NCBI GenBank assembly: GCA_039818205.1
Contig: JBCBUK010000015.1
Coordinates: 38,980-102,979, forward strand
Reading direction: 5' to 3'
Source: Verrucomicrobiota bacterium
Lineage (GTDB): Bacteria; Verrucomicrobiota; Verrucomicrobiia; Opitutales; Cerasicoccaceae
Length of the DNA: 64,000 nt
The notes under the pieces were generated by a model, which ran no database searches, was not told the DNA's origin, and saw only the letters and a program-made list of their open reading frames with translations. Below are positions 1-64,000 of this stretch, piece by piece; position 1 is the stretch's first letter; the number at the start of each line of letters is the position of its first letter. Both the position numbers and the translations under genes were made by a program.

Positions 1-2241
1 CAGGATGCAGATGGTAACGCGGTTTCTCGCGACCCGGACCTTGCTGGCGATCGAGTATTATTTAGCGACCTCGATCCGAGCCTGAATGGCGACACCATTC
101 AATTGGATACCGATATTACGCTTGGAGTCTTGGTGATCGACAACGACGATGCCTTTACCATCTCGTCGGACAATAATGGCGATGAGTTTTTCTTCGACAA
201 TAACGGCAGCGATGCATTCCTGACGGTCCAGGGATCGAGTAGCCCAACGATTGATCGCGAGATCGAAATGCAAGATGATCTGGTGATTACCAACAACTCA
301 TCGGGCACCTTGACGATTACCGATGCGACCAGCGGAGGCTTCGATATTAACACCAGTAATTCTGGTAGCAACGAGCTGACCTTTCGCGGCACTGGGTTCA
401 CCTTGATCGAGAGCGATATTATTGGCAGCGGTTCGGTTGTTAAAACCGGCAGTGGAACGTTGCGACTGACCGATAACAGCACCGTCACTGGTGGATTCAC
501 GATCGAGGAAGGCACCGTTCAAGCGGCGAATAATCAGGCATTCGGAACCGGCACTATCGACATCGATGGCGGAACCATTGAAGCCTTCGGCAGCAATCGC
601 AACATTAGTGAGGCCTACAACATCAACAATGATTTCACCTTCGGAAATGCAGATGGCAGCGATATACTATTTTCTGGTAACGGTGTTCTGGCCGCTGGCG
701 AACAGACCATCACCGTTGAAAATGGAATCACCGCGACCTTAGGTGCGGCCGGCAATCTTACGGGTACGGGTTCGATTGTAAAGGAGGGCGATGGCACGCT
801 CGCTTTCGGCGGTAACGACAACAGCTTCTCGGGTGACGTAACGATCAATGACGGAACGGCGGAGGTGTCCTCGGGTGGCACTTCGATCACGCTTGCGGGA
901 TCTCAAGGTAGCCAGAACTTCATGGGAACGGGCGACGTCACCGTAAACTCAGGCGGAACGCTTTCATTATCTAACACCGTTGATCTGACAATCGCGAGTG
1001 GAGGGACGGTGACGAATACGGGCGGAACGATCACCGCCAATATTGGAAACGGGAACAACGATGACATCGTTTTCGCGGGTAACTTCAATCAAACCGGTGG
1101 AAATTCAACGTTTACCGCTTCGGACAATATCAGACAGACCGGAACAAGTCAGATTTTGGTCTCTGGCGGAGACTTGGCGCTTAACCTGCAAGATGATTTT
1201 TCGACCGGCGATGGTGGGTCGACCTTCAGTACAACGAATGGAGCGACCTCGTCTGTAACCCTGAATACTGGGGTCGGTTCGAGCCAGTTTACATTGTCTG
1301 AGAATGACTTCTTAACGGTCGACGGGAGTGGATCGACTCTTACGGTGACTACTGAGGATAACGGTAGTGTGAATCTTGATGGAACGATTCAGCTGTCAAA
1401 CTCAGGGCAAATGATCGTTGCGCAGGGGCCTACAACTTTCGGTGCGAACTCGACTTTCGATGGTAGCGATGCATTGACCGCCGGAACACTGGAGGTTCGC
1501 GATGATTTAACGTTCACGAGCGGCATGGATATTGCCAATGCGCCAAATATCACATTGAACATCGCAGGTGGTGATTCTTCGGTGATCACTGCGGCAGCTG
1601 CTTCGACAAATATAGAAAACCTGGGCGTGATAACCAAAACTGGAGATGGTGATACGACGATCGGAAGCAACCTGAACAACTTGCAGGGTAGCAAGATTCT
1701 CATCAATGGTGGAACGTTGTTCAACAGCAGCGACAATCAGATCGAGAACAATACGGCTTTGGAATTTGCGGATAATGGCAGTGGAGTCACGACTCCAACT
1801 TGGAATCTCGATGATCGTAGCGAGGTACTTGGATCGCTCACACTGAGCAACAATTCGACTGTTGAGTTGGACTTTGGAAGTGATGCTGGGGATGGCGGCG
1901 TCGTCCAGTTTGCCGATAGCTCTGGCGCACTTTGGAGTGGTTCGGGTACGCTCAGCATTGATAACTGGAATGGATCCACATCGGGTGGTGGTTTAGATCA
2001 ACTATTTGCTGGTTCGAGCAGTAGCGGACTAACCAGTAGCCAACTTTCGCGCATCAAGTTCTTCAACCCAGCGGGATTAACGCCAGGAGTTTATGACGCC
2101 AGAATTCTTTCAACAGGCGAGATTGTTCCGGTTCAAGCAGTGCCGGAACCTGGTACCTACCTCGCGGGCGCCGGTTTAGTTGGTTTGCTTGTCGTGCTAG
2201 AGATTCGACGACGGCAGAGGCAGCAGTCAATCAGTTCATAG
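1..2241 (+). CDS. PEP-CTERM surface protein with autotransporter-associated beta-strand repeats (5' partial)
   Basis: Frame is open from base 1 (QDADGNAVSRDPDL...). Repeats VVKTGSGTLRL, IVKEGDGTLAF, ITKTGDGDTTI; C-terminal VPEPGTY, TM helix and RRRQR. Confidence 0.9.
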   Translation, partial: QDADGNAVSRDPDLAGDRVLFSDLDPSLNGDTIQLDTDITLGVLVIDNDDAFTISSDNNGDEFFFDNNGSDAFLTVQGSSSPTIDREIEMQDDLVITNNSSGTLTITDATSGGFDINTSNSGSNELTFRGTGFTLIESDIIGSGSVVKTGSGTLRLTDNSTVTGGFTIEEGTVQAANNQAFGTGTIDIDGGTIEAFGSNRNISEAYNINNDFTFGNADGSDILFSGNGVLAAGEQTITVENGITATLGAAGNLTGTGSIVKEGDGTLAFGGNDNSFSGDVTINDGTAEVSSGGTSITLAGSQGSQNFMGTGDVTVNSGGTLSLSNTVDLTIASGGTVTNTGGTITANIGNGNNDDIVFAGNFNQTGGNSTFTASDNIRQTGTSQILVSGGDLALNLQDDFSTGDGGSTFSTTNGATSSVTLNTGVGSSQFTLSENDFLTVDGSGSTLTVTTEDNGSVNLDGTIQLSNSGQMIVAQGPTTFGANSTFDGSDALTAGTLEVRDDLTFTSGMDIANAPNITLNIAGGDSSVITAAAASTNIENLGVITKTGDGDTTIGSNLNNLQGSKILINGGTLFNSSDNQIENNTALEFADNGSGVTTPTWNLDDRSEVLGSLTLSNNSTVELDFGSDAGDGGVVQFADSSGALWSGSGTLSIDNWNGSTSGGGLDQLFAGSSSSGLTSSQLSRIKFFNPAGLTPGVYDARILSTGEIVPVQAVPEPGTYLAGAGLVGLLVVLEIRRRQRQQSISS

Positions 2242-2364
2242 CTTAAGATCTCTTGCAAAAGTGCGTTTGACATCCGGCCGTCGCTAGAGTGGCCCGCTAT
2301 TCTGTTGTTCAATCTTGGAGCTCTCAAATTGTCTAGTCGCTGCCGTGGCCATACGAGCTACTCA

Positions 2365-2401
2365 GCCAAAAATGCTTCGACCTTGGTGAAGTATTTTTGG
2401 C
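2365..2401. terminator. Hairpin, probable bidirectional terminator
   Basis: GCCAAAAATGCTTC ... GAAGTATTTTTGGC inverted repeat between convergent transcription units. Confidence 0.6.
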
Positions 2402-2572
2402 GGCTTCGGGAAGCATCACATCAAGGGCGATGGCATCTTACTCTCAGTATTGGGCGTGGTAGATTCCTTCAGAACCATTCCCAACTGTGTCGGCAAGATA
2501 GCTGGATTCAGTGAGAACCTGCTCCAGGCTGATTCGTACATCTCGACAGCCATCGATTACCAATACTTTCAT
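2402..2572 (-). pseudogene. Decayed OmpR-type response-regulator receiver domain fragment
   Basis: Manual translation: MKVLVIDGCRDVRISLEQVLTESSYLADTVGNGSEGIYHAQY*E*DAIALDVMLPEA. Receiver-domain pattern including LDVMLP, two in-frame stops, then truncation. Confidence 0.8.
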
Positions 2573-2681
2573 CGAAATCTAAAGTCAGCTTCCTACACTA
2601 GCATACCTTAGGTGAATGCCTTTGAATTGTATTAGGTGACAAGAACTACGATGGACAACGAGTCTTCTTGCAGCCGCATCT

Positions 2682-5600
2682 CTACTGATTTGATGAGCCA
2701 TCATCGTCGGGTTCTCGATCTATGGATCTTTGCTCAGGGTTCTCGATGCCGGTGTGCCGGAAAAGCAGGTGGAACGCTGCGAGTATTTGATCGAGCGTAT
2801 CGTCTGTTCGTTCGTCTAGGGACAGCTTGGGCAAAACAACACTCGGTCGGTCGGCGAGTTTGTCGCCGAGTTTTTCGATGGCATTGGCAAAGAGTTGCGC
2901 AGACTCGTTCCCTTGAGCAGTTGCTTCGGTACCTCGGGTGGCAGATTCGATCGTTCGGGCTAGTTGGTCAAGCACTTCGGACGTCTCTTTGGATAAAGCG
3001 ATTTCAGGCTTCTCTGCCTGGTCTGTAGTGAGTATTTTTTTCAGCCCAGCCAATGATTCAGCATCGATTTGGAAGGGTTGTTGCGGGGATGGTTTCGGTA
3101 TGAGCGTCGCGAGCTTAGTTAGTGTTTGCTCGTCGATCTGGAGAGGTCGAGCTTCGGGTCTAGGTGGTAGGATTGCCTTAAGTTTTTCGAGGGTCTCGTC
3201 GTCGAATGAAACCGGTTGGCGCATAGCGGCCAGGCGCTCACCCAGTCCTTCGAGGCCAGAGCTCAATGCCATATTGTTATCGGCTAGTTGATTGACGACT
3301 TTGTTAACTGGATCGCTCTCTGATCCACCGAGTATCTTGTTTTTGACGAAGCGTTTCTTGATCTCCTCCCAGCGCTCAATTTCCGGTTCAGTGATTTTAC
3401 CTTCTAGTTGACGAAATTTTAATAGGTTCGCCTCGGCACCATTGGTCAAGGTCTGTGCCTCGTTCTCGTAGTGGTCGTCGATAATGGATTCGACTTCGTC
3501 ATCGGTCATTATCGGGAGGAGTTTCTCCGCAATTCGGTTCATGTTCCGGTAAGAGCCCTGCAGTTTAAACGGCGGCTCGGTTCGGAATTCATCGGCTTGT
3601 GCTGCGCTTTTGATATACTCGAGGTTTACGCGTAAAATCGTGTCTCGGACTCGCATCATTTTCTTCATGACACCGACCATTTCTTCGGTCTCTTCAGCGG
3701 TATAGCTGCCTTCAAAATCGACACCTTCGCGAATGCCGGTCTTTGCTATTTTGATGACTGCATAGACATCTTTTCGGCTTCGATTGGACAGAGGGCGAAG
3801 CGCGGCATTTGACGTGAGGGCATTCTCCAAATAGCTGTTCTCAAAGGCGCTGTGGTGCCCGCCAACAATGTCGCCAAGGTTGTAGGTATCGGCGCGGTTC
3901 GCCAGCATATCGGGGATTTGGAACTTGCCGCCGGTTTCAGTGTATGGGTTGCCAGCCATCACGACTGCAACTTTGCGACCTTTGAGATCATAAGTTCTCG
4001 CTTTTCCTTTGTAGACACCTTCGATTTTCCGTTGGGCATCGCATAAGGAAATGAACTTCTGGAGTAGCTCGGGATTGCAGTGCTGGATGTCGTCGAGGTA
4101 AATCATGACATTGTCACCCATCTCGAAGGCTAGGTTTAGCTTCTCAACTTCTTCAGCAGCAGCTTTGTTGGGTGCCTCTTCTGGATCGATACTGGTAACA
4201 TGGTGACCGATTGCGGGTCCGTTGATTTTGACGAAAGTTATCCCTAGGCGATTGGCAACATACTCCATGAGGGTCGTTTTACCATACCCGGGTGGGGAGA
4301 TTAGGAGCAACATCCCCATGCGGTCGGTGCGGGCATCTTCGCCGGCGGTACCGATCTGTTTGGCGAGATTCTCACCAATGACTGGAAGATATACTTTATC
4401 GAGTAGTTGATTTCGAACAAAGGCACTCATCACTCGAGGCTTCATTTCCTCCAAACGGAGGTCGTCTTTTACTAGGTCGACCAGTTCGGCTTTGCGATCC
4501 AGGTAGCGTCGATAGGTTGGGACGACCTCGCGCTCATGATGGCGAAGCTTCATGAGAAAGTGGTTGTAGTTGAGGTGCAGCTTCCGGTCTACAATGATTG
4601 GGTGATCGCCTCGGAGGCCGTCGATGTCGACTTCTATGGGCACTTCTACAATATGACGCTTTTCGATTGGTCCACGCAGCAAGTGAGCGGCCGCCTCGTC
4701 GATATATTCAAAGTCTCGTTCGGGTAAGTTCTGGGTCAACGCAAAGCCACGAAGCCAGTCACGTAGGATCTGAAACTCACCTGCGGCATCGTTCTTCATT
4801 GCAGCTCGGGCATCTTCAATCTTCTCGGTATAGCGTTTAGCGACAAGTTCGTGATGGAAGGCTTCCGCTAGCGCAGCGGACTCCCGAGAAATCGCGTAAG
4901 ACTCTCGGTCGACTAATTCAAAGAAGAGATACTCGGCCGCGTCCTCCGAAAACTGGTGATCGCAAAGCATATGTTCGGAGCGAAAGGCCTCAATACGGAG
5001 TTTAAGTTCTCCGATATAGCCTTTTTGTGAATGGTGCTCGGGGAACAAGCGAAGCATCTCACCGAACGCGTCGACTTTCGCAGCCAAAAGGTCATCGCTA
5101 TTCTGCTCAGTACTGAAGTGCTTCCAGTAGACTAATGCGAGCGCACGAGCGGTCGGATGATAGCGAAGAAGGCCGACCGATGTATGAATATCCAGCAGAG
5201 CATTAATGAGCTTTTGCCCGTCCTCGTCGTGGACACCTTTCATGTAGGCTTCGTCGTATCGAGGCGCCATGAATTTTTGTACCAACTCGATTTGAGCCGA
5301 TTCTTCCATTGTCTGATAGTCTTCGGTTGAAATCCTGAGCTCGCTTGATATCTCTGGCAATGGAGTTTCGAAGTGCTTCAGTAGCTGATAGGCGAGAAAC
5401 TCTCCCCGGTAAACACTGTCGGTTTCGCTGACAGTGCTCATTTCCCAAACGGGTTTTGTTTCAAGCAGAACTGAATCATCAATGCGCTCGAAGAACTGAG
5501 TCCCGGCTAGGTGGAAGTAAATATCGTCTTCTCGCTGCACCGTCGTTAATGCCAGTTCTTGAGTGTTGACGCTGAATCGATAGCGCCCAAACCGTATGAT

Positions 5601-8165
5601 ATCTTCACCGTCGACGAAGAGCTCTTGTTTATCTTTCAGTTGGCGAATCGCGTCGCTCTGAATGGTTTTCAGCTGACCGAGGATATCGTCGCCCTTGAGG
5701 TTTTCGCCTATCTGGTTGAGTTCGCCCGCGAGATCGCGGACCTTTTCAACCATTAGGTCGCTGGCGAAATAGCCATTGATATCGGTTGTCTCTTTAAAGC
5801 CTTTCGCTCGATTCTCAATCCCATGAAGGATCCGTTTTGCGCTGGCAATGAGGCGAGTAGTTTGCCGGTTGCGGGCCTCTTGTAAGGCCATTTTCTTTGT
5901 CTCGAAGGCATTGTATAGCTCGTCTCGTTTCGTTGAGAGCTCATCCAGATACTCGTCAAAATCGGAGTATCGGCTCTCTAGCTCCTCAAGCTGAATCATC
6001 AACTTAGAGAGGTAATCGTCACACTGCGCTGGCGTGTCGCAGATGTCCAAATAGTTGGCGACCGCCTGATTCAGTAGCTTAAGTTGCGCATTGAACTGAG
6101 CTGCTCCTTCCGACTTCATCAGCTCTTTCCGGCGATTCTTCAGCTCATTTCTAATCTGATTTAGACGGGAGTAGATATTGGAAACTGAATCAATGATGCG
6201 AGTTGTCTGAGTGGCGTCTTCAATTTTGAGATTCCCGACAATTTCGATAAGTAGTTCGAGCTCTGCACCAGCTTCTCCCAGTTTTTCTTCAATCTCATTT
6301 GCCTCAGTTACCTTCTCAATGGATTCAAGAGCTTCTGCCTGTAACTCGACGGCCTCCCGATATGGGTCTAGGGCTTCATCAAGGAGTAAAAATTCCACTG
6401 CTTGGTGAGCCACTTGTTCGGATAGCCCGCGCACCTGCTCTTCCATCGTTTGGGTAAGTGCTATCTCCGCATAGCGCAAATCGCGCAGGCCAATGATCTC
6501 ACCCCGTAGCGTTCGAAGGTCTGCAAGGCTACGCACAAAGCCCATAATATCATCTGGGCGAGTACTACCGATCTCAGTGGTTAGCTGACGGACTCGCTTC
6601 GAAACATCTTTTGTTTGCTCTTTGGTGGCCTTGCGTATTCGTCGCACTTTGTCGAACTCATCGATAGCGCTTTGAGCCGTCTTGTTGATCGACTGTAGCG
6701 TGGCGCGGATATTTCCGGCTTCGTCATTATCGAGCCAGAAGTAGGTGTCGAGAACATCGCTGGTCAATTTCACGAGGTCGATATAGATGCCTGAGTAGGT
6801 CTCGTCCTTTTGCAAAAGATTATACACTTCATAGCATTCGCTCATTGCGCGAACGACTTCTTTGTTTCCCACTTTGAAAAGATAACTATCTGCCTTGCCG
6901 GTGGGAGGCAAACTGTCACTTGCATAGGGGGTTTGCCAGATCTGCAGCGAATGATGTTTCTGAGCTTCCTGATCTCCTCGAATGTAAACCATCTCACCGT
7001 TGTCAAAGATGGTAAAGCCGTGACAGATAATCGGTGTCGAAACGGTTTGTCGAATCAGGTTGTAACTCATCAAGACGTATTCTCCGCCACCCCGTTCGTA
7101 GAACGAGAAAAGGAAGTCTTCCCCGTTGGGTGCCTTGACCAATCGCTCGAACCACATGTTGCTGTGTTCGCTATCGAATAGCTTGCACTCGCCGTTGTGC
7201 AGGTAATAGCCATTGGCAAAAATGACTCCCTGGTCTTCGGGGAGCGCGACACAGCTTGTGCCGATGGCATCCGTCCGCTGAACTTCATTTACTTTGCTGT
7301 TGAAAATGAAGTAGCGGATATCTTTTTCCTGATAGGGCTTGATACGAAGGAGAACTAGGTCGCCCACGACTGCGTAAAAGATGTCCGCATCGTCGAGAGT
7401 CTGGTCAACATGATCAACAGGCTCCGAGTAGATGCCTTCACCACTCTCCGTGTTGTCTTCAACCTTAATGGTCAGGTCGCCGCCAACAGTCTCGACAAAG
7501 AGTTTGTCTTCAATTGAAACATGGGGGTGTTGGCCGCTCCGTTGCATGTCTCTATGCGCCCGCTTCCACTCGAAGGTATGCTGAGACGGAAATCGATACT
7601 CTGGGTCAAATCGATTGCCGAGATACTCCAAGCCGTCGTCGGTAATCAACCATTTGAAGACTTTTATGTCGCGGACATCTTCGCTGATCCGAAACGCCAT
7701 GTAGAGCTGCTGGCCAACTACAAGGAATTTTACAAAAGTGGTCGACTTGTAATACTTGTATAAGTATGCGAAGTCTTCGCGAAACTCGACGTTGGCTAGC
7801 AGGACTAGAGATTCGGAGTGGAACGATTTGTCTTCGGTTAGGTGAAAAACGGCAAAGACATCGCCGATCTCCATCTGAGACTTTAATCCGAGTTTGACGT
7901 TATAGCCAAATAGAAATCGGTTGCCTGGCAGGGCGAACATGTCTCGCGGCACACAGTTGTGTGCAGTCGTGACTCGATCCGTTGCTACTAACCGATTCTC
8001 GATGGCGCCGAATACGACCTGCCGTTGCGCATCGAGTAGATTCAACCGCTCGAGCAGCTCGGAACCCTGTTGGTCAAGGCGTTGGCGAATAACTTCGTAG
8101 GCGCCGCCTTCGAGCCGTTCGCTCGAGGCCTTTGTCGTATCGTTCTTCGTGGCGGTTTCTGCCAT
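2682..8165 (-). CDS. Giant AAA+ ATPase (DUF3686 'DNA repair ATPase' family): beta-rich N-domain, long helical/coiled-coil stalk, MoxR/dynein-like AAA+ domain
   Basis: Walker A ISPPGYGKTT, Walker B MIYLDDIQH, sensor-1 MAGNPY, putative Arg finger MLANRAD. Likely start is MAETATK at 8165. Confidence 0.85.
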   Translation of the reverse strand: MAETATKNDTTKASSERLEGGAYEVIRQRLDQQGSELLERLNLLDAQRQVVFGAIENRLVATDRVTTAHNCVPRDMFALPGNRFLFGYNVKLGLKSQMEIGDVFAVFHLTEDKSFHSESLVLLANVEFREDFAYLYKYYKSTTFVKFLVVGQQLYMAFRISEDVRDIKVFKWLITDDGLEYLGNRFDPEYRFPSQHTFEWKRAHRDMQRSGQHPHVSIEDKLFVETVGGDLTIKVEDNTESGEGIYSEPVDHVDQTLDDADIFYAVVGDLVLLRIKPYQEKDIRYFIFNSKVNEVQRTDAIGTSCVALPEDQGVIFANGYYLHNGECKLFDSEHSNMWFERLVKAPNGEDFLFSFYERGGGEYVLMSYNLIRQTVSTPIICHGFTIFDNGEMVYIRGDQEAQKHHSLQIWQTPYASDSLPPTGKADSYLFKVGNKEVVRAMSECYEVYNLLQKDETYSGIYIDLVKLTSDVLDTYFWLDNDEAGNIRATLQSINKTAQSAIDEFDKVRRIRKATKEQTKDVSKRVRQLTTEIGSTRPDDIMGFVRSLADLRTLRGEIIGLRDLRYAEIALTQTMEEQVRGLSEQVAHQAVEFLLLDEALDPYREAVELQAEALESIEKVTEANEIEEKLGEAGAELELLIEIVGNLKIEDATQTTRIIDSVSNIYSRLNQIRNELKNRRKELMKSEGAAQFNAQLKLLNQAVANYLDICDTPAQCDDYLSKLMIQLEELESRYSDFDEYLDELSTKRDELYNAFETKKMALQEARNRQTTRLIASAKRILHGIENRAKGFKETTDINGYFASDLMVEKVRDLAGELNQIGENLKGDDILGQLKTIQSDAIRQLKDKQELFVDGEDIIRFGRYRFSVNTQELALTTVQREDDIYFHLAGTQFFERIDDSVLLETKPVWEMSTVSETDSVYRGEFLAYQLLKHFETPLPEISSELRISTEDYQTMEESAQIELVQKFMAPRYDEAYMKGVHDEDGQKLINALLDIHTSVGLLRYHPTARALALVYWKHFSTEQNSDDLLAAKVDAFGEMLRLFPEHHSQKGYIGELKLRIEAFRSEHMLCDHQFSEDAAEYLFFELVDRESYAISRESAALAEAFHHELVAKRYTEKIEDARAAMKNDAAGEFQILRDWLRGFALTQNLPERDFEYIDEAAAHLLRGPIEKRHIVEVPIEVDIDGLRGDHPIIVDRKLHLNYNHFLMKLRHHEREVVPTYRRYLDRKAELVDLVKDDLRLEEMKPRVMSAFVRNQLLDKVYLPVIGENLAKQIGTAGEDARTDRMGMLLLISPPGYGKTTLMEYVANRLGITFVKINGPAIGHHVTSIDPEEAPNKAAAEEVEKLNLAFEMGDNVMIYLDDIQHCNPELLQKFISLCDAQRKIEGVYKGKARTYDLKGRKVAVVMAGNPYTETGGKFQIPDMLANRADTYNLGDIVGGHHSAFENSYLENALTSNAALRPLSNRSRKDVYAVIKIAKTGIREGVDFEGSYTAEETEEMVGVMKKMMRVRDTILRVNLEYIKSAAQADEFRTEPPFKLQGSYRNMNRIAEKLLPIMTDDEVESIIDDHYENEAQTLTNGAEANLLKFRQLEGKITEPEIERWEEIKKRFVKNKILGGSESDPVNKVVNQLADNNMALSSGLEGLGERLAAMRQPVSFDDETLEKLKAILPPRPEARPLQIDEQTLTKLATLIPKPSPQQPFQIDAESLAGLKKILTTDQAEKPEIALSKETSEVLDQLARTIESATRGTEATAQGNESAQLFANAIEKLGDKLADRPSVVLPKLSLDERTDDTLDQILAAFHLLFRHTGIENPEQRSIDREPDDDGSSNQ

Positions 8166-8264
8166 AGTTGTTTTGGCTCCCAGCTGGTGGAGATTTACAC
8201 AGACCTTCGATGACACCGCTGCCTTCTCGAGAAACGGTGTGTCGATGCCCAGTTGGTTCGGAAA

Positions 8265-10313
8265 CTAGTTCTGAAAAAGCTGGTCGAGGAACTCTCCTGC
8301 TTTTTTGCCACTGATTCCATATTTCTCGGCGAGAGACTTTAGGTCGGTCACCTCCTTTTTATCCTGCCCTTCAGCTTGATCGGATATCCGTGCAAGTAAT
8401 GCGGCGATAGAGAGGTTCTTGATGTCCTCAGAGGAGATGTTGAACTGTTCGGTCCACTCCTTCAGCTTCGCTTTGAAGTACTCACCATTGCCATTGAAGA
8501 AGGTTTCCTTGACGTCCGTTAGCGCCTTCGAGTTGTCCATTAGACGGTCAATAGATTTTCCGCGCGAGACTGCACCTACAACTCGGTCGTAGAAGTCGGT
8601 GTTGCCACCCACAATATCGACGCGAGTATTCTTGAGCGCCGCTCCAAGAACCTGTGCTTGGTGTTCGGCAATCTTCTCATTGACCTCTATTTCTGCGAGC
8701 TCAACTTCCTTGTCCTTCTGGAGCCGCAGCTTGAATTCTTCATGTTCTTTGCCGGCCTCGTTGAATACCTTCATTGCTTCAGCCTTTTTATTAATGCCCT
8801 CTGCCTCGGCCAGGTATTTCTTTTCGTCAGCGCTTGCTTCAGCCGCTCCCTTCTCGCCGATGCCTTTTGCTTCGGCAAGGAACTTCTTCTCGGCTACAGA
8901 TGCCTCGGCTTCACCTTGCTTCTGGTAGGCATCAGCTTTGGCTTCTAAGACTTTCGCTTCACCCAAGCCCATCGCGGCGGCTTCGGCCGTTCGGCCGTCA
9001 GCCAAGGTTTTCTTGGCGGCGGAATCACGTCCAGCAGCTGTTTCCCGCGCTTCGGCTGAGATGACGGTCTCTTCGGCTTCAAGCTCGATCGCTTTCTTGG
9101 ATGATTCGGCTTTGCGGACTTCGTGGTAGTAGAGTTCATCGGCTTTCAGTTGCTCGGCCTCTTTGCTCGCTTGCGCGGTTTTGACCTTCTCGACCAATTG
9201 TTCTTCAGCCCTTTGTTCGGCTGCCGTAATCGCAACTTTCTTCTCTCGCTCTGCGCCAGCAAACGCTTCGGTGTCTTTGATTTTTTCTTGTTCAACGACC
9301 ACGGTTTTTTCCACCATGACTCGTTCTTTGATTACCTCTTGAATCTCACGTTTTTCTTTTTCAACGGCTTTATCTTTCTCGATATCAGCCAATGACGTAA
9401 CTTTGTCACGCTCTACGACTTCGAGTTGGCGGTCGCGCTCTACCCGCTCAGTTTCAACCGCATCGGTGCGCTGCTTGTTTTTCTGGGCTACAATAATTTG
9501 CCGCTCCTTATTTTCCTCGGCAATTGAGATCTCTTCTTCGGTTACGATGCGTGCTTGCTCGGCCCGCAAGCGTTGCTCCTCGTGCACGCGTGCTGCCTCA
9601 GCTTCTTCGCGTGAGGTTATAACGGATATCTCACGTTTTTGTTTCTGCTCAGCTTCCGCTTGTTGCTTCTCAAGTTCCAACACGGCTTCACGTGCTTCAA
9701 CGTTCTGTTTGGTGATCGTTTTGATGCGATCCTGGTCAATCTGGTTCGCTAAGATTTTCTCGCGGGATGTCCGGTCGGTAATCTTTTTGATGCCTTCGGC
9801 ATCTAGAATATTCTGGGGATTGAGGTCGTTGATCGACGTCTGCTCTAGAAAGTCGATCGCAGCATCATCCAGAACATATCCGTTCAGGTCGGTTCCGATA
9901 ACTTTGGTGATTTCATCGCGGAAGCTTTCGCGTTCGATATAGAGTTCTTCGAAGTCGAACTGCTTGCCAACGGTTTTCAATGCCTCGGAAAACTTCGCGT
10001 CGAAAAGTTCCTTGATCTTTTCCGGATCGCTGGCGCGGTCGCAACCGATCGTGGTCGCAACTTGGCGGACGTCTTCAATGGTGTTGTTGACCCGAACGAA
10101 GAAGTCGACGGTGATGTCGGCGCGGATGTTGTCTTTACAGATTAATCCTTCCTTGCCGCGTCGATCAACGCGAACGCGCTTGATGGAGATGTCCATCCGC
10201 TCCAGTAGGTGGGCGAACGGAAGAACAAACATTCCCGAAAAGGAGACCTGGGTGCCACCGATGCCGGTGCGAACCATTGCAAGGCCCTTCTTAGTCTTAC
10301 GATATACGATCAT
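8265..10313 (-). CDS. Flotillin/YqiK-like SPFH protein with long EA-rich coiled coil
   Basis: GLICKDNIRADITVDFFVRVN and FSEALKTVGKQFDF SPFH motifs; AE/EA-rich tail; no N-terminal TM helix. Confidence 0.9.
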   Translation of the reverse strand: MIVYRKTKKGLAMVRTGIGGTQVSFSGMFVLPFAHLLERMDISIKRVRVDRRGKEGLICKDNIRADITVDFFVRVNNTIEDVRQVATTIGCDRASDPEKIKELFDAKFSEALKTVGKQFDFEELYIERESFRDEITKVIGTDLNGYVLDDAAIDFLEQTSINDLNPQNILDAEGIKKITDRTSREKILANQIDQDRIKTITKQNVEAREAVLELEKQQAEAEQKQKREISVITSREEAEAARVHEEQRLRAEQARIVTEEEISIAEENKERQIIVAQKNKQRTDAVETERVERDRQLEVVERDKVTSLADIEKDKAVEKEKREIQEVIKERVMVEKTVVVEQEKIKDTEAFAGAEREKKVAITAAEQRAEEQLVEKVKTAQASKEAEQLKADELYYHEVRKAESSKKAIELEAEETVISAEARETAAGRDSAAKKTLADGRTAEAAAMGLGEAKVLEAKADAYQKQGEAEASVAEKKFLAEAKGIGEKGAAEASADEKKYLAEAEGINKKAEAMKVFNEAGKEHEEFKLRLQKDKEVELAEIEVNEKIAEHQAQVLGAALKNTRVDIVGGNTDFYDRVVGAVSRGKSIDRLMDNSKALTDVKETFFNGNGEYFKAKLKEWTEQFNISSEDIKNLSIAALLARISDQAEGQDKKEVTDLKSLAEKYGISGKKAGEFLDQLFQN

Positions 10314-10350
10314 GATTCGATAGTTGTTTCAATATTGTTGTTTAAAAGTG

Positions 10351-10944
10351 TTAGCGTAGCTCATCCGCTTTTGTCCCTTGAGCCGAATGATACTCGGGTG
10401 GAAATTTATCTAGATGGTCAAATGCGACGCGATCGACTAACAGTCCGGAGAGATGGGAATCGAGCGCTCGAGATATTTCGCCTTTCAGCCTCTTGGGGTC
10501 TTTCTGAACATCAGCCCATGCAATCCGATTCGATTCTGATTGGATGACTTTGGTTGCTTGTTGTTCGATCAACGGGCGCAGTAATTCTCCATTGTTCAAT
10601 GCGTCGACTCCATACTGCCGAATCGCATATAAGGCTTCGTTTGGTTTGTCCGAAAGGCGAAAGTTGATGCCGATCTCGAGGTCAAACATTTGACCGTCTT
10701 CGGTCATGAGTGATTCCTCCGGACCCCGAAAGGAAAGCGCGAATGGAATGATCGTCAGGTCTAGAACACGATAGGTTTGTATGAGCGGAATGACCACCAG
10801 CGCATCAGCGGATAGCTTTGGACCACCGAAACCGTCTCGGAATATCGCCGAACCCGCTGGGGAGTTCTTCAGGCACAGAAGAGCTAGAACTCCAATCAGG
10901 AGGAAGAAAGATACTACTAATACAGCGATTTCGCCGGTGCTCAC
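10351..10944 (-). CDS. Membrane-anchored SPFH (band-7) domain-only protein
   Basis: N-terminal TM helix followed by a divergent SPFH domain (GFGGPK...VIPLIQTYRVLDL...LMTEDG); no coiled-coil tail; 4-bp overlap with the upstream gene. Confidence 0.75.
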   Translation of the reverse strand: MSTGEIAVLVVSFFLLIGVLALLCLKNSPAGSAIFRDGFGGPKLSADALVVIPLIQTYRVLDLTIIPFALSFRGPEESLMTEDGQMFDLEIGINFRLSDKPNEALYAIRQYGVDALNNGELLRPLIEQQATKVIQSESNRIAWADVQKDPKRLKGEISRALDSHLSGLLVDRVAFDHLDKFPPEYHSAQGTKADELR

Positions 10945-11630
10945 GTCTTTCCTCCTTCCTCTGCTGAGTGGGGAGCCTCTTCGGTGGCGATCACGATGTA
11001 GCGACGACCGTCATCGCTTTTTCTGACGATTTTTGCATGGTCACCCTTGGAGAGAAGATGCTCTCCTGCGTCCAATTGTACGCTGAACTTGCAGGGCACG
11101 CCATCATGCGAAACTACTATCTCGCCAAAGCTATCGGTGACCTCGCCGGTCGTGACGGTGCCCACGGCTCCAATAAATGTTTCCTTCTGGGAGGTGATTC
11201 CAAATATTCTTCTAATTAGACGGGCGAAAAATCTCATAACAACTCGAGTAACGTACCAGGCAATTGCCAGCGATCCGGCCATGATGGCGATTCCAATGCC
11301 CCAGACGCTGACTGGATTAAAAAAGTAGTTCAGCAGCATCATGGCCGACCACATAAGGGTAATAAAGAAAGTGAGCGAAACCGTGAACGGAGCTTCACCA
11401 TCGCTCAGTGCCCGTGAGAATCGCGCAAAGAAACCGGAGCCGTCGCTGTCGACTCCACCCTCTCCGTCCACGTCTAGGTCAAAGTCAAATGCAGCGCCAA
11501 AAATACTACCAAGAATGCTAAGCGTCCAGTAGAGTAGCACGAGGCCTAACATGATGGTAAATGGCAAATTATACCAGCGTGTTGCCTCGGTGTAAATTTG
11601 CTCTAGAAGGTCCATGGTTGGGAAGTTCAT
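10941..11630 (-). CDS. YqiJ/NfeD-like membrane protein (flotillin partner)
   Basis: TM helices, acidic DFDLDVDG linker, GEAPFTV motif and a C-terminal OB-fold (IGAVGTVTTGEVTDSFGEI...LSKGDHAKIV). Confidence 0.8.
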   Translation of the reverse strand: MNFPTMDLLEQIYTEATRWYNLPFTIMLGLVLLYWTLSILGSIFGAAFDFDLDVDGEGGVDSDGSGFFARFSRALSDGEAPFTVSLTFFITLMWSAMMLLNYFFNPVSVWGIGIAIMAGSLAIAWYVTRVVMRFFARLIRRIFGITSQKETFIGAVGTVTTGEVTDSFGEIVVSHDGVPCKFSVQLDAGEHLLSKGDHAKIVRKSDDGRRYIVIATEEAPHSAEEGGKT

Positions 11631-11869
11631 CTTTTTTGTGACTTATATGCGGTTTTGTCGAGTATAGTTGCTCGGATGTATCGAAATCCATTACATTAAT
11701 CACGGTCTTTTATAAAGAGACTGAAGGTTGCCGATCACTCGTTTTTTTGAAATCCTTTTTCCTGGACGATTGATTGGAATCTCACGCAGTATGGCTTAGT
11801 GAGCTCGATCTGAGCCGCACATGTAAATTCAAGCTGGCCGAAAGAGCGGATTCTTTTATCAATTAATCT

Positions 11870-13912
11870 GTGGAAAATTGTGTTCACCGGCTAGACTCGA
11901 TTAATAGCTCCAGTGTTGGTTTTGCTGGCGGAAAGGGGGCTTCGCTTGGCGAGTTGATCTCGGCAGGTTTCAATGTCCCCCAGGGATTCGTTGTTTCCCG
12001 GGTGGCCTTCGATGCATTTTTAGAAAATGCTGATCCCGACGGAAGAATTTCATCGCTCCTCGCCGATATCACTGACCGTAAATCCAAAGTGTTTCCGATT
12101 GCCCAAGAGATTTCGGCTTTCCTGGGGCCGGCTGAGATTCCGTCTAGTGTTTTAGGAGCGGTGGTTGGGCTCTATCGTCAGATGGGATTGGGGCGAGTGG
12201 CAATCCGATCCAGTGCGACCTGCGAGGATGGAGCCCAAAGTGCCTGGGCTGGCCAATTGGACACCTATTTTAATGTGAGTGAGGCGGAACTCGGAGAGAA
12301 ACTCAAGGAGTGTTGGCTATCCGCGTTCAGTCGTCGCGCGCTTGCTTATGCCGCTACGCACGGTTTTGACGGCTCGAATTTTGGCGTCGCGGTTGTTGTT
12401 CAAGAGATGATACCGAGCGCGATCTCTGGCATCGGCTTCTCGGTTCACCCCGTAACACAGGAGCCCAATCTAAGCCTAATCGAGGCGTGTTTTGGCTTAG
12501 GTGAGGCAATTGTGTCTGGAGAAGTCTCTCCGGACGCTTTCCTGCTGGATAAGGAAACGGGTGGGATTGTCGAGAGCTCCCGAGGCAATCAGAAGAAAGC
12601 CTTGGTGCTCGAGCCAGAGTCTCCGCAGCCGACTTGGCGCAATCTCGGTGACAAGGGTGCTGAGCCGAAACTGACTGATAGCCAAGCGCTCGAATACGGT
12701 GACATTTTGAACCGCATAGAGGCGCACTACTGCCGTCCGATGGATACGGAATGGGCCTACTACAACGGCGGGTTTCATGTGTTGCAAGCCCGGCCGATTA
12801 CGACACTTGCCCCAGGATACGACGAAAAATTTATTGATGATTCCGAGCCGTGGATGCGGCTTGTTAAACGTCCGTTTTCGCTGCTGGAGTATTCCATCAT
12901 CGGGCATTGGACGGATCCTAAACATGCCGCGAAAGACCTCGGCATCGAACGCTTGGATCACTTTCTTGGAATTCAGGATGATGCCGGGATGACGCATATG
13001 TATTTCCCAGAGCCACGGCTTATCGCGGCTCACGATCACCTGCTTGATCTGCGACAGAACGACCGCGATAAATTGATCGGTATCCTGGAGAAGGGCAAAC
13101 AGCTCTACGAAGAAGGGATGCAACGAATCGACAACGGAGTCACCTTCTCGAGTTTGCAAGAAGCCGCCGATTACTTCTGTGAAATCGGAAAATACACGGT
13201 GATCGTGCCAGCTTGGCTGCTGCTCGCAATGGAACGTGTGGGGGTGGATGATTCTGAAGTCCATGAACGTGCTGAGTGGTTGCGTGGTCACTCGGTGTAT
13301 CCTCGCTTGGTCCATAAACTGCTGCATCCCTACGTGATTGAACATGCTCGCGGGATCGGCTTTTCGGACCCCGAGCAAATACCCTTTGTCGCGACTTGGG
13401 ATGAACTTGTGCAAGGCGTAGATCTATCCGTGCTGGAAGCGCGTTTGGAGGCTGTTCGGTCCGGCTCGCGATTTGTCTACCAGATGATCGGCGAAGAATA
13501 CCAAGTTCGTTTGCTTCCGCAGACCGGTTACCTATTGATGCGATTGGCCCACGCGCACCTTCCGCCGGATCCGGAAGACGCGAATTGTTTAACGGGCCAA
13601 ACCGCTTGGCCAGGATTCCATCGTGGGCGAGCGCGCTTGGTATTGTCTTCTAATCCCGAGGGTTACCAGGTCGACCCTGGCGATGTCTTGGTTTCAGTTC
13701 AGTCCAATCCGAATCTAATGCCTTTGCTCAGGCATGCGGGAGCGATCGTCACCGACGAGGGTGGGGTTGCATGTCATGCGAGCATTGTCGCACGTGAACT
13801 CAAGGTGCCCGCGGTCACAGGCGTCGGGAATGCGACCAGTGCCATTCATGATGGCGACTTGATCGAAGTCGATGCGACTGAACAAGTCGTTAGGATCATC
13901 GAGCGTGTATAA
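11870..13912 (+). CDS. PEP-utilising dikinase-like enzyme with rifamycin-phosphotransferase-type domain order (ATP-grasp, substrate domain, His-swivel)
   Basis: GGKGASLGEL, AIRSSATCEDG...AGQ, VVVQEM, DTEWA, LQARPITT; C-terminal TDEGGVACHASIVAREL; no PEP-synthase TIM barrel. Confidence 0.85.
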   Translation: MENCVHRLDSINSSSVGFAGGKGASLGELISAGFNVPQGFVVSRVAFDAFLENADPDGRISSLLADITDRKSKVFPIAQEISAFLGPAEIPSSVLGAVVGLYRQMGLGRVAIRSSATCEDGAQSAWAGQLDTYFNVSEAELGEKLKECWLSAFSRRALAYAATHGFDGSNFGVAVVVQEMIPSAISGIGFSVHPVTQEPNLSLIEACFGLGEAIVSGEVSPDAFLLDKETGGIVESSRGNQKKALVLEPESPQPTWRNLGDKGAEPKLTDSQALEYGDILNRIEAHYCRPMDTEWAYYNGGFHVLQARPITTLAPGYDEKFIDDSEPWMRLVKRPFSLLEYSIIGHWTDPKHAAKDLGIERLDHFLGIQDDAGMTHMYFPEPRLIAAHDHLLDLRQNDRDKLIGILEKGKQLYEEGMQRIDNGVTFSSLQEAADYFCEIGKYTVIVPAWLLLAMERVGVDDSEVHERAEWLRGHSVYPRLVHKLLHPYVIEHARGIGFSDPEQIPFVATWDELVQGVDLSVLEARLEAVRSGSRFVYQMIGEEYQVRLLPQTGYLLMRLAHAHLPPDPEDANCLTGQTAWPGFHRGRARLVLSSNPEGYQVDPGDVLVSVQSNPNLMPLLRHAGAIVTDEGGVACHASIVARELKVPAVTGVGNATSAIHDGDLIEVDATEQVVRIIERV

Positions 13913-13936
13913 TTGAAGACGAAATCGGCAACGTTA

Positions 13937-16678
13937 CTATGGGGCTACTTGCTCGACCTTGAGCCGAAAGAACCGCCGTTCAGGAGTTGGGGGAGTGATT
14001 GCGATCTCATCGAATTCATTGCGCTTGATCGATACCCAGGAGGAGTGAGTCCAATCGCTGCTGCCACTACGCTGGGTAATGGTCGACCACGATTGGGCCT
14101 CGAGACTAGTGCTTGTTTGTATCTCGCAAATGATATCGCTCGGAAAGCTGCCGGGTACTTTTAGGGTGATCGCTAGAGCGCCGCCCTCGGTGGTCGTTTG
14201 CATGGCGCGGTTATTCAGTTGACGATACGACTGTAGTGGCTCGAAGCCGTAAACCTGTTCCACGATGAGCGAGAGCCCGTCGCCGTCGATATCGTCATCG
14301 GGAAGGCTGCCTGCTGGAATGGAGGGATAGAGCGCGAGCCAGTTGGCGAATGTTCGTCCTGAGATGCTTCGAACTTCGATCCCGTGAATCATGCCGCCAC
14401 CGACCATAGAGATGATGTCGATGTTCAAAAAACCGTCATCCACGTAGCGTTCCATTTGGTAGGCAGAAGGAGCGTTTCCATGGTTCGCAAATACGTCGAG
14501 ATCATCCAGTGCAATTTCATCTTCGATAACAACGTCGAAGACCCGATCACCCGCGGAGATACTTGTTGGTGGCAACGGCTCGCGAAAGAAGAGCGTGATC
14601 TGATAGAGCCCGTTGGCGATCGGGACGCTCCAATTGATTGGTTCGGGGCGGGTTGGGGCAACGTAGCGAAAACGCCCGAAAATGTCCTTGGGAGCGCTGG
14701 TCGTGTTTGGACCATTAAAATTTGGAGGACCGCTTTTGAAAACCCATTGGTCATCGACGAGATAGGTCGAGGTCGGATCGTCGGTTGTCCAATTCAGTTG
14801 ATTATCGACCAGCTCGGGTCCGGCACAGTTGATGCGTAGAACGACACTGCCGCCGTTAGGAACGTAGAAGCTATCCGAAGCTTGTGCGCCGGCGCTATCG
14901 TTAACCGTGCAGGAATAGGTTCCCGTTGGTAGGCTGGAAAGGGACTCGGTGGTTGGACCGTGGTTCCATTGGACAGAGTAGGGGGCAATGCCACCGCGGA
15001 TCCTTAGCGCAATCGAGCCATTGGAGGCATGGTCGGTTTCGGCTATGATGTCCGCGGCCACTTCAACTGCATCCGGTTGAGTTAATCGTACGATACCATC
15101 GATCGAGTTAGAATCGCTATCGGTTATCGTGTATGCGTAGTTGATTCCACCGATAAGTCCTGAACGTTGGGAGCCGCTTGCGCCATCGGACCATGCGACG
15201 GAGTAGGGTGGGGTGCCGCCAATCGTATGAAGCTCGATGCTGCCGTTGGGGCTCTGGTAGCGAGTTGGGCGGGTAATGACCGTTTGAACGGACAGGTTCC
15301 CGGATTCATGGGCACCAAGATCGTATGCGTTTCCTGCTGGCCGTGGGCCGCCAAATAGATCAGCGGTCACTCCAAGGGATGAGAGATCTTCACCGCCATC
15401 AATCGCTGTGGAGCCATTGGTGAGGCGGTAGTCGTCTCGAGTCGGGTCGGAAAATGCTAGTGATGCAAGGTGGTGGGTTAACAGATTGTTCTGTACGACC
15501 ACCGGGACACCGCCGTCGTTGATGTAAATCTGGTCGCTATCGATCGCTTGAAGTAAGATGAGATTATTCCGATAATCCTTTGTCGTAATGTGACCGTAGG
15601 CGGCCAGCGGATGGCTTTCACTCAGAATGATCGTGTTGTTGAAAATCCGATGGGTTCCCGGAACCGATCGATTGCGATCAGCTGAAAGGATACCGACTCC
15701 TCCCGGCCGTATGATCATGTTGTTGTAGATCTCACAGTCACCCAGGCCGAGATCGAATATACCAGCCCCACCGTTGCCGTCTTTAACCAGGTTGTTGAAA
15801 CACTCCATTCGGCTGCCAGGATTGATTTGAATGCCTGCCCGTTGGCCAAAAACCTGAAGGGTGCCCGTATTGCAAACCGTGTTGTTGAAGATTCGGCTCC
15901 CTCCAATTGCAGATCCGACTTGGATGCCATCCCAACCGCAATCGGTAACGATATTGTCGTAGATATCTATATTCGCGACGGAGTGTCGATAGTAGGGCAC
16001 GCCATCGACGAGTGTGGTGTTATCATAGTTAGAGTGACCACAATACATACCTTCGTGAACAACTCCGTGAACGTAGTTGTTGTGGATGTCGACATTGCGC
16101 ATGGTGAATTCCCCCTCAACCGCCAGACGTTCGACACCATCAATTATGTAGCGACCGGTCTCGGTTTTTGCGTTGATCCCACTGCTATCGACATTCGCTA
16201 TTTCGATATAGCACATGACAAAGTCGGACGTGAACGGCGCGAACGAAATGCCGTGGTGGGTGGCGTTGGTTATCTTGATACCATAAGGAAGACCAGCAAC
16301 GCCATCGCCACGAAACTCAAAATGATTGCATTGATCAAATACAACTCCTTCAACCAATGACGCCGCGTCGCTGCCATCAATGATCACCTGGCCGCCGGTG
16401 TTTTCAACGATAACTGGGTTATCCGCTGTCCCGTTAATTTTGGTGAATCGCATGTTCCCGCGGCGGCCGGGAGAGAGCTGGATGATGTCTCCCGGAGAGA
16501 CGCCCAATGTGTCACCGTGGACGATCTCTTGTGACAAGGGAATCACATGCGTTGCGGAATTCGCAGTTGCCAGGAATAGGAAGAAAAATACGCCTCCAAA
16601 AAACGTATTGAAGAGAGCTCGCTGCCGCCGCGGAGGATCGCTACGACCTTGAAAAAACTTCGGTGTAAGATGTAACAT
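13937..16678 (-). CDS. Secreted right-handed beta-helix protein with SprB-like repeats, malectin domain and verrucomicrobial-style C-terminal domain
   Basis: Signal peptide; beta-helix repeats (IHNNYVH, IYDNIV, IFNNTV); DLFGGPRPAGNAYDLGAHE; two GSI...GGxxPYSVxW repeats; VLRINCAGP...RVFDVVIE malectin motifs; tail DIDGDG...RFFRLKV. Confidence 0.8.
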   Translation of the reverse strand: MLHLTPKFFQGRSDPPRRQRALFNTFFGGVFFFLFLATANSATHVIPLSQEIVHGDTLGVSPGDIIQLSPGRRGNMRFTKINGTADNPVIVENTGGQVIIDGSDAASLVEGVVFDQCNHFEFRGDGVAGLPYGIKITNATHHGISFAPFTSDFVMCYIEIANVDSSGINAKTETGRYIIDGVERLAVEGEFTMRNVDIHNNYVHGVVHEGMYCGHSNYDNTTLVDGVPYYRHSVANIDIYDNIVTDCGWDGIQVGSAIGGSRIFNNTVCNTGTLQVFGQRAGIQINPGSRMECFNNLVKDGNGGAGIFDLGLGDCEIYNNMIIRPGGVGILSADRNRSVPGTHRIFNNTIILSESHPLAAYGHITTKDYRNNLILLQAIDSDQIYINDGGVPVVVQNNLLTHHLASLAFSDPTRDDYRLTNGSTAIDGGEDLSSLGVTADLFGGPRPAGNAYDLGAHESGNLSVQTVITRPTRYQSPNGSIELHTIGGTPPYSVAWSDGASGSQRSGLIGGINYAYTITDSDSNSIDGIVRLTQPDAVEVAADIIAETDHASNGSIALRIRGGIAPYSVQWNHGPTTESLSSLPTGTYSCTVNDSAGAQASDSFYVPNGGSVVLRINCAGPELVDNQLNWTTDDPTSTYLVDDQWVFKSGPPNFNGPNTTSAPKDIFGRFRYVAPTRPEPINWSVPIANGLYQITLFFREPLPPTSISAGDRVFDVVIEDEIALDDLDVFANHGNAPSAYQMERYVDDGFLNIDIISMVGGGMIHGIEVRSISGRTFANWLALYPSIPAGSLPDDDIDGDGLSLIVEQVYGFEPLQSYRQLNNRAMQTTTEGGALAITLKVPGSFPSDIICEIQTSTSLEAQSWSTITQRSGSSDWTHSSWVSIKRNEFDEIAITPPTPERRFFRLKVEQVAP

Positions 16679-17048
16679 AGATATTGGCGATTGGGATTGC
16701 CGATGGCATTAGTTTATAAACTGGTACTAATCAAGTGTAGCGTTTTGTTGCCTTAGCTATCCGCTTTTGATTCACAATCGCTAGATATCTAGATCATTGA
16801 TGACGAATTGTTTAAGTGTTCAAACTATAGCGTTTTCTTGATTTCGTTGGTCTGGGAGTTTTACGTTTTCACACAAGTTTCACGATCGCTTTTCCAATGC
16901 CTCCAACAATGCGGTCTGCATTGATTCTCAGACCTTTCAGCGAACCGCACCATAGCTTTGAAGCCGCACATATCGGTATTAGGCGACCGCGAGTGCTAGA
17001 AACGATTTCTCTCGCCCTTTAGATACTATCGGAGATATTTGACGGTGG

Positions 17049-19235
17049 ATGTGTAAGTTTTGGAGTCGCTCCGCACTGGTTTTTGCCGCCTGGCTGATCA
17101 GCGCTAGCATAGATGCTGAGCCCCTGAAGAGTATCGGTGAGATTTGGAATCTCGATCTCATACCGACTGATGAGCCTCGTCCCGTCGAGTTCGAATCGCA
17201 GGTCGTCTGGGTCGATGAGGTTAAGGGGGCATTTTTTATCTACGACGGAGACCGTGGAATCTACGTCTACCGAGAACGTTCTTATGATCCCAATATCCAT
17301 CCCGAGGTTGGTGATATTGTTGCGATCACCGGGTATGCCGCCCCGGGTGGAATCTCACCAGCAATCGAGGAGGCCGACTTCCGAGTTGTGGGGCATGAGC
17401 CACTTCCCGAAGCTAAGGTTTACTCGGGTGATCTGCGCGAGAGTGCGATGCTTGATTGTGAGTGGATGAAACTTTCCGGTCGATTGGTCTCCATGCGAGT
17501 GTTTACCAATCTCGAGGTCATCCTAGTCGAGGTCGTGCGGAATAACTATACGTTGAACATTAAGTTACCCTACAGCCAGGAGTCCGTCAGACGCTTTCAA
17601 GAAATCATGCTGGATGTGGTTGAGGTGGATGTGGTCGCCGGGTCCACTTACAATACGGACCGGCAGCTTACGGGTCGGATCTTCTTCGCAAGTTCCGCGG
17701 ATGATTTTGTTGTCGTGGACTCCCAAGCGGGCGAGTTCCAGAACCCGGATGACTACGCAATCGGCGAATTTATGGGACGGTCCTTTGACCACCGCCGAGT
17801 GGTCAGGAGTGAGGGCGTAGTCACTGCGGTCGGTGACCGGGAGATCTATCTTCAGGATGGAGACTCAAGTGTTCAGGTTAGCGTCGTTTACCCAAGCCAG
17901 TTTGGAGTGGGCAACCTGGTTTCGGTCGAAGGTTTTGTCGTCCCTGGTCCGGTTAGCCCGGGGTTTCTCGCCCGCAAGAGCAAGTTCATTAGTAGAGCCA
18001 ACGTTCCGTCGCCGACTCGTATTGATGCCAGCGTCGATCTACCGTCGCGATACAACTATGACCTTGTTAAGGTTGACGCGGTTATTGTTGATATTGTTCA
18101 ACAAATTCCTCCGCCGAGCTGGATGGCAAAAGCGGGTAAGGGGATCGTATTGATGTGCCGTGCTGGCGATCGATTGTTTGAGGCGCGTTTGCCTCGAGGC
18201 GCTGAAGTGGCTGATAAATTGACCGTTGGGTCGACGGTCGAGTTGACCGGTATCTGTCATTTGATTCGGAACCCAGATGTTCAATGGACCGTTGGTATTC
18301 GCGGTTTTTGGCTACAGCTCAGAGACATACGAGATATCAAAATTATTGCTCCAGCCCCCTGGTGGACGGCGGAGCGCGCTGCTTGGGTCGTTGGCGGCGC
18401 GCTGGGGCTATCAGCTCTTTTCTTCGCTTGGATTCTGTTGCTTCATCGAACCGTTGAGCGCCAAACGAAGTTGATCGGCGAGAAAATTGAGCAAGAAACT
18501 TTGATCAACGAGCGGCAACGGGTAGCTCGCGAGCTTCACGACAATTTGGATCAGGGTCTTACCGGCGCAGCGGTACATTTGCGGGCGAGCCGAAAGTTCC
18601 TCAGTTCGCGGATCGACAAATTTGTTGGTTCTATCCGGGGAGTAATTGAGTCCTCTGATGGCCTGAATACATCTTGCAAGGAGCAGCTTAACCAGCAGCT
18701 GTCCGAACTAGCAACCGACAAGGAGAAAGGGCTTCATGAGCTCGGAACCATTCAATCCATGCTGACCTATTGCGGACGGGAGTCTCGTTCCTATATTCTC
18801 GAGTTGCGCGGCGGACTTCTGGAGAAAATGGATTTGCCGGCTGCAGTTGATGAGGTCACCCGACCTTTGGTGGTTCCATTTGGGGCAGAGTTGGCAATCT
18901 CGACTCACGGCTCATATCGGCGATTGCGCCAAGACGTTGAATGGCATCTGTTGATGGTCGTACGAGAGTCCGTCGCTAATGCAATGATGCATGGGCAGCC
19001 AAAATCGGTGTCGGTTGTTATGCGTTTCGAGGGAGATGGTCTCCAGTTTTCCGTGTCTGATGACGGGCAAGGGTTTGATTTGAAGTCTGCCCTGAAATCG
19101 GGGCGGCTCGGTATTCAAGGAATGAAAGAGCGCATGAATCGCCTGGGTGGTGTGCTGGATATCGAAAGTGAACCCGGGAAGGGAACGGAGGTAATCATCA
19201 GTGTTGATTCGTTCCGAAAATCGGAATTGAATTAG
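17049..19235 (+). CDS. Membrane sensor histidine kinase (HisKA_3 type) with large periplasmic region
   Basis: Signal peptide, TM after APWWT, H-box [18 protein letters not shown]-box [28 protein letters not shown]. Confidence 0.92.
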
Positions 19236-19237
19236 GA

Positions 19238-19867
19238 ATGCTCAAAGAAACCCGGGTTTTGGTCGTTGATGACAACGGCTTGCTAAGAATTGGGCTGACA
19301 GCAGCAATTAATCTCGAAAGCGGATTGGAGTCAGTTGGTGCGGCGGCGAGCGCAGATGAAGCCCTTGCCCTCTATCGCGAGACGATGCCAGATGTCGTGA
19401 CGATGGATTTCCGTATGCCAGGCAAATCCGGGATTGAATGCACCAAAGAACTTTTGGCCGAGTACCCGGAGGCGAAGATCATCCTGTATTCAGTCTATGA
19501 ATCTGAAGATGATATCTGGAATGCGGTGCAAGCAGGGGTAGTTGGTTATTTGACCAAGGATGCTGGCGAGGTTGAGGAGTATATGGAGGCAATTCGTGAA
19601 GTTGCCAATGGTGAGACATTTTTTCCCGCTTCCATTTCTGAGAAGATTGAGGCGCGCAGGCAATGGATCGACCTCACGGCTCGAGAGCTGGAAATCTTGC
19701 AACTCCTGGGAGAAGGCAAGAGTAACAAGGAGCTTGCTGAACGATTAGATATTTCGCTGAACACGACGAAGATTCATATTAAGAATATTCGTGAAAAGCT
19801 CGGAGCGAGCGATCGCACCCAGGCAGTTGTTATTGCATTCAAGCGTGGAATTTTGCGGGTCCAGTAG
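19238..19867 (+). CDS. NarL/LuxR-family response regulator
   Basis: [41 protein letters not shown]; 2 bp after the kinase. Confidence 0.95.
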
Positions 19868-19923
19868 AGATAGGGTCTAGTTAGACGGCTTTGATCCCGC
19901 ATAACTAGTAGGATCAAGTCCAA

Positions 19924-19941
19924 ATAGCTCTTTTGAGCTAT
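19924..19941. promoter_or_regulatory. Palindrome ATAGCTC-N4-GAGCTAT, candidate response-regulator site
   Basis: Perfect 7-bp arms just upstream of a -10-like TACTAT (about 19964) ahead of the PEP-CTERM gene. Confidence 0.45.
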
Positions 19942-19977
19942 AGGCAATTTTTACAATTGTTGATACTATCTTATCCG

Positions 19978-20054
19978 AACCACGGTTCATCCTAACCTAA
20001 CCTCTTGGTATGCACGAATAAAGTGCACCCCCTCCAAGAGGCTTGGACGTGGTT
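19978..20054 (+). other. Structured 5' leader (nested stems)
   Basis: AACCACG/CGTGGTT, CCTCTTGG/CCAAGAGG and TGCAC/GTGCA form three nested pairings. Confidence 0.5.
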
Positions 20055-20093
20055 TATTGATAGTTCGTTAGACCCTAAAACAAAATAATCCTC

Positions 20094-20867
20094 ATGAAGC
20101 TTGTTCAAAAGAAGTTCTACTGCCTACTGATCGGTTCGTCCATTTCAGCGTCGAGCGCCTTCGCGCTGGTTCCGTTCTCGGACGATTTCACCGCTGCCGA
20201 TGGCTACACTGAAGGCGAAAATATCAACGGAATCAACGGCTGGAGTGATGCATCAGGCACATTTGACGTTTCTGATGTCGCCGGAGAAGGCATCCTCCAG
20301 ATCACATCCGGCGTTCAACCGAATTTTACTAAGATTAGCAACACTTCGATCGGTTCGACTTTTGATGTCGGCGATACGGTCATTTTCTCAAGCGAATTCG
20401 CGTTTGGCAACGGTGGCAACAACATCGGATTCAATGCCTACGGGTGGTTCATTGGTCTGGGCGACACCGCAACGGCGATTGACATTGGCGTTCAAGTTGG
20501 TGGCGTTGGCACGGATACTTTGGCGAGTATCTCGGGCGCAGTTTCCAACAACAATGTTGGGGCGCGAGATACCAACCAACACATCGCCTCAGTTTCCATT
20601 ACCAAGTCGGCCACTCCGGACCAGTTCGACGTCCAACTTTTCTTCGATGGTAGCTCGATCGAAACCACGACCATCACAAATGCTGGTCTTTACAGCGCAG
20701 CGAACTATTTCCTGGTCGCCCAGAATGGCGGCGGCGGTGTGAACTCCGTTGGAGGCGTTGCGGTCGACAGTGTTAGCGTGGTAGTTCCTGAGCCAAGCAC
20801 TTACGCGCTTGTTGCTGGGCTAAGCGCCTTGATCGGCCTTGGAATCGTCCGCCGCAAACGCGCGTAG
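20094..20867 (+). CDS. PEP-CTERM protein (single beta-sandwich-like domain)
   Basis: Signal peptide ...ASSAFA; VPEPSTYALVAG, TM helix and RRKRA. Confidence 0.92.
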   Translation: MKLVQKKFYCLLIGSSISASSAFALVPFSDDFTAADGYTEGENINGINGWSDASGTFDVSDVAGEGILQITSGVQPNFTKISNTSIGSTFDVGDTVIFSSEFAFGNGGNNIGFNAYGWFIGLGDTATAIDIGVQVGGVGTDTLASISGAVSNNNVGARDTNQHIASVSITKSATPDQFDVQLFFDGSSIETTTITNAGLYSAANYFLVAQNGGGGVNSVGGVAVDSVSVVVPEPSTYALVAGLSALIGLGIVRRKRA

Positions 20868-20954
20868 CGGATTTATCAAACAACTTTATTGGTGTTAGAT
20901 TGCACGAATAAAAGCTGTTGAGAAGCAGCTGAACAGACAGTATACTATTAGGGG

Positions 20955-20994
20955 GCAAATGCCACGTTCGAGAGATCCTCACCGTGGCATTTGC
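20955..20994. terminator. Hairpin downstream of the PEP-CTERM gene
   Basis: Perfect 12-bp stem GCAAATGCCACG/CGTGGCATTTGC; no strong U-tract. Confidence 0.5.
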
Positions 20995-21106
20995 TGTGTC
21001 TGGACAGATTCTTTTGGTGCTGCGAGGATTTCGACGGAGTAGATCGCCGTCTGCTTTTGAGAAGTAGGGTGTTGACGATTGAGCATCCTGGCCTACTGAT
21101 CACGGA

Positions 21107-21847
21107 ATGCGATCGGTCATCTTCATACTGGTTGCCTCACTTTTTCTCATCGGATGCGGGGCTAGTCAAAAGATCACAGTAGACAAACAGCTTACCAATC
21201 GTGCGTTGTCTACGGGAACCTCGACCCCGATGGGCCTGGTGTTTGGATCAATTGGGCATGGGAAACAGGATGGAGAGGGGTTTCCGCACAAAGAGATGCA
21301 TTTGAAATACGAGGGAGATCGCCACAAAAGCAAGTTTGAGTTGACCAGCACAAGTGTCTTTGACCATGTGGACGACCAAGGAAACGTCGAGATTTTCGCT
21401 GAGATGATGCCACCGGGTCGCTATGCGATAACCGGATTTTATGTTTCTACGTTAAGTATGTTTGGCGGAGGATCCTGGGAGAATAGAAACCCGTTTTACA
21501 TCCAATTTGAAGTTAAGGCCGGGCAAGCTACCTACATTGGTGAGTATTTACACCACATGGCATTGCGAAGTGGAGACCCGTCATGGTTTGCCATACACGG
21601 CGGCACTTACTTCGTTGTCAGCGACCAGTTCGAGCGCGATGAAGCTTTGTTTGAAGACAAATTTCCTAACTTTCAGCTTCGGGATGTCTTTCAAGACGTT
21701 CCGACGCGCGATGAGGTGCCTGATAACGTCTTTTTCTTCTTCAACGATACGCGATTACTGCCTGATGGCCTGGACCGGATCGAGGACGAGCACTACGACG
21801 AGTACATTCGTCCGGTGGTCATCCCGGTTGTTGTTCCTGCTTCGTAA
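21107..21847 (+). CDS. Putative lipoprotein, function unknown
   Basis: Lipobox FLIGC; PPGRYAITGF...FEVKAGQATYIG beta-sandwich pattern. Confidence 0.75.
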   Translation: MRSVIFILVASLFLIGCGASQKITVDKQLTNRALSTGTSTPMGLVFGSIGHGKQDGEGFPHKEMHLKYEGDRHKSKFELTSTSVFDHVDDQGNVEIFAEMMPPGRYAITGFYVSTLSMFGGGSWENRNPFYIQFEVKAGQATYIGEYLHHMALRSGDPSWFAIHGGTYFVVSDQFERDEALFEDKFPNFQLRDVFQDVPTRDEVPDNVFFFFNDTRLLPDGLDRIEDEHYDEYIRPVVIPVVVPAS

Positions 21848-21886
21848 GGGTTTGGAGCTTCCTGGTGTTCTCCTTTGAAATATGTC

Positions 21887-22342
21887 TTAACAAGGCCAAG
21901 GAAAGCTTCTCGAGCGGGCGTGGTCGGGGTAACCACTTGGGCATACTTGCACTTCGCTGGATGGAAGCGTGTAGATGAACTTCGTCGCTTGTGGCTTGTT
22001 CGCTGCGACATCCAAACGCCATTGTATGGTTTGTCCGGCATGTATGCGGCAGACGTCACCGGTATTCGAATCGGTCCACCAGCGGTCAAAGGTGTAGAAT
22101 ACAGCACCATCGGCATCGGTCTCTATCTCGGCGGGACGGATATCGAGCAGGTCCCACCACACCTTTGGGTACTTCAATCGAAAGGCGGCTTGTCCGGCCA
22201 TGACCGTTGATCGGTCTTCGCCAAGGGGTGGATAGCTAATGTCTGGTGCGAACAGCGATGCGATGCCATCGAGGTCGTGCTCGTTGCTTAGTTGGCAATA
22301 TGTGCGGGTTGCGCGGATAAATATGTCACTTTCGATTGTCAT
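21887..22342 (-). CDS. SnoaL/NTF2-like protein
   Basis: YCQLSNEHDLDGIASLFAPDISY N-terminal NTF2 pattern. Confidence 0.65.
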   Translation of the reverse strand: MTIESDIFIRATRTYCQLSNEHDLDGIASLFAPDISYPPLGEDRSTVMAGQAAFRLKYPKVWWDLLDIRPAEIETDADGAVFYTFDRWWTDSNTGDVCRIHAGQTIQWRLDVAANKPQATKFIYTLPSSEVQVCPSGYPDHARSRSFPWPC

Positions 22343-22523
22343 CGGTGGTTGTTGATTTTCAATCGCCGTGTCGGCTTAGGCAAGCGTGGGCTAAGCTTGA
22401 ATCTCAGGGACTCGGGTTCGGCCTTCTGAAGCCGGCCGTATTTGATAATTGTGTTCAATTCGATTAGGCGCTAGTCAACGTCTGAATTTTCGTTGGTATA
22501 GTCCCTTATCGTTGAATGCAAAT

Positions 22524-24014
22524 ATGAGCCTGAGGAATCGATTACTGTGGGTTGGATTGGCGCTGGTGACTTCGTTCCTACTCGCTTTGACCCTCGGCGA
22601 GATTTATCCCGCGTGGTGGATACTGCCAACACTTGCATTGGTCGCCGGATCCGTCTTTGCGGCAACGTCAGAAGGCTTTGAGCGGCGATTCGTGCCCCAG
22701 TGCGGTCCTCGACCACTTGGGCTTTGTCGAATCGTTGTGGCGTTCTCCCTGCTTGTGCTGACTTTCAATACCGAAAGTATTCCATCGACAAGTTATTTGC
22801 CCGCCGAGCTTCAGAAGCACATGGGTTTCTATTCGCTGCTTACACAAATCCCTTTCGTGGATGTGTTGGTAGGCAATCATCTCGTTCTGATGATCATCCA
22901 ACATGGAACCCAACTGGCATTGGTCGGGGTTATTTTGGGTTGGCGGCTGAAGATTACGTTGCCAGTCGCGTGCCTGGGCTATTTTTGTATCGCCGCGATA
23001 CTTCGGCAGTACAGCTGGTTCTATCATACTGGGCTGATTCCGTGGCTATCGCTAGTTACGCTAGCTTTTTTCCCTTCGGGTGATGCTCTAAGGATTGGCA
23101 AAAAGGACGTGCGTGATTCTTCGTCTTTGTCCAACAATTATGGCTGGGGGCTGTTTTGTGTTTGGGCAACCATAGCGATCCCCTATATGGCTGCCGGGTT
23201 AAGTAAGCTGCGCTTTGGCGGACTATGGTGGGAGGGTGCGAATATTCAGGGGCATATGTTGCAGACGGCTCTGGATCCTATGGCATTCGATTTCGGCTGG
23301 GCAGTACACAGCATTCATTGGCCTCATTGGATACTTGTGATACTTGGATTGAGTGCCGTATTTGGCGAGCTGGCAATGATCTTGGTGCTCTTCTCTCGCA
23401 CGGCTCGTATGGTTCTCCCGGCAGTCATGGTGCTGATGCATATCGGGATTCTTTTTCTTCAAAACATTTTGTTCCTTGATCTAATACTAATTCAAGCGGT
23501 GTTTTACGTTACTTTGTTTGACCGCTTTGTTCCGCAGAGTGAAATTGGATCCGGCTATGTTTCAGCTAGAAGCAATCTGTTCCACCGAGGTAAACTAGTA
23601 TTGATGGCATGGGTAACGTTGCTCGTTACTTCATGGATGTTTACGATCGAGTTCTTTCCACTTACCTCGATGCGAATGTTCAGCAAACGTGCCGACTCGG
23701 GCACAGTGGTGTACTATGAGTTATGGCAACAGCACCCTGATGGCAGATTGGTCAAAGCAGATCCTAGTGTGGAGCTTGCCTGTATGGATGACAGCCGATA
23801 TCGCCGGTATCTCAGCGGTGCGTTTTCGCCGAATGGCGCGCCGCAAGCCTCTGCCTTTTTTCGTTCTTGGGTGAGCGTCTACAACGAACAATCTGAGGCC
23901 AACAAAAGAATTGTCCGGTTGATCCTTGTCCGTAAGCAATGGAATTACCGCGAAGATCCTGATTCAGAATCTAGATCTACTCGTGAATTCAAGATCTCTC
24001 TGGACTTGGATTAG
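22524..24014 (+). CDS. HTTM-like multi-pass membrane protein
   Basis: LGLCRIVV, YMAAGLSKL, MHIGILFLQNILF and FFPLTSMRMFS motifs; about 10 TM helices; likely start MSLRN. Confidence 0.7.
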   Translation: MSLRNRLLWVGLALVTSFLLALTLGEIYPAWWILPTLALVAGSVFAATSEGFERRFVPQCGPRPLGLCRIVVAFSLLVLTFNTESIPSTSYLPAELQKHMGFYSLLTQIPFVDVLVGNHLVLMIIQHGTQLALVGVILGWRLKITLPVACLGYFCIAAILRQYSWFYHTGLIPWLSLVTLAFFPSGDALRIGKKDVRDSSSLSNNYGWGLFCVWATIAIPYMAAGLSKLRFGGLWWEGANIQGHMLQTALDPMAFDFGWAVHSIHWPHWILVILGLSAVFGELAMILVLFSRTARMVLPAVMVLMHIGILFLQNILFLDLILIQAVFYVTLFDRFVPQSEIGSGYVSARSNLFHRGKLVLMAWVTLLVTSWMFTIEFFPLTSMRMFSKRADSGTVVYYELWQQHPDGRLVKADPSVELACMDDSRYRRYLSGAFSPNGAPQASAFFRSWVSVYNEQSEANKRIVRLILVRKQWNYREDPDSESRSTREFKISLDLD

Positions 24015-24107
24015 GTATCGATCGCAACCGAGCGGCTTGAGCCGATTGGGTTTTCAATATAGCGACACGTAAGCGGTGTCGGCATTGCATATCCCATTGG
24101 GGTGCGG

Positions 24108-25292
24108 CTACTGGAACTGATTGAGTGAGAATTTCGCCGCTTGATAGCGCAAAAGGACTCCGCATCCATCATAGTCATCCAGATAACTGCCACGCGGGAC
24201 AAACTCGATTGGTAGATCCTTACGGAAGGCGAGTTCGATGAGATCTTCCAAACGTTTTTCAGTTGTCATAAATTCACCCGAGGCCGTGCGATGATGGTAG
24301 GCACGGAGACGTTTAGTTTGCTCTTCTTCTGACGCAGCAAGAATGATCAGGTCAGCTACCCCTGCGCGAACTGCAGCTTCGCATTTATCCAGGCCGACGG
24401 CTGCACCGCCACCATTGAGAATGCATGTTCTTAGTCTTTCCAAATGAACTTCCGATTGGCGGGTTTCTTCTTCGACAAAAGCCTTGATCGTTTCGGCGAC
24501 GACTTTCTCCCGCTGGTCGTTGACGCCTAACCGCCGAATATCGATAACTCGTTGTTTCAGGTGGGATGGAAGGGCTTTCTCGATCATCGCGATTCGATCG
24601 ACTTTTCCGGCAAGCACGAGATGAGTGTAGCCTCCCTGGGTCATCAATCGATCGAGTAGCTCGATCTTCTCTCGAACAAATCGGCGGTCCCGGTCGCGAC
24701 GATGGTTCTGGTAGTGTTGGCGGGTCCATTCGCGACCAACTCGTTTCCGGAGCTCAGGACGATTGAGCCATTCTTCTCGGGTAACCGAGCCGAGCACGAT
24801 CTCAACAATGCGTGCTTCTTCCTCGGTGCTGATCAGGACGATGTAGCGATCGTAGCTGTCTTTCAGCTCGATGAGTGGAACAATGTTGGGCGAGAAGTCA
24901 GCAATCGCATTTGGCTTTAGCGGCACATGAAAGGCGATTATCTTGATGAAAGGCTCACGACCACCTCGTGCATGCACCGCGATTCCTCGGAAAGTGCTGT
25001 CGATTCCTTGGCCAATCGCATCAAGGATCTTTGCTTCAACTTGAAACAGATGAGCGATCGATACGAATTGCAACCCGGCCTCTAGTTTTCGGCCAAGCCG
25101 ACGAACTTGGTTTCCGATTGCCTCATCTTCATCGATGTTCAGGAAAAAACTGAAGACGATGTCATCGTTCTCCTCAATTCGAATCAGGCTTCTGAGGTGT
25201 GAATTGAGATCATAGGGTTGAGACATAGCCAGGCCCTGAGGGGGTCGTTGGCCAATCTCGGAGGTCGATTCATAGTCACTGTGTTCGTTCAT
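24108..25292 (-). CDS. Bacterial aeRF1-like (baeRF/host-attachment family) protein lacking GGQ; Balon-like hibernation factor candidate
   Basis: RGIAVHARGG, DRYIVLISTEEEARI, HLVLAG, GGAAVGLDKC and C-terminal DGCGVLLRY match eRF1 domains 2 and 3; the GGQ loop position reads VGREWTRQHYQNH. Confidence 0.8.
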   Translation of the reverse strand: MNEHSDYESTSEIGQRPPQGLAMSQPYDLNSHLRSLIRIEENDDIVFSFFLNIDEDEAIGNQVRRLGRKLEAGLQFVSIAHLFQVEAKILDAIGQGIDSTFRGIAVHARGGREPFIKIIAFHVPLKPNAIADFSPNIVPLIELKDSYDRYIVLISTEEEARIVEIVLGSVTREEWLNRPELRKRVGREWTRQHYQNHRRDRDRRFVREKIELLDRLMTQGGYTHLVLAGKVDRIAMIEKALPSHLKQRVIDIRRLGVNDQREKVVAETIKAFVEEETRQSEVHLERLRTCILNGGGAAVGLDKCEAAVRAGVADLIILAASEEEQTKRLRAYHHRTASGEFMTTEKRLEDLIELAFRKDLPIEFVPRGSYLDDYDGCGVLLRYQAAKFSLNQFQ

Positions 25293-25310
25293 CCTGATTC
25301 CTTGTTCGAA

Positions 25311-26279
25311 TTATTGATAGAAAAATTGGCTTAGCGTGTAGAGAAGCGGGATCCCGATAACCAAATTGAACGGGAAGGTAATGCCGAGCGATGTTGTGAC
25401 ATAGTAACCGGGATTTGCTTCGGGAAGCGAAGCTCGGACGGCGGCCGGCGCGGCAATGTACGAAGCACTTGCGGTCAATACGGCAAAAAGAATCGCGCCT
25501 CCTTGGGACAGGCCGATTACGTAGGCAAGGGACAGTCCGGCTATGCCTTGGACAATGGGTGCTACAAGCGCGAACACGATCAGTCTATAACCGGCCTTTC
25601 TCGCATCTTTGAGGCGTTCTCCGGCAACAAGCCCCATTTCCAGCAAGAAGATTATCAGTACTCCATAGAAGGGCGTGACCAAGAACGGCTTCACGAGTGC
25701 ATAGCTCTCAGCGCCAGCAAACGCACCGATCATCAAACCGCACACTAAAAGTAGCAGACTCTTTCCAGTGACGACTTCATGGATCGAACTCGCCAGCGAT
25801 ACACGCGACTCGGGCGAGAACCGTTTGGCCAAAAGCATCGCCACAAATATTGCCGGGATCTCCATGGCCGCCATTACCGCAGGCATGAATGATTCGTATT
25901 GCATGCTTTGTTGATCCAGGAACGCCATGCAGGCCATAAAGGTCACTGCAGAGACCGATCCGTAGTGTGCCGCGAGTGCCGCAGCGTTTGCGACACTTAG
26001 GTTTAGGAATGCTTTTGTCGCGAAGAACACAGCGACCGGTATGACCGCGCCGATGACCAACGTACCAATCAGCGGGAGCGCGAGTGCCGAGAAGCTAGTC
26101 GATGCAATCGCAGTTCCGCCTTTGAATCCAATGGCCAAAAGAAGGTAGATCGTTAGGGCTTGGTAGACTTGTTCAGGAAACTTCAGGTCGCTCCGAGAGA
26201 GTACGGCGACCACCCCAGCAGCAAATGCGATTACTGGCGGTGAGAGAAGGTTGTTGCTGACAATTGAGAGTGAATCCAT
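25311..26279 (-). CDS. sbtA: Sodium-dependent bicarbonate transporter SbtA family
   Basis: YLLLAIGFKGG, AAHYGSVSAVTF, MEIPAI, FLLEMG, ASASYIAAPAA, SLGITFPFNL. Confidence 0.92.
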   Translation of the reverse strand: MDSLSIVSNNLLSPPVIAFAAGVVAVLSRSDLKFPEQVYQALTIYLLLAIGFKGGTAIASTSFSALALPLIGTLVIGAVIPVAVFFATKAFLNLSVANAAALAAHYGSVSAVTFMACMAFLDQQSMQYESFMPAVMAAMEIPAIFVAMLLAKRFSPESRVSLASSIHEVVTGKSLLLLVCGLMIGAFAGAESYALVKPFLVTPFYGVLIIFLLEMGLVAGERLKDARKAGYRLIVFALVAPIVQGIAGLSLAYVIGLSQGGAILFAVLTASASYIAAPAAVRASLPEANPGYYVTTSLGITFPFNLVIGIPLLYTLSQFFYQ

Positions 26280-26287
26280 AGCGAGTT

Positions 26288-26674
26288 CTAGCGGTTGTTA
26301 GGAGTGCTAAGTTCAGCATTCCGATGATCCGTCGTTTGCGAATCTGCGTGTTTATTCGTGTCGTCTACCTTGCGGGAGTTTCCTGCCGCATGATGTGAAT
26401 GTTTGGACGAATGAGTTAACCGTCCGATTAAATGTGCTGCAATCGGTGCGGTCAGATAGAAGAAGAGAATGATCAGGCAGCTTTGGATGATCGTTCGTGG
26501 GCTTGGATTGGCAATGACCAGCGCCAAGAGCATCAGGCTTAGACCAAAAGCGCCGGCCTTGGTTGCCGCATGCAAGCGGCAAAGAGTATCCGGCATCCGG
26601 ACGACTCCGATGGAGGCGATTAGCGCAAATCCTGCGCCCAACAGGATAAAAATACTTACGATGATCTCGAGCAT
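26288..26674 (-). CDS. mrpG: Mrp Na+/H+ antiporter subunit G
   Basis: GVVRMPDTLCRLHAATKA; LTAPIAAHLI. Confidence 0.93.
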   Translation of the reverse strand: MLEIIVSIFILLGAGFALIASIGVVRMPDTLCRLHAATKAGAFGLSLMLLALVIANPSPRTIIQSCLIILFFYLTAPIAAHLIGRLTHSSKHSHHAAGNSRKVDDTNKHADSQTTDHRNAELSTPNNR

Positions 26675-26961
26675 TAGATGTTCTCTTTGGTTTCCAAATA
26701 TTGAGCCAAGGCAACCGTCGCGATAAACGCGATCACTGCAATGGCGGTGGCGGCATCCAGGTATGAGACAAAGCTACTGGTGAAAACGAGAGTTACCAGC
26801 TGAGCCATGATCAGCGCAGCGAGGAGGTCGAGGGCCACGATTCGATCAAAGGGCGTTGGCCCGATCGCAATGCGCCAAACCGTGAGTAATACACCGGCGC
26901 CAATGAGCGTTTGCGCAATTATCAAAACCCAATTTGGTAACTGAATAATCTCAGAAAACAC
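26674..26961 (-). CDS. mrpF: Mrp Na+/H+ antiporter subunit F
   Basis: GPTPFDRIVALD; AFIATVALAQYL. Confidence 0.93.
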   Translation of the reverse strand: MFSEIIQLPNWVLIIAQTLIGAGVLLTVWRIAIGPTPFDRIVALDLLAALIMAQLVTLVFTSSFVSYLDAATAIAVIAFIATVALAQYLETKENI

Positions 26962-27274
26962 GAATAACCCTTTCCTTCATTTGATTCGTTAGGTCGTCCT
27001 CAATTGCCTGAGGATCGGAGGCAAACATCGCATGAACTGAAAGCGTCTTTCGGTCTGGCGATACCTCCAGGCTAAGGGTGCCTGGGGTCATGGTGATTAG
27101 GTTGGACAGTGCGAAGAGTTGCCGGTCAGTAAGGTCCGCAACTGGTACCTCGACGATGCCAGGGATGATCTGCGGGGAGGGCCGAAGCACATTAATGGCA
27201 ACGACAACGTTACTTGATATGACCTCCTTCAGATAGAACACGAGGAACTCAATGGTATTGATCAGCTTATTCAT
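26951..27274 (-). CDS. mrpE: Mrp Na+/H+ antiporter subunit E
   Basis: PGIVEVP; LSNLITMTPGTLSL; LSVHAM. Confidence 0.93.
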   Translation of the reverse strand: MNKLINTIEFLVFYLKEVISSNVVVAINVLRPSPQIIPGIVEVPVADLTDRQLFALSNLITMTPGTLSLEVSPDRKTLSVHAMFASDPQAIEDDLTNQMKERVIRVF

Positions 27275-28790
27275 GATTTGCTACGAGTCCTACTTTTTCG
27301 GTGGGTCCGAGTACGGATTCGATGTAACCGCTCGGATCTAAAAGTTGGGCGCTGGATGCTTCAGCAAGGGCGAAGAGAGGATCGCTCCAAAGACCGATGA
27401 CCAGGGTCATTGTGGTTAAGGCGATGCAGGGCGCTAGCAGCGGCCATACGATTGCTTTCTGCTTGGGCGGAGCGTCGGCTTGCTCATCTGGAGAAGCTTT
27501 CCAGAAGGCTTCGGCCCAGATCTTTGTCATCGAGAAAAGAGTTAACACCCCGACAATTAGCGCTACGGTGACGAGCAGGTAGTGTTGCTCATCGAGCCCC
27601 GCCTTAATAACGCTAAACTTTGCCCAGAAACCCGATAGTGGTGGAATCCCTCCGAGAGAGAATGCCGGGATGAAAAAGACAAGTGCGATGCCCGGTGCCC
27701 AGCGATAGAGTCCACCGATTTTCTTGAGATCCGTGCTGCCACAATGATTCTTGATTACACCAGCCAGCAGAAACAGATTTGTTTTCACAATGATGTGATG
27801 CAAGGTGTAGAAGATGGCTCCCGCCAGCGCCAGCGCACTGCCGATGGCCAAGCCCATAACCATGTATCCAATTTGACTGACAATGTGGAATGAGAGGATC
27901 TTGCGAATCTCATACTGGGCTGCTGCGCCAAGCACGCCCGTCACCATCGTCGCGCCTGCGAGAAAGACCAGGATTCCTTGGACAATCTCAAACTGGCTAT
28001 GGAAAAGCAGCGTGTAAGAACGAATGAGCGCATAGACGCCAACCTTGGTCAGGAGCCCAGCGAACAAAGCCGAGATTACTAGCCGGGGTGTGTGGTAAGA
28101 GGCCGGTAGCCAAAAGAAGAAGGGAAACATCGCGGCCTTGATGCCGAATGCAACCAGAAGCAGCATCGCACTGCTGTTGATCAGGACTGCGTCGCTTGTT
28201 TGGGCAACCTTCACGGCGATGTCGGCCATGTTTAATGTGCCTAGCTTGCCGTAGATCAAACCGACTCCACTGAGAAAGAGAATCGAGGAGACGAGGTTGA
28301 TGACTAGATACTTCACCCCGCCTTCGAGTTGGTCACGCTTACCGCCAATGGTAATTAGAACAAACGAGGCTAGCAGCATGACTTCAAACCAGACGTAGAG
28401 GTTGAAGAGGTCGCCAGTGACGAAGGCACCATTCACGCCCATCAACAATAGAAAGACGAGTGCATAGAAATGCTTTCGTTGTAGATACTCATCGATATCG
28501 CCGATCGAATAGACTACGACCGCGAGGGCTATTATGCCGGTGATTAGCACCATAGCTGCGCTCAACTTATCAACCACCAGGCTAATGCCGATCGGTGCGG
28601 GCCAGGTACCCACTTGGAACACAATATAGTCGTGGTGCCAGACCTGAGTAAACAGACCGATTGAGCAAATGAGCAGCGTCACTCCGCCAGCTATCGCGAG
28701 GTTACGATTGAGCCGGTGGTGCCGACTCGTTCCGAGGCACGCGATGGCAAAGATCGCCGGGATAAATATGATGGATAGTAGCCAGATCAT
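27267..28790 (-). CDS. mrpD: Mrp Na+/H+ antiporter subunit D
   Basis: TGDLFNLYVWFEVML, KAAMFPFFFWLPASY, LTKVGVYA, GIPPLSGFWAK. Confidence 0.95.
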   Translation of the reverse strand: MIWLLSIIFIPAIFAIACLGTSRHHRLNRNLAIAGGVTLLICSIGLFTQVWHHDYIVFQVGTWPAPIGISLVVDKLSAAMVLITGIIALAVVVYSIGDIDEYLQRKHFYALVFLLLMGVNGAFVTGDLFNLYVWFEVMLLASFVLITIGGKRDQLEGGVKYLVINLVSSILFLSGVGLIYGKLGTLNMADIAVKVAQTSDAVLINSSAMLLLVAFGIKAAMFPFFFWLPASYHTPRLVISALFAGLLTKVGVYALIRSYTLLFHSQFEIVQGILVFLAGATMVTGVLGAAAQYEIRKILSFHIVSQIGYMVMGLAIGSALALAGAIFYTLHHIIVKTNLFLLAGVIKNHCGSTDLKKIGGLYRWAPGIALVFFIPAFSLGGIPPLSGFWAKFSVIKAGLDEQHYLLVTVALIVGVLTLFSMTKIWAEAFWKASPDEQADAPPKQKAIVWPLLAPCIALTTMTLVIGLWSDPLFALAEASSAQLLDPSGYIESVLGPTEKVGLVANHE

Positions 28791-29140
28791 GAAATTTGGT
28801 CTGTTTGATTGAAGGCGTCGATGTCATCGCTGCCGACGGCGATATAAGCCCGCAGCAATAGCGAGATGGAGAATACGACCAATCCGAAGCCAATAACGAT
28901 TGCAGTGAGTACCAAAGCTTGAGGGAGTGGGTCTGCGTAGCCTTCGGGAGGAAGTTGAGAGTCGCCCAGGACAAATGCTGGCGTGTTCAGTGTGAGCCCA
29001 CCCGCAGCGAACACCAACAGGTTGGCAGCCTGACTTAATAGCATGATGCCAACCACGAGCTTCATAATACTCCTGCGCAAGATGCAGAAGATACCTGCGG
29101 CAAACAGTGTTCCAATGAGTATCGCGATTAATGTGTCCAT
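28787..29140 (-). CDS. mrpC: Mrp Na+/H+ antiporter subunit C
   Basis: ADPLPQALVLTAIVIGF. Confidence 0.95.
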   Translation of the reverse strand: MDTLIAILIGTLFAAGIFCILRRSIMKLVVGIMLLSQAANLLVFAAGGLTLNTPAFVLGDSQLPPEGYADPLPQALVLTAIVIGFGLVVFSISLLLRAYIAVGSDDIDAFNQTDQIS

Positions 29141-29565
29141 TCAGAATCTCCGCTAGTTGCGAGTGCCTCGGCGCACTGGATAGTAAAGCCGCAGACGGTC
29201 AGGTATACGCCGATGTCGAATAGCAGTGGCGTTCCCAGCATAACCTTTCCAATAATGGGAAGCTCGAGCTTCGGCAGCCACATGCCTTGCATGAACTCTC
29301 CAGTCACCACTAGGCCGAACGCTCCGCTGGCTATTGCGAGGCAGAGGCCAACGATCATGAGCTGGTCGGCCCGAATTGGTAGCGTTTGTTGGATCTTTTC
29401 CCAACCGGTAGCCAACGCGATGGTAAGCAGTGCGCACGCAGCAATGAGCCCGCCAATGAAGCCGCCGCCCGGAAGGTTGTGCCCCCGATAGAGCGTTACC
29501 AGCGATAGTAAAAAGAGCAGCACCGAAAGGTATTTACTCGATATGTTGAGGAGTGTGGATTGCAT
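29128..29565 (-). CDS. mrpB: Mrp Na+/H+ antiporter subunit B
   Basis: RGHNLPGGGFIGGL; LLFDIGVYL. The ATG at 29565 overlaps the mrpA stop. Confidence 0.93.
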   Translation of the reverse strand: MQSTLLNISSKYLSVLLFLLSLVTLYRGHNLPGGGFIGGLIAACALLTIALATGWEKIQQTLPIRADQLMIVGLCLAIASGAFGLVVTGEFMQGMWLPKLELPIIGKVMLGTPLLFDIGVYLTVCGFTIQCAEALATSGDSEWTH

Positions 29566-31874
29566 TACGAATCGGTTTTTGAGGTCGCCTTGCTCGTGTT
29601 CTTCACCAAAGCCCAAACGCCTACTGCGGCGATTGTTAGCACAATGATTTCGCCCAGTGTGTCTAAGGCCCGGAAGTCGACTAGGATCACGTTTACCACA
29701 TTCGATCCATGGGCTTCGGGGTAGCTCCAAGCAGCAATTGTTTCCGAGATGCTTGGTGCGAACTGAAGCGCTTTCGACTTGAGAATGAGTAGGGTAACAA
29801 GCACCCCAACGAGTGCGCTTAATACCGCATCAAAGGCAATGATTCGGTTCGAGGAGAACTGGCGGAACTGCGGTAGCTTGTAGATGACCCAGGCAAAGAG
29901 CGTCATGGTCAGCGTCTCCACCAAGACCTGGGTGATAGCTAGGTCGGGTGCGCTATAGGCCGCAAAGATGAAGGCCACGCCAAACCCAACAACACTTAGT
30001 GAAAGCAGTGCGGTGAGCCGGTTTTTTGACACGGCAGCCAACGCAATCCCGACGAACATTGCGATCGAGGTCAGCAGCACTGGCCAGGAGAATGATTCAA
30101 CGTTGTCTCCAAGTTCGAAGCTCGGGTAGCGCCACAGCTTGAAAGTGATCAGTACGGCAGCCGTTATGATAATGATCAATAGATAGTTCCGCAGGTAGCC
30201 GGATTGAAGTAGCCGAGTTTGCCATCGGGCAAATCGCAGAACGTTGTCCAACAGCATCTGATACACCTGGTCACCGCTCTTGATTGTGATCTTGTTCAAC
30301 ATACGAGCGATTGAGTGATTGGTGATGGCGAGGAATATTCCAAGAGCCAGGGTAATCACACTGAGTAACAGTGGCAGGTTGAGTCCGGCCCAAAGATGTA
30401 GGGGCGTGTTACTTCCTTGTTGCAGCATGGTTGCAACGGCCGCATTGGCTAATGGGCTTAAGGTTGCTGGTGCGAGTCCGAATACCAGGCTGAGAGATGC
30501 AAGCAAGAGCGGACCGATGCGCATCGACCAACTCACTTCGTGCGGTGTTTTGAACTGGCTTGGGTCGCCCTTTTTCTTCCAGAAAGGAATGAAGCCGGCT
30601 TTGATAGCCAGGGCGATCAGTATGGCGTTCCCGAGGATAAGCACGCTAGTCACGATCCACGCGTCGTCGCCGTAGATACTTGCCTTGTAAGTATATTCTT
30701 TGCCGATGAATCCAAGGAAGGGCGGTAGGCCCATCTTGGACGCCACGGCTAGGGTTGCGGCCGCGGCAGACCAAGGCATTGCCTTCTTCAGCCCAAATAG
30801 AATCGACGATTCTCGGGTGCCGGTTGAATGGTCTATCGACCCAGCGACCATGAAGAGAGTTGCCTTATAAAGCGCGTGGCCTATCAGGAAAACAATCGCA
30901 GCGAGCAGGGCTTTTTCACTCCCAATACCGAGGAGCAGGGTGAGGAGGCCCAGCACCGACAGTGTGGTGCCCGCCAAGATTTTCTTTAGGTCGTTTTGCT
31001 TCAATCCGAAATAGCCGCCAAGGAGCAGCGTGATTGAGCCCGCGATCGATAACGTATAGGTCCATGCGACAGTGCCGCCTAAGATCGGGAACATGATTGC
31101 GAGCAGGAATATGCCAGCCTTTACCATCGTAGCTGAGTGCAGGTAAGCACTCACCGGTGTCGGCGCCGACATCGCATTCGGTAGCCAGAAGTGAAATGGG
31201 AATTGGGCTGACTTGGTAAACGCTCCAAGTGCGATCAAGGTAAAGATTGCGGGATAGGCACCGGAAGCTGTCACGTCTATACCGGAACTGTATATCTCCG
31301 ACAGAAGCCATGTTTCGGTTACGTTTGAGAGTAAAATGAGGCCGGCAAGCAGAGCCATGCCGCCCATCCCAGTAACCAGCAGCGCTTGTAGTGCGTTTCG
31401 GCGAGCGGACTCATTCTCGTGATTGAATCCAATTAGCAGGTAGGACGAGATACTGGTAAGTTCCCAGAAGATAAAGAAGATCAGCAGGTGGTCCGCAAAT
31501 GCCAGACCCACCATTGCCAGCATGAAAAGGTAGAGGTAGGCATAAAGTCTGTGCGCGTGTGGATACTTATCCATGTAGCCACTCGCGTAGGCCATTATCA
31601 GTGCGCCGATTCCGGTGACTAACAAGGCCAACATCCAACCAACACCGTTGAGGGCGAGGGCCAGCTGTAAGTCGAGTTGTGGGACCCACTCAAGGCTGAC
31701 GCTTGGCTGGTTTCCGCTGAGAACCTGCGATCCGAGCGGCCCAAGGATGATCACAAACGCTGCCAACGCCGGCAGTGCAAGAACCCAGCTGCGGAGTGCT
31801 TTCGGGATGCGCCCGCTAACGGTTGCCAGCGGTACAGCGAGAAGCAGTATGAGTAATGTACTAATCAGTAGCAT
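29565..31874 (-). CDS. mrpA: Mrp Na+/H+ antiporter subunit A
   Basis: FWELTSISSYLLIG, TKSAQFPFHFWLPNAMSAPTPVSAYLHSATMVKAG, APDLAITQ, NVILVDFRALDTLGE. Confidence 0.96.
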   Translation of the reverse strand: MLLISTLLILLLAVPLATVSGRIPKALRSWVLALPALAAFVIILGPLGSQVLSGNQPSVSLEWVPQLDLQLALALNGVGWMLALLVTGIGALIMAYASGYMDKYPHAHRLYAYLYLFMLAMVGLAFADHLLIFFIFWELTSISSYLLIGFNHENESARRNALQALLVTGMGGMALLAGLILLSNVTETWLLSEIYSSGIDVTASGAYPAIFTLIALGAFTKSAQFPFHFWLPNAMSAPTPVSAYLHSATMVKAGIFLLAIMFPILGGTVAWTYTLSIAGSITLLLGGYFGLKQNDLKKILAGTTLSVLGLLTLLLGIGSEKALLAAIVFLIGHALYKATLFMVAGSIDHSTGTRESSILFGLKKAMPWSAAAATLAVASKMGLPPFLGFIGKEYTYKASIYGDDAWIVTSVLILGNAILIALAIKAGFIPFWKKKGDPSQFKTPHEVSWSMRIGPLLLASLSLVFGLAPATLSPLANAAVATMLQQGSNTPLHLWAGLNLPLLLSVITLALGIFLAITNHSIARMLNKITIKSGDQVYQMLLDNVLRFARWQTRLLQSGYLRNYLLIIIITAAVLITFKLWRYPSFELGDNVESFSWPVLLTSIAMFVGIALAAVSKNRLTALLSLSVVGFGVAFIFAAYSAPDLAITQVLVETLTMTLFAWVIYKLPQFRQFSSNRIIAFDAVLSALVGVLVTLLILKSKALQFAPSISETIAAWSYPEAHGSNVVNVILVDFRALDTLGEIIVLTIAAVGVWALVKNTSKATSKTDS

Positions 31875-31886
31875 TAGCCGAGTCGG

Positions 31887-32792
31887 TTAGTCGCTGAGCA
31901 GTGCGTTAATCAATTGGAGACCAGAGCCTTTGCTTTTCGCGGCAATCACCGGAACAGGCGATTTCCGCAGTAGCTCTTCGGCGTTACTGCCCAGCAGCAA
32001 GGCAGCGACGGTTCCTTTGCCACGACATCCCACGACGACGAGGTCACTCTTTAGCACGTTCACTTCGCGAATCACGGCATCAACCATCGACGGGCTATGC
32101 ACGTATTTCATGTTCACCGATACGCCTTTGTTGTCACAATGAGTTGTGAACTCAGCATGCTTTTCTTGAGCATATTCCAGGGCCATTTTTTGAAGTTCCT
32201 CCTTCGGTACCGCGGCGCGATGCGCCTGAAAGCCGACATCGTAAACATGTATGCAGTCGATCGCCGAAATCTCTTCTGCGGAAGCGAAGGCAGTTGCGAC
32301 ATCGAGAGCATTGGCTGAGTATTCGGAGAAGTCGGTTGGTACGAGGATGCGCTCGAGACCGTTGTCATTGCCGTCTGGAATGATCATTACCGAGCAGGGC
32401 GCTTTACGGGCTAGACGTATTGCCATGTCATGGCCAAATCCTCGCTGATCAACGATGACCAGGTCACATTGGCTGGAGACCGTGTATTTTAGAACAGCCA
32501 ATACGGGGCTCTTGTGGTCAAGCACCTCGTAGACGAGTTCGGTTCCGCTGAATCCGTCCCAGTGGGCTTCGACTACCGCTTTCATTTCCGAAGTGATCTG
32601 TTTGTCTAGGGGTTCAACGAGCCAAGGATACTTCTGCTTCGCTTTGTCCGGAATTTCCGGGACTTCAATCGGATGGATGAAGGTTACTCGCTCACTTTCC
32701 GCGAGTTTGCTGATGGTGGATGTCCACCGAATGGCGGCGGGATCTTCCGGTGAAAGGCCGAGTATAATTGCGACATTTTTATAGCGTTTCAT
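31887..32792 (-). CDS. Tandem universal stress protein
   Basis: RILVPTDFSEYS; DLVVVGCRGKG...LLLGSNAEELLRKSPVPV; degenerate first USP domain. Likely start MKRYK (32792); alternative 32813. Confidence 0.9.
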   Translation of the reverse strand: MKRYKNVAIILGLSPEDPAAIRWTSTISKLAESERVTFIHPIEVPEIPDKAKQKYPWLVEPLDKQITSEMKAVVEAHWDGFSGTELVYEVLDHKSPVLAVLKYTVSSQCDLVIVDQRGFGHDMAIRLARKAPCSVMIIPDGNDNGLERILVPTDFSEYSANALDVATAFASAEEISAIDCIHVYDVGFQAHRAAVPKEELQKMALEYAQEKHAEFTTHCDNKGVSVNMKYVHSPSMVDAVIREVNVLKSDLVVVGCRGKGTVAALLLGSNAEELLRKSPVPVIAAKSKGSGLQLINALLSD

Positions 32793-32796
32793 GAAA

Positions 32797-32864
32797 CACG
32801 AAATAAATGTCATGAAATGGATAACGCAAGCTGTTTTGGTATTTTTTACGAAAATAAATTCGCG
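32797..32864. promoter_or_regulatory. Two imperfect palindromic operator candidates (YACGAA-N6-TTCGYR-like)
   Basis: CACGAA-ATAAAT-GTCATG (32797-32814) and TACGAA-AATAAA-TTCGCG (32847-32864), 50 bp apart in the divergent promoter region. Confidence 0.55.
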
Positions 32865-32902
32865 AATTGATTTTTGCTGATTTTTTCTTTTTCTATGGTC
32901 TT

Positions 32903-33196
32903 ATGTCTGAAAAATCCCCTTGGACTTTCTTTAGCAACCATGCGCATGTGTTAGTCAGCTTGGCCCGCAATCCCGAGCAGCCGCTGCGCGAAGTCGCAAT
33001 TGCCGTAGGTATCACCGAACGGGCGGTTCAGCGGATCGTCGCTGATTTGGAGGATAGTGGCTATTTGGAACGGCAGCGGCAGGGCCGTCAGAATTCCTAC
33101 GTCATCCATGACGACATTCCCTTACGCCATGAACTGGAATCGCACCGGACGATTGGTGACCTGCTTGATGTTGTTGTCGCGCAGGCGGATCAGTAG
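32903..33196 (+). CDS. Small winged-helix transcriptional regulator (ArsR/MarR-like)
   Basis: [11 protein letters not shown]...[39 protein letters not shown]; divergent from the usp-mrp-sbtA operon. Confidence 0.9.
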
Positions 33197-33248
33197 CCGG
33201 TCGCGAGAGGCGGATGGTCTAACGCTTTGAAAAAAGAATCGCCGCCGC

Positions 33249-34283
33249 TCATTTCGAGTAAGCGTTGTCGTATCCCAGGAGCTCTTGCCCCTCGCGGCAA
33301 GCATCGGCCAACGCATCGTGTTCTTCGCGCGAAAGACGATGCCAGCTTGGCGGGCGTTTTGTGGGTAGGGCCGATGCCGCGTCGAGCCACGAACTGTCAG
33401 CAAGACTTGGGTCGACGAATTGGATCATCTTCTCGAGCTCGGAGCGGGGTGATTCGACCAGTGTCTCATAGCTCATAGATAGCAGTCGGTCTTCGCCGAG
33501 AGGCCCCAGGTGTTTGAGCCCAAGGCAAATCATGGCACTCCAAAAGCGCCCAAAGGCGGCAAGCGGAAGTTTTATTCGATCATACTGCGTCTTGGAAAAA
33601 GTGGAGAACCGTAGTCGCTCAAAGAACGGTATCCAGGGGCTGGTGCCGGGCGAGTTGAATGGCGAAAAAGGATCCATCCCGAAGCTCCGCATGCGCTCAG
33701 CTGCCTCGGTCCGTAAGCGAAAGTAAGGATGCTTCTGCATGGATAGCGCCGTGTCTCGCCCATCACGGTGAATGTGGATAAAGCGGGCATCTGGAAACCA
33801 ATCAGCCAAGGTGACAACCCAGTTGAGTGAAGCACCCGAGCGCTCAAACCATACGGTGCGTCCCAGGCGCGACGTCAGCCAGTCAAATACGAAGCGATAG
33901 TGCTCCGCGACGGAACTCGCCGGGCGTTGTTCGAGCGCGGTCCGCAGCTCATCCCAAAGTGCATCGGGCTGATCTGCCAGATGCGGTAGGGTCGTGCAAA
34001 GGATGGGCGGAACTTCGGTTGCCGAATATCGCCCTTCGGCGAGCGGATACAGAAACTCATCAACAAAGATCGCGTTGGCGTGAAGCGCTTTTCCGGCAGG
34101 CGATAGCGTGGCCAATCGGTTCGCGATCGCTGGACCCGTCAGAGTCTTCCCACGAAAGGCGATTGACGACAGTGAGGTGAAAAATTCCGAGATGCTCGCT
34201 ATCTGCGGATGCTGCCGCACGATGTTGGACAAGAGGGTGGAGCCGCATCGGCCCGTGCTGACAATGAATATGGGTGAAGCCAT
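33249..34283 (-). CDS. PAPS-dependent sulfotransferase family protein
   Basis: IFIVSTGRCGSTLL (5'-PSB loop), FIHIHRDGRDTALS (3'-PB), SYETLVESP; likely start MASP. Confidence 0.88.
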   Translation of the reverse strand: MASPIFIVSTGRCGSTLLSNIVRQHPQIASISEFFTSLSSIAFRGKTLTGPAIANRLATLSPAGKALHANAIFVDEFLYPLAEGRYSATEVPPILCTTLPHLADQPDALWDELRTALEQRPASSVAEHYRFVFDWLTSRLGRTVWFERSGASLNWVVTLADWFPDARFIHIHRDGRDTALSMQKHPYFRLRTEAAERMRSFGMDPFSPFNSPGTSPWIPFFERLRFSTFSKTQYDRIKLPLAAFGRFWSAMICLGLKHLGPLGEDRLLSMSYETLVESPRSELEKMIQFVDPSLADSSWLDAASALPTKRPPSWHRLSREEHDALADACREGQELLGYDNAYSK

Positions 34284-34393
34284 CGCTATCGTGCCTTTGA
34301 ACATGATGGCATCGTTGATTGGATCAAGCGCCAAGACCGCTCGCGAACTATTCGCGTTGACTCCGTCGTTGGGATTAATTCCGCTCGGTTCTG

Positions 34394-35233
34394 ATGCAGG
34401 AGTCGCAAAACGCCAAGGCACAGATCAAAGGTTGGGAGATTTCCTACCCGCCACTTGCCGTGGCCTGTAAGGCGATGATGGCCACTATCTGGTTCAGCGC
34501 TGCTCTTTTCGGGGCATACATCTTGGCCTTCTACGCGGGGAACTGGTTAGCGCAGAAACATGAGTTGTGGAACACTTACCTTCCTGAGCTCTATGACGCC
34601 AAGCGGCCAGTTTCAACGGTTGGCATGGGGGTTCACTTTGCGGGTGGTGGCATTATTTTGATCTTGGGCTGCATTCAGATCATGAACGGCGTGCGCGAGC
34701 GATGGCCGCGGTTCCATCGAATTACCGGTCGCATTTACCTCCTGGCCTGCCTGCTGACAACGCTGGGTGGTCTCACTTTCATTTTCACTAGTGGAACGAT
34801 TGGTGGACCGGTCATGGACGTCGGCTTTGTTGGCTACGGAATTTGTATGATGGTGGCGACTGTTGAGACAGCCCGCCATGCGATCAAAGGCCGTTTTGAC
34901 GCTCACCGCGCCTGGGCTCTGCGCCTGTTTGCGCTCGCGATCGGCTCTTGGCTCTACCGGATGTACTATGGCTTCTGGTTTTTATTGTTTGGCAAGTGGC
35001 TGCATACGCCAGACTTCCGCGGGCTCTTCGACTTTTTCATGTCATATTGGTTCTATATCCCTAATCTTCTGGTCGTTCAGGCGATACTGGGTCGAGGTGA
35101 TTGGTTCCGTAGCCAATTCGCACAACGATTGACCACCGTTTTGCTTTCGGGCAGCACCCTTTTTCTTATTCTCGGCACCTACTTTTTTGGCGCAAAGATC
35201 TGGCTGCCGAAGATATTCTACTGGTTTATGTAG
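34394..35233 (+). CDS. DUF2306-like membrane protein
   Basis: RERWPRFHRITGRIYL and AHRAWALRLFALAIGSWLYR; multiple TM helices with conserved His. Confidence 0.8.
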   Translation: MQESQNAKAQIKGWEISYPPLAVACKAMMATIWFSAALFGAYILAFYAGNWLAQKHELWNTYLPELYDAKRPVSTVGMGVHFAGGGIILILGCIQIMNGVRERWPRFHRITGRIYLLACLLTTLGGLTFIFTSGTIGGPVMDVGFVGYGICMMVATVETARHAIKGRFDAHRAWALRLFALAIGSWLYRMYYGFWFLLFGKWLHTPDFRGLFDFFMSYWFYIPNLLVVQAILGRGDWFRSQFAQRLTTVLLSGSTLFLILGTYFFGAKIWLPKIFYWFM

Positions 35234-35248
35234 GGGTTGCGACCGAGT

Positions 35249-36430
35249 ATGTCATCGACTGATAGCTGGATTTGGAAGGTGGCTTCACCGCACCCACCAC
35301 TTTCTCCCGAGCGGATTGAGTCAGCTCGGAGAGTCCATGGAGATGCCGTCGATGAGTATTTGCAACACTTGCAGGTGGGGGATCCGCTGGCAGATGCCCT
35401 GGTGAAGGATTTTGAGCAACTGCCCAAAGGAGCGGGCTTCGAACTCTTTGTTCGAGCAATTGGCGAAGGTATTGGTTCCATCGAGAATCCGCCGGAATCG
35501 CTCGTCGCGTTTTTTGAACAAGTCGACGCTGTTCCGGATTGGGTTGATTGGGACCGTATGTCGATTGCCAGCGAGAAGATCATCAATGCTGGCTTGTTGA
35601 CGGGGATGGCTTTTGCTCTCTGCGCGTTGCCCCACAGCTATCTGGCAAATGCCAACGCGCCGCTGGTTTTTACCCGTCAATTAGTGGACTCAACCGCTCA
35701 TCGGTACGCGAATACCTCGCGATTTGTGATCGAGTCATTCATGCCTGGCGGGCTCCGACGCGACTCAGATGGATTCCGGCTCGCAATGATCGTCCGCTAC
35801 ATGCACGCGCAGGTGCGGAAGCAGATTGCTGAGTCCGATGATTGGGATCCCACGTTAGGGGTTCCATTGAATCAAGCTCACCTTGCAATGAACAACATCT
35901 TCTTCTCGGTCTACGTGATGCGAGGGCTATCGGGGTTGGGCGTTGATTTTTCTGCCGAAGAACGTGAAAGTGTTATGATTACCTGGCGCTATGTGGCCTA
36001 TTTGTTTGGCCTGGATCCTCGTTTGATATGTGCGACAGAAGTAGATGCCAACCAGCTGTTGCAGACTGCGTTCAGTGTCGAGTTCGACCCGAATGATGCG
36101 TCGCGGCTTTTGAGTGATGCGATGATGAAAGCAGGTCCGGAATACATGAAGCTGCGTGATGAACGCCTGGGGCAGGTTTTTATCACGCTGCTCTATCCCT
36201 TGTCCCGCTTGTTACTGGGAGATGAACTTGCGAATCGCCTCGACTACCCGCCCGAGAAACGACGTTTGATGTGCTTTGGCTTCGTCCGAATGGTTCGTTT
36301 GTTCGAGCGCTACCCATCCCTGATGCCGCGATCCATCCGGCACTGGCTTGGTATCGAGTTTTGGCTCGATAAGAGTCACTACGGGGAATCGGATGCGCTT
36401 AAACGGTCGCACGCTGTGCAGCCAAAATAG
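35249..36430 (+). CDS. ER-bound oxygenase MpaB / latex-clearing-protein-like heme oxygenase (DUF2236)
   Basis: GDPLADALV, VPDWVDWDR, RYANTSRF, VRYMHAQVR (putative heme His), GVPLNQAHL, WRYVAYLFG. Confidence 0.85.
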   Translation: MSSTDSWIWKVASPHPPLSPERIESARRVHGDAVDEYLQHLQVGDPLADALVKDFEQLPKGAGFELFVRAIGEGIGSIENPPESLVAFFEQVDAVPDWVDWDRMSIASEKIINAGLLTGMAFALCALPHSYLANANAPLVFTRQLVDSTAHRYANTSRFVIESFMPGGLRRDSDGFRLAMIVRYMHAQVRKQIAESDDWDPTLGVPLNQAHLAMNNIFFSVYVMRGLSGLGVDFSAEERESVMITWRYVAYLFGLDPRLICATEVDANQLLQTAFSVEFDPNDASRLLSDAMMKAGPEYMKLRDERLGQVFITLLYPLSRLLLGDELANRLDYPPEKRRLMCFGFVRMVRLFERYPSLMPRSIRHWLGIEFWLDKSHYGESDALKRSHAVQPK

Positions 36431-36455
36431 GCGGGAATGGTCCTGGTAAACTGGT

Positions 36456-36487
36456 GAGCGCCTTGGTCGAATGGACGCAAGGCGCTC
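36456..36487. terminator. Hairpin between convergent genes
   Basis: GAGCGCCTTG/CAAGGCGCTC stem. Confidence 0.55.
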
Positions 36488-36520
36488 GGGCTATCTAATC
36501 CCTAATAATAGCTGTCTGGT

Positions 36521-37363
36521 CTATGGAATGTAGGTCTCAACCCAATCCGCGTGAAAGTCCGGATAGTTTCCGGGAGCGGGTAGGTGGTTTTTGTGGGGTG
36601 AGCTTGTGAAGTACATTTCCATTGGGGTATCAACCCGGGTAATGTTGGAGGTGTGCTCAAGCTTCCCGTTGATGTAGAAGGTGGCCTGTGTGTTGCGGGT
36701 AGTGCGGCAGGCCCAGTGGGTCCAGCTTCTTACCCGTTCCATCGCCCAATTGTAGTGCCAGGTCGGCTGTGTCCAGGGGAACCAGTTTCGCTTGGATTCG
36801 ACCTTGGGGTTCGCCCCCCAATCGTGGTGCGCATGGTTCAAGATGCCGCTTTGGTATTCCATAATGTCCAGCTCGTCACCGCCGCCTTTAGAGGTCCAGA
36901 ACGTTGGCCAGATGTCGGCAAAGTTCCAGTCGACCTTGAGGTGGGCCTGGAATTGACCCTCGGTTAGCCAGTTGGCCTTGGACGAGAACCAGCCTCCGGA
37001 ATACTCAAATGTCCGGCCGTTCTCCGTGATCGGAGTCGAATGATGCCAGTTGATCACGCGAAGCGCTGAGCCGGTCATCTGAATGTTCTGGGTACGGAAT
37101 CGAGTCCAGGTGAGTGAGCCATTTTTCCGTTTGGATTGCTCCCAATTGATCCAGCTTGGGGGTACATCGGTCCATTGCCAACCAATACTGGTGTCATTGA
37201 AGTTATCGGTAGCCCAGTTATACTGTGACCAGCCATTTGGATGCTGTAGCTTTTGGGCTTCAGCGACTTGGGGATTTAGGGCAAGGATGCACGCGAGCGC
37301 AGACGTCGTCGCTGCCGCCATCCTGATAATCGATTGAGGGATAGTTATCTCATGGATTTTCAT
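36521..37363 (-). CDS. Secreted glycoside hydrolase family 16-like protein
   Basis: Signal peptide (...VAEA), WPTFW, catalytic ExDxxE motif ELDIME, TFYING. Confidence 0.8.
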   Translation of the reverse strand: MKIHEITIPQSIIRMAAATTSALACILALNPQVAEAQKLQHPNGWSQYNWATDNFNDTSIGWQWTDVPPSWINWEQSKRKNGSLTWTRFRTQNIQMTGSALRVINWHHSTPITENGRTFEYSGGWFSSKANWLTEGQFQAHLKVDWNFADIWPTFWTSKGGGDELDIMEYQSGILNHAHHDWGANPKVESKRNWFPWTQPTWHYNWAMERVRSWTHWACRTTRNTQATFYINGKLEHTSNITRVDTPMEMYFTSSPHKNHLPAPGNYPDFHADWVETYIP

Positions 37364-38030
37364 TGTTTTTGGTGTACTTGGTGTTCGTTAACGGTGCCCA
37401 AATCCGCGTGTGACCAGGGCACGCCAAACCACGCACAGCTATGCTGGTACTTGGGGCGGTGACAGAACACACGACGAGAAATCAGGCTTGGGGAAACCGT
37501 CTGTTGGGGATGACGGAATATGTATACGGTATTGGTGGTTTGATCAAGGCTTGATTTGCCAAAAAGTACAATATAAAGATTTCAAAAAGCAATAATTTAG
37601 GGTTTTCTCGTGTAAAGCGAACCGGATTATACAAGAATCTGTGTGGCGGCACTCCGCTAGGTCTGAAGTATTCTATCTAGGTTTTTGCTTATTGGAATGG
37701 TTCGACTACTGACGCAGACGGCGCGAGTTTAGTTTTCCAGAGTGCCTTGAGGCACTTCCGCACAATGCTGATTTGCTGCACTTGGTCATCGCGGGTATCT
37801 CACCGCTCCAAGGGTGCGATTTGTGCCGCATTTGCTCGGAAATACGGGTCGGGGAGTGCGTGATGGCATATGTTTAGTTAATATTCATTAAGCTTACTTT
37901 TTCTTAACTAATGCACTCAAATGCTGTGGATTCTTGCTTTTGTGTCGGTTAAATCGAGTAGGAGGTCAGAGAAATTTGACCTTGTCTTTGGGGCGAAAGA
38001 CCCTAGGAATGCGCGAGTTCGTATATTCTA

Positions 38031-41000
38031 ATGACAAAAAGCCACTATTCAGTCATCACGATATTGTTGCCGCTTTGCGCCGTTGGCCAAACTGCGATCT
38101 GGCAAGGCGGCGGCGGCGGTGGCGGTGGCGATAACTGGACGAATAATGGCAATTGGATTGGGACCAATCCGAACGCGGCGGGCGCTATTGCGCAGTTTCC
38201 CGGGACCGCAGGCCGTTTTGATGTCGAATTGAACTCGAACCGAACCGTTGGGCAGATGCAGGTCGATTCGGCGACGAGTTATCTTTTTGATGGCGGGAAT
38301 ACGCTTACATTTGACAATAGCGGGACTGACGCAGTTTTCAGCGTGACCGGTGGTGGATCCCACACGTTTTCCATGCTGTCCAGCCTTGCGGACACGATCA
38401 ATTTCGACATCGATACCGGTTCTACGCTCACGGTAACGAATAACCTGACGGGAACGGGTGGCGTTCAGAAATCGGGCGGAGGGACCTTGATCATTCCCAG
38501 CTCGGCTCCTGCGAATAGCACCTTTTCCGGTGACAATTTGATCTCAGAAGGCAGATTGTCCATCGGGACGAGTGCGACACCAGTAACCGATGGAATCGTG
38601 TTTGGTGCAACCTCGTCGGGTGAGAATAGTCTTGGGGTTGGTGACACCGTAGTTGAGAGCGGCGCGGAGTTTTTTGTCTACTCGGATGCGAGCAGCGATG
38701 CGGTTGAATTTCGCAATAACAACACCATTGAAGATGGCGGCCGCATGCGCATCGAAACCAGTGGGGGCTCGGATAACGAGATTCAGTTTTACGACGAGTT
38801 TGATGTGGGCCGAAACATCGGCAGCGATGCCGAGTTGTTTGCGTGGACGGGTTCGCCGCTTACCAGCGATGCCGACATCCTGTTCGCAGCCAATTCGACA
38901 TTCGAATCCCTGGGTGACATCTGTATCATCGCAAGTGACGATATCGAGTTTCGGGGCAATGTAGAGATCAATGGGGGCAATCTGCTTTTTGTTGCCTTCG
39001 ATGATTTTGAGACGAGCCAAGGTGTGACTCCCGGCGATGCGCGTTTGAGTGTAACTGGCGGGGCCCAGATCACGGTCCTCACGTCATACCAGTATACTGG
39101 AGTTGCCGGTACGAGCGGTTTTGTTACTACGGGCGGTTCTGGGTCACAGTTTGAACTGCGTGACAACGACGTCATTCGGGTGGAGGATACTGGGTCGCGA
39201 TTTGACATCTACGCAAACGACGATGTCATCATCCAGGGCGACATTATCTGGGATGGAGGCAACGAGTTTCGCGTTTTGCGTTCGGGCGGTATCGGAACTT
39301 TTCTCGATGCGTCAGCAACGCTCGATGGCGGTTCGGGTAGCGAACAAGGAACCTTCCTGATTTCGGGTGATTTGATCGTCGAGAATACATCGACGCTCAT
39401 CAACAACCCGAACATCACGATTACGACCCTCCGCTACGATCAATCGGTCACCATCATGGGTGACGATTGCCCAGAGTTTACGCCATTTGTCGAAACTACC
39501 TCTACGAGCTCGACGGTTTCGGGCGCGAGCGGCGGCGGAACTGATAATTTAACCGGCATTGGCACGTTTGCCAAGCAAGGTGCTGGAACGACCAACCTTA
39601 CACTCGACAGCGTCGGCGCTCAGGTGATTGCCGTGGAGGAGGGAACACTGACGACCGATAAAGATAACCTGATCGTTGCGGGTGCTGATTTGGAGATCGG
39701 GACAAGCTCGACTTCGGGAACCTTGGATATTTCGGACGACGACCATTCTTTCAACAACATCGAAATCACTCAGGGCAATATCTATACCGATACCGGAACC
39801 CTGACGATTACTGGCGATACCGTTACGAAGGAAGCAAATGGTACTGCCGGTGTCATCGCTACTGATGCCGGACAGAGTGGCTTGGCTTCCGTGGTGCTAA
39901 CCAATAGCGAGGTAACCTTTGATATTGGTGATGACGGTACGGCCGCCTCGGACCTGACCATTGCTGGCAATGTCACGGGAACTTCCAATGTCACTAAGAC
40001 GGGGGACGGCACGTTGACCATCACTGGGACAAGCGCGCACTCGGGCAGCACAACCATCAACGGTGGAACACTCGATGTTCAGGAGCTGGATGACAATGCT
40101 GCTGTCATCATTAACAACTCTGGTTCTGAGTTGGTCATCAATGACAACGAAACGATCGGGTCACTTGCTGGCAATGGTGGAACCGTAACGATGGGCTCCA
40201 ATGATCTCACTGCTGGCGGCAACGGCGACAATACCACGTTTGCCGGTGACCTTTCAGGAAGCGGCACGTTTACCAAGACTGGGTCTGGTGAGATGACGCT
40301 AAGCGGCAGTAGCTCATTGACTGGCGATGTGGTTGTATCTGGAGGGAGTCTATTGGTGGACAATAACAGCGGTTCGGCCTTGGGCTCAATCAATGACATC
40401 CAGGTCAACACTGGTGCGGAAGTCCTCGTTCTACAGAGCGATCAGTTTAATACCAACGCTAGCTTAACGCTAAACGGTGGGAGTTTTGCCTTTGACCAGA
40501 GCAGCGGGACAACTTCCTTCAACGAGGAGTTCGCGAATCTGTTTGTGACCGACGACTCGACGATCGCTTACGCGGGAGATTCTGCTATTCTCACATTTAA
40601 CGGGGGTAATTTTGGATCAGGCGACATGCTCGATATCGACACCTGGGATGGGTCGATTACGGGTGGCGGCGCTCACCAGTTCATTATTGATACTTCCTTG
40701 GTCGCCGACCCTGATTTGGATATTAATTTTACCGGTTACGCCGCGGGTTTTGAGACCATTGCTCTCGGTGGTGGCCTGTTTGAGATCGTGCCAACATTTG
40801 ATGATAGCAAAGTCTTTACCTGGACTGGCGGTACCGACAACGCATGGGACGACAACGGCAACTGGACTTCGACGCCGGAGAACGACTTCCCTCAAGAGGC
40901 GGGCGATTACGCAATCTTCAATAATACCGGTTCGGGCGAGACATCAGTTGAGCTAACCGGTGACCGCACGATTGGCTATCTCGAGTTTGCCGAGAGCACC

Positions 41001-43409
41001 AGCTACACCTTGAACGACGATGGTTCGACGCGCTCAATAAACTTTGACACCGACGATGGTCTTGCGGCTCGAATGACGCTTTCCGGCTCGGGCACGCAAA
41101 CGATCAACGTCGATCTGGAGAATGACGACGGCGACGGGCTGATCATTGCGCAGAATTCCACCGGAGGCTTGATTCTCGACGGTGACCTGAACTCGAATGG
41201 AAACGATGTCATCGTTCGTGGCGCGGAAGACACAACGCTCAACGGTGCGCTCACTGGAAGTGGCGGACTGACGAAGTCGGGTTCCGGGACCTTGACGATC
41301 GAGTCGACTACAAACAATAGCTTTTCCGGAGATGTCGCGGTTGACTCCGGGGACCTGATCATTGCGGGTTCGGACTCATTGGGAACCGGCTCAAACGCAA
41401 TCACTGTTGGTAGTGCTTCCGCCAATGCTGATGCACGCCTGCTCTCGAAAAATAGCGGCGTCGATCTGGATCAAGACATCGATATTATCGCATCACCTCA
41501 GGCAACCGTGCTCGGTGGAACGCATTCCAGTGGCACCTCAACGTTTAGCGGCGATATCGACCTGGGGCAAAATGCCACCTTAACCGCGGCGACTGGCGGA
41601 ACGGTTGAGTTCACCGGTGAGATTACGGGCTCCAACGGTTTGGATAAAATTGGGGGCGGACGGGTTATCTTGGATGATGGTTCCAATACGAACTCATTCA
41701 GTGGTGCCTCGACCATCCAGGAAGGGACTTTGCAGGCCAATACCGCGACATCACTCGGAAGTCTCGGTTCCAATGCCTGGACCATGAGTGAAGGCACCGA
41801 TCTGGAGTTGAACTACTCGACGGGCACAGGGCTGAACAGTGGCAACGTGATTGTCAATGGAGGGGCAGCGGGCTCGACCATTGAGCGGACTGCAACGGGT
41901 GGCACCGATACCAACCTTCTTTCGACCGGCGGAACTCTGACCGCCAATGGCATCACCAATTTGGTAAACACCGGGTCTGGCGGCGGTGCGCTAAATATCG
42001 GCGGCACGACGAACGTAACCTCGGGTGCGACGCTGAATTTGGTAACCTCGAGCGCGAACAGTTCCGAGATCAGTTTCAATGGTTCGGGTGAGTCGATCTC
42101 GATCGCCGCAGGCGGTCTGGTGCAAACCAGCGGTGGTGGACGAATCGATTTCGGCGGGAGTAACGCCATCACCATTGAGGGGCAGGGAACGGCGGCGGAC
42201 CTTGAATCACGTTTGGTGCTCGATGATCTCACTGATTTTTCGAATGGAAACAATTCAACGATACTGGAGGTTAATGGTGCAGACTGCTTCGGCCTCGAGA
42301 TCGAGGGCTCGGCCTCGCAGTTAACGTCGATGCTTGATTTGGGCACGGCAAACTCACGACTGGACACGCTGACCGGTTCCGGAGGTACGCTGACTTTGCG
42401 CACGACCACGAATGGTTTAACGATCGAAGATGGCCCCACCTCGAGCAGCAATGTTAGCCTTGGTATTGGTTCGAACTCATCATCGCCGTCCACGATTACG
42501 GTCACCTTGGACAATACTGGCAGCACGCTTGACAACTATGCGGGCGTCGTTGTCCGAGAAAACAGTGCGAATACCGAAAGCAATCCTCAGTCAACGGGCG
42601 ATCTGACCGCGCTCACACGAGTCGAGCTCGTCGGTGGCGATTTGGACCTTACCGGACAGGCTGACTCGCAGGTATATGTTAAGGAGGGAATTCTTGACCT
42701 TAACAGTAACGACATCGACATCGCAGGAACTGCAACCATCGAAAAGGGCGACCTGGTGGGAGATGCGTCTAGCACCCTGACGGCGGATACCATTCGCTTC
42801 AACGCTCCGAATTCCTTTACCTCGACCGTAGGTATCACCTTGGACACATCTGCTGGGACCGAGATTCTGCTGGATGGCGGCACGGTCATGTTTGACGGCG
42901 GCTCGATTGCCAATGGCTCCAATGTTGATATGTCAGGCGGCCTTCTGGACTTGGGCACATTCGCGCAAACCGGCGACGGCGTAACGCTGGGAACTTTGAC
43001 GCTATCTGAGGTTTCGCGACTGAATTTTGGCGAGAACGATCACTCGCTCACCTTTGCCAATAGCCGCGATATACTCTGGGTCGGCGGCGCCGGTGATTTC
43101 TTGTATATTGAGGAGTGGGCCGGAGATGTATCCGGTGGTGGCAATGATCAGTTGCTTTTCCAAAACGCACCGATGAGCCAATTTGGCGTAAATGATATCC
43201 AATTGGCCCAGATTCGATTTATCAATCCTGCTGGCTTCGATCCTGGCGTCTATGATTCGCGGATATTGACTTCCGGTGAGATTGTCCCGGGTTCGTTTGT
43301 TGCACCAGTGCCCGAACCATCAACCTACTTAATGGGTGGGGTTCTCGCGACCTGTATTGGTATCCACTACTATCGCCGTCGCCGCAAGCGGGCCGCAGCG
43401 GCTGGTTGA
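38031..43409 (+). CDS. Large PEP-CTERM protein with autotransporter-associated beta-strand repeats, built from two tandem modules
   Basis: Signal peptide; repeated (V/L)xKxGxGTL units; C-terminal VPEPSTY, TM helix and RRRRKR. Confidence 0.92.
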   Translation: MTKSHYSVITILLPLCAVGQTAIWQGGGGGGGGDNWTNNGNWIGTNPNAAGAIAQFPGTAGRFDVELNSNRTVGQMQVDSATSYLFDGGNTLTFDNSGTDAVFSVTGGGSHTFSMLSSLADTINFDIDTGSTLTVTNNLTGTGGVQKSGGGTLIIPSSAPANSTFSGDNLISEGRLSIGTSATPVTDGIVFGATSSGENSLGVGDTVVESGAEFFVYSDASSDAVEFRNNNTIEDGGRMRIETSGGSDNEIQFYDEFDVGRNIGSDAELFAWTGSPLTSDADILFAANSTFESLGDICIIASDDIEFRGNVEINGGNLLFVAFDDFETSQGVTPGDARLSVTGGAQITVLTSYQYTGVAGTSGFVTTGGSGSQFELRDNDVIRVEDTGSRFDIYANDDVIIQGDIIWDGGNEFRVLRSGGIGTFLDASATLDGGSGSEQGTFLISGDLIVENTSTLINNPNITITTLRYDQSVTIMGDDCPEFTPFVETTSTSSTVSGASGGGTDNLTGIGTFAKQGAGTTNLTLDSVGAQVIAVEEGTLTTDKDNLIVAGADLEIGTSSTSGTLDISDDDHSFNNIEITQGNIYTDTGTLTITGDTVTKEANGTAGVIATDAGQSGLASVVLTNSEVTFDIGDDGTAASDLTIAGNVTGTSNVTKTGDGTLTITGTSAHSGSTTINGGTLDVQELDDNAAVIINNSGSELVINDNETIGSLAGNGGTVTMGSNDLTAGGNGDNTTFAGDLSGSGTFTKTGSGEMTLSGSSSLTGDVVVSGGSLLVDNNSGSALGSINDIQVNTGAEVLVLQSDQFNTNASLTLNGGSFAFDQSSGTTSFNEEFANLFVTDDSTIAYAGDSAILTFNGGNFGSGDMLDIDTWDGSITGGGAHQFIIDTSLVADPDLDINFTGYAAGFETIALGGGLFEIVPTFDDSKVFTWTGGTDNAWDDNGNWTSTPENDFPQEAGDYAIFNNTGSGETSVELTGDRTIGYLEFAESTSYTLNDDGSTRSINFDTDDGLAARMTLSGSGTQTINVDLENDDGDGLIIAQNSTGGLILDGDLNSNGNDVIVRGAEDTTLNGALTGSGGLTKSGSGTLTIESTTNNSFSGDVAVDSGDLIIAGSDSLGTGSNAITVGSASANADARLLSKNSGVDLDQDIDIIASPQATVLGGTHSSGTSTFSGDIDLGQNATLTAATGGTVEFTGEITGSNGLDKIGGGRVILDDGSNTNSFSGASTIQEGTLQANTATSLGSLGSNAWTMSEGTDLELNYSTGTGLNSGNVIVNGGAAGSTIERTATGGTDTNLLSTGGTLTANGITNLVNTGSGGGALNIGGTTNVTSGATLNLVTSSANSSEISFNGSGESISIAAGGLVQTSGGGRIDFGGSNAITIEGQGTAADLESRLVLDDLTDFSNGNNSTILEVNGADCFGLEIEGSASQLTSMLDLGTANSRLDTLTGSGGTLTLRTTTNGLTIEDGPTSSSNVSLGIGSNSSSPSTITVTLDNTGSTLDNYAGVVVRENSANTESNPQSTGDLTALTRVELVGGDLDLTGQADSQVYVKEGILDLNSNDIDIAGTATIEKGDLVGDASSTLTADTIRFNAPNSFTSTVGITLDTSAGTEILLDGGTVMFDGGSIANGSNVDMSGGLLDLGTFAQTGDGVTLGTLTLSEVSRLNFGENDHSLTFANSRDILWVGGAGDFLYIEEWAGDVSGGGNDQLLFQNAPMSQFGVNDIQLAQIRFINPAGFDPGVYDSRILTSGEIVPGSFVAPVPEPSTYLMGGVLATCIGIHYYRRRRKRAAAAG

Positions 43410-43461
43410 TTGTTTCTATGACCTTGGTTGAGGTCGAATGCTGCACGTTCGGTTGCGGAAT

Positions 43462-45897
43462 CTACTCTGCCACGAGTTTTGAGTAGCCAACGATTATGTC
43501 GTCACTCTTTGTCTTTCCGATTAGTTTGCCGACAAAGTTTGAGTTGGTGATTTCATTCCCAGTTCCATCAAAGACGAGGATCAAGCCGTCTTCATGCTTC
43601 TCGGTTGACTGAATCTTTGCACCGCGGCCGAAGTTTACCGCCTCGGCGCCGCCGAATCGCAGCGATTCGAGGTCGAGCGCCTTTTCGGGATCAAAGCCAG
43701 TTTCGGCGTAGATCAATAGCTTGATCTCACTTGTGATTTCACCGACTGGCTCAGTGTTCAGCATGTCGATGCGTTTGTAAACGTTGAGCGGAAGGATCAA
43801 ATGCTTTGAGCTATGGTCATCGTTGCCGTAGTCCTCACGTTTGGGCGCGTCGACGGCCGCGAGTGATAGATGCGTTGCCCGCCCATACTCATCCTGGAGC
43901 ACGTTAGGGCGTTCGAGCTTGTACCAATGTGTCCGAGTGCCATCATTGTAGGTGGTTGACAATGGGGTGTAGGCAAAGCCCGTTTCGTATTTCCAATTGA
44001 CCCCGTCGGGAGACCGCAGATAGATCGCACGGTATTCGAGGAATGCGTTGATGAGCATGTGGTATTGAACGCCGTCATACCAAATCGTTGGGTCCTCGTA
44101 GTTTGAATTTGAATAGGGGCGAGGGATCGTTGGGTTGTGGTTTACGGCTCGATTCAGCACTTCGTAGGGGCCGAGTATTCCTTGACTACTTTCCATCATA
44201 GCGCCCGCTTTGGTAACGAAGAGAAAGCTTCCATCTTCGCGATGGATTCCTGACAGGTTGTTGCGGTATCGGTACTCGCGGGCTCGGTCAACGATTGGAT
44301 TGTCGAGGTTGATCTTGATCTCACCTTCCAGCTCCCAGGGGCCCGACATGGTGTCGGCGGTGAAGACTATCGGTTTCCAGTTTATTAGCGAATAGAGTGC
44401 GTATCGTCTGTCATTGAGCGTGATGATGTTCGCATTGTGTCCCAGGCCTTCTTTGTAGTCGTAGGCGATATCTTCGACGATTTCGTAGGGCCCCGTTGGA
44501 TTGTCCGAAATGGCATGAGCGACGGTCGAATATGGCCAGGCCCAATGCCCCTTGCGGTCTCCTTCGGGCCAACGAACGATGAGGATATGGTATTTGCCGT
44601 CGCTGGAGTCGTGCACAACTTTACCGCCCCAATAGGACCACTCGCCATCTTCGACACCGTTGTCTGGGTCGCGCGGCAAGACTGTTTCTACTCCCCAAAG
44701 ATCCGAACGCAGTTCTTTGTGGATCGGCATGGGCAAAATCAAATCGCTGAATGAAGCGCCTGGCACGGTCTCTACTGTTGCAGTTGCGAGCTCGGAAAGT
44801 TCGCTTTTGTTGCCACTGAAATCAATTGCTTGGACTCGGTAGCTGTTGCTCTCACCTTTGCGCGGCAGGTCGTCCTGGAACTTTGTTGCGGTAACCTTTT
44901 GAGCAATCCGTTCCATGTTATTGCCGTCGGCATCTCCGCGGAAAATCGAGTAATAGGCAGTGTCTTGGTCTAATTTTTTCCACTCCAGTTTGATGACGAA
45001 GTCTTCTCCGCTCGCGACAAGGTTTGGGGGAGCTTTTGGCGGAATGTTATCAACCTTGCGGGCCACCACTGTTGGTGACGCGGTCGATGGGGTGAGGTGG
45101 GTTCGCTTGACCGTATAGTACTTGGTTTGGCCATTGATGATACTGCGATCGGTGTAGCTTCCTCCCGCGATGTCTCCGGCAATCTTTTCGAATCCACCGC
45201 GTCCCTTACTGCTTCGGTAGATCGAGAAGCGCTCATCATCCGATTGTGCGCTCCAGCTAAGTTGCATGCCTGCCTTGTTTGGCTCGGCATTGAGTTTTCT
45301 GGGGCCGGCGGTTTCGGGACGAAGAACCTTTAGATCAACATAGTCGAAGTAGACATTGATACCGTGGTCCTCAAAGGCTGAAAGGCGCACGCGCAAGGTG
45401 CCTGCCTCTGCGTCTGTTGGGGTTATGGTATAGGTTCCCTCGAAAATCTTAACCTCAGCTTTGCCCTGAGGAACCGCTTGTTCGTTAACCAACATCCGAG
45501 CACGCTCTCCGAAGAGCAGGGCGAGGCTTACCCGTGGGTTGCAGGGGTATTGAGCTTTCGCTGCGAATCGCCACGATAGGATGTCGCCTGCGACCATCTC
45601 GGGGTAGGCGGAGTTTTCCGTTAATTCGATCGATTCGAAATGCACTTCTTTGGCGCCACCGCCAGACATGTAGCCGGCCGAAAGTCCGGCCTTCCAGCCA
45701 CTGACTACCTCGGTGGTCCAAGCGGGAGATTGAAGATACTGCCGCCACGGCGCATACGGGTTCCAATCGAAGTCACCATCATTGATGCTTTTCTCAGGCG
45801 GGTTGCTGCCGATCAAGACGATGTCGGCTGACAAAGGTTGCGCAAGTGCGATGCCGGCAAGCGCGGCAAAGCTCAACAAGTGCTTGAGGTTGGTCAT
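43462..45897 (-). CDS. Secreted glycoside hydrolase, five-bladed propeller GH43-like superfamily, with Fn3 domains
   Basis: Signal peptide from MTNLKH; Fn3-like YYTVK and YRVQAIDFSGNKS; WSYWGG, VRWPE, HNANI, EDPTIW, KLERP. Confidence 0.75.
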   Translation of the reverse strand: MTNLKHLLSFAALAGIALAQPLSADIVLIGSNPPEKSINDGDFDWNPYAPWRQYLQSPAWTTEVVSGWKAGLSAGYMSGGGAKEVHFESIELTENSAYPEMVAGDILSWRFAAKAQYPCNPRVSLALLFGERARMLVNEQAVPQGKAEVKIFEGTYTITPTDAEAGTLRVRLSAFEDHGINVYFDYVDLKVLRPETAGPRKLNAEPNKAGMQLSWSAQSDDERFSIYRSSKGRGGFEKIAGDIAGGSYTDRSIINGQTKYYTVKRTHLTPSTASPTVVARKVDNIPPKAPPNLVASGEDFVIKLEWKKLDQDTAYYSIFRGDADGNNMERIAQKVTATKFQDDLPRKGESNSYRVQAIDFSGNKSELSELATATVETVPGASFSDLILPMPIHKELRSDLWGVETVLPRDPDNGVEDGEWSYWGGKVVHDSSDGKYHILIVRWPEGDRKGHWAWPYSTVAHAISDNPTGPYEIVEDIAYDYKEGLGHNANIITLNDRRYALYSLINWKPIVFTADTMSGPWELEGEIKINLDNPIVDRAREYRYRNNLSGIHREDGSFLFVTKAGAMMESSQGILGPYEVLNRAVNHNPTIPRPYSNSNYEDPTIWYDGVQYHMLINAFLEYRAIYLRSPDGVNWKYETGFAYTPLSTTYNDGTRTHWYKLERPNVLQDEYGRATHLSLAAVDAPKREDYGNDDHSSKHLILPLNVYKRIDMLNTEPVGEITSEIKLLIYAETGFDPEKALDLESLRFGGAEAVNFGRGAKIQSTEKHEDGLILVFDGTGNEITNSNFVGKLIGKTKSDDIIVGYSKLVAE

Positions 45898-45950
45898 GAA
45901 TCTATTACGTCGGTATGGGTGGAGTTCCAATGCCGTGTAAATAGTTTGTC

Positions 45951-45960
45951 GGGGGGGGGG
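45951..45960. repeat. G10 homopolymer upstream of the GH43-like gene
   Basis: GGGGGGGGGG about 54 bp upstream of the likely start codon. Confidence 0.9.
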
Positions 45961-46067
45961 AATAGCACACCACCAGACCGAAATAAACAAGTATGAAATA
46001 ACACCTTGTTTATCGCATCGCTTCAGGCCTTGGGTTTGCTGGTAGGCCAGAATACCAGCAACTTTGG

Positions 46068-46832
46068 CTAGAATCCGATTGAAGCGCCACCGTCAACGGT
46101 GAGGCATTGGCCAGTGATAAACTTTGCACTGGGCGATGATAAATACACGGCTGCCTGGGCGATGTCTTCGGGGTCACCCATTGAGTTCATGGGTGTTCGG
46201 CCCAATACTTTCGCTTTTCGAGCCGGATCGCCTTCAAAGGCTTTGTCGGTCATCGGGGTGTGAATCCATCCCGGCGCGATGGCATTGACGCGAACGCCGA
46301 ATTGAGACCATTCAGCGGCGAGACCGCGTGTTAGTCCCAGTATCGCGGTTTTTGCGGTGGTATATCCGATGATGTTGGGCACACCCATGAACGAGGCCAT
46401 TGAGGCCATAAATATAATGGATCCTTTGCGGTTCTCGATCATGTCTGGGGCTAGGTCGCGAGCGAGCGCAAAGCCAGCTTTCACATGAGTGTTGAGTAGG
46501 GCGTCAAAGTCATCATCAGTGACCTCGACGGCAGGCTTCTTAACGTTCTGCCCCGCATTGTTTACTAGAATCGAAACCCCACCCAGGGTGCCTTTGGTAT
46601 GTTCCACGATGCGTTTACGGTCGTCGGCATGAGTGACATCGCCAACGGCGTATGTTGCGTTGCCTCCCAGCGTTTCAACGGCGTCCTTTAGGAGCGGTTC
46701 TCTACGGCCGACAATGCAAACCTTGGCGTTGGCATGAACGAGTGCCTGCGCGATAGCGAAGCCAATGCCTGTGCCGCCGCCAGTTACTAGTGCCGTTTCG
46801 CCGTCCAGTTGATGGGGTTGTTGGTCCGTCAT
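46068..46832 (-). CDS. SDR oxidoreductase (gluconate 5-dehydrogenase/KduD-like)
   Basis: TGGGTGIG, NNAG, YTTAK, VNAIAPGWI, GRTPM, VDGG. Confidence 0.9.
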   Translation of the reverse strand: MTDQQPHQLDGETALVTGGGTGIGFAIAQALVHANAKVCIVGRREPLLKDAVETLGGNATYAVGDVTHADDRKRIVEHTKGTLGGVSILVNNAGQNVKKPAVEVTDDDFDALLNTHVKAGFALARDLAPDMIENRKGSIIFMASMASFMGVPNIIGYTTAKTAILGLTRGLAAEWSQFGVRVNAIAPGWIHTPMTDKAFEGDPARKAKVLGRTPMNSMGDPEDIAQAAVYLSSPSAKFITGQCLTVDGGASIGF

Positions 46833-46837
46833 GGTGG

Positions 46838-47788
46838 TTAGCAGGTTTCCCCGAAATTCCAATCGCGGTTGAAGATTGGCTCAAGCATCGTTTGCACTTG
46901 TTCAACTAAGGCTGGATCTGGAGCGACCTGAGAGTTTTCGATGCTCTGTTTTATGCGATCAGAATTTGTACTACTGGTCAACGTTGTGGGTATGTCATCG
47001 TTAGCCACTGCGAACTGGATCGCTAGCTTTTCCAAGGTTGTTCCTTGTTCTTGGCAAAAAGCGACAACTTCTTTAACCACGTCTTTTCCCTCTTCCTCAA
47101 TGGGGAACCAATCGGCAGGCCCGCGTTGAGTAAGCACGCCCATGAGCAAGGGAGAGGAGTTGACCAAGCCGATGCCTTTTGTGCGTGCGATATCGATTAG
47201 CTCTAGAAGCATCGTATCGCTCAGACAGTAGTGGCTGTGGGTCATGGCAACATCAAACTCGACGGTTTGGATCAGCTCTTTCCAAAGATCAATTGGGTAG
47301 GTCGACAGTCCATAGAAACGAATCTTCCCTTCTTGCTTCAGCGTTTCAAGCGCGGCCACACCCTCAGTGATCGCTTGTTCCACATGAGAGCGACTATTGT
47401 ATTCGATGTCATGGAGGTAAAGTAGATCGACATAATCTGTCCCCAATCGCTCAAGGCTGCCTTCCAGCGACCGGCGAATCGCCTCTTCCGAGTAATCGAA
47501 CAAGTGGTTCCCGTAGTCGCCGGGCGTGCAAAACTTTCCCGCCTTGGTTGAGAGATAGTACTCGTCGCGCTTGCGTTCCCGCAAGGCCCTGCCGAGAACC
47601 GATTCGGCCTTGGTCGCGCCATAGGCGGGGGATACATCGATGTAGTTGATGCCTTGGTCGATCGCGGTGTGCACCGCGTGGATCCCTTGGGGTTCGTTGA
47701 CATCGCCAAACACGCCGCCCAGCGCTGATGCTCCATAGCTTAGGCTCGATACTTCGAGCCCAGTGTTGCCTAAGGTTCGATACTTCAC
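46838..47788 (-). CDS. Aldo/keto reductase, L-galactose dehydrogenase-like
   Basis: YRTLGNTGLEVSSLSYGASALG, INYIDVSPAYG, LSTKAG, YLHDIE, HYCL. Confidence 0.85.
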   Translation of the reverse strand: MKYRTLGNTGLEVSSLSYGASALGGVFGDVNEPQGIHAVHTAIDQGINYIDVSPAYGATKAESVLGRALRERKRDEYYLSTKAGKFCTPGDYGNHLFDYSEEAIRRSLEGSLERLGTDYVDLLYLHDIEYNSRSHVEQAITEGVAALETLKQEGKIRFYGLSTYPIDLWKELIQTVEFDVAMTHSHYCLSDTMLLELIDIARTKGIGLVNSSPLLMGVLTQRGPADWFPIEEEGKDVVKEVVAFCQEQGTTLEKLAIQFAVANDDIPTTLTSSTNSDRIKQSIENSQVAPDPALVEQVQTMLEPIFNRDWNFGETC

Positions 47789-47791
47789 GTT

Positions 47792-48904
47792 CTAGATCTT
47801 GTTGATTTTTTGGAGCGCTTCTTGCGTTGGTTCCATCCCGGCGCCAATCGCTTCGGAGTTGATGAAGTAGCCGTCTTGGACGTCGGCTGGGTGTTTCATC
47901 CAATCGCGAAGCCACGGGATATATTCGAGCAGGTTGCAAGCTGGATGGGCGTTGCAAAGGTGCTGATGCACTTGGCACATGTCTCCCACATGTGGCACAA
48001 CCGGGAGGGAATAGCTGTAGGACAAGTCAGCGATCTGCCACCATTCGGTAATACCGGCTAAGCGAACGATGTCGGGCTGGGTATAGTGGACGGCTCCGGC
48101 TTGAATGAAGTCGCGGAACTGTGCAGCCAGGTAGAGTTGTTCGCCCAGTGCAATGGGCGTGCTGATGGAGTCCGCAAGTCGCTTGTGGCCGGTCACGTCG
48201 TCGAACTCAATTGGCTCCTCAATCCAAGTAATGTCGAAGTCGGACAAGTGCGAGCCAACTTGTATGGCCTGCGGTAGATTCCAGCGTCCGTTGGCGTCGG
48301 TCATTATGCGAACATCAGGGCCGAGTGCATTGCGCACGGCTTCGATTCGATGAAGGTCTTCACTGCCTGAGTCACTGCCTACCTTGATCTTTACCGCGCG
48401 AAAACCTTGTTCCTCGACCATGCGTTTGCAGTCGCTGACCAAATCCGCTTTGCTCCAGTTCAGCCAGCCACCATCGGTGTTGTAGGCTTCGACTTTGGTC
48501 TTTGATGAACCGCCAAGGAGTTTCCAGAGAGGGAGGTCAAGGGCTTTGCATTTGAGATCCCATAGCGCTATGTCGATCGCACCCAAGGCGAGATGGGTGA
48601 TCCCGGAACGGCCAACCCAGTAGATCTCGCTTTTCTTGTGCATCGTCTCCCAAAGCGCGCGGACTTCAAGCGGATCTTGGTCGATGAGCAGCGGCCCATA
48701 GGCATCAACGATACAATCAACGATCAGTCGATCCGTCGGAAGATGAGCGTGAGTCCCGGAGAAACCGTAGCCGATGTGTTCAGTATCGGTATGGATTGCG
48801 ACGCCAGGCGCGCCCCAGTGGCTGATTGAGTGGCGACTATCGGCGATGCCGCCGCGGGTAACGGGAGCATGAAGGATGATGGGTTCCAGTTTGGTAATGC
48901 GCAT
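47792..48904 (-). CDS. Mandelate racemase subgroup enolase (sugar-acid dehydratase/cycloisomerase)
   Basis: IDIALWD, KIKVG, DAN, WIEEP, GEQL, QPD, VVPH. Confidence 0.9.
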   Translation of the reverse strand: MRITKLEPIILHAPVTRGGIADSRHSISHWGAPGVAIHTDTEHIGYGFSGTHAHLPTDRLIVDCIVDAYGPLLIDQDPLEVRALWETMHKKSEIYWVGRSGITHLALGAIDIALWDLKCKALDLPLWKLLGGSSKTKVEAYNTDGGWLNWSKADLVSDCKRMVEEQGFRAVKIKVGSDSGSEDLHRIEAVRNALGPDVRIMTDANGRWNLPQAIQVGSHLSDFDITWIEEPIEFDDVTGHKRLADSISTPIALGEQLYLAAQFRDFIQAGAVHYTQPDIVRLAGITEWWQIADLSYSYSLPVVPHVGDMCQVHQHLCNAHPACNLLEYIPWLRDWMKHPADVQDGYFINSEAIGAGMEPTQEALQKINKI

Positions 48905-48905
48905 G

Positions 48906-49913
48906 CTATTGAAAATCTATCATTGCCTTTATCAGGCCGGGTTGTTCGTGCAGGGTTGGGAGTTTCTTATCTAAGTCTTCAAAGCGGAGTCGGTGAGTGA
49001 TCAACGGGAGTGGATCAATTTTTCCGATCTCGATCATCTCGATTACATGGCGGAACGTTTCGGACTTGGCGGCCCGGCTGGCGCAGAGAGTTAGTTCGCG
49101 GCGATGGAAATTCGGGTCATCGAATTGGAGGTCGCCGATAAACAGGCCGACAAAGACAACGCGACCGCCGTGCTCCGTGAGGTTGAAACAGTTGTTCATG
49201 GAGTGGCGATTGCCGGTGGCATCAATCACGCAGCTGGGGAGCTGGCCAAAGTATTCCTTAAAGCGTTCACCCAGGTCATCGCCCGCAAGCATGGGAGTGC
49301 CAAGCTGCATAGACTCGGTGGTGAACTGGAGGCGTTGCTCATCGAGATCGACAACGACAAGGTCGGCTCCAGCTGCTTTGGCAAACAGGGCCACCCCTAA
49401 GCCGATCGGCCCCATGCCTAGGACCACGACTGGTTCGCGAGTGGCGAGGTCTGCCCGCTCGATTGCGTGTGCTCCGATTGCCAGTGGTTCCACGAGGGCA
49501 AGTTGATCGACGCTCAGGCGATTGTTTTTGTGGAGGTAATGCCAGGGAATCGTTAGTTCAGGCTGGTGCCCCCCGTCGATATGCACCCCCAACACTTTGA
49601 GCGAGTGACAACAATTGGTCTTGCCCACGGAACATGCGGGACAACCACCACAGTAAAAGTAAGGCTCAACCGCACACCGATCGCCGGGATTCAGTTTGCT
49701 ATTCTCGGGTGCTTCGATGACTTCTACGCAAAGTTCGTGCCCCAGGCGCCGCGGATAGCTAAAGAACGGCTGACGGCCAGAGTAGGCGTGTATGTCGGTG
49801 CCGCAGACACCACAGGCAAGGACTCGGACCAAGGCCTCTTCAACGCCGGGCTTGGGGGCAGGCGCATCGACGAACTCCAATCGTCCGGGTTCAACAAGGG
49901 TCAGGCTTCGCAT
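48906..49913 (-). CDS. Zn-dependent dehydrogenase, L-galactonate 5-dehydrogenase-like
   Basis: CGVCGTDIHAYSGRQPFFSYPRRLGHE, CGGCPAC...NCC, LGVHIDGG, GMGPIG, DPNFHRRELTL. Confidence 0.85.
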   Translation of the reverse strand: MRSLTLVEPGRLEFVDAPAPKPGVEEALVRVLACGVCGTDIHAYSGRQPFFSYPRRLGHELCVEVIEAPENSKLNPGDRCAVEPYFYCGGCPACSVGKTNCCHSLKVLGVHIDGGHQPELTIPWHYLHKNNRLSVDQLALVEPLAIGAHAIERADLATREPVVVLGMGPIGLGVALFAKAAGADLVVVDLDEQRLQFTTESMQLGTPMLAGDDLGERFKEYFGQLPSCVIDATGNRHSMNNCFNLTEHGGRVVFVGLFIGDLQFDDPNFHRRELTLCASRAAKSETFRHVIEMIEIGKIDPLPLITHRLRFEDLDKKLPTLHEQPGLIKAMIDFQ

Positions 49914-50009
49914 AAATCTTTGGGATTCTTGGTGGGATTTGGAAATTACCATTCTAGCAGATCGACAATTCGATATGCTTGCATAATCGTATTGTGGTAA
50001 ATAGTATAC

Positions 50010-51032
50010 ATGAAACATTTTAAATCGATGCCCGTTATTTATCAGGAAGATCGTGAGCGCTACGAGATCGACGCTTGTTTGCCCCAGAAGTCGGCGGTGC
50101 TAAGTGGCAAGATCGACCTGTTTGCCCTCACTCACGGTGATTACCCCGGCAAGCCGTTGCCGAAGACGTTGATTCCTGAGGTTAGCGGTATCGGTTTTTT
50201 GGACGCGATTGGAGAGCAGGATTGGGGAATGGACTCTCATCGAAATGAAGGCATCGAAATTTGTTTACAGGAAAGTGGAGAGAACCTGCTGATAGTCGAC
50301 GGTAAAAAATACCCAATGCCAGCGAATACCCTGTCGATCACCCGCCCGTGGCAGCTGCATCGCGTGGGTGACCCTTATCTCGGGCCAGGCAGATTGCATT
50401 GGATCATTTTGGATGTTCGGGTTCGGCGTCCAAATCAGCAATGGCGTTGGCCGGATTGGTGCCTGCTGACGGAAAAGGACCTGAACGAGTTGACCCGTTT
50501 GTTGCGGGGTAACGAACACCCGGTTTGGCGGGCCGATTCCGAACTGGTAGCGACCTTCCGGCGGCTGGCAACCTATGTGACCGCGGATATTCCCGAGAAG
50601 CATGGCTCCAGTATCATGATCGCCATCAATCAATTGTTAGTGTCTTTGCTCAACTTATTGCGCTCCCAGCATATCGAACCGGATGAGCAGTTCAGTTCTG
50701 TGGTTCGTACCGTTGAGCTGTTCCTGAATGAGTTGGGAAAGAGTCCTGAGATGCTGGGAATGCCTTGGACCCTCGAGGGCATGGCAGCGCAGTGCGGGCT
50801 GGGGCGTTCAGCATTCTCAAAATACTGCTATCAGCTGCAGAATCTAAGTCCGATAGATTTTCTGAACCATAGTCGGTTGGTGCACGCTGCAAATCGGCTC
50901 AAAGCGGATTCTGCGAACACAGTTACTGAGATCGCTTTCGACTTGGGTTTCTCCAGCAGCCAGTATTTCGCGCGCTCGTTCAAGCGTCATTTCGGATGTT
51001 CGCCGAGCGCCTGGCGGGCAAAATTCCTATGA
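50010..51032 (+). CDS. AraC-family regulator of the sugar-acid operon
   Basis: HRNEGIE cupin; VTEIAFDLGFSSSQYFARSFKRHFGCSP; divergent from the operon. Confidence 0.92.
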   Translation: MKHFKSMPVIYQEDRERYEIDACLPQKSAVLSGKIDLFALTHGDYPGKPLPKTLIPEVSGIGFLDAIGEQDWGMDSHRNEGIEICLQESGENLLIVDGKKYPMPANTLSITRPWQLHRVGDPYLGPGRLHWIILDVRVRRPNQQWRWPDWCLLTEKDLNELTRLLRGNEHPVWRADSELVATFRRLATYVTADIPEKHGSSIMIAINQLLVSLLNLLRSQHIEPDEQFSSVVRTVELFLNELGKSPEMLGMPWTLEGMAAQCGLGRSAFSKYCYQLQNLSPIDFLNHSRLVHAANRLKADSANTVTEIAFDLGFSSSQYFARSFKRHFGCSPSAWRAKFL

Positions 51033-51050
51033 GTTTAGGGCTTCGAGAAT

Positions 51051-51087
51051 GGCAAGAGCCAAGGCTGGTATCGCCTTGGCTCTCGCC
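51051..51087. terminator. Hairpin between convergent genes
   Basis: AGAGCCAAGGC/GCCTTGGCTCT stem. Confidence 0.55.
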
Positions 51088-51106
51088 GAATCGAATCTCT
51101 TGATTG

Positions 51107-51610
51107 CTAGAGTGTTTTGAATACGAGGATCAGAATCACCGAGACTGTGATTGCGACCCAGGTGCGAATAACGTTCCACCGGTTCCAGGTGCCCTCGAAG
51201 TGTTTTCGAGCCGATTGCATCGACGCGTCGTCCATCGTGCGAGTTTCCAGTTGCTGGAGTTCGTTGTTGCGGGGAACATTGACGGTGAAGGTCGGTAGCT
51301 GAACACCCAGGAAGTAAAGCGTTGCTGCGGCAATTAGCAGCCACCGTCCGGTTCCCGAGAGTTGCCAGAGCCCGAGCCCAGCGGCGGCGAGAAGTGAGAT
51401 GATCGACCCAAGCCATACCAACACGAATACTGGCTGGCCATTCTGAATGATGCCATCGATCACCTGAAAGGCTCGAATAAACTCTGCATCACAAAGCTTT
51501 TTGATGCCGGGCATTATCACGACCGCAAATGTGAGGGTGAGCCCGGCCACCAGTGTTGTGGTGACCGTGGCGAACAACAGAAGGTTTGAGAATATGGCTT
51601 GAGTGATCAT
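51107..51610 (-). CDS. DUF1772 / anthrone-oxygenase-like membrane protein
   Basis: VIMPGI...FIRAFQVID, NVPRNNEL, WNRWNVIRT. Confidence 0.85.
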   Translation of the reverse strand: MITQAIFSNLLLFATVTTTLVAGLTLTFAVVIMPGIKKLCDAEFIRAFQVIDGIIQNGQPVFVLVWLGSIISLLAAAGLGLWQLSGTGRWLLIAAATLYFLGVQLPTFTVNVPRNNELQQLETRTMDDASMQSARKHFEGTWNRWNVIRTWVAITVSVILILVFKTL

Positions 51611-51640
51611 CGTATTTGTCTCCTATGGAAAGCTCATTGA

Positions 51641-52498
51641 TTAGTTCCAGGCGCCGGACGCTTTTGCCTCAGCGACAAAGTCTTTGAAGTCACGCGGAGG
51701 GCGTCCTAGTGCCTGCTGAACGCCGTCTCCTAAGCATTCGTTGCGACCGTCGAGCCCGACTTTGAATAGGTAGTCGAGGAGTTTGACCATGACATCTGGT
51801 AGTTGGGCTTCTCGAAGGCCGTCGACAAATTCGTCGTTCGAGATGGGAACGAACTGGATTGGTCTCCCCGTTGCGTTCGATATCTCTTCGGCGATCTCTT
51901 CAAAGGCGATGAGTCGCGGTCCGGTCATCTCATAGATTTTGCCAGCGTGGCCATCTTCGGTAAGTGCGACGAAGGAAACGTCAGCGATGTCTTCAGCGTC
52001 AACAAACGGTTCCTTGACGCCGTGAATGGGGAGGGCGATCGTTCCCGCCATCACCATCTCGTGCATGAATGATTCCGTGAGGTTTTGATTGAACCACGCG
52101 CAACGCACAACCGTCGCTGGAATGCCGGAGTTCATAACGATGCGCTCACACAGCTGGGCTTCTTCTTCACCACGGCCGGAGAGTAAGACAATGCGACCGA
52201 CTCCATGCTGTTTTGCTTTTGCGACCAGCTCACGAATATGGTCCGACGCACCAGGGACGGCGAGGTCTGGGTAGTAGGCGATATAGATGGCCTGCACATC
52301 TTCGAGAACGGCGTCCCAGTTGCTCGATTCGTGCCAATCGAAGCTTGGGGAGCCCGATCGCGATCCGATCTGGACGGGTAGCCCTTTGGACTCAAGCCGG
52401 TCGACAATGCGGCGACCCGTTTTGCCGTTTCCACCGAGGACAAGCGTGCCCTTGGTCTGCGTTAATGTATCGGTTTGGGTTGTTGTTTTTGTATTCAT
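51641..52498 (-). CDS. NmrA-like NAD(P)H-binding protein
   Basis: VLGGNGKTGRRI, YYPDLAVPGA, LLSGRGEEEA, FVDAEDIAD; likely start MNTKT. Confidence 0.88.
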   Translation of the reverse strand: MNTKTTTQTDTLTQTKGTLVLGGNGKTGRRIVDRLESKGLPVQIGSRSGSPSFDWHESSNWDAVLEDVQAIYIAYYPDLAVPGASDHIRELVAKAKQHGVGRIVLLSGRGEEEAQLCERIVMNSGIPATVVRCAWFNQNLTESFMHEMVMAGTIALPIHGVKEPFVDAEDIADVSFVALTEDGHAGKIYEMTGPRLIAFEEIAEEISNATGRPIQFVPISNDEFVDGLREAQLPDVMVKLLDYLFKVGLDGRNECLGDGVQQALGRPPRDFKDFVAEAKASGAWN

Positions 52499-52515
52499 CG
52501 CCGCTATACTACTAA

Positions 52516-52533
52516 ATATAATCTGGATTATAT
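52516..52533. promoter_or_regulatory. Palindrome ATATAATC-N2-GATTATAT in the divergent promoter
   Basis: Perfect 8-bp arms, with TTGACA nearby at 52555-52560. Confidence 0.4.
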
Positions 52534-52574
52534 ATGTCAGATGATCTGTATATATTGACAATTCGTCCAAAATT

Positions 52575-53573
52575 ATGGATTCTAGATCTATGGAAAGCGT
52601 TTGTTCTGAAAACCTGGAGATGGCCTTTCGCTCGATTGACCCACTTGGCGAAGCCTTACATTCATTGCGCTTGAGCGGCACGTTCTACGGTCGCTCTGAT
52701 CTGACGGCGCCCTGGGGGATTGATCTTCCGCCGATGCCGGAGTGTTTAATGTTCCATGTCGTTACCAAGGGGCATTGTTGGATCGAGTTTCCCAACGGAG
52801 ACCAACGTCGCTTGGAGGCTGGGGACTTTGCGCTGATACCGCATGGGCAAGGACACTCGATTGCGGATGACCCGGACACCAAAGTGGTAAATATCTTTGA
52901 TCTGGATCGGCAGATAATTAGTCCACGCTATGAGTTGCTTACGTATGGAGGTGGCGGCGAGCCGACTCATCTGATTTGCGGCGCCGTTTCGGTGAGAGAT
53001 CCAGCGGCCCAGCGCGTGATCGGTTTGTTGCCCAAGATCATTGTGATGCAGACGAATACCCCCGAGAACGAATGGTTGCTGGGCACAATTCGTATGATGA
53101 TGACTGAAGCGGAGTCGTTGAAGCCAGGCGGCGATACAATTATTACTCGCGTTTCGGATATCCTAGTTGTGCAGGCGATTCGCCACTGGTTGGACAATGA
53201 CCCGCTGGCGAAAACGGGCTGGCTCGGCGCGCTTAAGGATTCGCAGATTGGGAATGCGATAGCCCTCGTGCACCGCCATCCGACCTTCGCCTGGTCGGTT
53301 GAAGCGTTGGCCGAAAAGGTTGGGATGTCGCGTTCTGGATTCGCGGCCCGGTTTATGCAGTTGGTTGGCGAGCCGCCCATGCAATACGTTCGCAAGTGGC
53401 GGTTCCAGGTCGCAACCGGTTGGCTGGAGGATACCGATAGCTCAATTGCTGAGATTGCCGAGAAACTGGCTTATGAATCCGAAGCGTCGTTTAGTCGTGC
53501 GTATAAAAAATTTACGGGCTCGACGCCCGGAGCCGTTCGCCGCGGGCGGCGGGGAGAAGCTGCTGCCAGCTAG
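52575..53573 (+). CDS. AraC-family regulator with Cupin_6 domain (RclR-like)
   Basis: DPLGEALHSLRL, FHVVTKGHCW, GWLGALKDSQIG, GYES-like AYESEASFSRAYKK. Confidence 0.9.
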   Translation: MDSRSMESVCSENLEMAFRSIDPLGEALHSLRLSGTFYGRSDLTAPWGIDLPPMPECLMFHVVTKGHCWIEFPNGDQRRLEAGDFALIPHGQGHSIADDPDTKVVNIFDLDRQIISPRYELLTYGGGGEPTHLICGAVSVRDPAAQRVIGLLPKIIVMQTNTPENEWLLGTIRMMMTEAESLKPGGDTIITRVSDILVVQAIRHWLDNDPLAKTGWLGALKDSQIGNAIALVHRHPTFAWSVEALAEKVGMSRSGFAARFMQLVGEPPMQYVRKWRFQVATGWLEDTDSSIAEIAEKLAYESEASFSRAYKKFTGSTPGAVRRGRRGEAAAS

Positions 53574-54292
53574 CGGTTGTAGATAGCCGGCATCTGGCCC
53601 TTCCAAGTCTTCCATAACTCGTCATCACAAGCCAATTGATGCATGAAGTGCGCGGTGTTTATGCGGCTGGTTTTCCCGGGATTAAAAAGCGGGTTTCGCG
53701 TTGGGGAAGGGAAAATATCGTAGGGTGTCACTTCTTCGGCGTCGATGAGCCCATCCGGACGCACCACAGCCCATTCAATCGCGGTCGGTGTATTGCGATT
53801 CAACAGACGGAGATAGTCGGCGGCTTGTTCGTTGTCGGTGTGCGGCGGCAGTAGCCGGAGTAGCGAGTTGATTGCTTTGTAGACTGCTGAGCGGGGTTCG
53901 TTCAGGTCGCTATTGCGGACACTGACCGTGTTCATCAGAATATATTTAACTGGCTTGCCTGGATTGGCTGTTTGAGCACTTTCGCAGAGCCGCTGAGCTG
54001 CCTGCGTGACCAAGCGGCGTGGTTCGCCGAAGATGCCCTTCCAGGTGAGATTGTGCCCCAGACAGGAAAAGATGGCTTCGCAGTCGGTCAGCGCCTCATT
54101 TAGCTCTTGTTCGCTGAGGTCCAGGAGAGCCTTTTCGACGACTCGAATATTGGGGTGATTCTGTAGCGATTTGGGTAAGCGGCCGCGCGAACGAACGACA
54201 ACACAAAGGTGATCTTCGGAGTCGAGAATCATTCGAGCCAGTCGCTGACCGGTGGCACCAGTGGCGCCCGCGAGGAAAAATTTTCTGTTCAC
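53570..54292 (-). CDS. NAD(P)-binding oxidoreductase (flavin reductase/BLVRB-like)
   Basis: AGATGATG, SCLGH, WAVVRPDGL, TSRINTAHFM. Confidence 0.82.
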   Translation of the reverse strand: MNRKFFLAGATGATGQRLARMILDSEDHLCVVVRSRGRLPKSLQNHPNIRVVEKALLDLSEQELNEALTDCEAIFSCLGHNLTWKGIFGEPRRLVTQAAQRLCESAQTANPGKPVKYILMNTVSVRNSDLNEPRSAVYKAINSLLRLLPPHTDNEQAADYLRLLNRNTPTAIEWAVVRPDGLIDAEEVTPYDIFPSPTRNPLFNPGKTSRINTAHFMHQLACDDELWKTWKGQMPAIYNR

Positions 54293-54504
54293 AGAGTTAG
54301 TGTTGGAGTGCTTATCTCGAAGCAGGTCAATCGTTTTGTCGAACCTGGAAAGAATGCTCGCGCGGTCAAGCTATCAAAAGAAAGTGAGCACGTGCACATT
54401 TTGGGCTTGAAAGTTCTCTGCTTGCCATGATCAATCGGGTTCAGTCAGCAGGTAGAGATTTTTCCTATCCTCGCTAGAAATAGAAATCCCCATCGAGAAC
54501 ACCC

Positions 54505-56019
54505 ATGAATCCATCTATCAGTCTTTTTGCATTCGCGACCTGTCTTACCTGTGTTGGTAACGTATCGGATCAGCAACATGTCGATGGCAGTGCTGCGTCT
54601 TACGTTGACGGGAATAGCGCAGACACTCCGGTCCCCGAGGTACGGATCGAGAACGGGAAGGAGTATCTTTACTGGCCGGGTTGGAACCAGTCAAAAAACC
54701 GCAAGCTGCAGGTCCGCCGTGAGCGGACGACTCATCCGGATGCCCAGTGGTGGCCGCATGCCGGATTGGGAATCTTTATGCACTGGGGAATCGTTAGTGA
54801 GTTTGAGCCCACCGGAGAAGCTTGGGCTGGCCGGTGGACGCAGAAACGCGAAGACACCGGCACTTTCCATCCTCAGCAGGAGATTTGGGATGCGGCGGAA
54901 ACTTTCGACCCGGTGAACTACGATCCCGAGAAGTGGATGGCTGGAGCAAAGCGGGCAGGATTTAAGTATGCCGTTCTAACAACCAAACACCACGATGGGT
55001 ATGCGTTGTGGGACTCGGATTGGGCGCTGATCGGAGTGCGTCAGTATCTCGATGGGCGAGATCTGGTTGCACCGTTTGTCGAGGCGTGCCGAAACAATGA
55101 TCTGCGTGTTGGTTTTTATTACTCTGGAATGGATTGGTTTTTTGATCGGGACTACATGAATTTTGGTTACGGCGATGGAATCAAAGTCAACTACAAGGGA
55201 GAGCACGTAGATTCGTTGCCCAATCGCCCCCACAGCCGATGGCCCGCATATCAGGAATACAACGCGCAGCAGGTGAAGGAGTTGATTGGACGGTTTGATC
55301 CCGATATCTGGTGGGGCGATGGCGGGCACGGCATGACAGTGGAAGAGATTCGCAAGCTGCGGCCTGGCATTGTCTGCAACAATCGAGACCCGGGCAGTGG
55401 AGATCATGCAACCGCCGAAGGTTTTGGCATGTCTGAGCCCTACCTGATTGAGCCAATTCTCGAGAATGGCTGGTGGTGGGAAGTGAATTCCATCATTCAA
55501 GGTGGCTCCTGGCACTACGACCATAAGCGAGGGGAGACGATCTATGATTCCGATGCTGTATTGATGAAACTGGCAGAGGCTCGTTGTATGGGCGGGAATC
55601 TGCTTGCAAATATTGGACCTCGCCCGGATGGAACCTACCAAGATGAAGTCTGGCGTCTGTTTGACGACATGGGGTTCTGGATGGAAACAAACGAGGAATC
55701 TGTTTTTGGCATCAACGGCGGTGGGCCTTGGCCGGAGAAATGTAACGTCCCAATCACGATTAAAGATCGTAACTGGTACTTCCATTCGATGAAGAACCAG
55801 GCGACCGACGGGAATCCCGTTGTGCTAGTTGACTGTCCAATAAAACCCGAGTCGGTAACGCTATTGCGAACCGGTGATGAGCTGCCCTTCGAGTTCGTTG
55901 ACGGCCGTTTCAGCTACTCGATTCCGGAGCGCCTGAAGGCAGGGCGGGTAACCGATGTCGTAAAAGTCGGATTCGGAAACGAATTCAACCCGACGCCTTA
56001 CCTATTCACTCATTGGTGA
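54505..56019 (+). CDS. GH29 alpha-L-fucosidase family protein
   Basis: GIFMHWG, TTKHHDGYALW, GFYYS, WWGDG (nucleophile Asp), GNLLANIGP. Confidence 0.9.
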   Translation: MNPSISLFAFATCLTCVGNVSDQQHVDGSAASYVDGNSADTPVPEVRIENGKEYLYWPGWNQSKNRKLQVRRERTTHPDAQWWPHAGLGIFMHWGIVSEFEPTGEAWAGRWTQKREDTGTFHPQQEIWDAAETFDPVNYDPEKWMAGAKRAGFKYAVLTTKHHDGYALWDSDWALIGVRQYLDGRDLVAPFVEACRNNDLRVGFYYSGMDWFFDRDYMNFGYGDGIKVNYKGEHVDSLPNRPHSRWPAYQEYNAQQVKELIGRFDPDIWWGDGGHGMTVEEIRKLRPGIVCNNRDPGSGDHATAEGFGMSEPYLIEPILENGWWWEVNSIIQGGSWHYDHKRGETIYDSDAVLMKLAEARCMGGNLLANIGPRPDGTYQDEVWRLFDDMGFWMETNEESVFGINGGGPWPEKCNVPITIKDRNWYFHSMKNQATDGNPVVLVDCPIKPESVTLLRTGDELPFEFVDGRFSYSIPERLKAGRVTDVVKVGFGNEFNPTPYLFTHW

Positions 56020-56062
56020 TCGTAAGAGGTTTGGGGTATGGGGTGGTAAGTTTGCCGCGTTG

Positions 56063-56117
56063 AAAACCGCCCTTTGGTGGGCCAGTTGAGTTAACTGGCC
56101 CTCACAAGGGTAGTTTT
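56063..56117. terminator. Bidirectional terminator
   Basis: AAAAC..CCCTT..GGGCCAGTT / AACTGGCCC..AAGGG..GTTTT between convergent genes. Confidence 0.65.
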
Positions 56118-56128
56118 AATGGTGCCGC

Positions 56129-56443
56129 TTAGGCGTGTTCGATGACCCAGGGGCGGGCTCCGGTGTAGCTTTGGAGACCTTCCTTGGCCTTTTTCGGCTT
56201 TTTGTTGTGGCTATGGCTATGCGAGCAGCCCGATCCGCAAACGTGCGGCTCCTGTCGGCTTTTCATGCTGCGGTCCATTGCTTTGATCTGGGCCGTTGCC
56301 ATCTGCTTAATACGCGGTAGCGACATTGCCCGCGGAGCTTCCTGCCCGCATTCGGGGCAGGGGGCGGGGCTGAGGCGCTCAGCCATTGTGCTGAACGCCT
56401 CAAAGCGACCGTGGTCGTTGCAATCATATTCGTAAAGAACCAT
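56129..56443 (-). CDS. fmdB: FmdB-family zinc-ribbon protein
   Basis: YEYDCNDHG...CPECG...ARPWVIEH; follows fmdA. Confidence 0.88.
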   Translation of the reverse strand: MVLYEYDCNDHGRFEAFSTMAERLSPAPCPECGQEAPRAMSLPRIKQMATAQIKAMDRSMKSRQEPHVCGSGCSHSHSHNKKPKKAKEGLQSYTGARPWVIEHA

Positions 56444-56462
56444 GATAATTCCCCTTCGTTAA

Positions 56463-57683
56463 TTAAACAACTTCCGCGAGATCGGCTCCTGGCGGAACCA
56501 GGATCGACGGTCCATCGGAATTCGGCTTGATATCGAAATCGAAGATTTCGGTTGGCAGATGCAGCGTCGCACATGCATTCGGAATGTCCACGATGCCGCT
56601 GATGTGTCCTTGAACCGGAGCGGTTCCGAGGATCGCATATGCTTGAGCTCCGGTGTAGCCGAACTTCTTCAGATACTCGATGGCATTCAAGCAAGCCTGG
56701 CGGTAGGCCACATGGACATCGAGATAGTGCTGCTTGCCGGACTCGTCTACAGAGATGCCCTCAAAGATGAGGTGTTCGGTGTAGTTCGGCTTGATTGGGC
56801 TCGATTGGAAGATCGGATTGAGAACGCCATACTTGAGCATGCCGCCCTTGATGATGTTGACGCGGATATCGAGATATCCAGCCATTTCGATCGCACCACA
56901 GAAGGTGATCTCACCGTCACCCTGAGAGAAGTGGATGTCACCCATCGAAAGGCCACCACCGTCTACGTAGACCGGGAAAAAGACTTTTGAGCCGCGGGTT
57001 AGATCCTTGATGTCGCAGTTTCCACCGTGCTCACGAGGAGGAACGGTCCGGGCTGCTTCATTGGCAGCTGCAATGGCGTCATCGCCGGTCATCCGTCCCA
57101 TGTGAGCGGTATCGGCGTAGGGAAGGGCGCAAAGTGGTGGAACGCGTTCTGGATCGGTTGCGAAGAGTTCGCTTTCCCGCTTGTTCCATTTGTCTAGCAA
57201 TTCTTTGGATGGCAAGCATCCGATCAGACCCGGGTGCATGATGCCAGCAAACTCAACGCCAGGAATGTGGCGAGACGATGTCTTTACGCCGTGGAAATCC
57301 CAGCACGCTTTCCGCGCCTCTGGATAGTGTTCGGTAAGGAAACCACCGCCGTTTTCTTTTGCAAACAAGCCAGTGAAACCCCAATCGGAATCCGGAAGAA
57401 CGCCAACGTCAAGGATGTCGACAACCAAGAGATCACCTGGCTCAGCACCCTCGACGGCGATGGGTCCACTGAGGTAGTGAACTTTACTGAGGTCGACGAC
57501 CTTGATGTCAGTTGCGGAGTCATCATTACTTATCTGACCACCAGTCCAGTCCACGCACTCTACGCGGAACTCGGCGCCTGGTTTCACCGTTGCAACCATC
57601 GGTATATCTGGATGCCAACGATTGTGTAGGATGTCTTGCTTCTCTGGCTCGGTTGAAACATCAACCTTAATCAGTGTTTCCAT
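56463..57683 (-). CDS. fmdA: Formamidase (FmdA/AmdA family)
   Basis: HNRWHPDIP, HYLSGP, RTVPPREHGGNCDIK, GDIHFSQGDGEITFCGAIEM, VDIPNACAT. Confidence 0.95.
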   Translation of the reverse strand: METLIKVDVSTEPEKQDILHNRWHPDIPMVATVKPGAEFRVECVDWTGGQISNDDSATDIKVVDLSKVHYLSGPIAVEGAEPGDLLVVDILDVGVLPDSDWGFTGLFAKENGGGFLTEHYPEARKACWDFHGVKTSSRHIPGVEFAGIMHPGLIGCLPSKELLDKWNKRESELFATDPERVPPLCALPYADTAHMGRMTGDDAIAAANEAARTVPPREHGGNCDIKDLTRGSKVFFPVYVDGGGLSMGDIHFSQGDGEITFCGAIEMAGYLDIRVNIIKGGMLKYGVLNPIFQSSPIKPNYTEHLIFEGISVDESGKQHYLDVHVAYRQACLNAIEYLKKFGYTGAQAYAILGTAPVQGHISGIVDIPNACATLHLPTEIFDFDIKPNSDGPSILVPPGADLAEVV

Positions 57684-57706
57684 GTTTGCTCCTTTTTTGG
57701 TTTAAT

Positions 57707-58399
57707 TTATACGGATAGATAAGATTTGATTTTGTCTGCATCGACTTCGTCGCGCATACAAGAGTGGACCATTTTGCCGCCCTCCATGACGATGAATCGG
57801 TCGGACGAATCCAGCGCGAAGGACAAGACCTGCTCCGCAACGATAATAGAAATGTTTTTCATGTCCCGGATCTTCTTCAAGGCTTGTGCCATCTCGTTGA
57901 TGATCGATGGTTGAATGCCTTCGGTTGGCTCATCCAGTAGGAGGACCTTGGGGTCGGTCACGAGCGCGCGCGCGATCGCTAGCTGTTGTTGCTGACCGCC
58001 GGAGAGGTTGCCCCCCATCCGCTTGCCCATTTCTTTAAGGACCGGAAAGAGCTCGTAGATGTATTCTGGCACATTGCGTGTTTTCGTCTGATCCATGCCG
58101 ACACGAATGTTGTCAGTTACGCTGAGTAGCGGATAGATCATCCGTCCTTGAGGCACGTAGGCCAGACCACTGCGCACTCGTTTGTAGCTTGGCATCTGGG
58201 CGATCTCGGTGCCTTCGATCTCAATGCTGCTCTTTGGTCCACAGTCTAAGATTCCAATGATGGATTTAAATAACGTGGTTTTGCCCATGCCGTTGCGGCC
58301 CATGACTGAAAGGATCTCCCCCTGTTTCAGTTCGAGGTCGAGTCCTTCGATCACACGGCTTTCGCCGTAGCTGACGCTTAAGTTTTTGACGTAGAACAT
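57707..58399 (-). CDS. urtE: Urea/amide ABC transporter ATPase UrtE
   Basis: GRNGMGKT, LSGGQQQQLAIARAL, DEPTEGIQPSII. Confidence 0.93.
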   Translation of the reverse strand: MFYVKNLSVSYGESRVIEGLDLELKQGEILSVMGRNGMGKTTLFKSIIGILDCGPKSSIEIEGTEIAQMPSYKRVRSGLAYVPQGRMIYPLLSVTDNIRVGMDQTKTRNVPEYIYELFPVLKEMGKRMGGNLSGGQQQQLAIARALVTDPKVLLLDEPTEGIQPSIINEMAQALKKIRDMKNISIIVAEQVLSFALDSSDRFIVMEGGKMVHSCMRDEVDADKIKSYLSV

Positions 58400-58417
58400 A
58401 GATAATTTCTTAGAAAG

Positions 58418-59164
58418 TTAGTGGCCCAAATAGACTTCTTGAACGAGTGGATCGTTGCGGACTTCGTCCATGGTGCCGTCTTTGATGATCTTGCCCAAAT
58501 GCAGCACGGTTACGCGTTGGGCGATCTTCGCGACAAAATCCATGTCGTGCTCAATGATAACAATTGAGCGAGTCTTTGAAATTTCGCGGAGCAACTCAGC
58601 GGTTGTATCGCGCTCCTTGGCGGTCATCCCAGCAACAGGCTCGTCGAGCATGATTAGGTCTGGGTCTTGAACCAGCAACATGCCGATTTCGAGCCACTGC
58701 TTCTGCCCGTGGCTCAGTAGCTCAGCCTCAGCGTCCAGCATGTCTTTAAGAAAGATCTGCTCGGCAACTTGTTCGATTCGATCGATGACCTCCTGGTTGC
58801 GGCGGAAACGTAGCGAGCCCCAGACGGTTCTTCCCCAAGGGTAAGAAATCTCCAGGTTTTCAAAAACAGTGAGCTTCTCGTAGATAGAAGGCGTTTGAAA
58901 CTTGCGACCTATGCCAGCGCGGACGATCTGGTGCTCCTTCAGTCGAGTGAGCTCGACGTTGTTGTATTTGATGCTGCCCGAGCTTGCCGGAGTCTTGCCA
59001 CTGATCAAATCAAGGACAGTTGTTTTGCCAGCGCCATTGGGCCCAATGATGACCCGTAATTCGCCTTTGTCGATGTAGAGCGTTAGGCTGTCTACCGCCT
59101 TAAAACCGTCGAAGCTTACCGTAAGGTCTTCGATCGCGAGCATGTAATCTGTGTTACTTGACAT
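58418..59164 (-). CDS. urtD: Urea/amide ABC transporter ATPase UrtD
   Basis: VSFDGFKA, GPNGAGKT, LSHGQKQWLEIGM. Confidence 0.93.
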   Translation of the reverse strand: MSSNTDYMLAIEDLTVSFDGFKAVDSLTLYIDKGELRVIIGPNGAGKTTVLDLISGKTPASSGSIKYNNVELTRLKEHQIVRAGIGRKFQTPSIYEKLTVFENLEISYPWGRTVWGSLRFRRNQEVIDRIEQVAEQIFLKDMLDAEAELLSHGQKQWLEIGMLLVQDPDLIMLDEPVAGMTAKERDTTAELLREISKTRSIVIIEHDMDFVAKIAQRVTVLHLGKIIKDGTMDEVRNDPLVQEVYLGH

Positions 59165-60350
59165 TGGTCGTCTCCTGAGGAAGTTTTACGTCGGTTGAAG
59201 TGGGTTCTGCGTCGGCCTTGTCGGCGTCGCCCGATCCTCGCCATTTCTTCCACCATTTTTTGATGTGATCTTCGTAGATGCCGGCCAGTCCCTTCGGGAG
59301 GAAGAGGACGATTACGATAAAGGTTGCGCCGTAGAGGAACATCCATACAGCCGGATACGCTTCTGAGAATGCAGTCTTCGCAGTGTTGACTAGCAATGCT
59401 CCGTAGACCGCGCCGAAGAGGCTTAGGCGTCCGCCCACGGCCGTGAAAATTACCATATCGATCGATGGCTGAACCCCGATCAAGTTCGGTGACATGAAGC
59501 CGACTTGGAGCGTGAACATCGCGCCTCCGATCGAGGAAACGACAGCAGCGAGGCAAAACACGAAGACTTTGAATGCTGTGATGTTGTAGCCAGTGAAACG
59601 AACGCGCGTTTCTTTATCTCGCTGCGCCATCAGAACCCGTCCAAGACGAGTTGATAGAATGTAGCGACAAATCAGAATGCAGAACAGTAGGAGGATAACG
59701 CAGGCGAAGTAGAGCGCCTTCTGGGCCCCGACTTCGCGGATGTCCCAACCCATCAATGTCCTGAGGTCAGTGATTCCATTAATGCCCCCGAAGTAGCCTT
59801 GGTTGCCAACGATGAAGTACCATAGGCAAGCGACCATAGACTGGGTCAAGATCGCGAAGACAACGCCAGTGACGCGTCCTCTGAAATAGAAGACACTCAT
59901 GATGAATGCCGCGATTGCAGGCAGGATCAGAATGAGCGCAATCGTTAGTGGAAAGCTCTTGAAGGGATACCAGAACCAGGGAAGCTCGGTCACCTGATTC
60001 CAGTCCATGAAGTCTGGAATTCCGGGAGTGGTTTGGATTGCCGTGCTTTCGGGATCAGATGCCTCTAGTTTAAGGAACATGGCCATACAGTAGCCGCCGA
60101 TCCCGAAGAAGATTCCCTGGCCAAGTGTGAGAATGCCACCGTGGCCCCAGCACATTACTAGTCCGATTGCGACGAAGGCGTAGCAAAGGTACTTGCCGGT
60201 TAAGTTAAGTCGGAAGTCGCTGAGTCCAATTGGGAGGACGACTAATAGCAGGGCGGCCAGAATAATGAATCCGAACATGCCCTCCTTATCCTTGAAAAGG
60301 CGCTGGTAGATCAGTTGGCCGATTGAAAGCTCTTTGTACTGAGAAGACAT
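59154..60350 (-). CDS. urtC: Urea/amide ABC transporter permease UrtC
   Basis: WGHGGILTLGQGIFFG, PDFMDWN, AVGGR. Confidence 0.92.
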   Translation of the reverse strand: MSSQYKELSIGQLIYQRLFKDKEGMFGFIILAALLLVVLPIGLSDFRLNLTGKYLCYAFVAIGLVMCWGHGGILTLGQGIFFGIGGYCMAMFLKLEASDPESTAIQTTPGIPDFMDWNQVTELPWFWYPFKSFPLTIALILILPAIAAFIMSVFYFRGRVTGVVFAILTQSMVACLWYFIVGNQGYFGGINGITDLRTLMGWDIREVGAQKALYFACVILLLFCILICRYILSTRLGRVLMAQRDKETRVRFTGYNITAFKVFVFCLAAVVSSIGGAMFTLQVGFMSPNLIGVQPSIDMVIFTAVGGRLSLFGAVYGALLVNTAKTAFSEAYPAVWMFLYGATFIVIVLFLPKGLAGIYEDHIKKWWKKWRGSGDADKADAEPTSTDVKLPQETTNVK

Positions 60351-60393
60351 TGCAGTAGCCTAAACGTTAAAATTTGTTGAGTTGTAAATTGGA

Positions 60394-61317
60394 TTAGCTC
60401 CGTACCTTTGCGGCAAACAGGCCCTTGTTGAACTTCATCAAGACCGCGAAGATGATCAGGTATAGCAGTACCTTTGCGATGGATCCCGACATGAAGAATT
60501 CGAGAATCGAGGAAAGGAATGCGAGGAATGCGCCTGAGATGAAAAGTCCAACGAGGCTTCCAAGCCCTCCGACAACAAGTACGAGGAATGAATCCACGAT
60601 GTAACTTGTTCCCGCTGTTGGTGAAGTGGACGCGATCGTTGTAAAGAAGGCACCGGCAACTCCAGATATGCCGCAAGCGATCCCGAAAGATACGCGGTCG
60701 GTCATCTTGGTGTTGATCCCGAGGGCGCCGGTCATTTCGCGATTTTGAGTCGTGGCCCGCATGCGAAGGCCCATGCGCGATTTTCGGGTGTAAAATACAA
60801 GACCACCGGTTAGTAGGACAGTCAGTCCGAGGAGGACGAGTCCGCTAATTGGAATGTCGATCATGTCGCTAACCGACCACGATCCGAGGAGCCATTCCGG
60901 CAGGTCCGCACTCATCTCGCGCGCTCCGATAAATGTTCGGAAGCATTGCTGCATGATGAGGCTCAATCCCCAGGTTGCTAGGAGTGTGTCGAGGGGGCGT
61001 TTGTAAAGTCGGCTTATCAGCGACCATTCGATGAGGAAGCCGATTATAAATGCAATTAGAAAGGCAAGGGGTATGGCGAGAATGACGTAGTAGTTGGTGA
61101 TGCTCGGAATCTTCTCGGTCACGAACTTCGAGAACAAGCACATGGTGTAGGAGCCTAGGACGAGAAACTCGGCGTGGGCCATGTTGATGACTCCCATCTG
61201 TCCGAACACAATATAAAGGCCCAGACCCATCAGAACAAAAATGCACATCAAGCTAATCCCACTAAAGGACTGCATGACTACGATTGAGAAAATCTCGTTT
61301 GCTGTATAGTCTCCCAT
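60394..61317 (-). CDS. urtB: Urea/amide ABC transporter permease UrtB (short form)
   Basis: FGQMGVINMAHAEF, RPLDTLLATWGLSL, YIVDSFLVLVVGG. Confidence 0.92.
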   Translation of the reverse strand: MGDYTANEIFSIVVMQSFSGISLMCIFVLMGLGLYIVFGQMGVINMAHAEFLVLGSYTMCLFSKFVTEKIPSITNYYVILAIPLAFLIAFIIGFLIEWSLISRLYKRPLDTLLATWGLSLIMQQCFRTFIGAREMSADLPEWLLGSWSVSDMIDIPISGLVLLGLTVLLTGGLVFYTRKSRMGLRMRATTQNREMTGALGINTKMTDRVSFGIACGISGVAGAFFTTIASTSPTAGTSYIVDSFLVLVVGGLGSLVGLFISGAFLAFLSSILEFFMSGSIAKVLLYLIIFAVLMKFNKGLFAAKVRS

Positions 61318-61357
61318 GTCTAAAACAATCTTTTTGAAATCTATTTTTTAGGGTAAC

Positions 61358-61392
61358 TTGTTGGCACCTAGCACGCTACCAGGTGCCAACAA
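61358..61392. other. Intercistronic stem-loop after urtA
   Basis: TTGTTGGCACCT/AGGTGCCAACAA 12-bp stem; such hairpins typically stabilise binding-protein mRNA. Confidence 0.6.
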
Positions 61393-61469
61393 TTACCTAA
61401 CTGAACAGTAAGTTTTCGTGTACTCTTACCGGTCATAAATGTGTTTCGTTAGTATAACCAACGGACGGC

Positions 61470-62711
61470 TTATTGATAGCCCTCTGGGAATGGATCCGGC
61501 TCGATCAGATCTTCTGAAGTAGCGATCAAATCAAATTGACCGTCCTTCTTGATCTTGCCAATTTTGGCTCGGCTCCAGAGGTGTTGGTTGGTGTCGTGAA
61601 TACGAACGTATCCTTCTGGTGCTTCAGCGAATTCGATGCCAGCATGGGCTTCGTGGATCTTATCGATGTCGAAACTGCCTGCCTTCTCAACGGCTTTCTT
61701 CCAGAGCCATGGGCCTAGGTAAGCAGCTTGAGTAACATCACCGATAACGGAGTCTTTACCCCAGCGCTTTTTGAAGGCGTCAACGAAAGCAAGGTTGCTT
61801 GGGTTGTCCTGAGATTGGAAGTACTTCATGCATGCATAGAATCCTTCTGCGTTCTCACCACCGATACCGAGTAGTTCGTCTTCGGTTGTGGAGATCGTGA
61901 GTAGGTTATACTTCTTCGAAGTGATACCTGCGGCCTTGAGCTGCTTGTACCATGCGACGTTACTACCGCCAACAACAACCGAGTAAATGAGGTCAGGCTT
62001 CTTGAGCTTGATCTTGTTGATCAAGGAACGGAAGTTCGTGTGGCCGAGCGGATAGTATTCCTCACCAACGACCTTACACTTCGGGTCCTTCTTCTTCAAG
62101 TAACGCTCGATGTGGTTACGGGCGATCTTGTTGGAAGTTCTGGGCCAGATGTAGTCAGAGCCAACTAGATAGAATGTCCGTGCTCCGAGGTTGTCGTATG
62201 CCCAGTCGAGACCCCAAATGATCTGTTGGGTAGCCTCTTGGCCGGTGTAGACAACATTCTTAGATGCTTCCAAGCCTTCATAGAAGGTTGGGTAATACAG
62301 CATGTTGTTCTCTTTTTCAAAAATTGGAAGCACAGCTTTGCGAGAAGCAGAGGTCCAGCAGCCGAACACGCAAGCAACCTTATCGTTCACGATAAGTTTC
62401 TTAGCCTTCTCGGCAAACGTCGGCCAGTCACTAGCGCCATCTTCCTGGATAACCTTGATCTGACGTCCAAGAACACCGCCCATATCGTTGATCTGTTCAA
62501 TGGCCAGCTGCTCCGCCTCAACGGATCCAGTTTCACTGATGGCCATGGTTCCCGTTAGGGAGTGGAGTTGGCCAACGGTAACTGTATCATCAGTTACGGC
62601 CAGCCCGGTAGTATTTACTTCTGACGTGGGCCAAGCAGTGCTATCGGCCCAAGCACTCGTAACGGTAGCTGCTGCGAGCGCCAATGTTGTAGCATATTTT
62701 TTTACCAACAT
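61470..62711 (-). CDS. urtA: Urea/amide ABC transporter substrate-binding protein UrtA/FmdD
   Basis: HSLTGTMAISE, EDGASDWPTFAEKA, FGCWTSASRKAVLP, GSDYIWPRTSN. Confidence 0.95.
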   Translation of the reverse strand: MLVKKYATTLALAAATVTSAWADSTAWPTSEVNTTGLAVTDDTVTVGQLHSLTGTMAISETGSVEAEQLAIEQINDMGGVLGRQIKVIQEDGASDWPTFAEKAKKLIVNDKVACVFGCWTSASRKAVLPIFEKENNMLYYPTFYEGLEASKNVVYTGQEATQQIIWGLDWAYDNLGARTFYLVGSDYIWPRTSNKIARNHIERYLKKKDPKCKVVGEEYYPLGHTNFRSLINKIKLKKPDLIYSVVVGGSNVAWYKQLKAAGITSKKYNLLTISTTEDELLGIGGENAEGFYACMKYFQSQDNPSNLAFVDAFKKRWGKDSVIGDVTQAAYLGPWLWKKAVEKAGSFDIDKIHEAHAGIEFAEAPEGYVRIHDTNQHLWSRAKIGKIKKDGQFDLIATSEDLIEPDPFPEGYQ

Positions 62712-62844
62712 AATATTTCTCTTAGCGTATTAGTTATTAATATTCCGAACCGTAAACCCGATCTGAGTCTAGACAGAATTGTAGCAGTCACAGCGGAGCT
62801 ATTTTAGCTCGAGGTGTAAGCCCGGAATGAATCGGCGCAACCTT

Positions 62845-62862
62845 TTGCACGATCTATGCCAA
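62845..62862 (-). promoter_or_regulatory. Sigma-54 (-24/-12) promoter for the urt-fmd operon
   Basis: Minus strand TTGGCATAGATCGTGCAA, GG-N10-GC. Confidence 0.7.
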
Positions 62863-63147
62863 CCTATAAATCGGTTATGTAACTAATCGAATCGTATTCG
62901 GAATATAAAATATATACATTCAGTTATTACGAATTGAATGATCGAATGAGGAACGTAGTACTTCGCGTGAGGTCGGCTAATAATAATCAACGATCATGTT
63001 CAAAATAGTTCAGGATGCCTCTTTAGCGTCAGCTACTGGGATCGAATTTGAACGAGCCATTAATGGGATTGATGGGTTCGTTATATTTTCATTCGTCAAA
63101 TGAATGGATTGATTCTCGGATCTCAGTAATCGGTGAATTTCACATGA

Positions 63148-63164
63148 TTGGCACGATCCCTGCC
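63148..63164 (+). promoter_or_regulatory. Sigma-54 (-24/-12) promoter for the NikR-like gene
   Basis: TTGGCACGATCCCTGCC, GG-N10-GC with a consensus TGGCACG. Confidence 0.65.
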
Positions 63165-63264
63165 ATTGTGCGAGGCCTAGCTACTAAATGCATGATGTTG
63201 CAGATGGGGTCATTCCATAGGGCCATCTGTTATTATTAATGCGTGTTAATGCCGGCTGCTTAAG

Positions 63265-63717
63265 ATGAGTTATCACAACAACAACCACGCTATACGCATC
63301 TCTGTATCGTTGCCTCCGACGATCGCGTCACGTTTTGACGAGATGATAAAGCGCCATGGTATGAGTAATCGCTCGCGTGCTATTACTGATATTATTGAGA
63401 GGCGCCTGATTGATGAGCGAGATTGTTATGATGAATCAACACTCTTGGGATCTATAACTATTTTTTACGATTCGAACGATTCGTTTCTCCCCGGGAGAAT
63501 TAAATCAATTTTGCGTAAGCATGTCGACGCCGTTGTGGGTGACAACACAACACACTCTGGAGACGGGCAAGTGATGGAGGTTGTCCTGTTGAGAGGTGCA
63601 GCGAACTTATTGTGGGAGATGGCCGATGAGATTGAGGCCATCAAGGACGTTCAATCGTGCGGCTTGGTGCTGAGCCGGAAATCACTTCCGATCTCGAGTG
63701 TCAACGGAAACCAATAG
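63265..63717 (+). CDS. NikR-like ribbon-helix-helix regulator with ACT-like C-domain
   Basis: RISVSLP...FDEMI...NRSRAITDII; GSITIFYD; MEVVLLRG. Confidence 0.85.
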   Translation: MSYHNNNHAIRISVSLPPTIASRFDEMIKRHGMSNRSRAITDIIERRLIDERDCYDESTLLGSITIFYDSNDSFLPGRIKSILRKHVDAVVGDNTTHSGDGQVMEVVLLRGAANLLWEMADEIEAIKDVQSCGLVLSRKSLPISSVNGNQ

Positions 63718-63779
63718 CCTTGGTTCTGTCGTCTAGAATTTTCTGCTAACTACCGATTCTCATACAAACCTAAACAAAC

Positions 63780-64000
63780 ATGACTGAAATGAAAGTATCA
63801 CAAACTAAATCTCGTGGGGCAGCGATTGCTGGCTTCACCATGCTAATGGGATTAGGAACTGCCTCAGCGCAGATTGCTGAGCCATTGACTGGCGATCCTG
63901 CGATGGCCAGTTCAGCTCCCGTTGAAGAAGTAGACGCTGGGTCTGCTGTTAGCGGCTCGATCAGCTTCGACTTCAACTCTCACTTTATCTCCTATGGCTT
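63780..64000 (+). CDS. Secreted, probable outer-membrane protein (3' partial; absent from the ORF track)
   Basis: Manual translation MTEMKVSQTKSRGAAIAGFTMLMGLGTASAQIAEPL...VSGSISFDFNSHFISYG: signal peptide then an amphipathic beta-strand; frame stays open to the window end. Confidence 0.7.
   Translation, partial: MTEMKVSQTKSRGAAIAGFTMLMGLGTASAQIAEPLTGDPAMASSAPVEEVDAGSAVSGSISFDFNSHFISYG

Follow-up and report, generated by a model that had tools for sequence, protein, structure and literature searches.

The window examined herein, a 64,000-nucleotide stretch of a verrucomicrobial contig, carries four tightly linked genes on the minus strand, and all four open reading frames proposed for this locus in an initial annotation were recovered in place. 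The GTG start of the second gene overlaps the stop codon of the first, and the third gene starts 37 nt after the stop codon of the second. In the order of transcription, the features are as follows.

11652..11699, minus strand: conserved upstream element, TAATRTAAT ... ACTATACTsGACAAA, aligned in the window and three Cerasicoccus loci
10941..11630, minus strand: gene 1, YqiJ/short-NfeD-like membrane protein, 229 aa, with three hydrophobic segments and a predicted OB-fold tail
10351..10944, minus strand: gene 2, SPFH-only protein, 197 aa, with a Band_7 match (E 3.5e-9), an N-terminal transmembrane (TM) helix and no coiled coil
8265..10313, minus strand: gene 3, long flotillin-like protein, 682 aa, without a TM helix; SPFH region (residues about 1-180), helical wall of about 383 residues, beta-strand cap and family-specific C-terminal extension
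2682..8165, minus strand: gene 4, giant AAA+ ATPase (DUF3686 + DUF7902 + AAA), 1827 aa from ATG, no TM segment, pI 5.0
6933..7994, minus strand: head of the ATPase resembling a beta-propeller (residues about 58-411), predicted by an AF2 model with pLDDT 86; Foldseek matches to WD40 propellers, e.g., DCAF1 and Sec12
5619..6866, minus strand: helical arm of the ATPase (residues about 434-849), a well-conserved chain of three-helix bundles in the AF2 model
3396..4466, minus strand: AAA+ module of the ATPase (residues about 1234-1590), from motifs, model and fold matches to NorQ/CbbQ

The core of the upstream element is present in all six genomes of the genus and occurs once in this genome, even when up to two mismatches are allowed. 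Judging from its conservation in the window and the three Cerasicoccus loci, it is a probable promoter or operator of the operon. Promoter and terminator scans gave counts at chance level, and neither a sigma-54 motif nor a site for the LexA motif of Verrucomicrobia was found upstream of the operon; the latter absence carries no weight, since the nine exact LexA sites in the genome have no recognizable repair genes downstream.

A published operon type and its variant in this genus

The arrangement itself is not new. The accessible part of Ravi et al. 2024 (PMC11237479) already describes a YqiJ-flotillin-AAA+ operon, with and without PspA, in which the gene order and the ATPase architecture are the same as here. 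The locus corresponds to the form without PspA that the study calls "abbreviated" (YqiJ–flotillin–propeller/coiled-coil/AAA+): a three-TM protein of the YqiJ/YuaF type comes first, a Band-7 protein with a long coiled coil directly precedes the ATPase, and the CesT/Tir-PspA dyad was not found at the locus. The flotillin of Ravi et al. is defined with an N-terminal TM helix, whereas the one described herein has none, and the locus is therefore classed as a variant of the abbreviated operon. Neither a TM-less flotillin nor the inserted SPFH-only gene was found in the accessible text, where the motor is called a novel AAA+ protein and nothing more, without experiment; here it is MoxR-like by predicted fold. 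What sets this lineage apart from the published arrangement is a scaffold without a membrane anchor, together with a short extra partner gene.

By the gene order given in papers alone, the operon probably corresponds to bacC-D-E of P. aeruginosa. In the accessible parts of the relevant reports (PMC10948618, PMC13086221), bacABCDEF (PA3732 onward) includes a short NfeD (bacC), an SPFH protein (bacD/PaFlo3) and then bacE, and PA3728 is listed as an ATPase; bacA (CesT-like), bacB (PspA), bacF and a proposed sigma-54 site were not seen at our locus. The bac genes are co-transcribed and their products co-accumulate, according to what is accessible of PMC10948618, the only source on BacE or BacD in the literature searched (most subscription papers lie outside it). 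Deletion of the presumed P. aeruginosa flotillin led to only about 20% less biofilm, with no growth or virulence defect (PMC13086221, accessible part). The YqiJ-YqiK and YuaF-FloT operons share homologous SPFH and coiled-coil regions and a YqiJ partner with this locus, but their flotillins carry the Pfam Flot domain and they lack both the C-terminal extension and the ATPase.

Gene 1 has no Pfam match of its own. Its assignment as YqiJ/NfeD-like nonetheless held, since 19 of 50 aligned homologues match YqiJ_N and the ESM Atlas clusters for this gene are YqiJ/NfeD clusters (0.94-0.95).

An anchorless flotillin and its SPFH-only neighbor

Gene 3 is likewise without a Pfam match, and the name of long flotillin was upheld by a profile that aligns over 433 columns (29% identity, probability 99.9) with a set including a Pfam-verified Band_7+Flot flotillin. 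Its product is flotillin-like by homology of the SPFH and coiled-coil regions only: among 46 homologues, two match Band_7 and none matches Flot (PF15975), a profile of the C-terminal region failed to align with Flot-type proteins, and a search of PDB sequences gave no match. The absence of an N-terminal TM helix was overlooked in the initial annotation. A stop codon five codons before the ATG closes the reading frame on that side, and the flotillin is TM-less in all six genomes of the genus (the window and five congeners); a TM helix is present in 75 of 80 full-length flotillin homologues. An assembly error was excluded because the five congeners share the feature. The sequence is also identical in a separately assembled Logan contig, which comes from a run that may be the source of this assembly and is hence not independent. 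In 73 of the 75 TM-bearing homologues, K and R are richer after the TM helix, and no export signal was found in the TM-less forms. The predicted topology is thus cytoplasm-facing, with the cage and the ATPase sharing one compartment, the cytoplasm. A cytoplasm-facing cage is also what the natural TM-less variant suggests, and this variant may be purifiable in detergent-free form, which would suit cryo-EM together with the motor.

Gene 2 was described beforehand as a TM-anchored SPFH-only protein. Its Band_7 match and N-terminal hydrophobic segment bear this out for the window, but the gene is a lineage-level add-on and not part of the core. It is inserted upstream of the flotillin in all six genomes of the genus, to which it is specific, and it evolves fast (33-35% identity to congeners; dN/dS about 0.1-0.3). 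It probably arose when the 5' end of the flotillin gene was duplicated internally, leaving TM and SPFH in one gene and SPFH, wall and cap in the next; quick trees with very long branches gave a p-AU of 0.56 for this origin, which neither rejects nor establishes it. Only three of the six SPFH-only proteins have a TM helix. Since the other three are themselves without one, anchoring in trans fails as a general rule, and a universal anchor of this kind was ruled out.

A MoxR-like motor that tracks the flotillin

The ATPase, which would extend to 1844 aa from an alternative GTG start at 8216, matches DUF3686 (E 1.9e-181), DUF7902, AAA and AAA_5 in Pfam, with 603.9 bits against a curated cut-off of 25 for PF12458 and 97 against 26 for PF25472. 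The beta-rich head, helical stalk and MoxR-type AAA+ module that had been read from its letters reappear in the AF2 models. Likewise, the claim that it contains no protease, nuclease or DNA-binding family stood up in Pfam and NCBIfam, where beyond its own domains only weak P-loop matches were obtained; against PDB sequences, only short P-loop matches were found. For the helical arm, all fold matches were to generic bundles (Z 12 or less), and a VIA search with the N-terminal model, which hardly probed the propeller, also gave generic helical bundles only.

The AAA+ motifs comprise Walker A PPGYGKTT, Walker B hhDDIQH, sensor 1 GNP, Arg-finger NRAD and sensor 2 GSYR. The cores of the catalytic motifs are conserved in 93 of 93 homologues, every one of which has DD, not DE, in Walker B; a DD may reflect slow hydrolysis or action as a switch. 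The model of the module contains a helix-2 insert, a pre-sensor-1 hairpin and pre-sensor-2 helices. These elements, read off the secondary structure of the model, are features of the MoxR clade. The best folds were NorQ (PDB 9QH4; Z 15.8, rmsd 4.1, 239 residues aligned) and CbbQ (6L1Q; Z 15.7, rmsd 4.0, 251 aligned), ranking above dynein (13.1) and midasin (12.6), with Vps4 well down the list (11.8). By predicted fold, the ATPase is therefore a MoxR-like (pre-sensor-2 insert) AAA+ protein, its ring and hydrolysis being predictions only. It differs from NorQ and CbbQ, to which it is 12-15% identical, in having about 1230 extra N-terminal residues, the Walker B DD and no neighboring vWA partner; no vWA gene was found at the locus or among 33 downstream neighbors scanned. 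It would work like MoxR proper (the RavA, CbbQ and NorQ systems) but is not a member, as it has no adjoining vWA adaptor. An ATPase of this type is not described in the accessible parts of PMC8926400 (Arc clusters) and PMC9239133. The literature searched, again largely outside subscription papers, gave nothing that joins "DNA repair ATPase" with flotillin, and on flotillin or SPFH in Cerasicoccus or Verrucomicrobia only an unrelated review.

The proposal of a flotillin partnership would have been weakened had homologous ATPases mostly lacked flotillin neighbors; the survey went the other way. Among 83 informative ATPase loci, a flotillin lies nearby in 76 and a YqiJ-like gene in 73, and six of the seven loci without an adjacent flotillin carry one elsewhere in the genome. 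Within the phylum, 27 of 401 genomes have the ATPase, and the long flotillin (counted at E 4e-83 or better) is present in 26 of these 27 versus 0 of the 374 others. In a second phylum, surveyed around an Adhaeribacter locus, the ATPase was found in 12 of 281 genomes and the flotillin C-terminal region in the same 12. Co-occurrence of the ATPase and the long flotillin is near-perfect. Five shorter flotillins, about 30% identical, all come from ATPase-less genomes; the four that were examined are without the C-terminal extension, and one of those has PspA and YqiJ as neighbors. One genome, 91% complete, has the ATPase, and neither flotillin nor YqiJ was found in it, even with profiles. On pQBR103, which carries the ATPase, the match of the flotillin to the C-terminal profile ends after 92 of its 183 positions, so the far C-terminal tail is not the sole docking site. 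From the co-occurrence it follows that the two act in one pathway, but not that they bind each other, and related genomes are not independent. A complex prediction with ATPase residues 15-700 and two copies of flotillin residues 540-682 scored 0.00 with an uncertain partner fold, and speaks neither for nor against contact. PspA, found on the same strand in at least 26 of the 83 loci, is an optional component of the system. No conserved client gene was seen; neighbors other than YqiJ, flotillin and PspA vary freely.

A proposed cage remodeller and its alternatives

We propose that the ATPase works in the cytoplasm as an ATP-driven remodeller and docks onto a tall flotillin cage during envelope stress, a reading to which we give a probability of roughly 0.55 and in which we infer the contact. 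It accords with the co-occurrence, the topology and the fold, with the co-transcription of the bac genes and with the induction of PA3728-PA3732 by phage (PMC12041424); the ATPase genome in which no flotillin was found, the partial match of the pQBR103 flotillin, the Walker B DD and the mild P. aeruginosa deletion phenotype speak against it. Flotillin is known to form a basket, and human flotillin binds the membrane via its SPFH1 surface (10.1101/2024.05.09.593390, accessible part). Here, the flotillin would assemble into a basket at the inner membrane, on its cytoplasmic side and held by YqiJ, with a helical wall about twice the length of that of human flotillin. The ATPase would form a ring, and its propeller-tipped arm, in place of the vWA adaptor normal for MoxR motors, would recruit it to the basket. 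ATP would power a pull on the cage or on enclosed proteins, and the microdomain would be opened, recycled or cleared under membrane stress. As the cage subunit has lost its TM helix in this genus, membrane attachment would have to be provided by the SPFH surface, by YqiJ or by the short SPFH-only protein, alone or in combination. Within this remodeller model, the cage subunit itself is a tentative candidate for the substrate, and caged clients are a more doubtful one. A bolder version, which we regard as speculative, makes the ATPase a dedicated motor that opens and recycles SPFH cages, a counterpart of Vps4 or NSF; this genus would then have a detachable or soluble TM-less cage, with twice the human wall length, that docks reversibly via YqiJ and the SPFH-only adaptor until the ATPase releases it.

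The pairing of an SPFH cage with an AAA+ ring, here predicted from the genes, recalls HflK/C-FtsH and prohibitin-m-AAA, as far as the accessible sources describe them. However, those motors are membrane-bound proteases, whereas the ATPase described herein is a soluble protein from a different AAA+ clade and has no protease domain. In the literature examined, the AAA+ partners named for SPFH cages are proteases that the cage encloses. A MoxR-like motor that is free of a protease and tracks one flotillin subfamily across phyla offers a ready test case for cage opening or turnover.

Two other readings appear unlikely, to about the same degree. Ravi et al. suggested that the ATPase is a Vps4-like recycler of polymers of PspA (the bacterial ESCRT-III), with flotillin only positioning it, and that operons of the abbreviated form might function with a PspA whose gene lies elsewhere (PMC11237479, accessible part). 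The same-strand PspA genes at the loci noted above agree with this, as do three PspA genes on other contigs of this genome, but one of the three has a classical AAA gene of its own, and the fold is MoxR-like, with Vps4 ranked far below. Moreover, of 31 genomes with the ATPase, only 20 gave a match to Pfam PspA_IM30, and five of the 11 misses are 99% complete; this search has false negatives, since one of the 11 (G346) carries a PspA-like gene by profile. Alternatively, the ATPase may be a MoxR-type chaperone station that matures or unblocks specific membrane complexes, with flotillin as a passive scaffold or regulator that is never remodelled. The closest folds, NorQ and CbbQ, do have other proteins as targets, on which they work together with vWA partners (PDB titles; PMC8926400, accessible part), and HflK/C cages, where accessible sources describe them, enclose FtsH, which also acts on other proteins; the lack of a conserved client gene among the neighbors argues against it. 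This alternative overlaps partly with the caged-client branch of the remodeller model.

A dedicated anti-phage defence or abortive-infection system, a role raised in the initial annotation, is improbable. The distribution is patchy (27/401; 12/281) with about 50% identity across phyla, 13 records occur in a plasmid collection (several of them chromosome-sized), and PA3728-PA3732 are induced on phage infection (PMC12041424). Such induction is, however, generic for phage-shock genes, no effector domain was found, the protein is highly conserved, and the gene is kept in all six genomes of the genus. PADLOC 2.0 (library of 2023) returned only a weak, 30-residue P-loop match to IetA (E 9e-4), which leaves the specific role unsupported, and 50,697 phage records gave no match.

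Least probable is the DNA-repair function of the database label, for although RuvB and MCM are among the Foldseek matches and the pre-sensor-1 hairpin has conserved K/R residues as in nucleic-acid motors, all modelled parts are acidic (pI 4.8-5.3), Pfam and NCBIfam gave no DNA-binding or nuclease family, no repair genes were recognized among the neighbors examined, "DUF3686" is absent from the literature searched (most subscription papers outside), and the constant partners are membrane proteins. The family numbers at least 7,289 database proteins, and many of them labelled "DNA repair ATPase" may be mislabelled.

The four genes and their published counterparts

The four minus-strand reading frames proposed in the initial annotation were all recovered.

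Genes of the operon (window coordinates)
11630-10941, minus strand: gene 1, YqiJ-like protein (229-aa ORF)
10944-10351, minus strand: gene 2, SPFH-only protein (197-aa ORF)
10313-8265, minus strand: gene 3, long flotillin (682-aa ORF)
8165-2682, minus strand: gene 4, giant ATPase (1827 aa, counted from the ATG)

Genes 1 and 2 overlap in a GTGA junction, and the gaps after genes 2 and 3 are 37 and ~100 nucleotides, respectively. Because gene 1 is flanked by a divergently oriented gene and gene 4 by a convergent one, the four genes form a stand-alone unit. The divergent gene (11870-13912, plus strand), which carries PPDK_N and PEP-utiliser mobile domains, does not recur next to the operon in the loci of Cerasicoccus species, the closest named relatives by ATPase (77-78% identity). 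A sigma-70-like site (11596-11568, minus strand; 11 of 12 matches) falls within the opening codons of gene 1 and may be a coincidence of conserved W-Y-N codons. Elsewhere in the window, large proteins with passenger-associated transport repeats are encoded at 103-2241 and 38031-43409 (plus strand), the former with a weak PEP-CTERM match at its end.

Neither gene 1 nor gene 3 has a Pfam match of its own. YqiJ_N was matched by 19 of 50 aligned gene 1 homologues, and gene 1 grouped with YqiJ/NfeD clusters in Atlas. Among 46 homologues of gene 3, only two matched Band_7 and none matched Flot. Over 433 columns the gene 3 profile can be aligned to four shorter flotillins, of which one is Pfam-verified, but the final 183 residues fail to align to them; we accordingly regard gene 3 as flotillin-like, its C-terminal part being specific to the family. 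Its stretch from the SPFH domain to the cap strand spans 383 residues (median of 80 sequences, 368), whereas the human flotillin wall has 186 in the accessible part of its description (10.1101/2024.05.09.593390).

The operon is real, and represents a variant of a published system whose mechanism is so far conjectural. Its gene arrangement is already known: the accessible part of Ravi et al. 2024 (PMC11237479) describes the same operon, with abbreviated forms of flotillin, YqiJ/YuaF and ATPase only. In P. aeruginosa, according to the available portions of the sources, bacA-F are co-transcribed (PMC10948618), bacC codes for a short NfeD, bacD for an SPFH protein (PMC13086221), and PA3728 appears as an ATPase with mutations in cystic-fibrosis isolates (PMC8190622); these are putative orthologues by gene order only. 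A literature search, with most subscription papers outside its reach, returned no published experiments on the ATPase and nothing on the flotillin variant described below.

Association of the ATPase with flotillin

We surveyed 105 loci, i.e. 26 obtained via genome handles, the best 78 of 547 relatives, and the window (the first two sets may overlap). Among the 83 whose upstream flank reached 6 kb or more (22 were left out for short flanks), a long flotillin lay on the ATPase strand in 76, a YqiJ-like gene in 73, and PspA in at least 26. Of the seven loci that lack an adjacent flotillin, six carry one elsewhere in the genome. In the window's phylum the ATPase occurred in 27 of 401 genomes and the long flotillin (two candidates scored per genome) in 26, all within those 27; the remaining one, G316 (91% complete), yielded no flotillin or YqiJ even by profile search. 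Five weaker flotillin matches came from ATPase-less genomes, and all four that were fetched lacked the C-terminal part. In a second phylum, represented by genomes centred on an Adhaeribacter locus, the ATPase and the flotillin C-terminus occurred in the identical 12 of 281 genomes. YqiJ was not found by profile search in genomes G313, G372 and G390. These data define flotillin and ATPase as the core. Pfam PspA was detected in 20 of 31 ATPase genomes, at least one of the misses being false; with this distribution, a function of the ATPase in recycling PspA appears improbable.

The ATPase was also found in 13 plasmid-collection records, and flotillin adjoins it in all three loci opened (Pseudomonas, Streptomyces, Vibrio). 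In the Vibrio record (L146:11525-13300), the ATPase is followed by phospholipase D-like and TelA genes. On plasmid pQBR103 (L144:678-3732), the module is preceded by DUF2491, DUF350, DUF1190 and glutathionylspermidine synthase genes, which corresponds to the polyamine-linked context in the accessible part of Ravi et al. (PMC11237479). The window's genome itself contains a separate operon (L059; G000:C9 ~176100-186600) that encodes an NMT1-type binding protein, vWA, OmpA and PspA together with a classical AAA ATPase; it is similar to a further PspA context in that same part (PMC11237479). By inspection, the genome also has a classical psp locus (L057; G000:C2 ~553250-555850), in which a PspF-like regulator diverges from pspA and a PspC-like gene.

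A flotillin without its membrane helix

The window's flotillin starts with MIVYRK, exactly where the TM helix of its homologues ends, and a stop codon lies five codons upstream of this start. A TM helix is present in 75 of 80 full-length flotillins; the five without it come from the window, three Cerasicoccus loci (which overlap with the five congener genomes) and G313. The TM-less flotillin is preceded by an SPFH-only gene in all six genomes of the genus, and two sister-genus genomes have an ordinary TM-bearing flotillin. In 73 of the 75 TM-bearing homologues the helix is followed by basic residues, which argues that the cage is cytoplasmic, on the same side as the TM-less ATPase. The TM-less flotillin of G313 (L049/L170; G313:C6 ~167700-175100) is independent and adjoins the ATPase; neither YqiJ nor PspA was found in this genome (93% complete), and the pair is possibly a two-gene soluble version.

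Gene 2 encodes a Band_7 domain preceded by a single hydrophobic helix and lacks a coiled coil; its product has a TM segment in three of the six genomes. Window-congener identity is 33-35% for this protein versus 86-88% for the flotillin. Despite this divergence, dN/dS is ~0.1-0.3 (unsaturated pairs; the closest pair takes in the overlapping upstream frame), suggesting that the gene is kept under relaxed selection. A single internal duplication of the SPFH-coding segment could have generated both the SPFH-only gene and the TM-less flotillin. This putative origin was not rejected by the tree: a tree constrained to unite the two groups of proteins scored 1.15 log-likelihood units above the unconstrained one (p-AU 0.56, with 30 of 60 rows retained). 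Comparable short SPFH paralogues emerged on separate occasions in other lineages, and two of these cluster with the flotillin of their own locus. Short or medium paralogues, apparently from separate duplications, were seen in Bacteroidota and one Polyangia genome (L076:4968-5606; L069/L073, upstream of YqiJ; L142:746-1300; L163:2668-3258).

Anatomy and possible function of the ATPase

Gene 4 comprises DUF3686, DUF7902 and AAA domains; of 8,000 candidates scored, at least 7,289 proteins belong to its family. AF2 models built on 67-sequence alignments had pLDDT values of 86 (residues 15-1190) and 83 (1130-1660). The modelled head is all-beta and matches WD40 propellers in Foldseek (E ~1e-6), the TM-scores being kept low by the multi-domain nature of the model; it is followed by a chain of three-helix bundles with only generic structural matches. 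In the modelled motor, a pre-sensor-1 hairpin and a helix-2 insert are present, and long helices precede sensor 2. Against 48,161 PDB representatives, NorQ (Z 15.8) and CbbQ (15.7) ranked on top, followed lower down by CLPB (13.7), dynein (13.1) and midasin (12.6); Foldseek placed CbbQ first, then RuvB and MCM. A client chaperone is about as improbable as a PspA recycler.

Walker A (GYGKTT), Walker B (DDIQH), GNP, NRAD and GSYR are kept in all 93 full-length homologues, and Walker B carries Asp where the catalytic Glu usually sits. All modelled parts of the protein are acidic, but the pre-sensor-1 hairpin contains basic residues that are conserved, and its tip is aromatic. Past residue ~1640, both length and sequence vary; in the window this tail (~2700-3250, minus strand) contains proline-rich repeats and a terminal short motif common to Cerasicoccus and one Opitutales homologue.

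We favour, at a probability of roughly 55%, a remodeller powered by ATP that would dock on a flotillin basket in the cytoplasm when the envelope is under stress; this docking, the assembly of ring and cage, and the identity of the substrate are all what we infer. The ATPase would assemble as a ring and the flotillin as a cage, the putative binding of the two would occur at the cytoplasmic side, and the propeller arm might stand in for the vWA adaptor of MoxR systems. Against remodelling, the pQBR103 flotillin has a shortened C-terminal part and is still accompanied by the ATPase. The DD of Walker B, moreover, may mean a slow switch. Deletion of the presumed P. aeruginosa flotillin is also nearly silent in the laboratory, in the available part of PMC13086221. 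The initial suggestion of a mechanical remodeller of flotillin cages in envelope stress, membrane repair or anti-phage responses was reasonable and survived the genomic survey, although the arrangement itself is not new (PMC11237479, accessible part). An anti-phage system is quite unlikely, and phage records contained no ATPase match. In P. aeruginosa, phage infection raises PA3728-PA3732 (PMC12041424, accessible part). DNA repair is the least credible function for this motor. In some assemblies (L120, L134 and G677:C32), ATPase copies are split into several frames, through sequencing error or decay.
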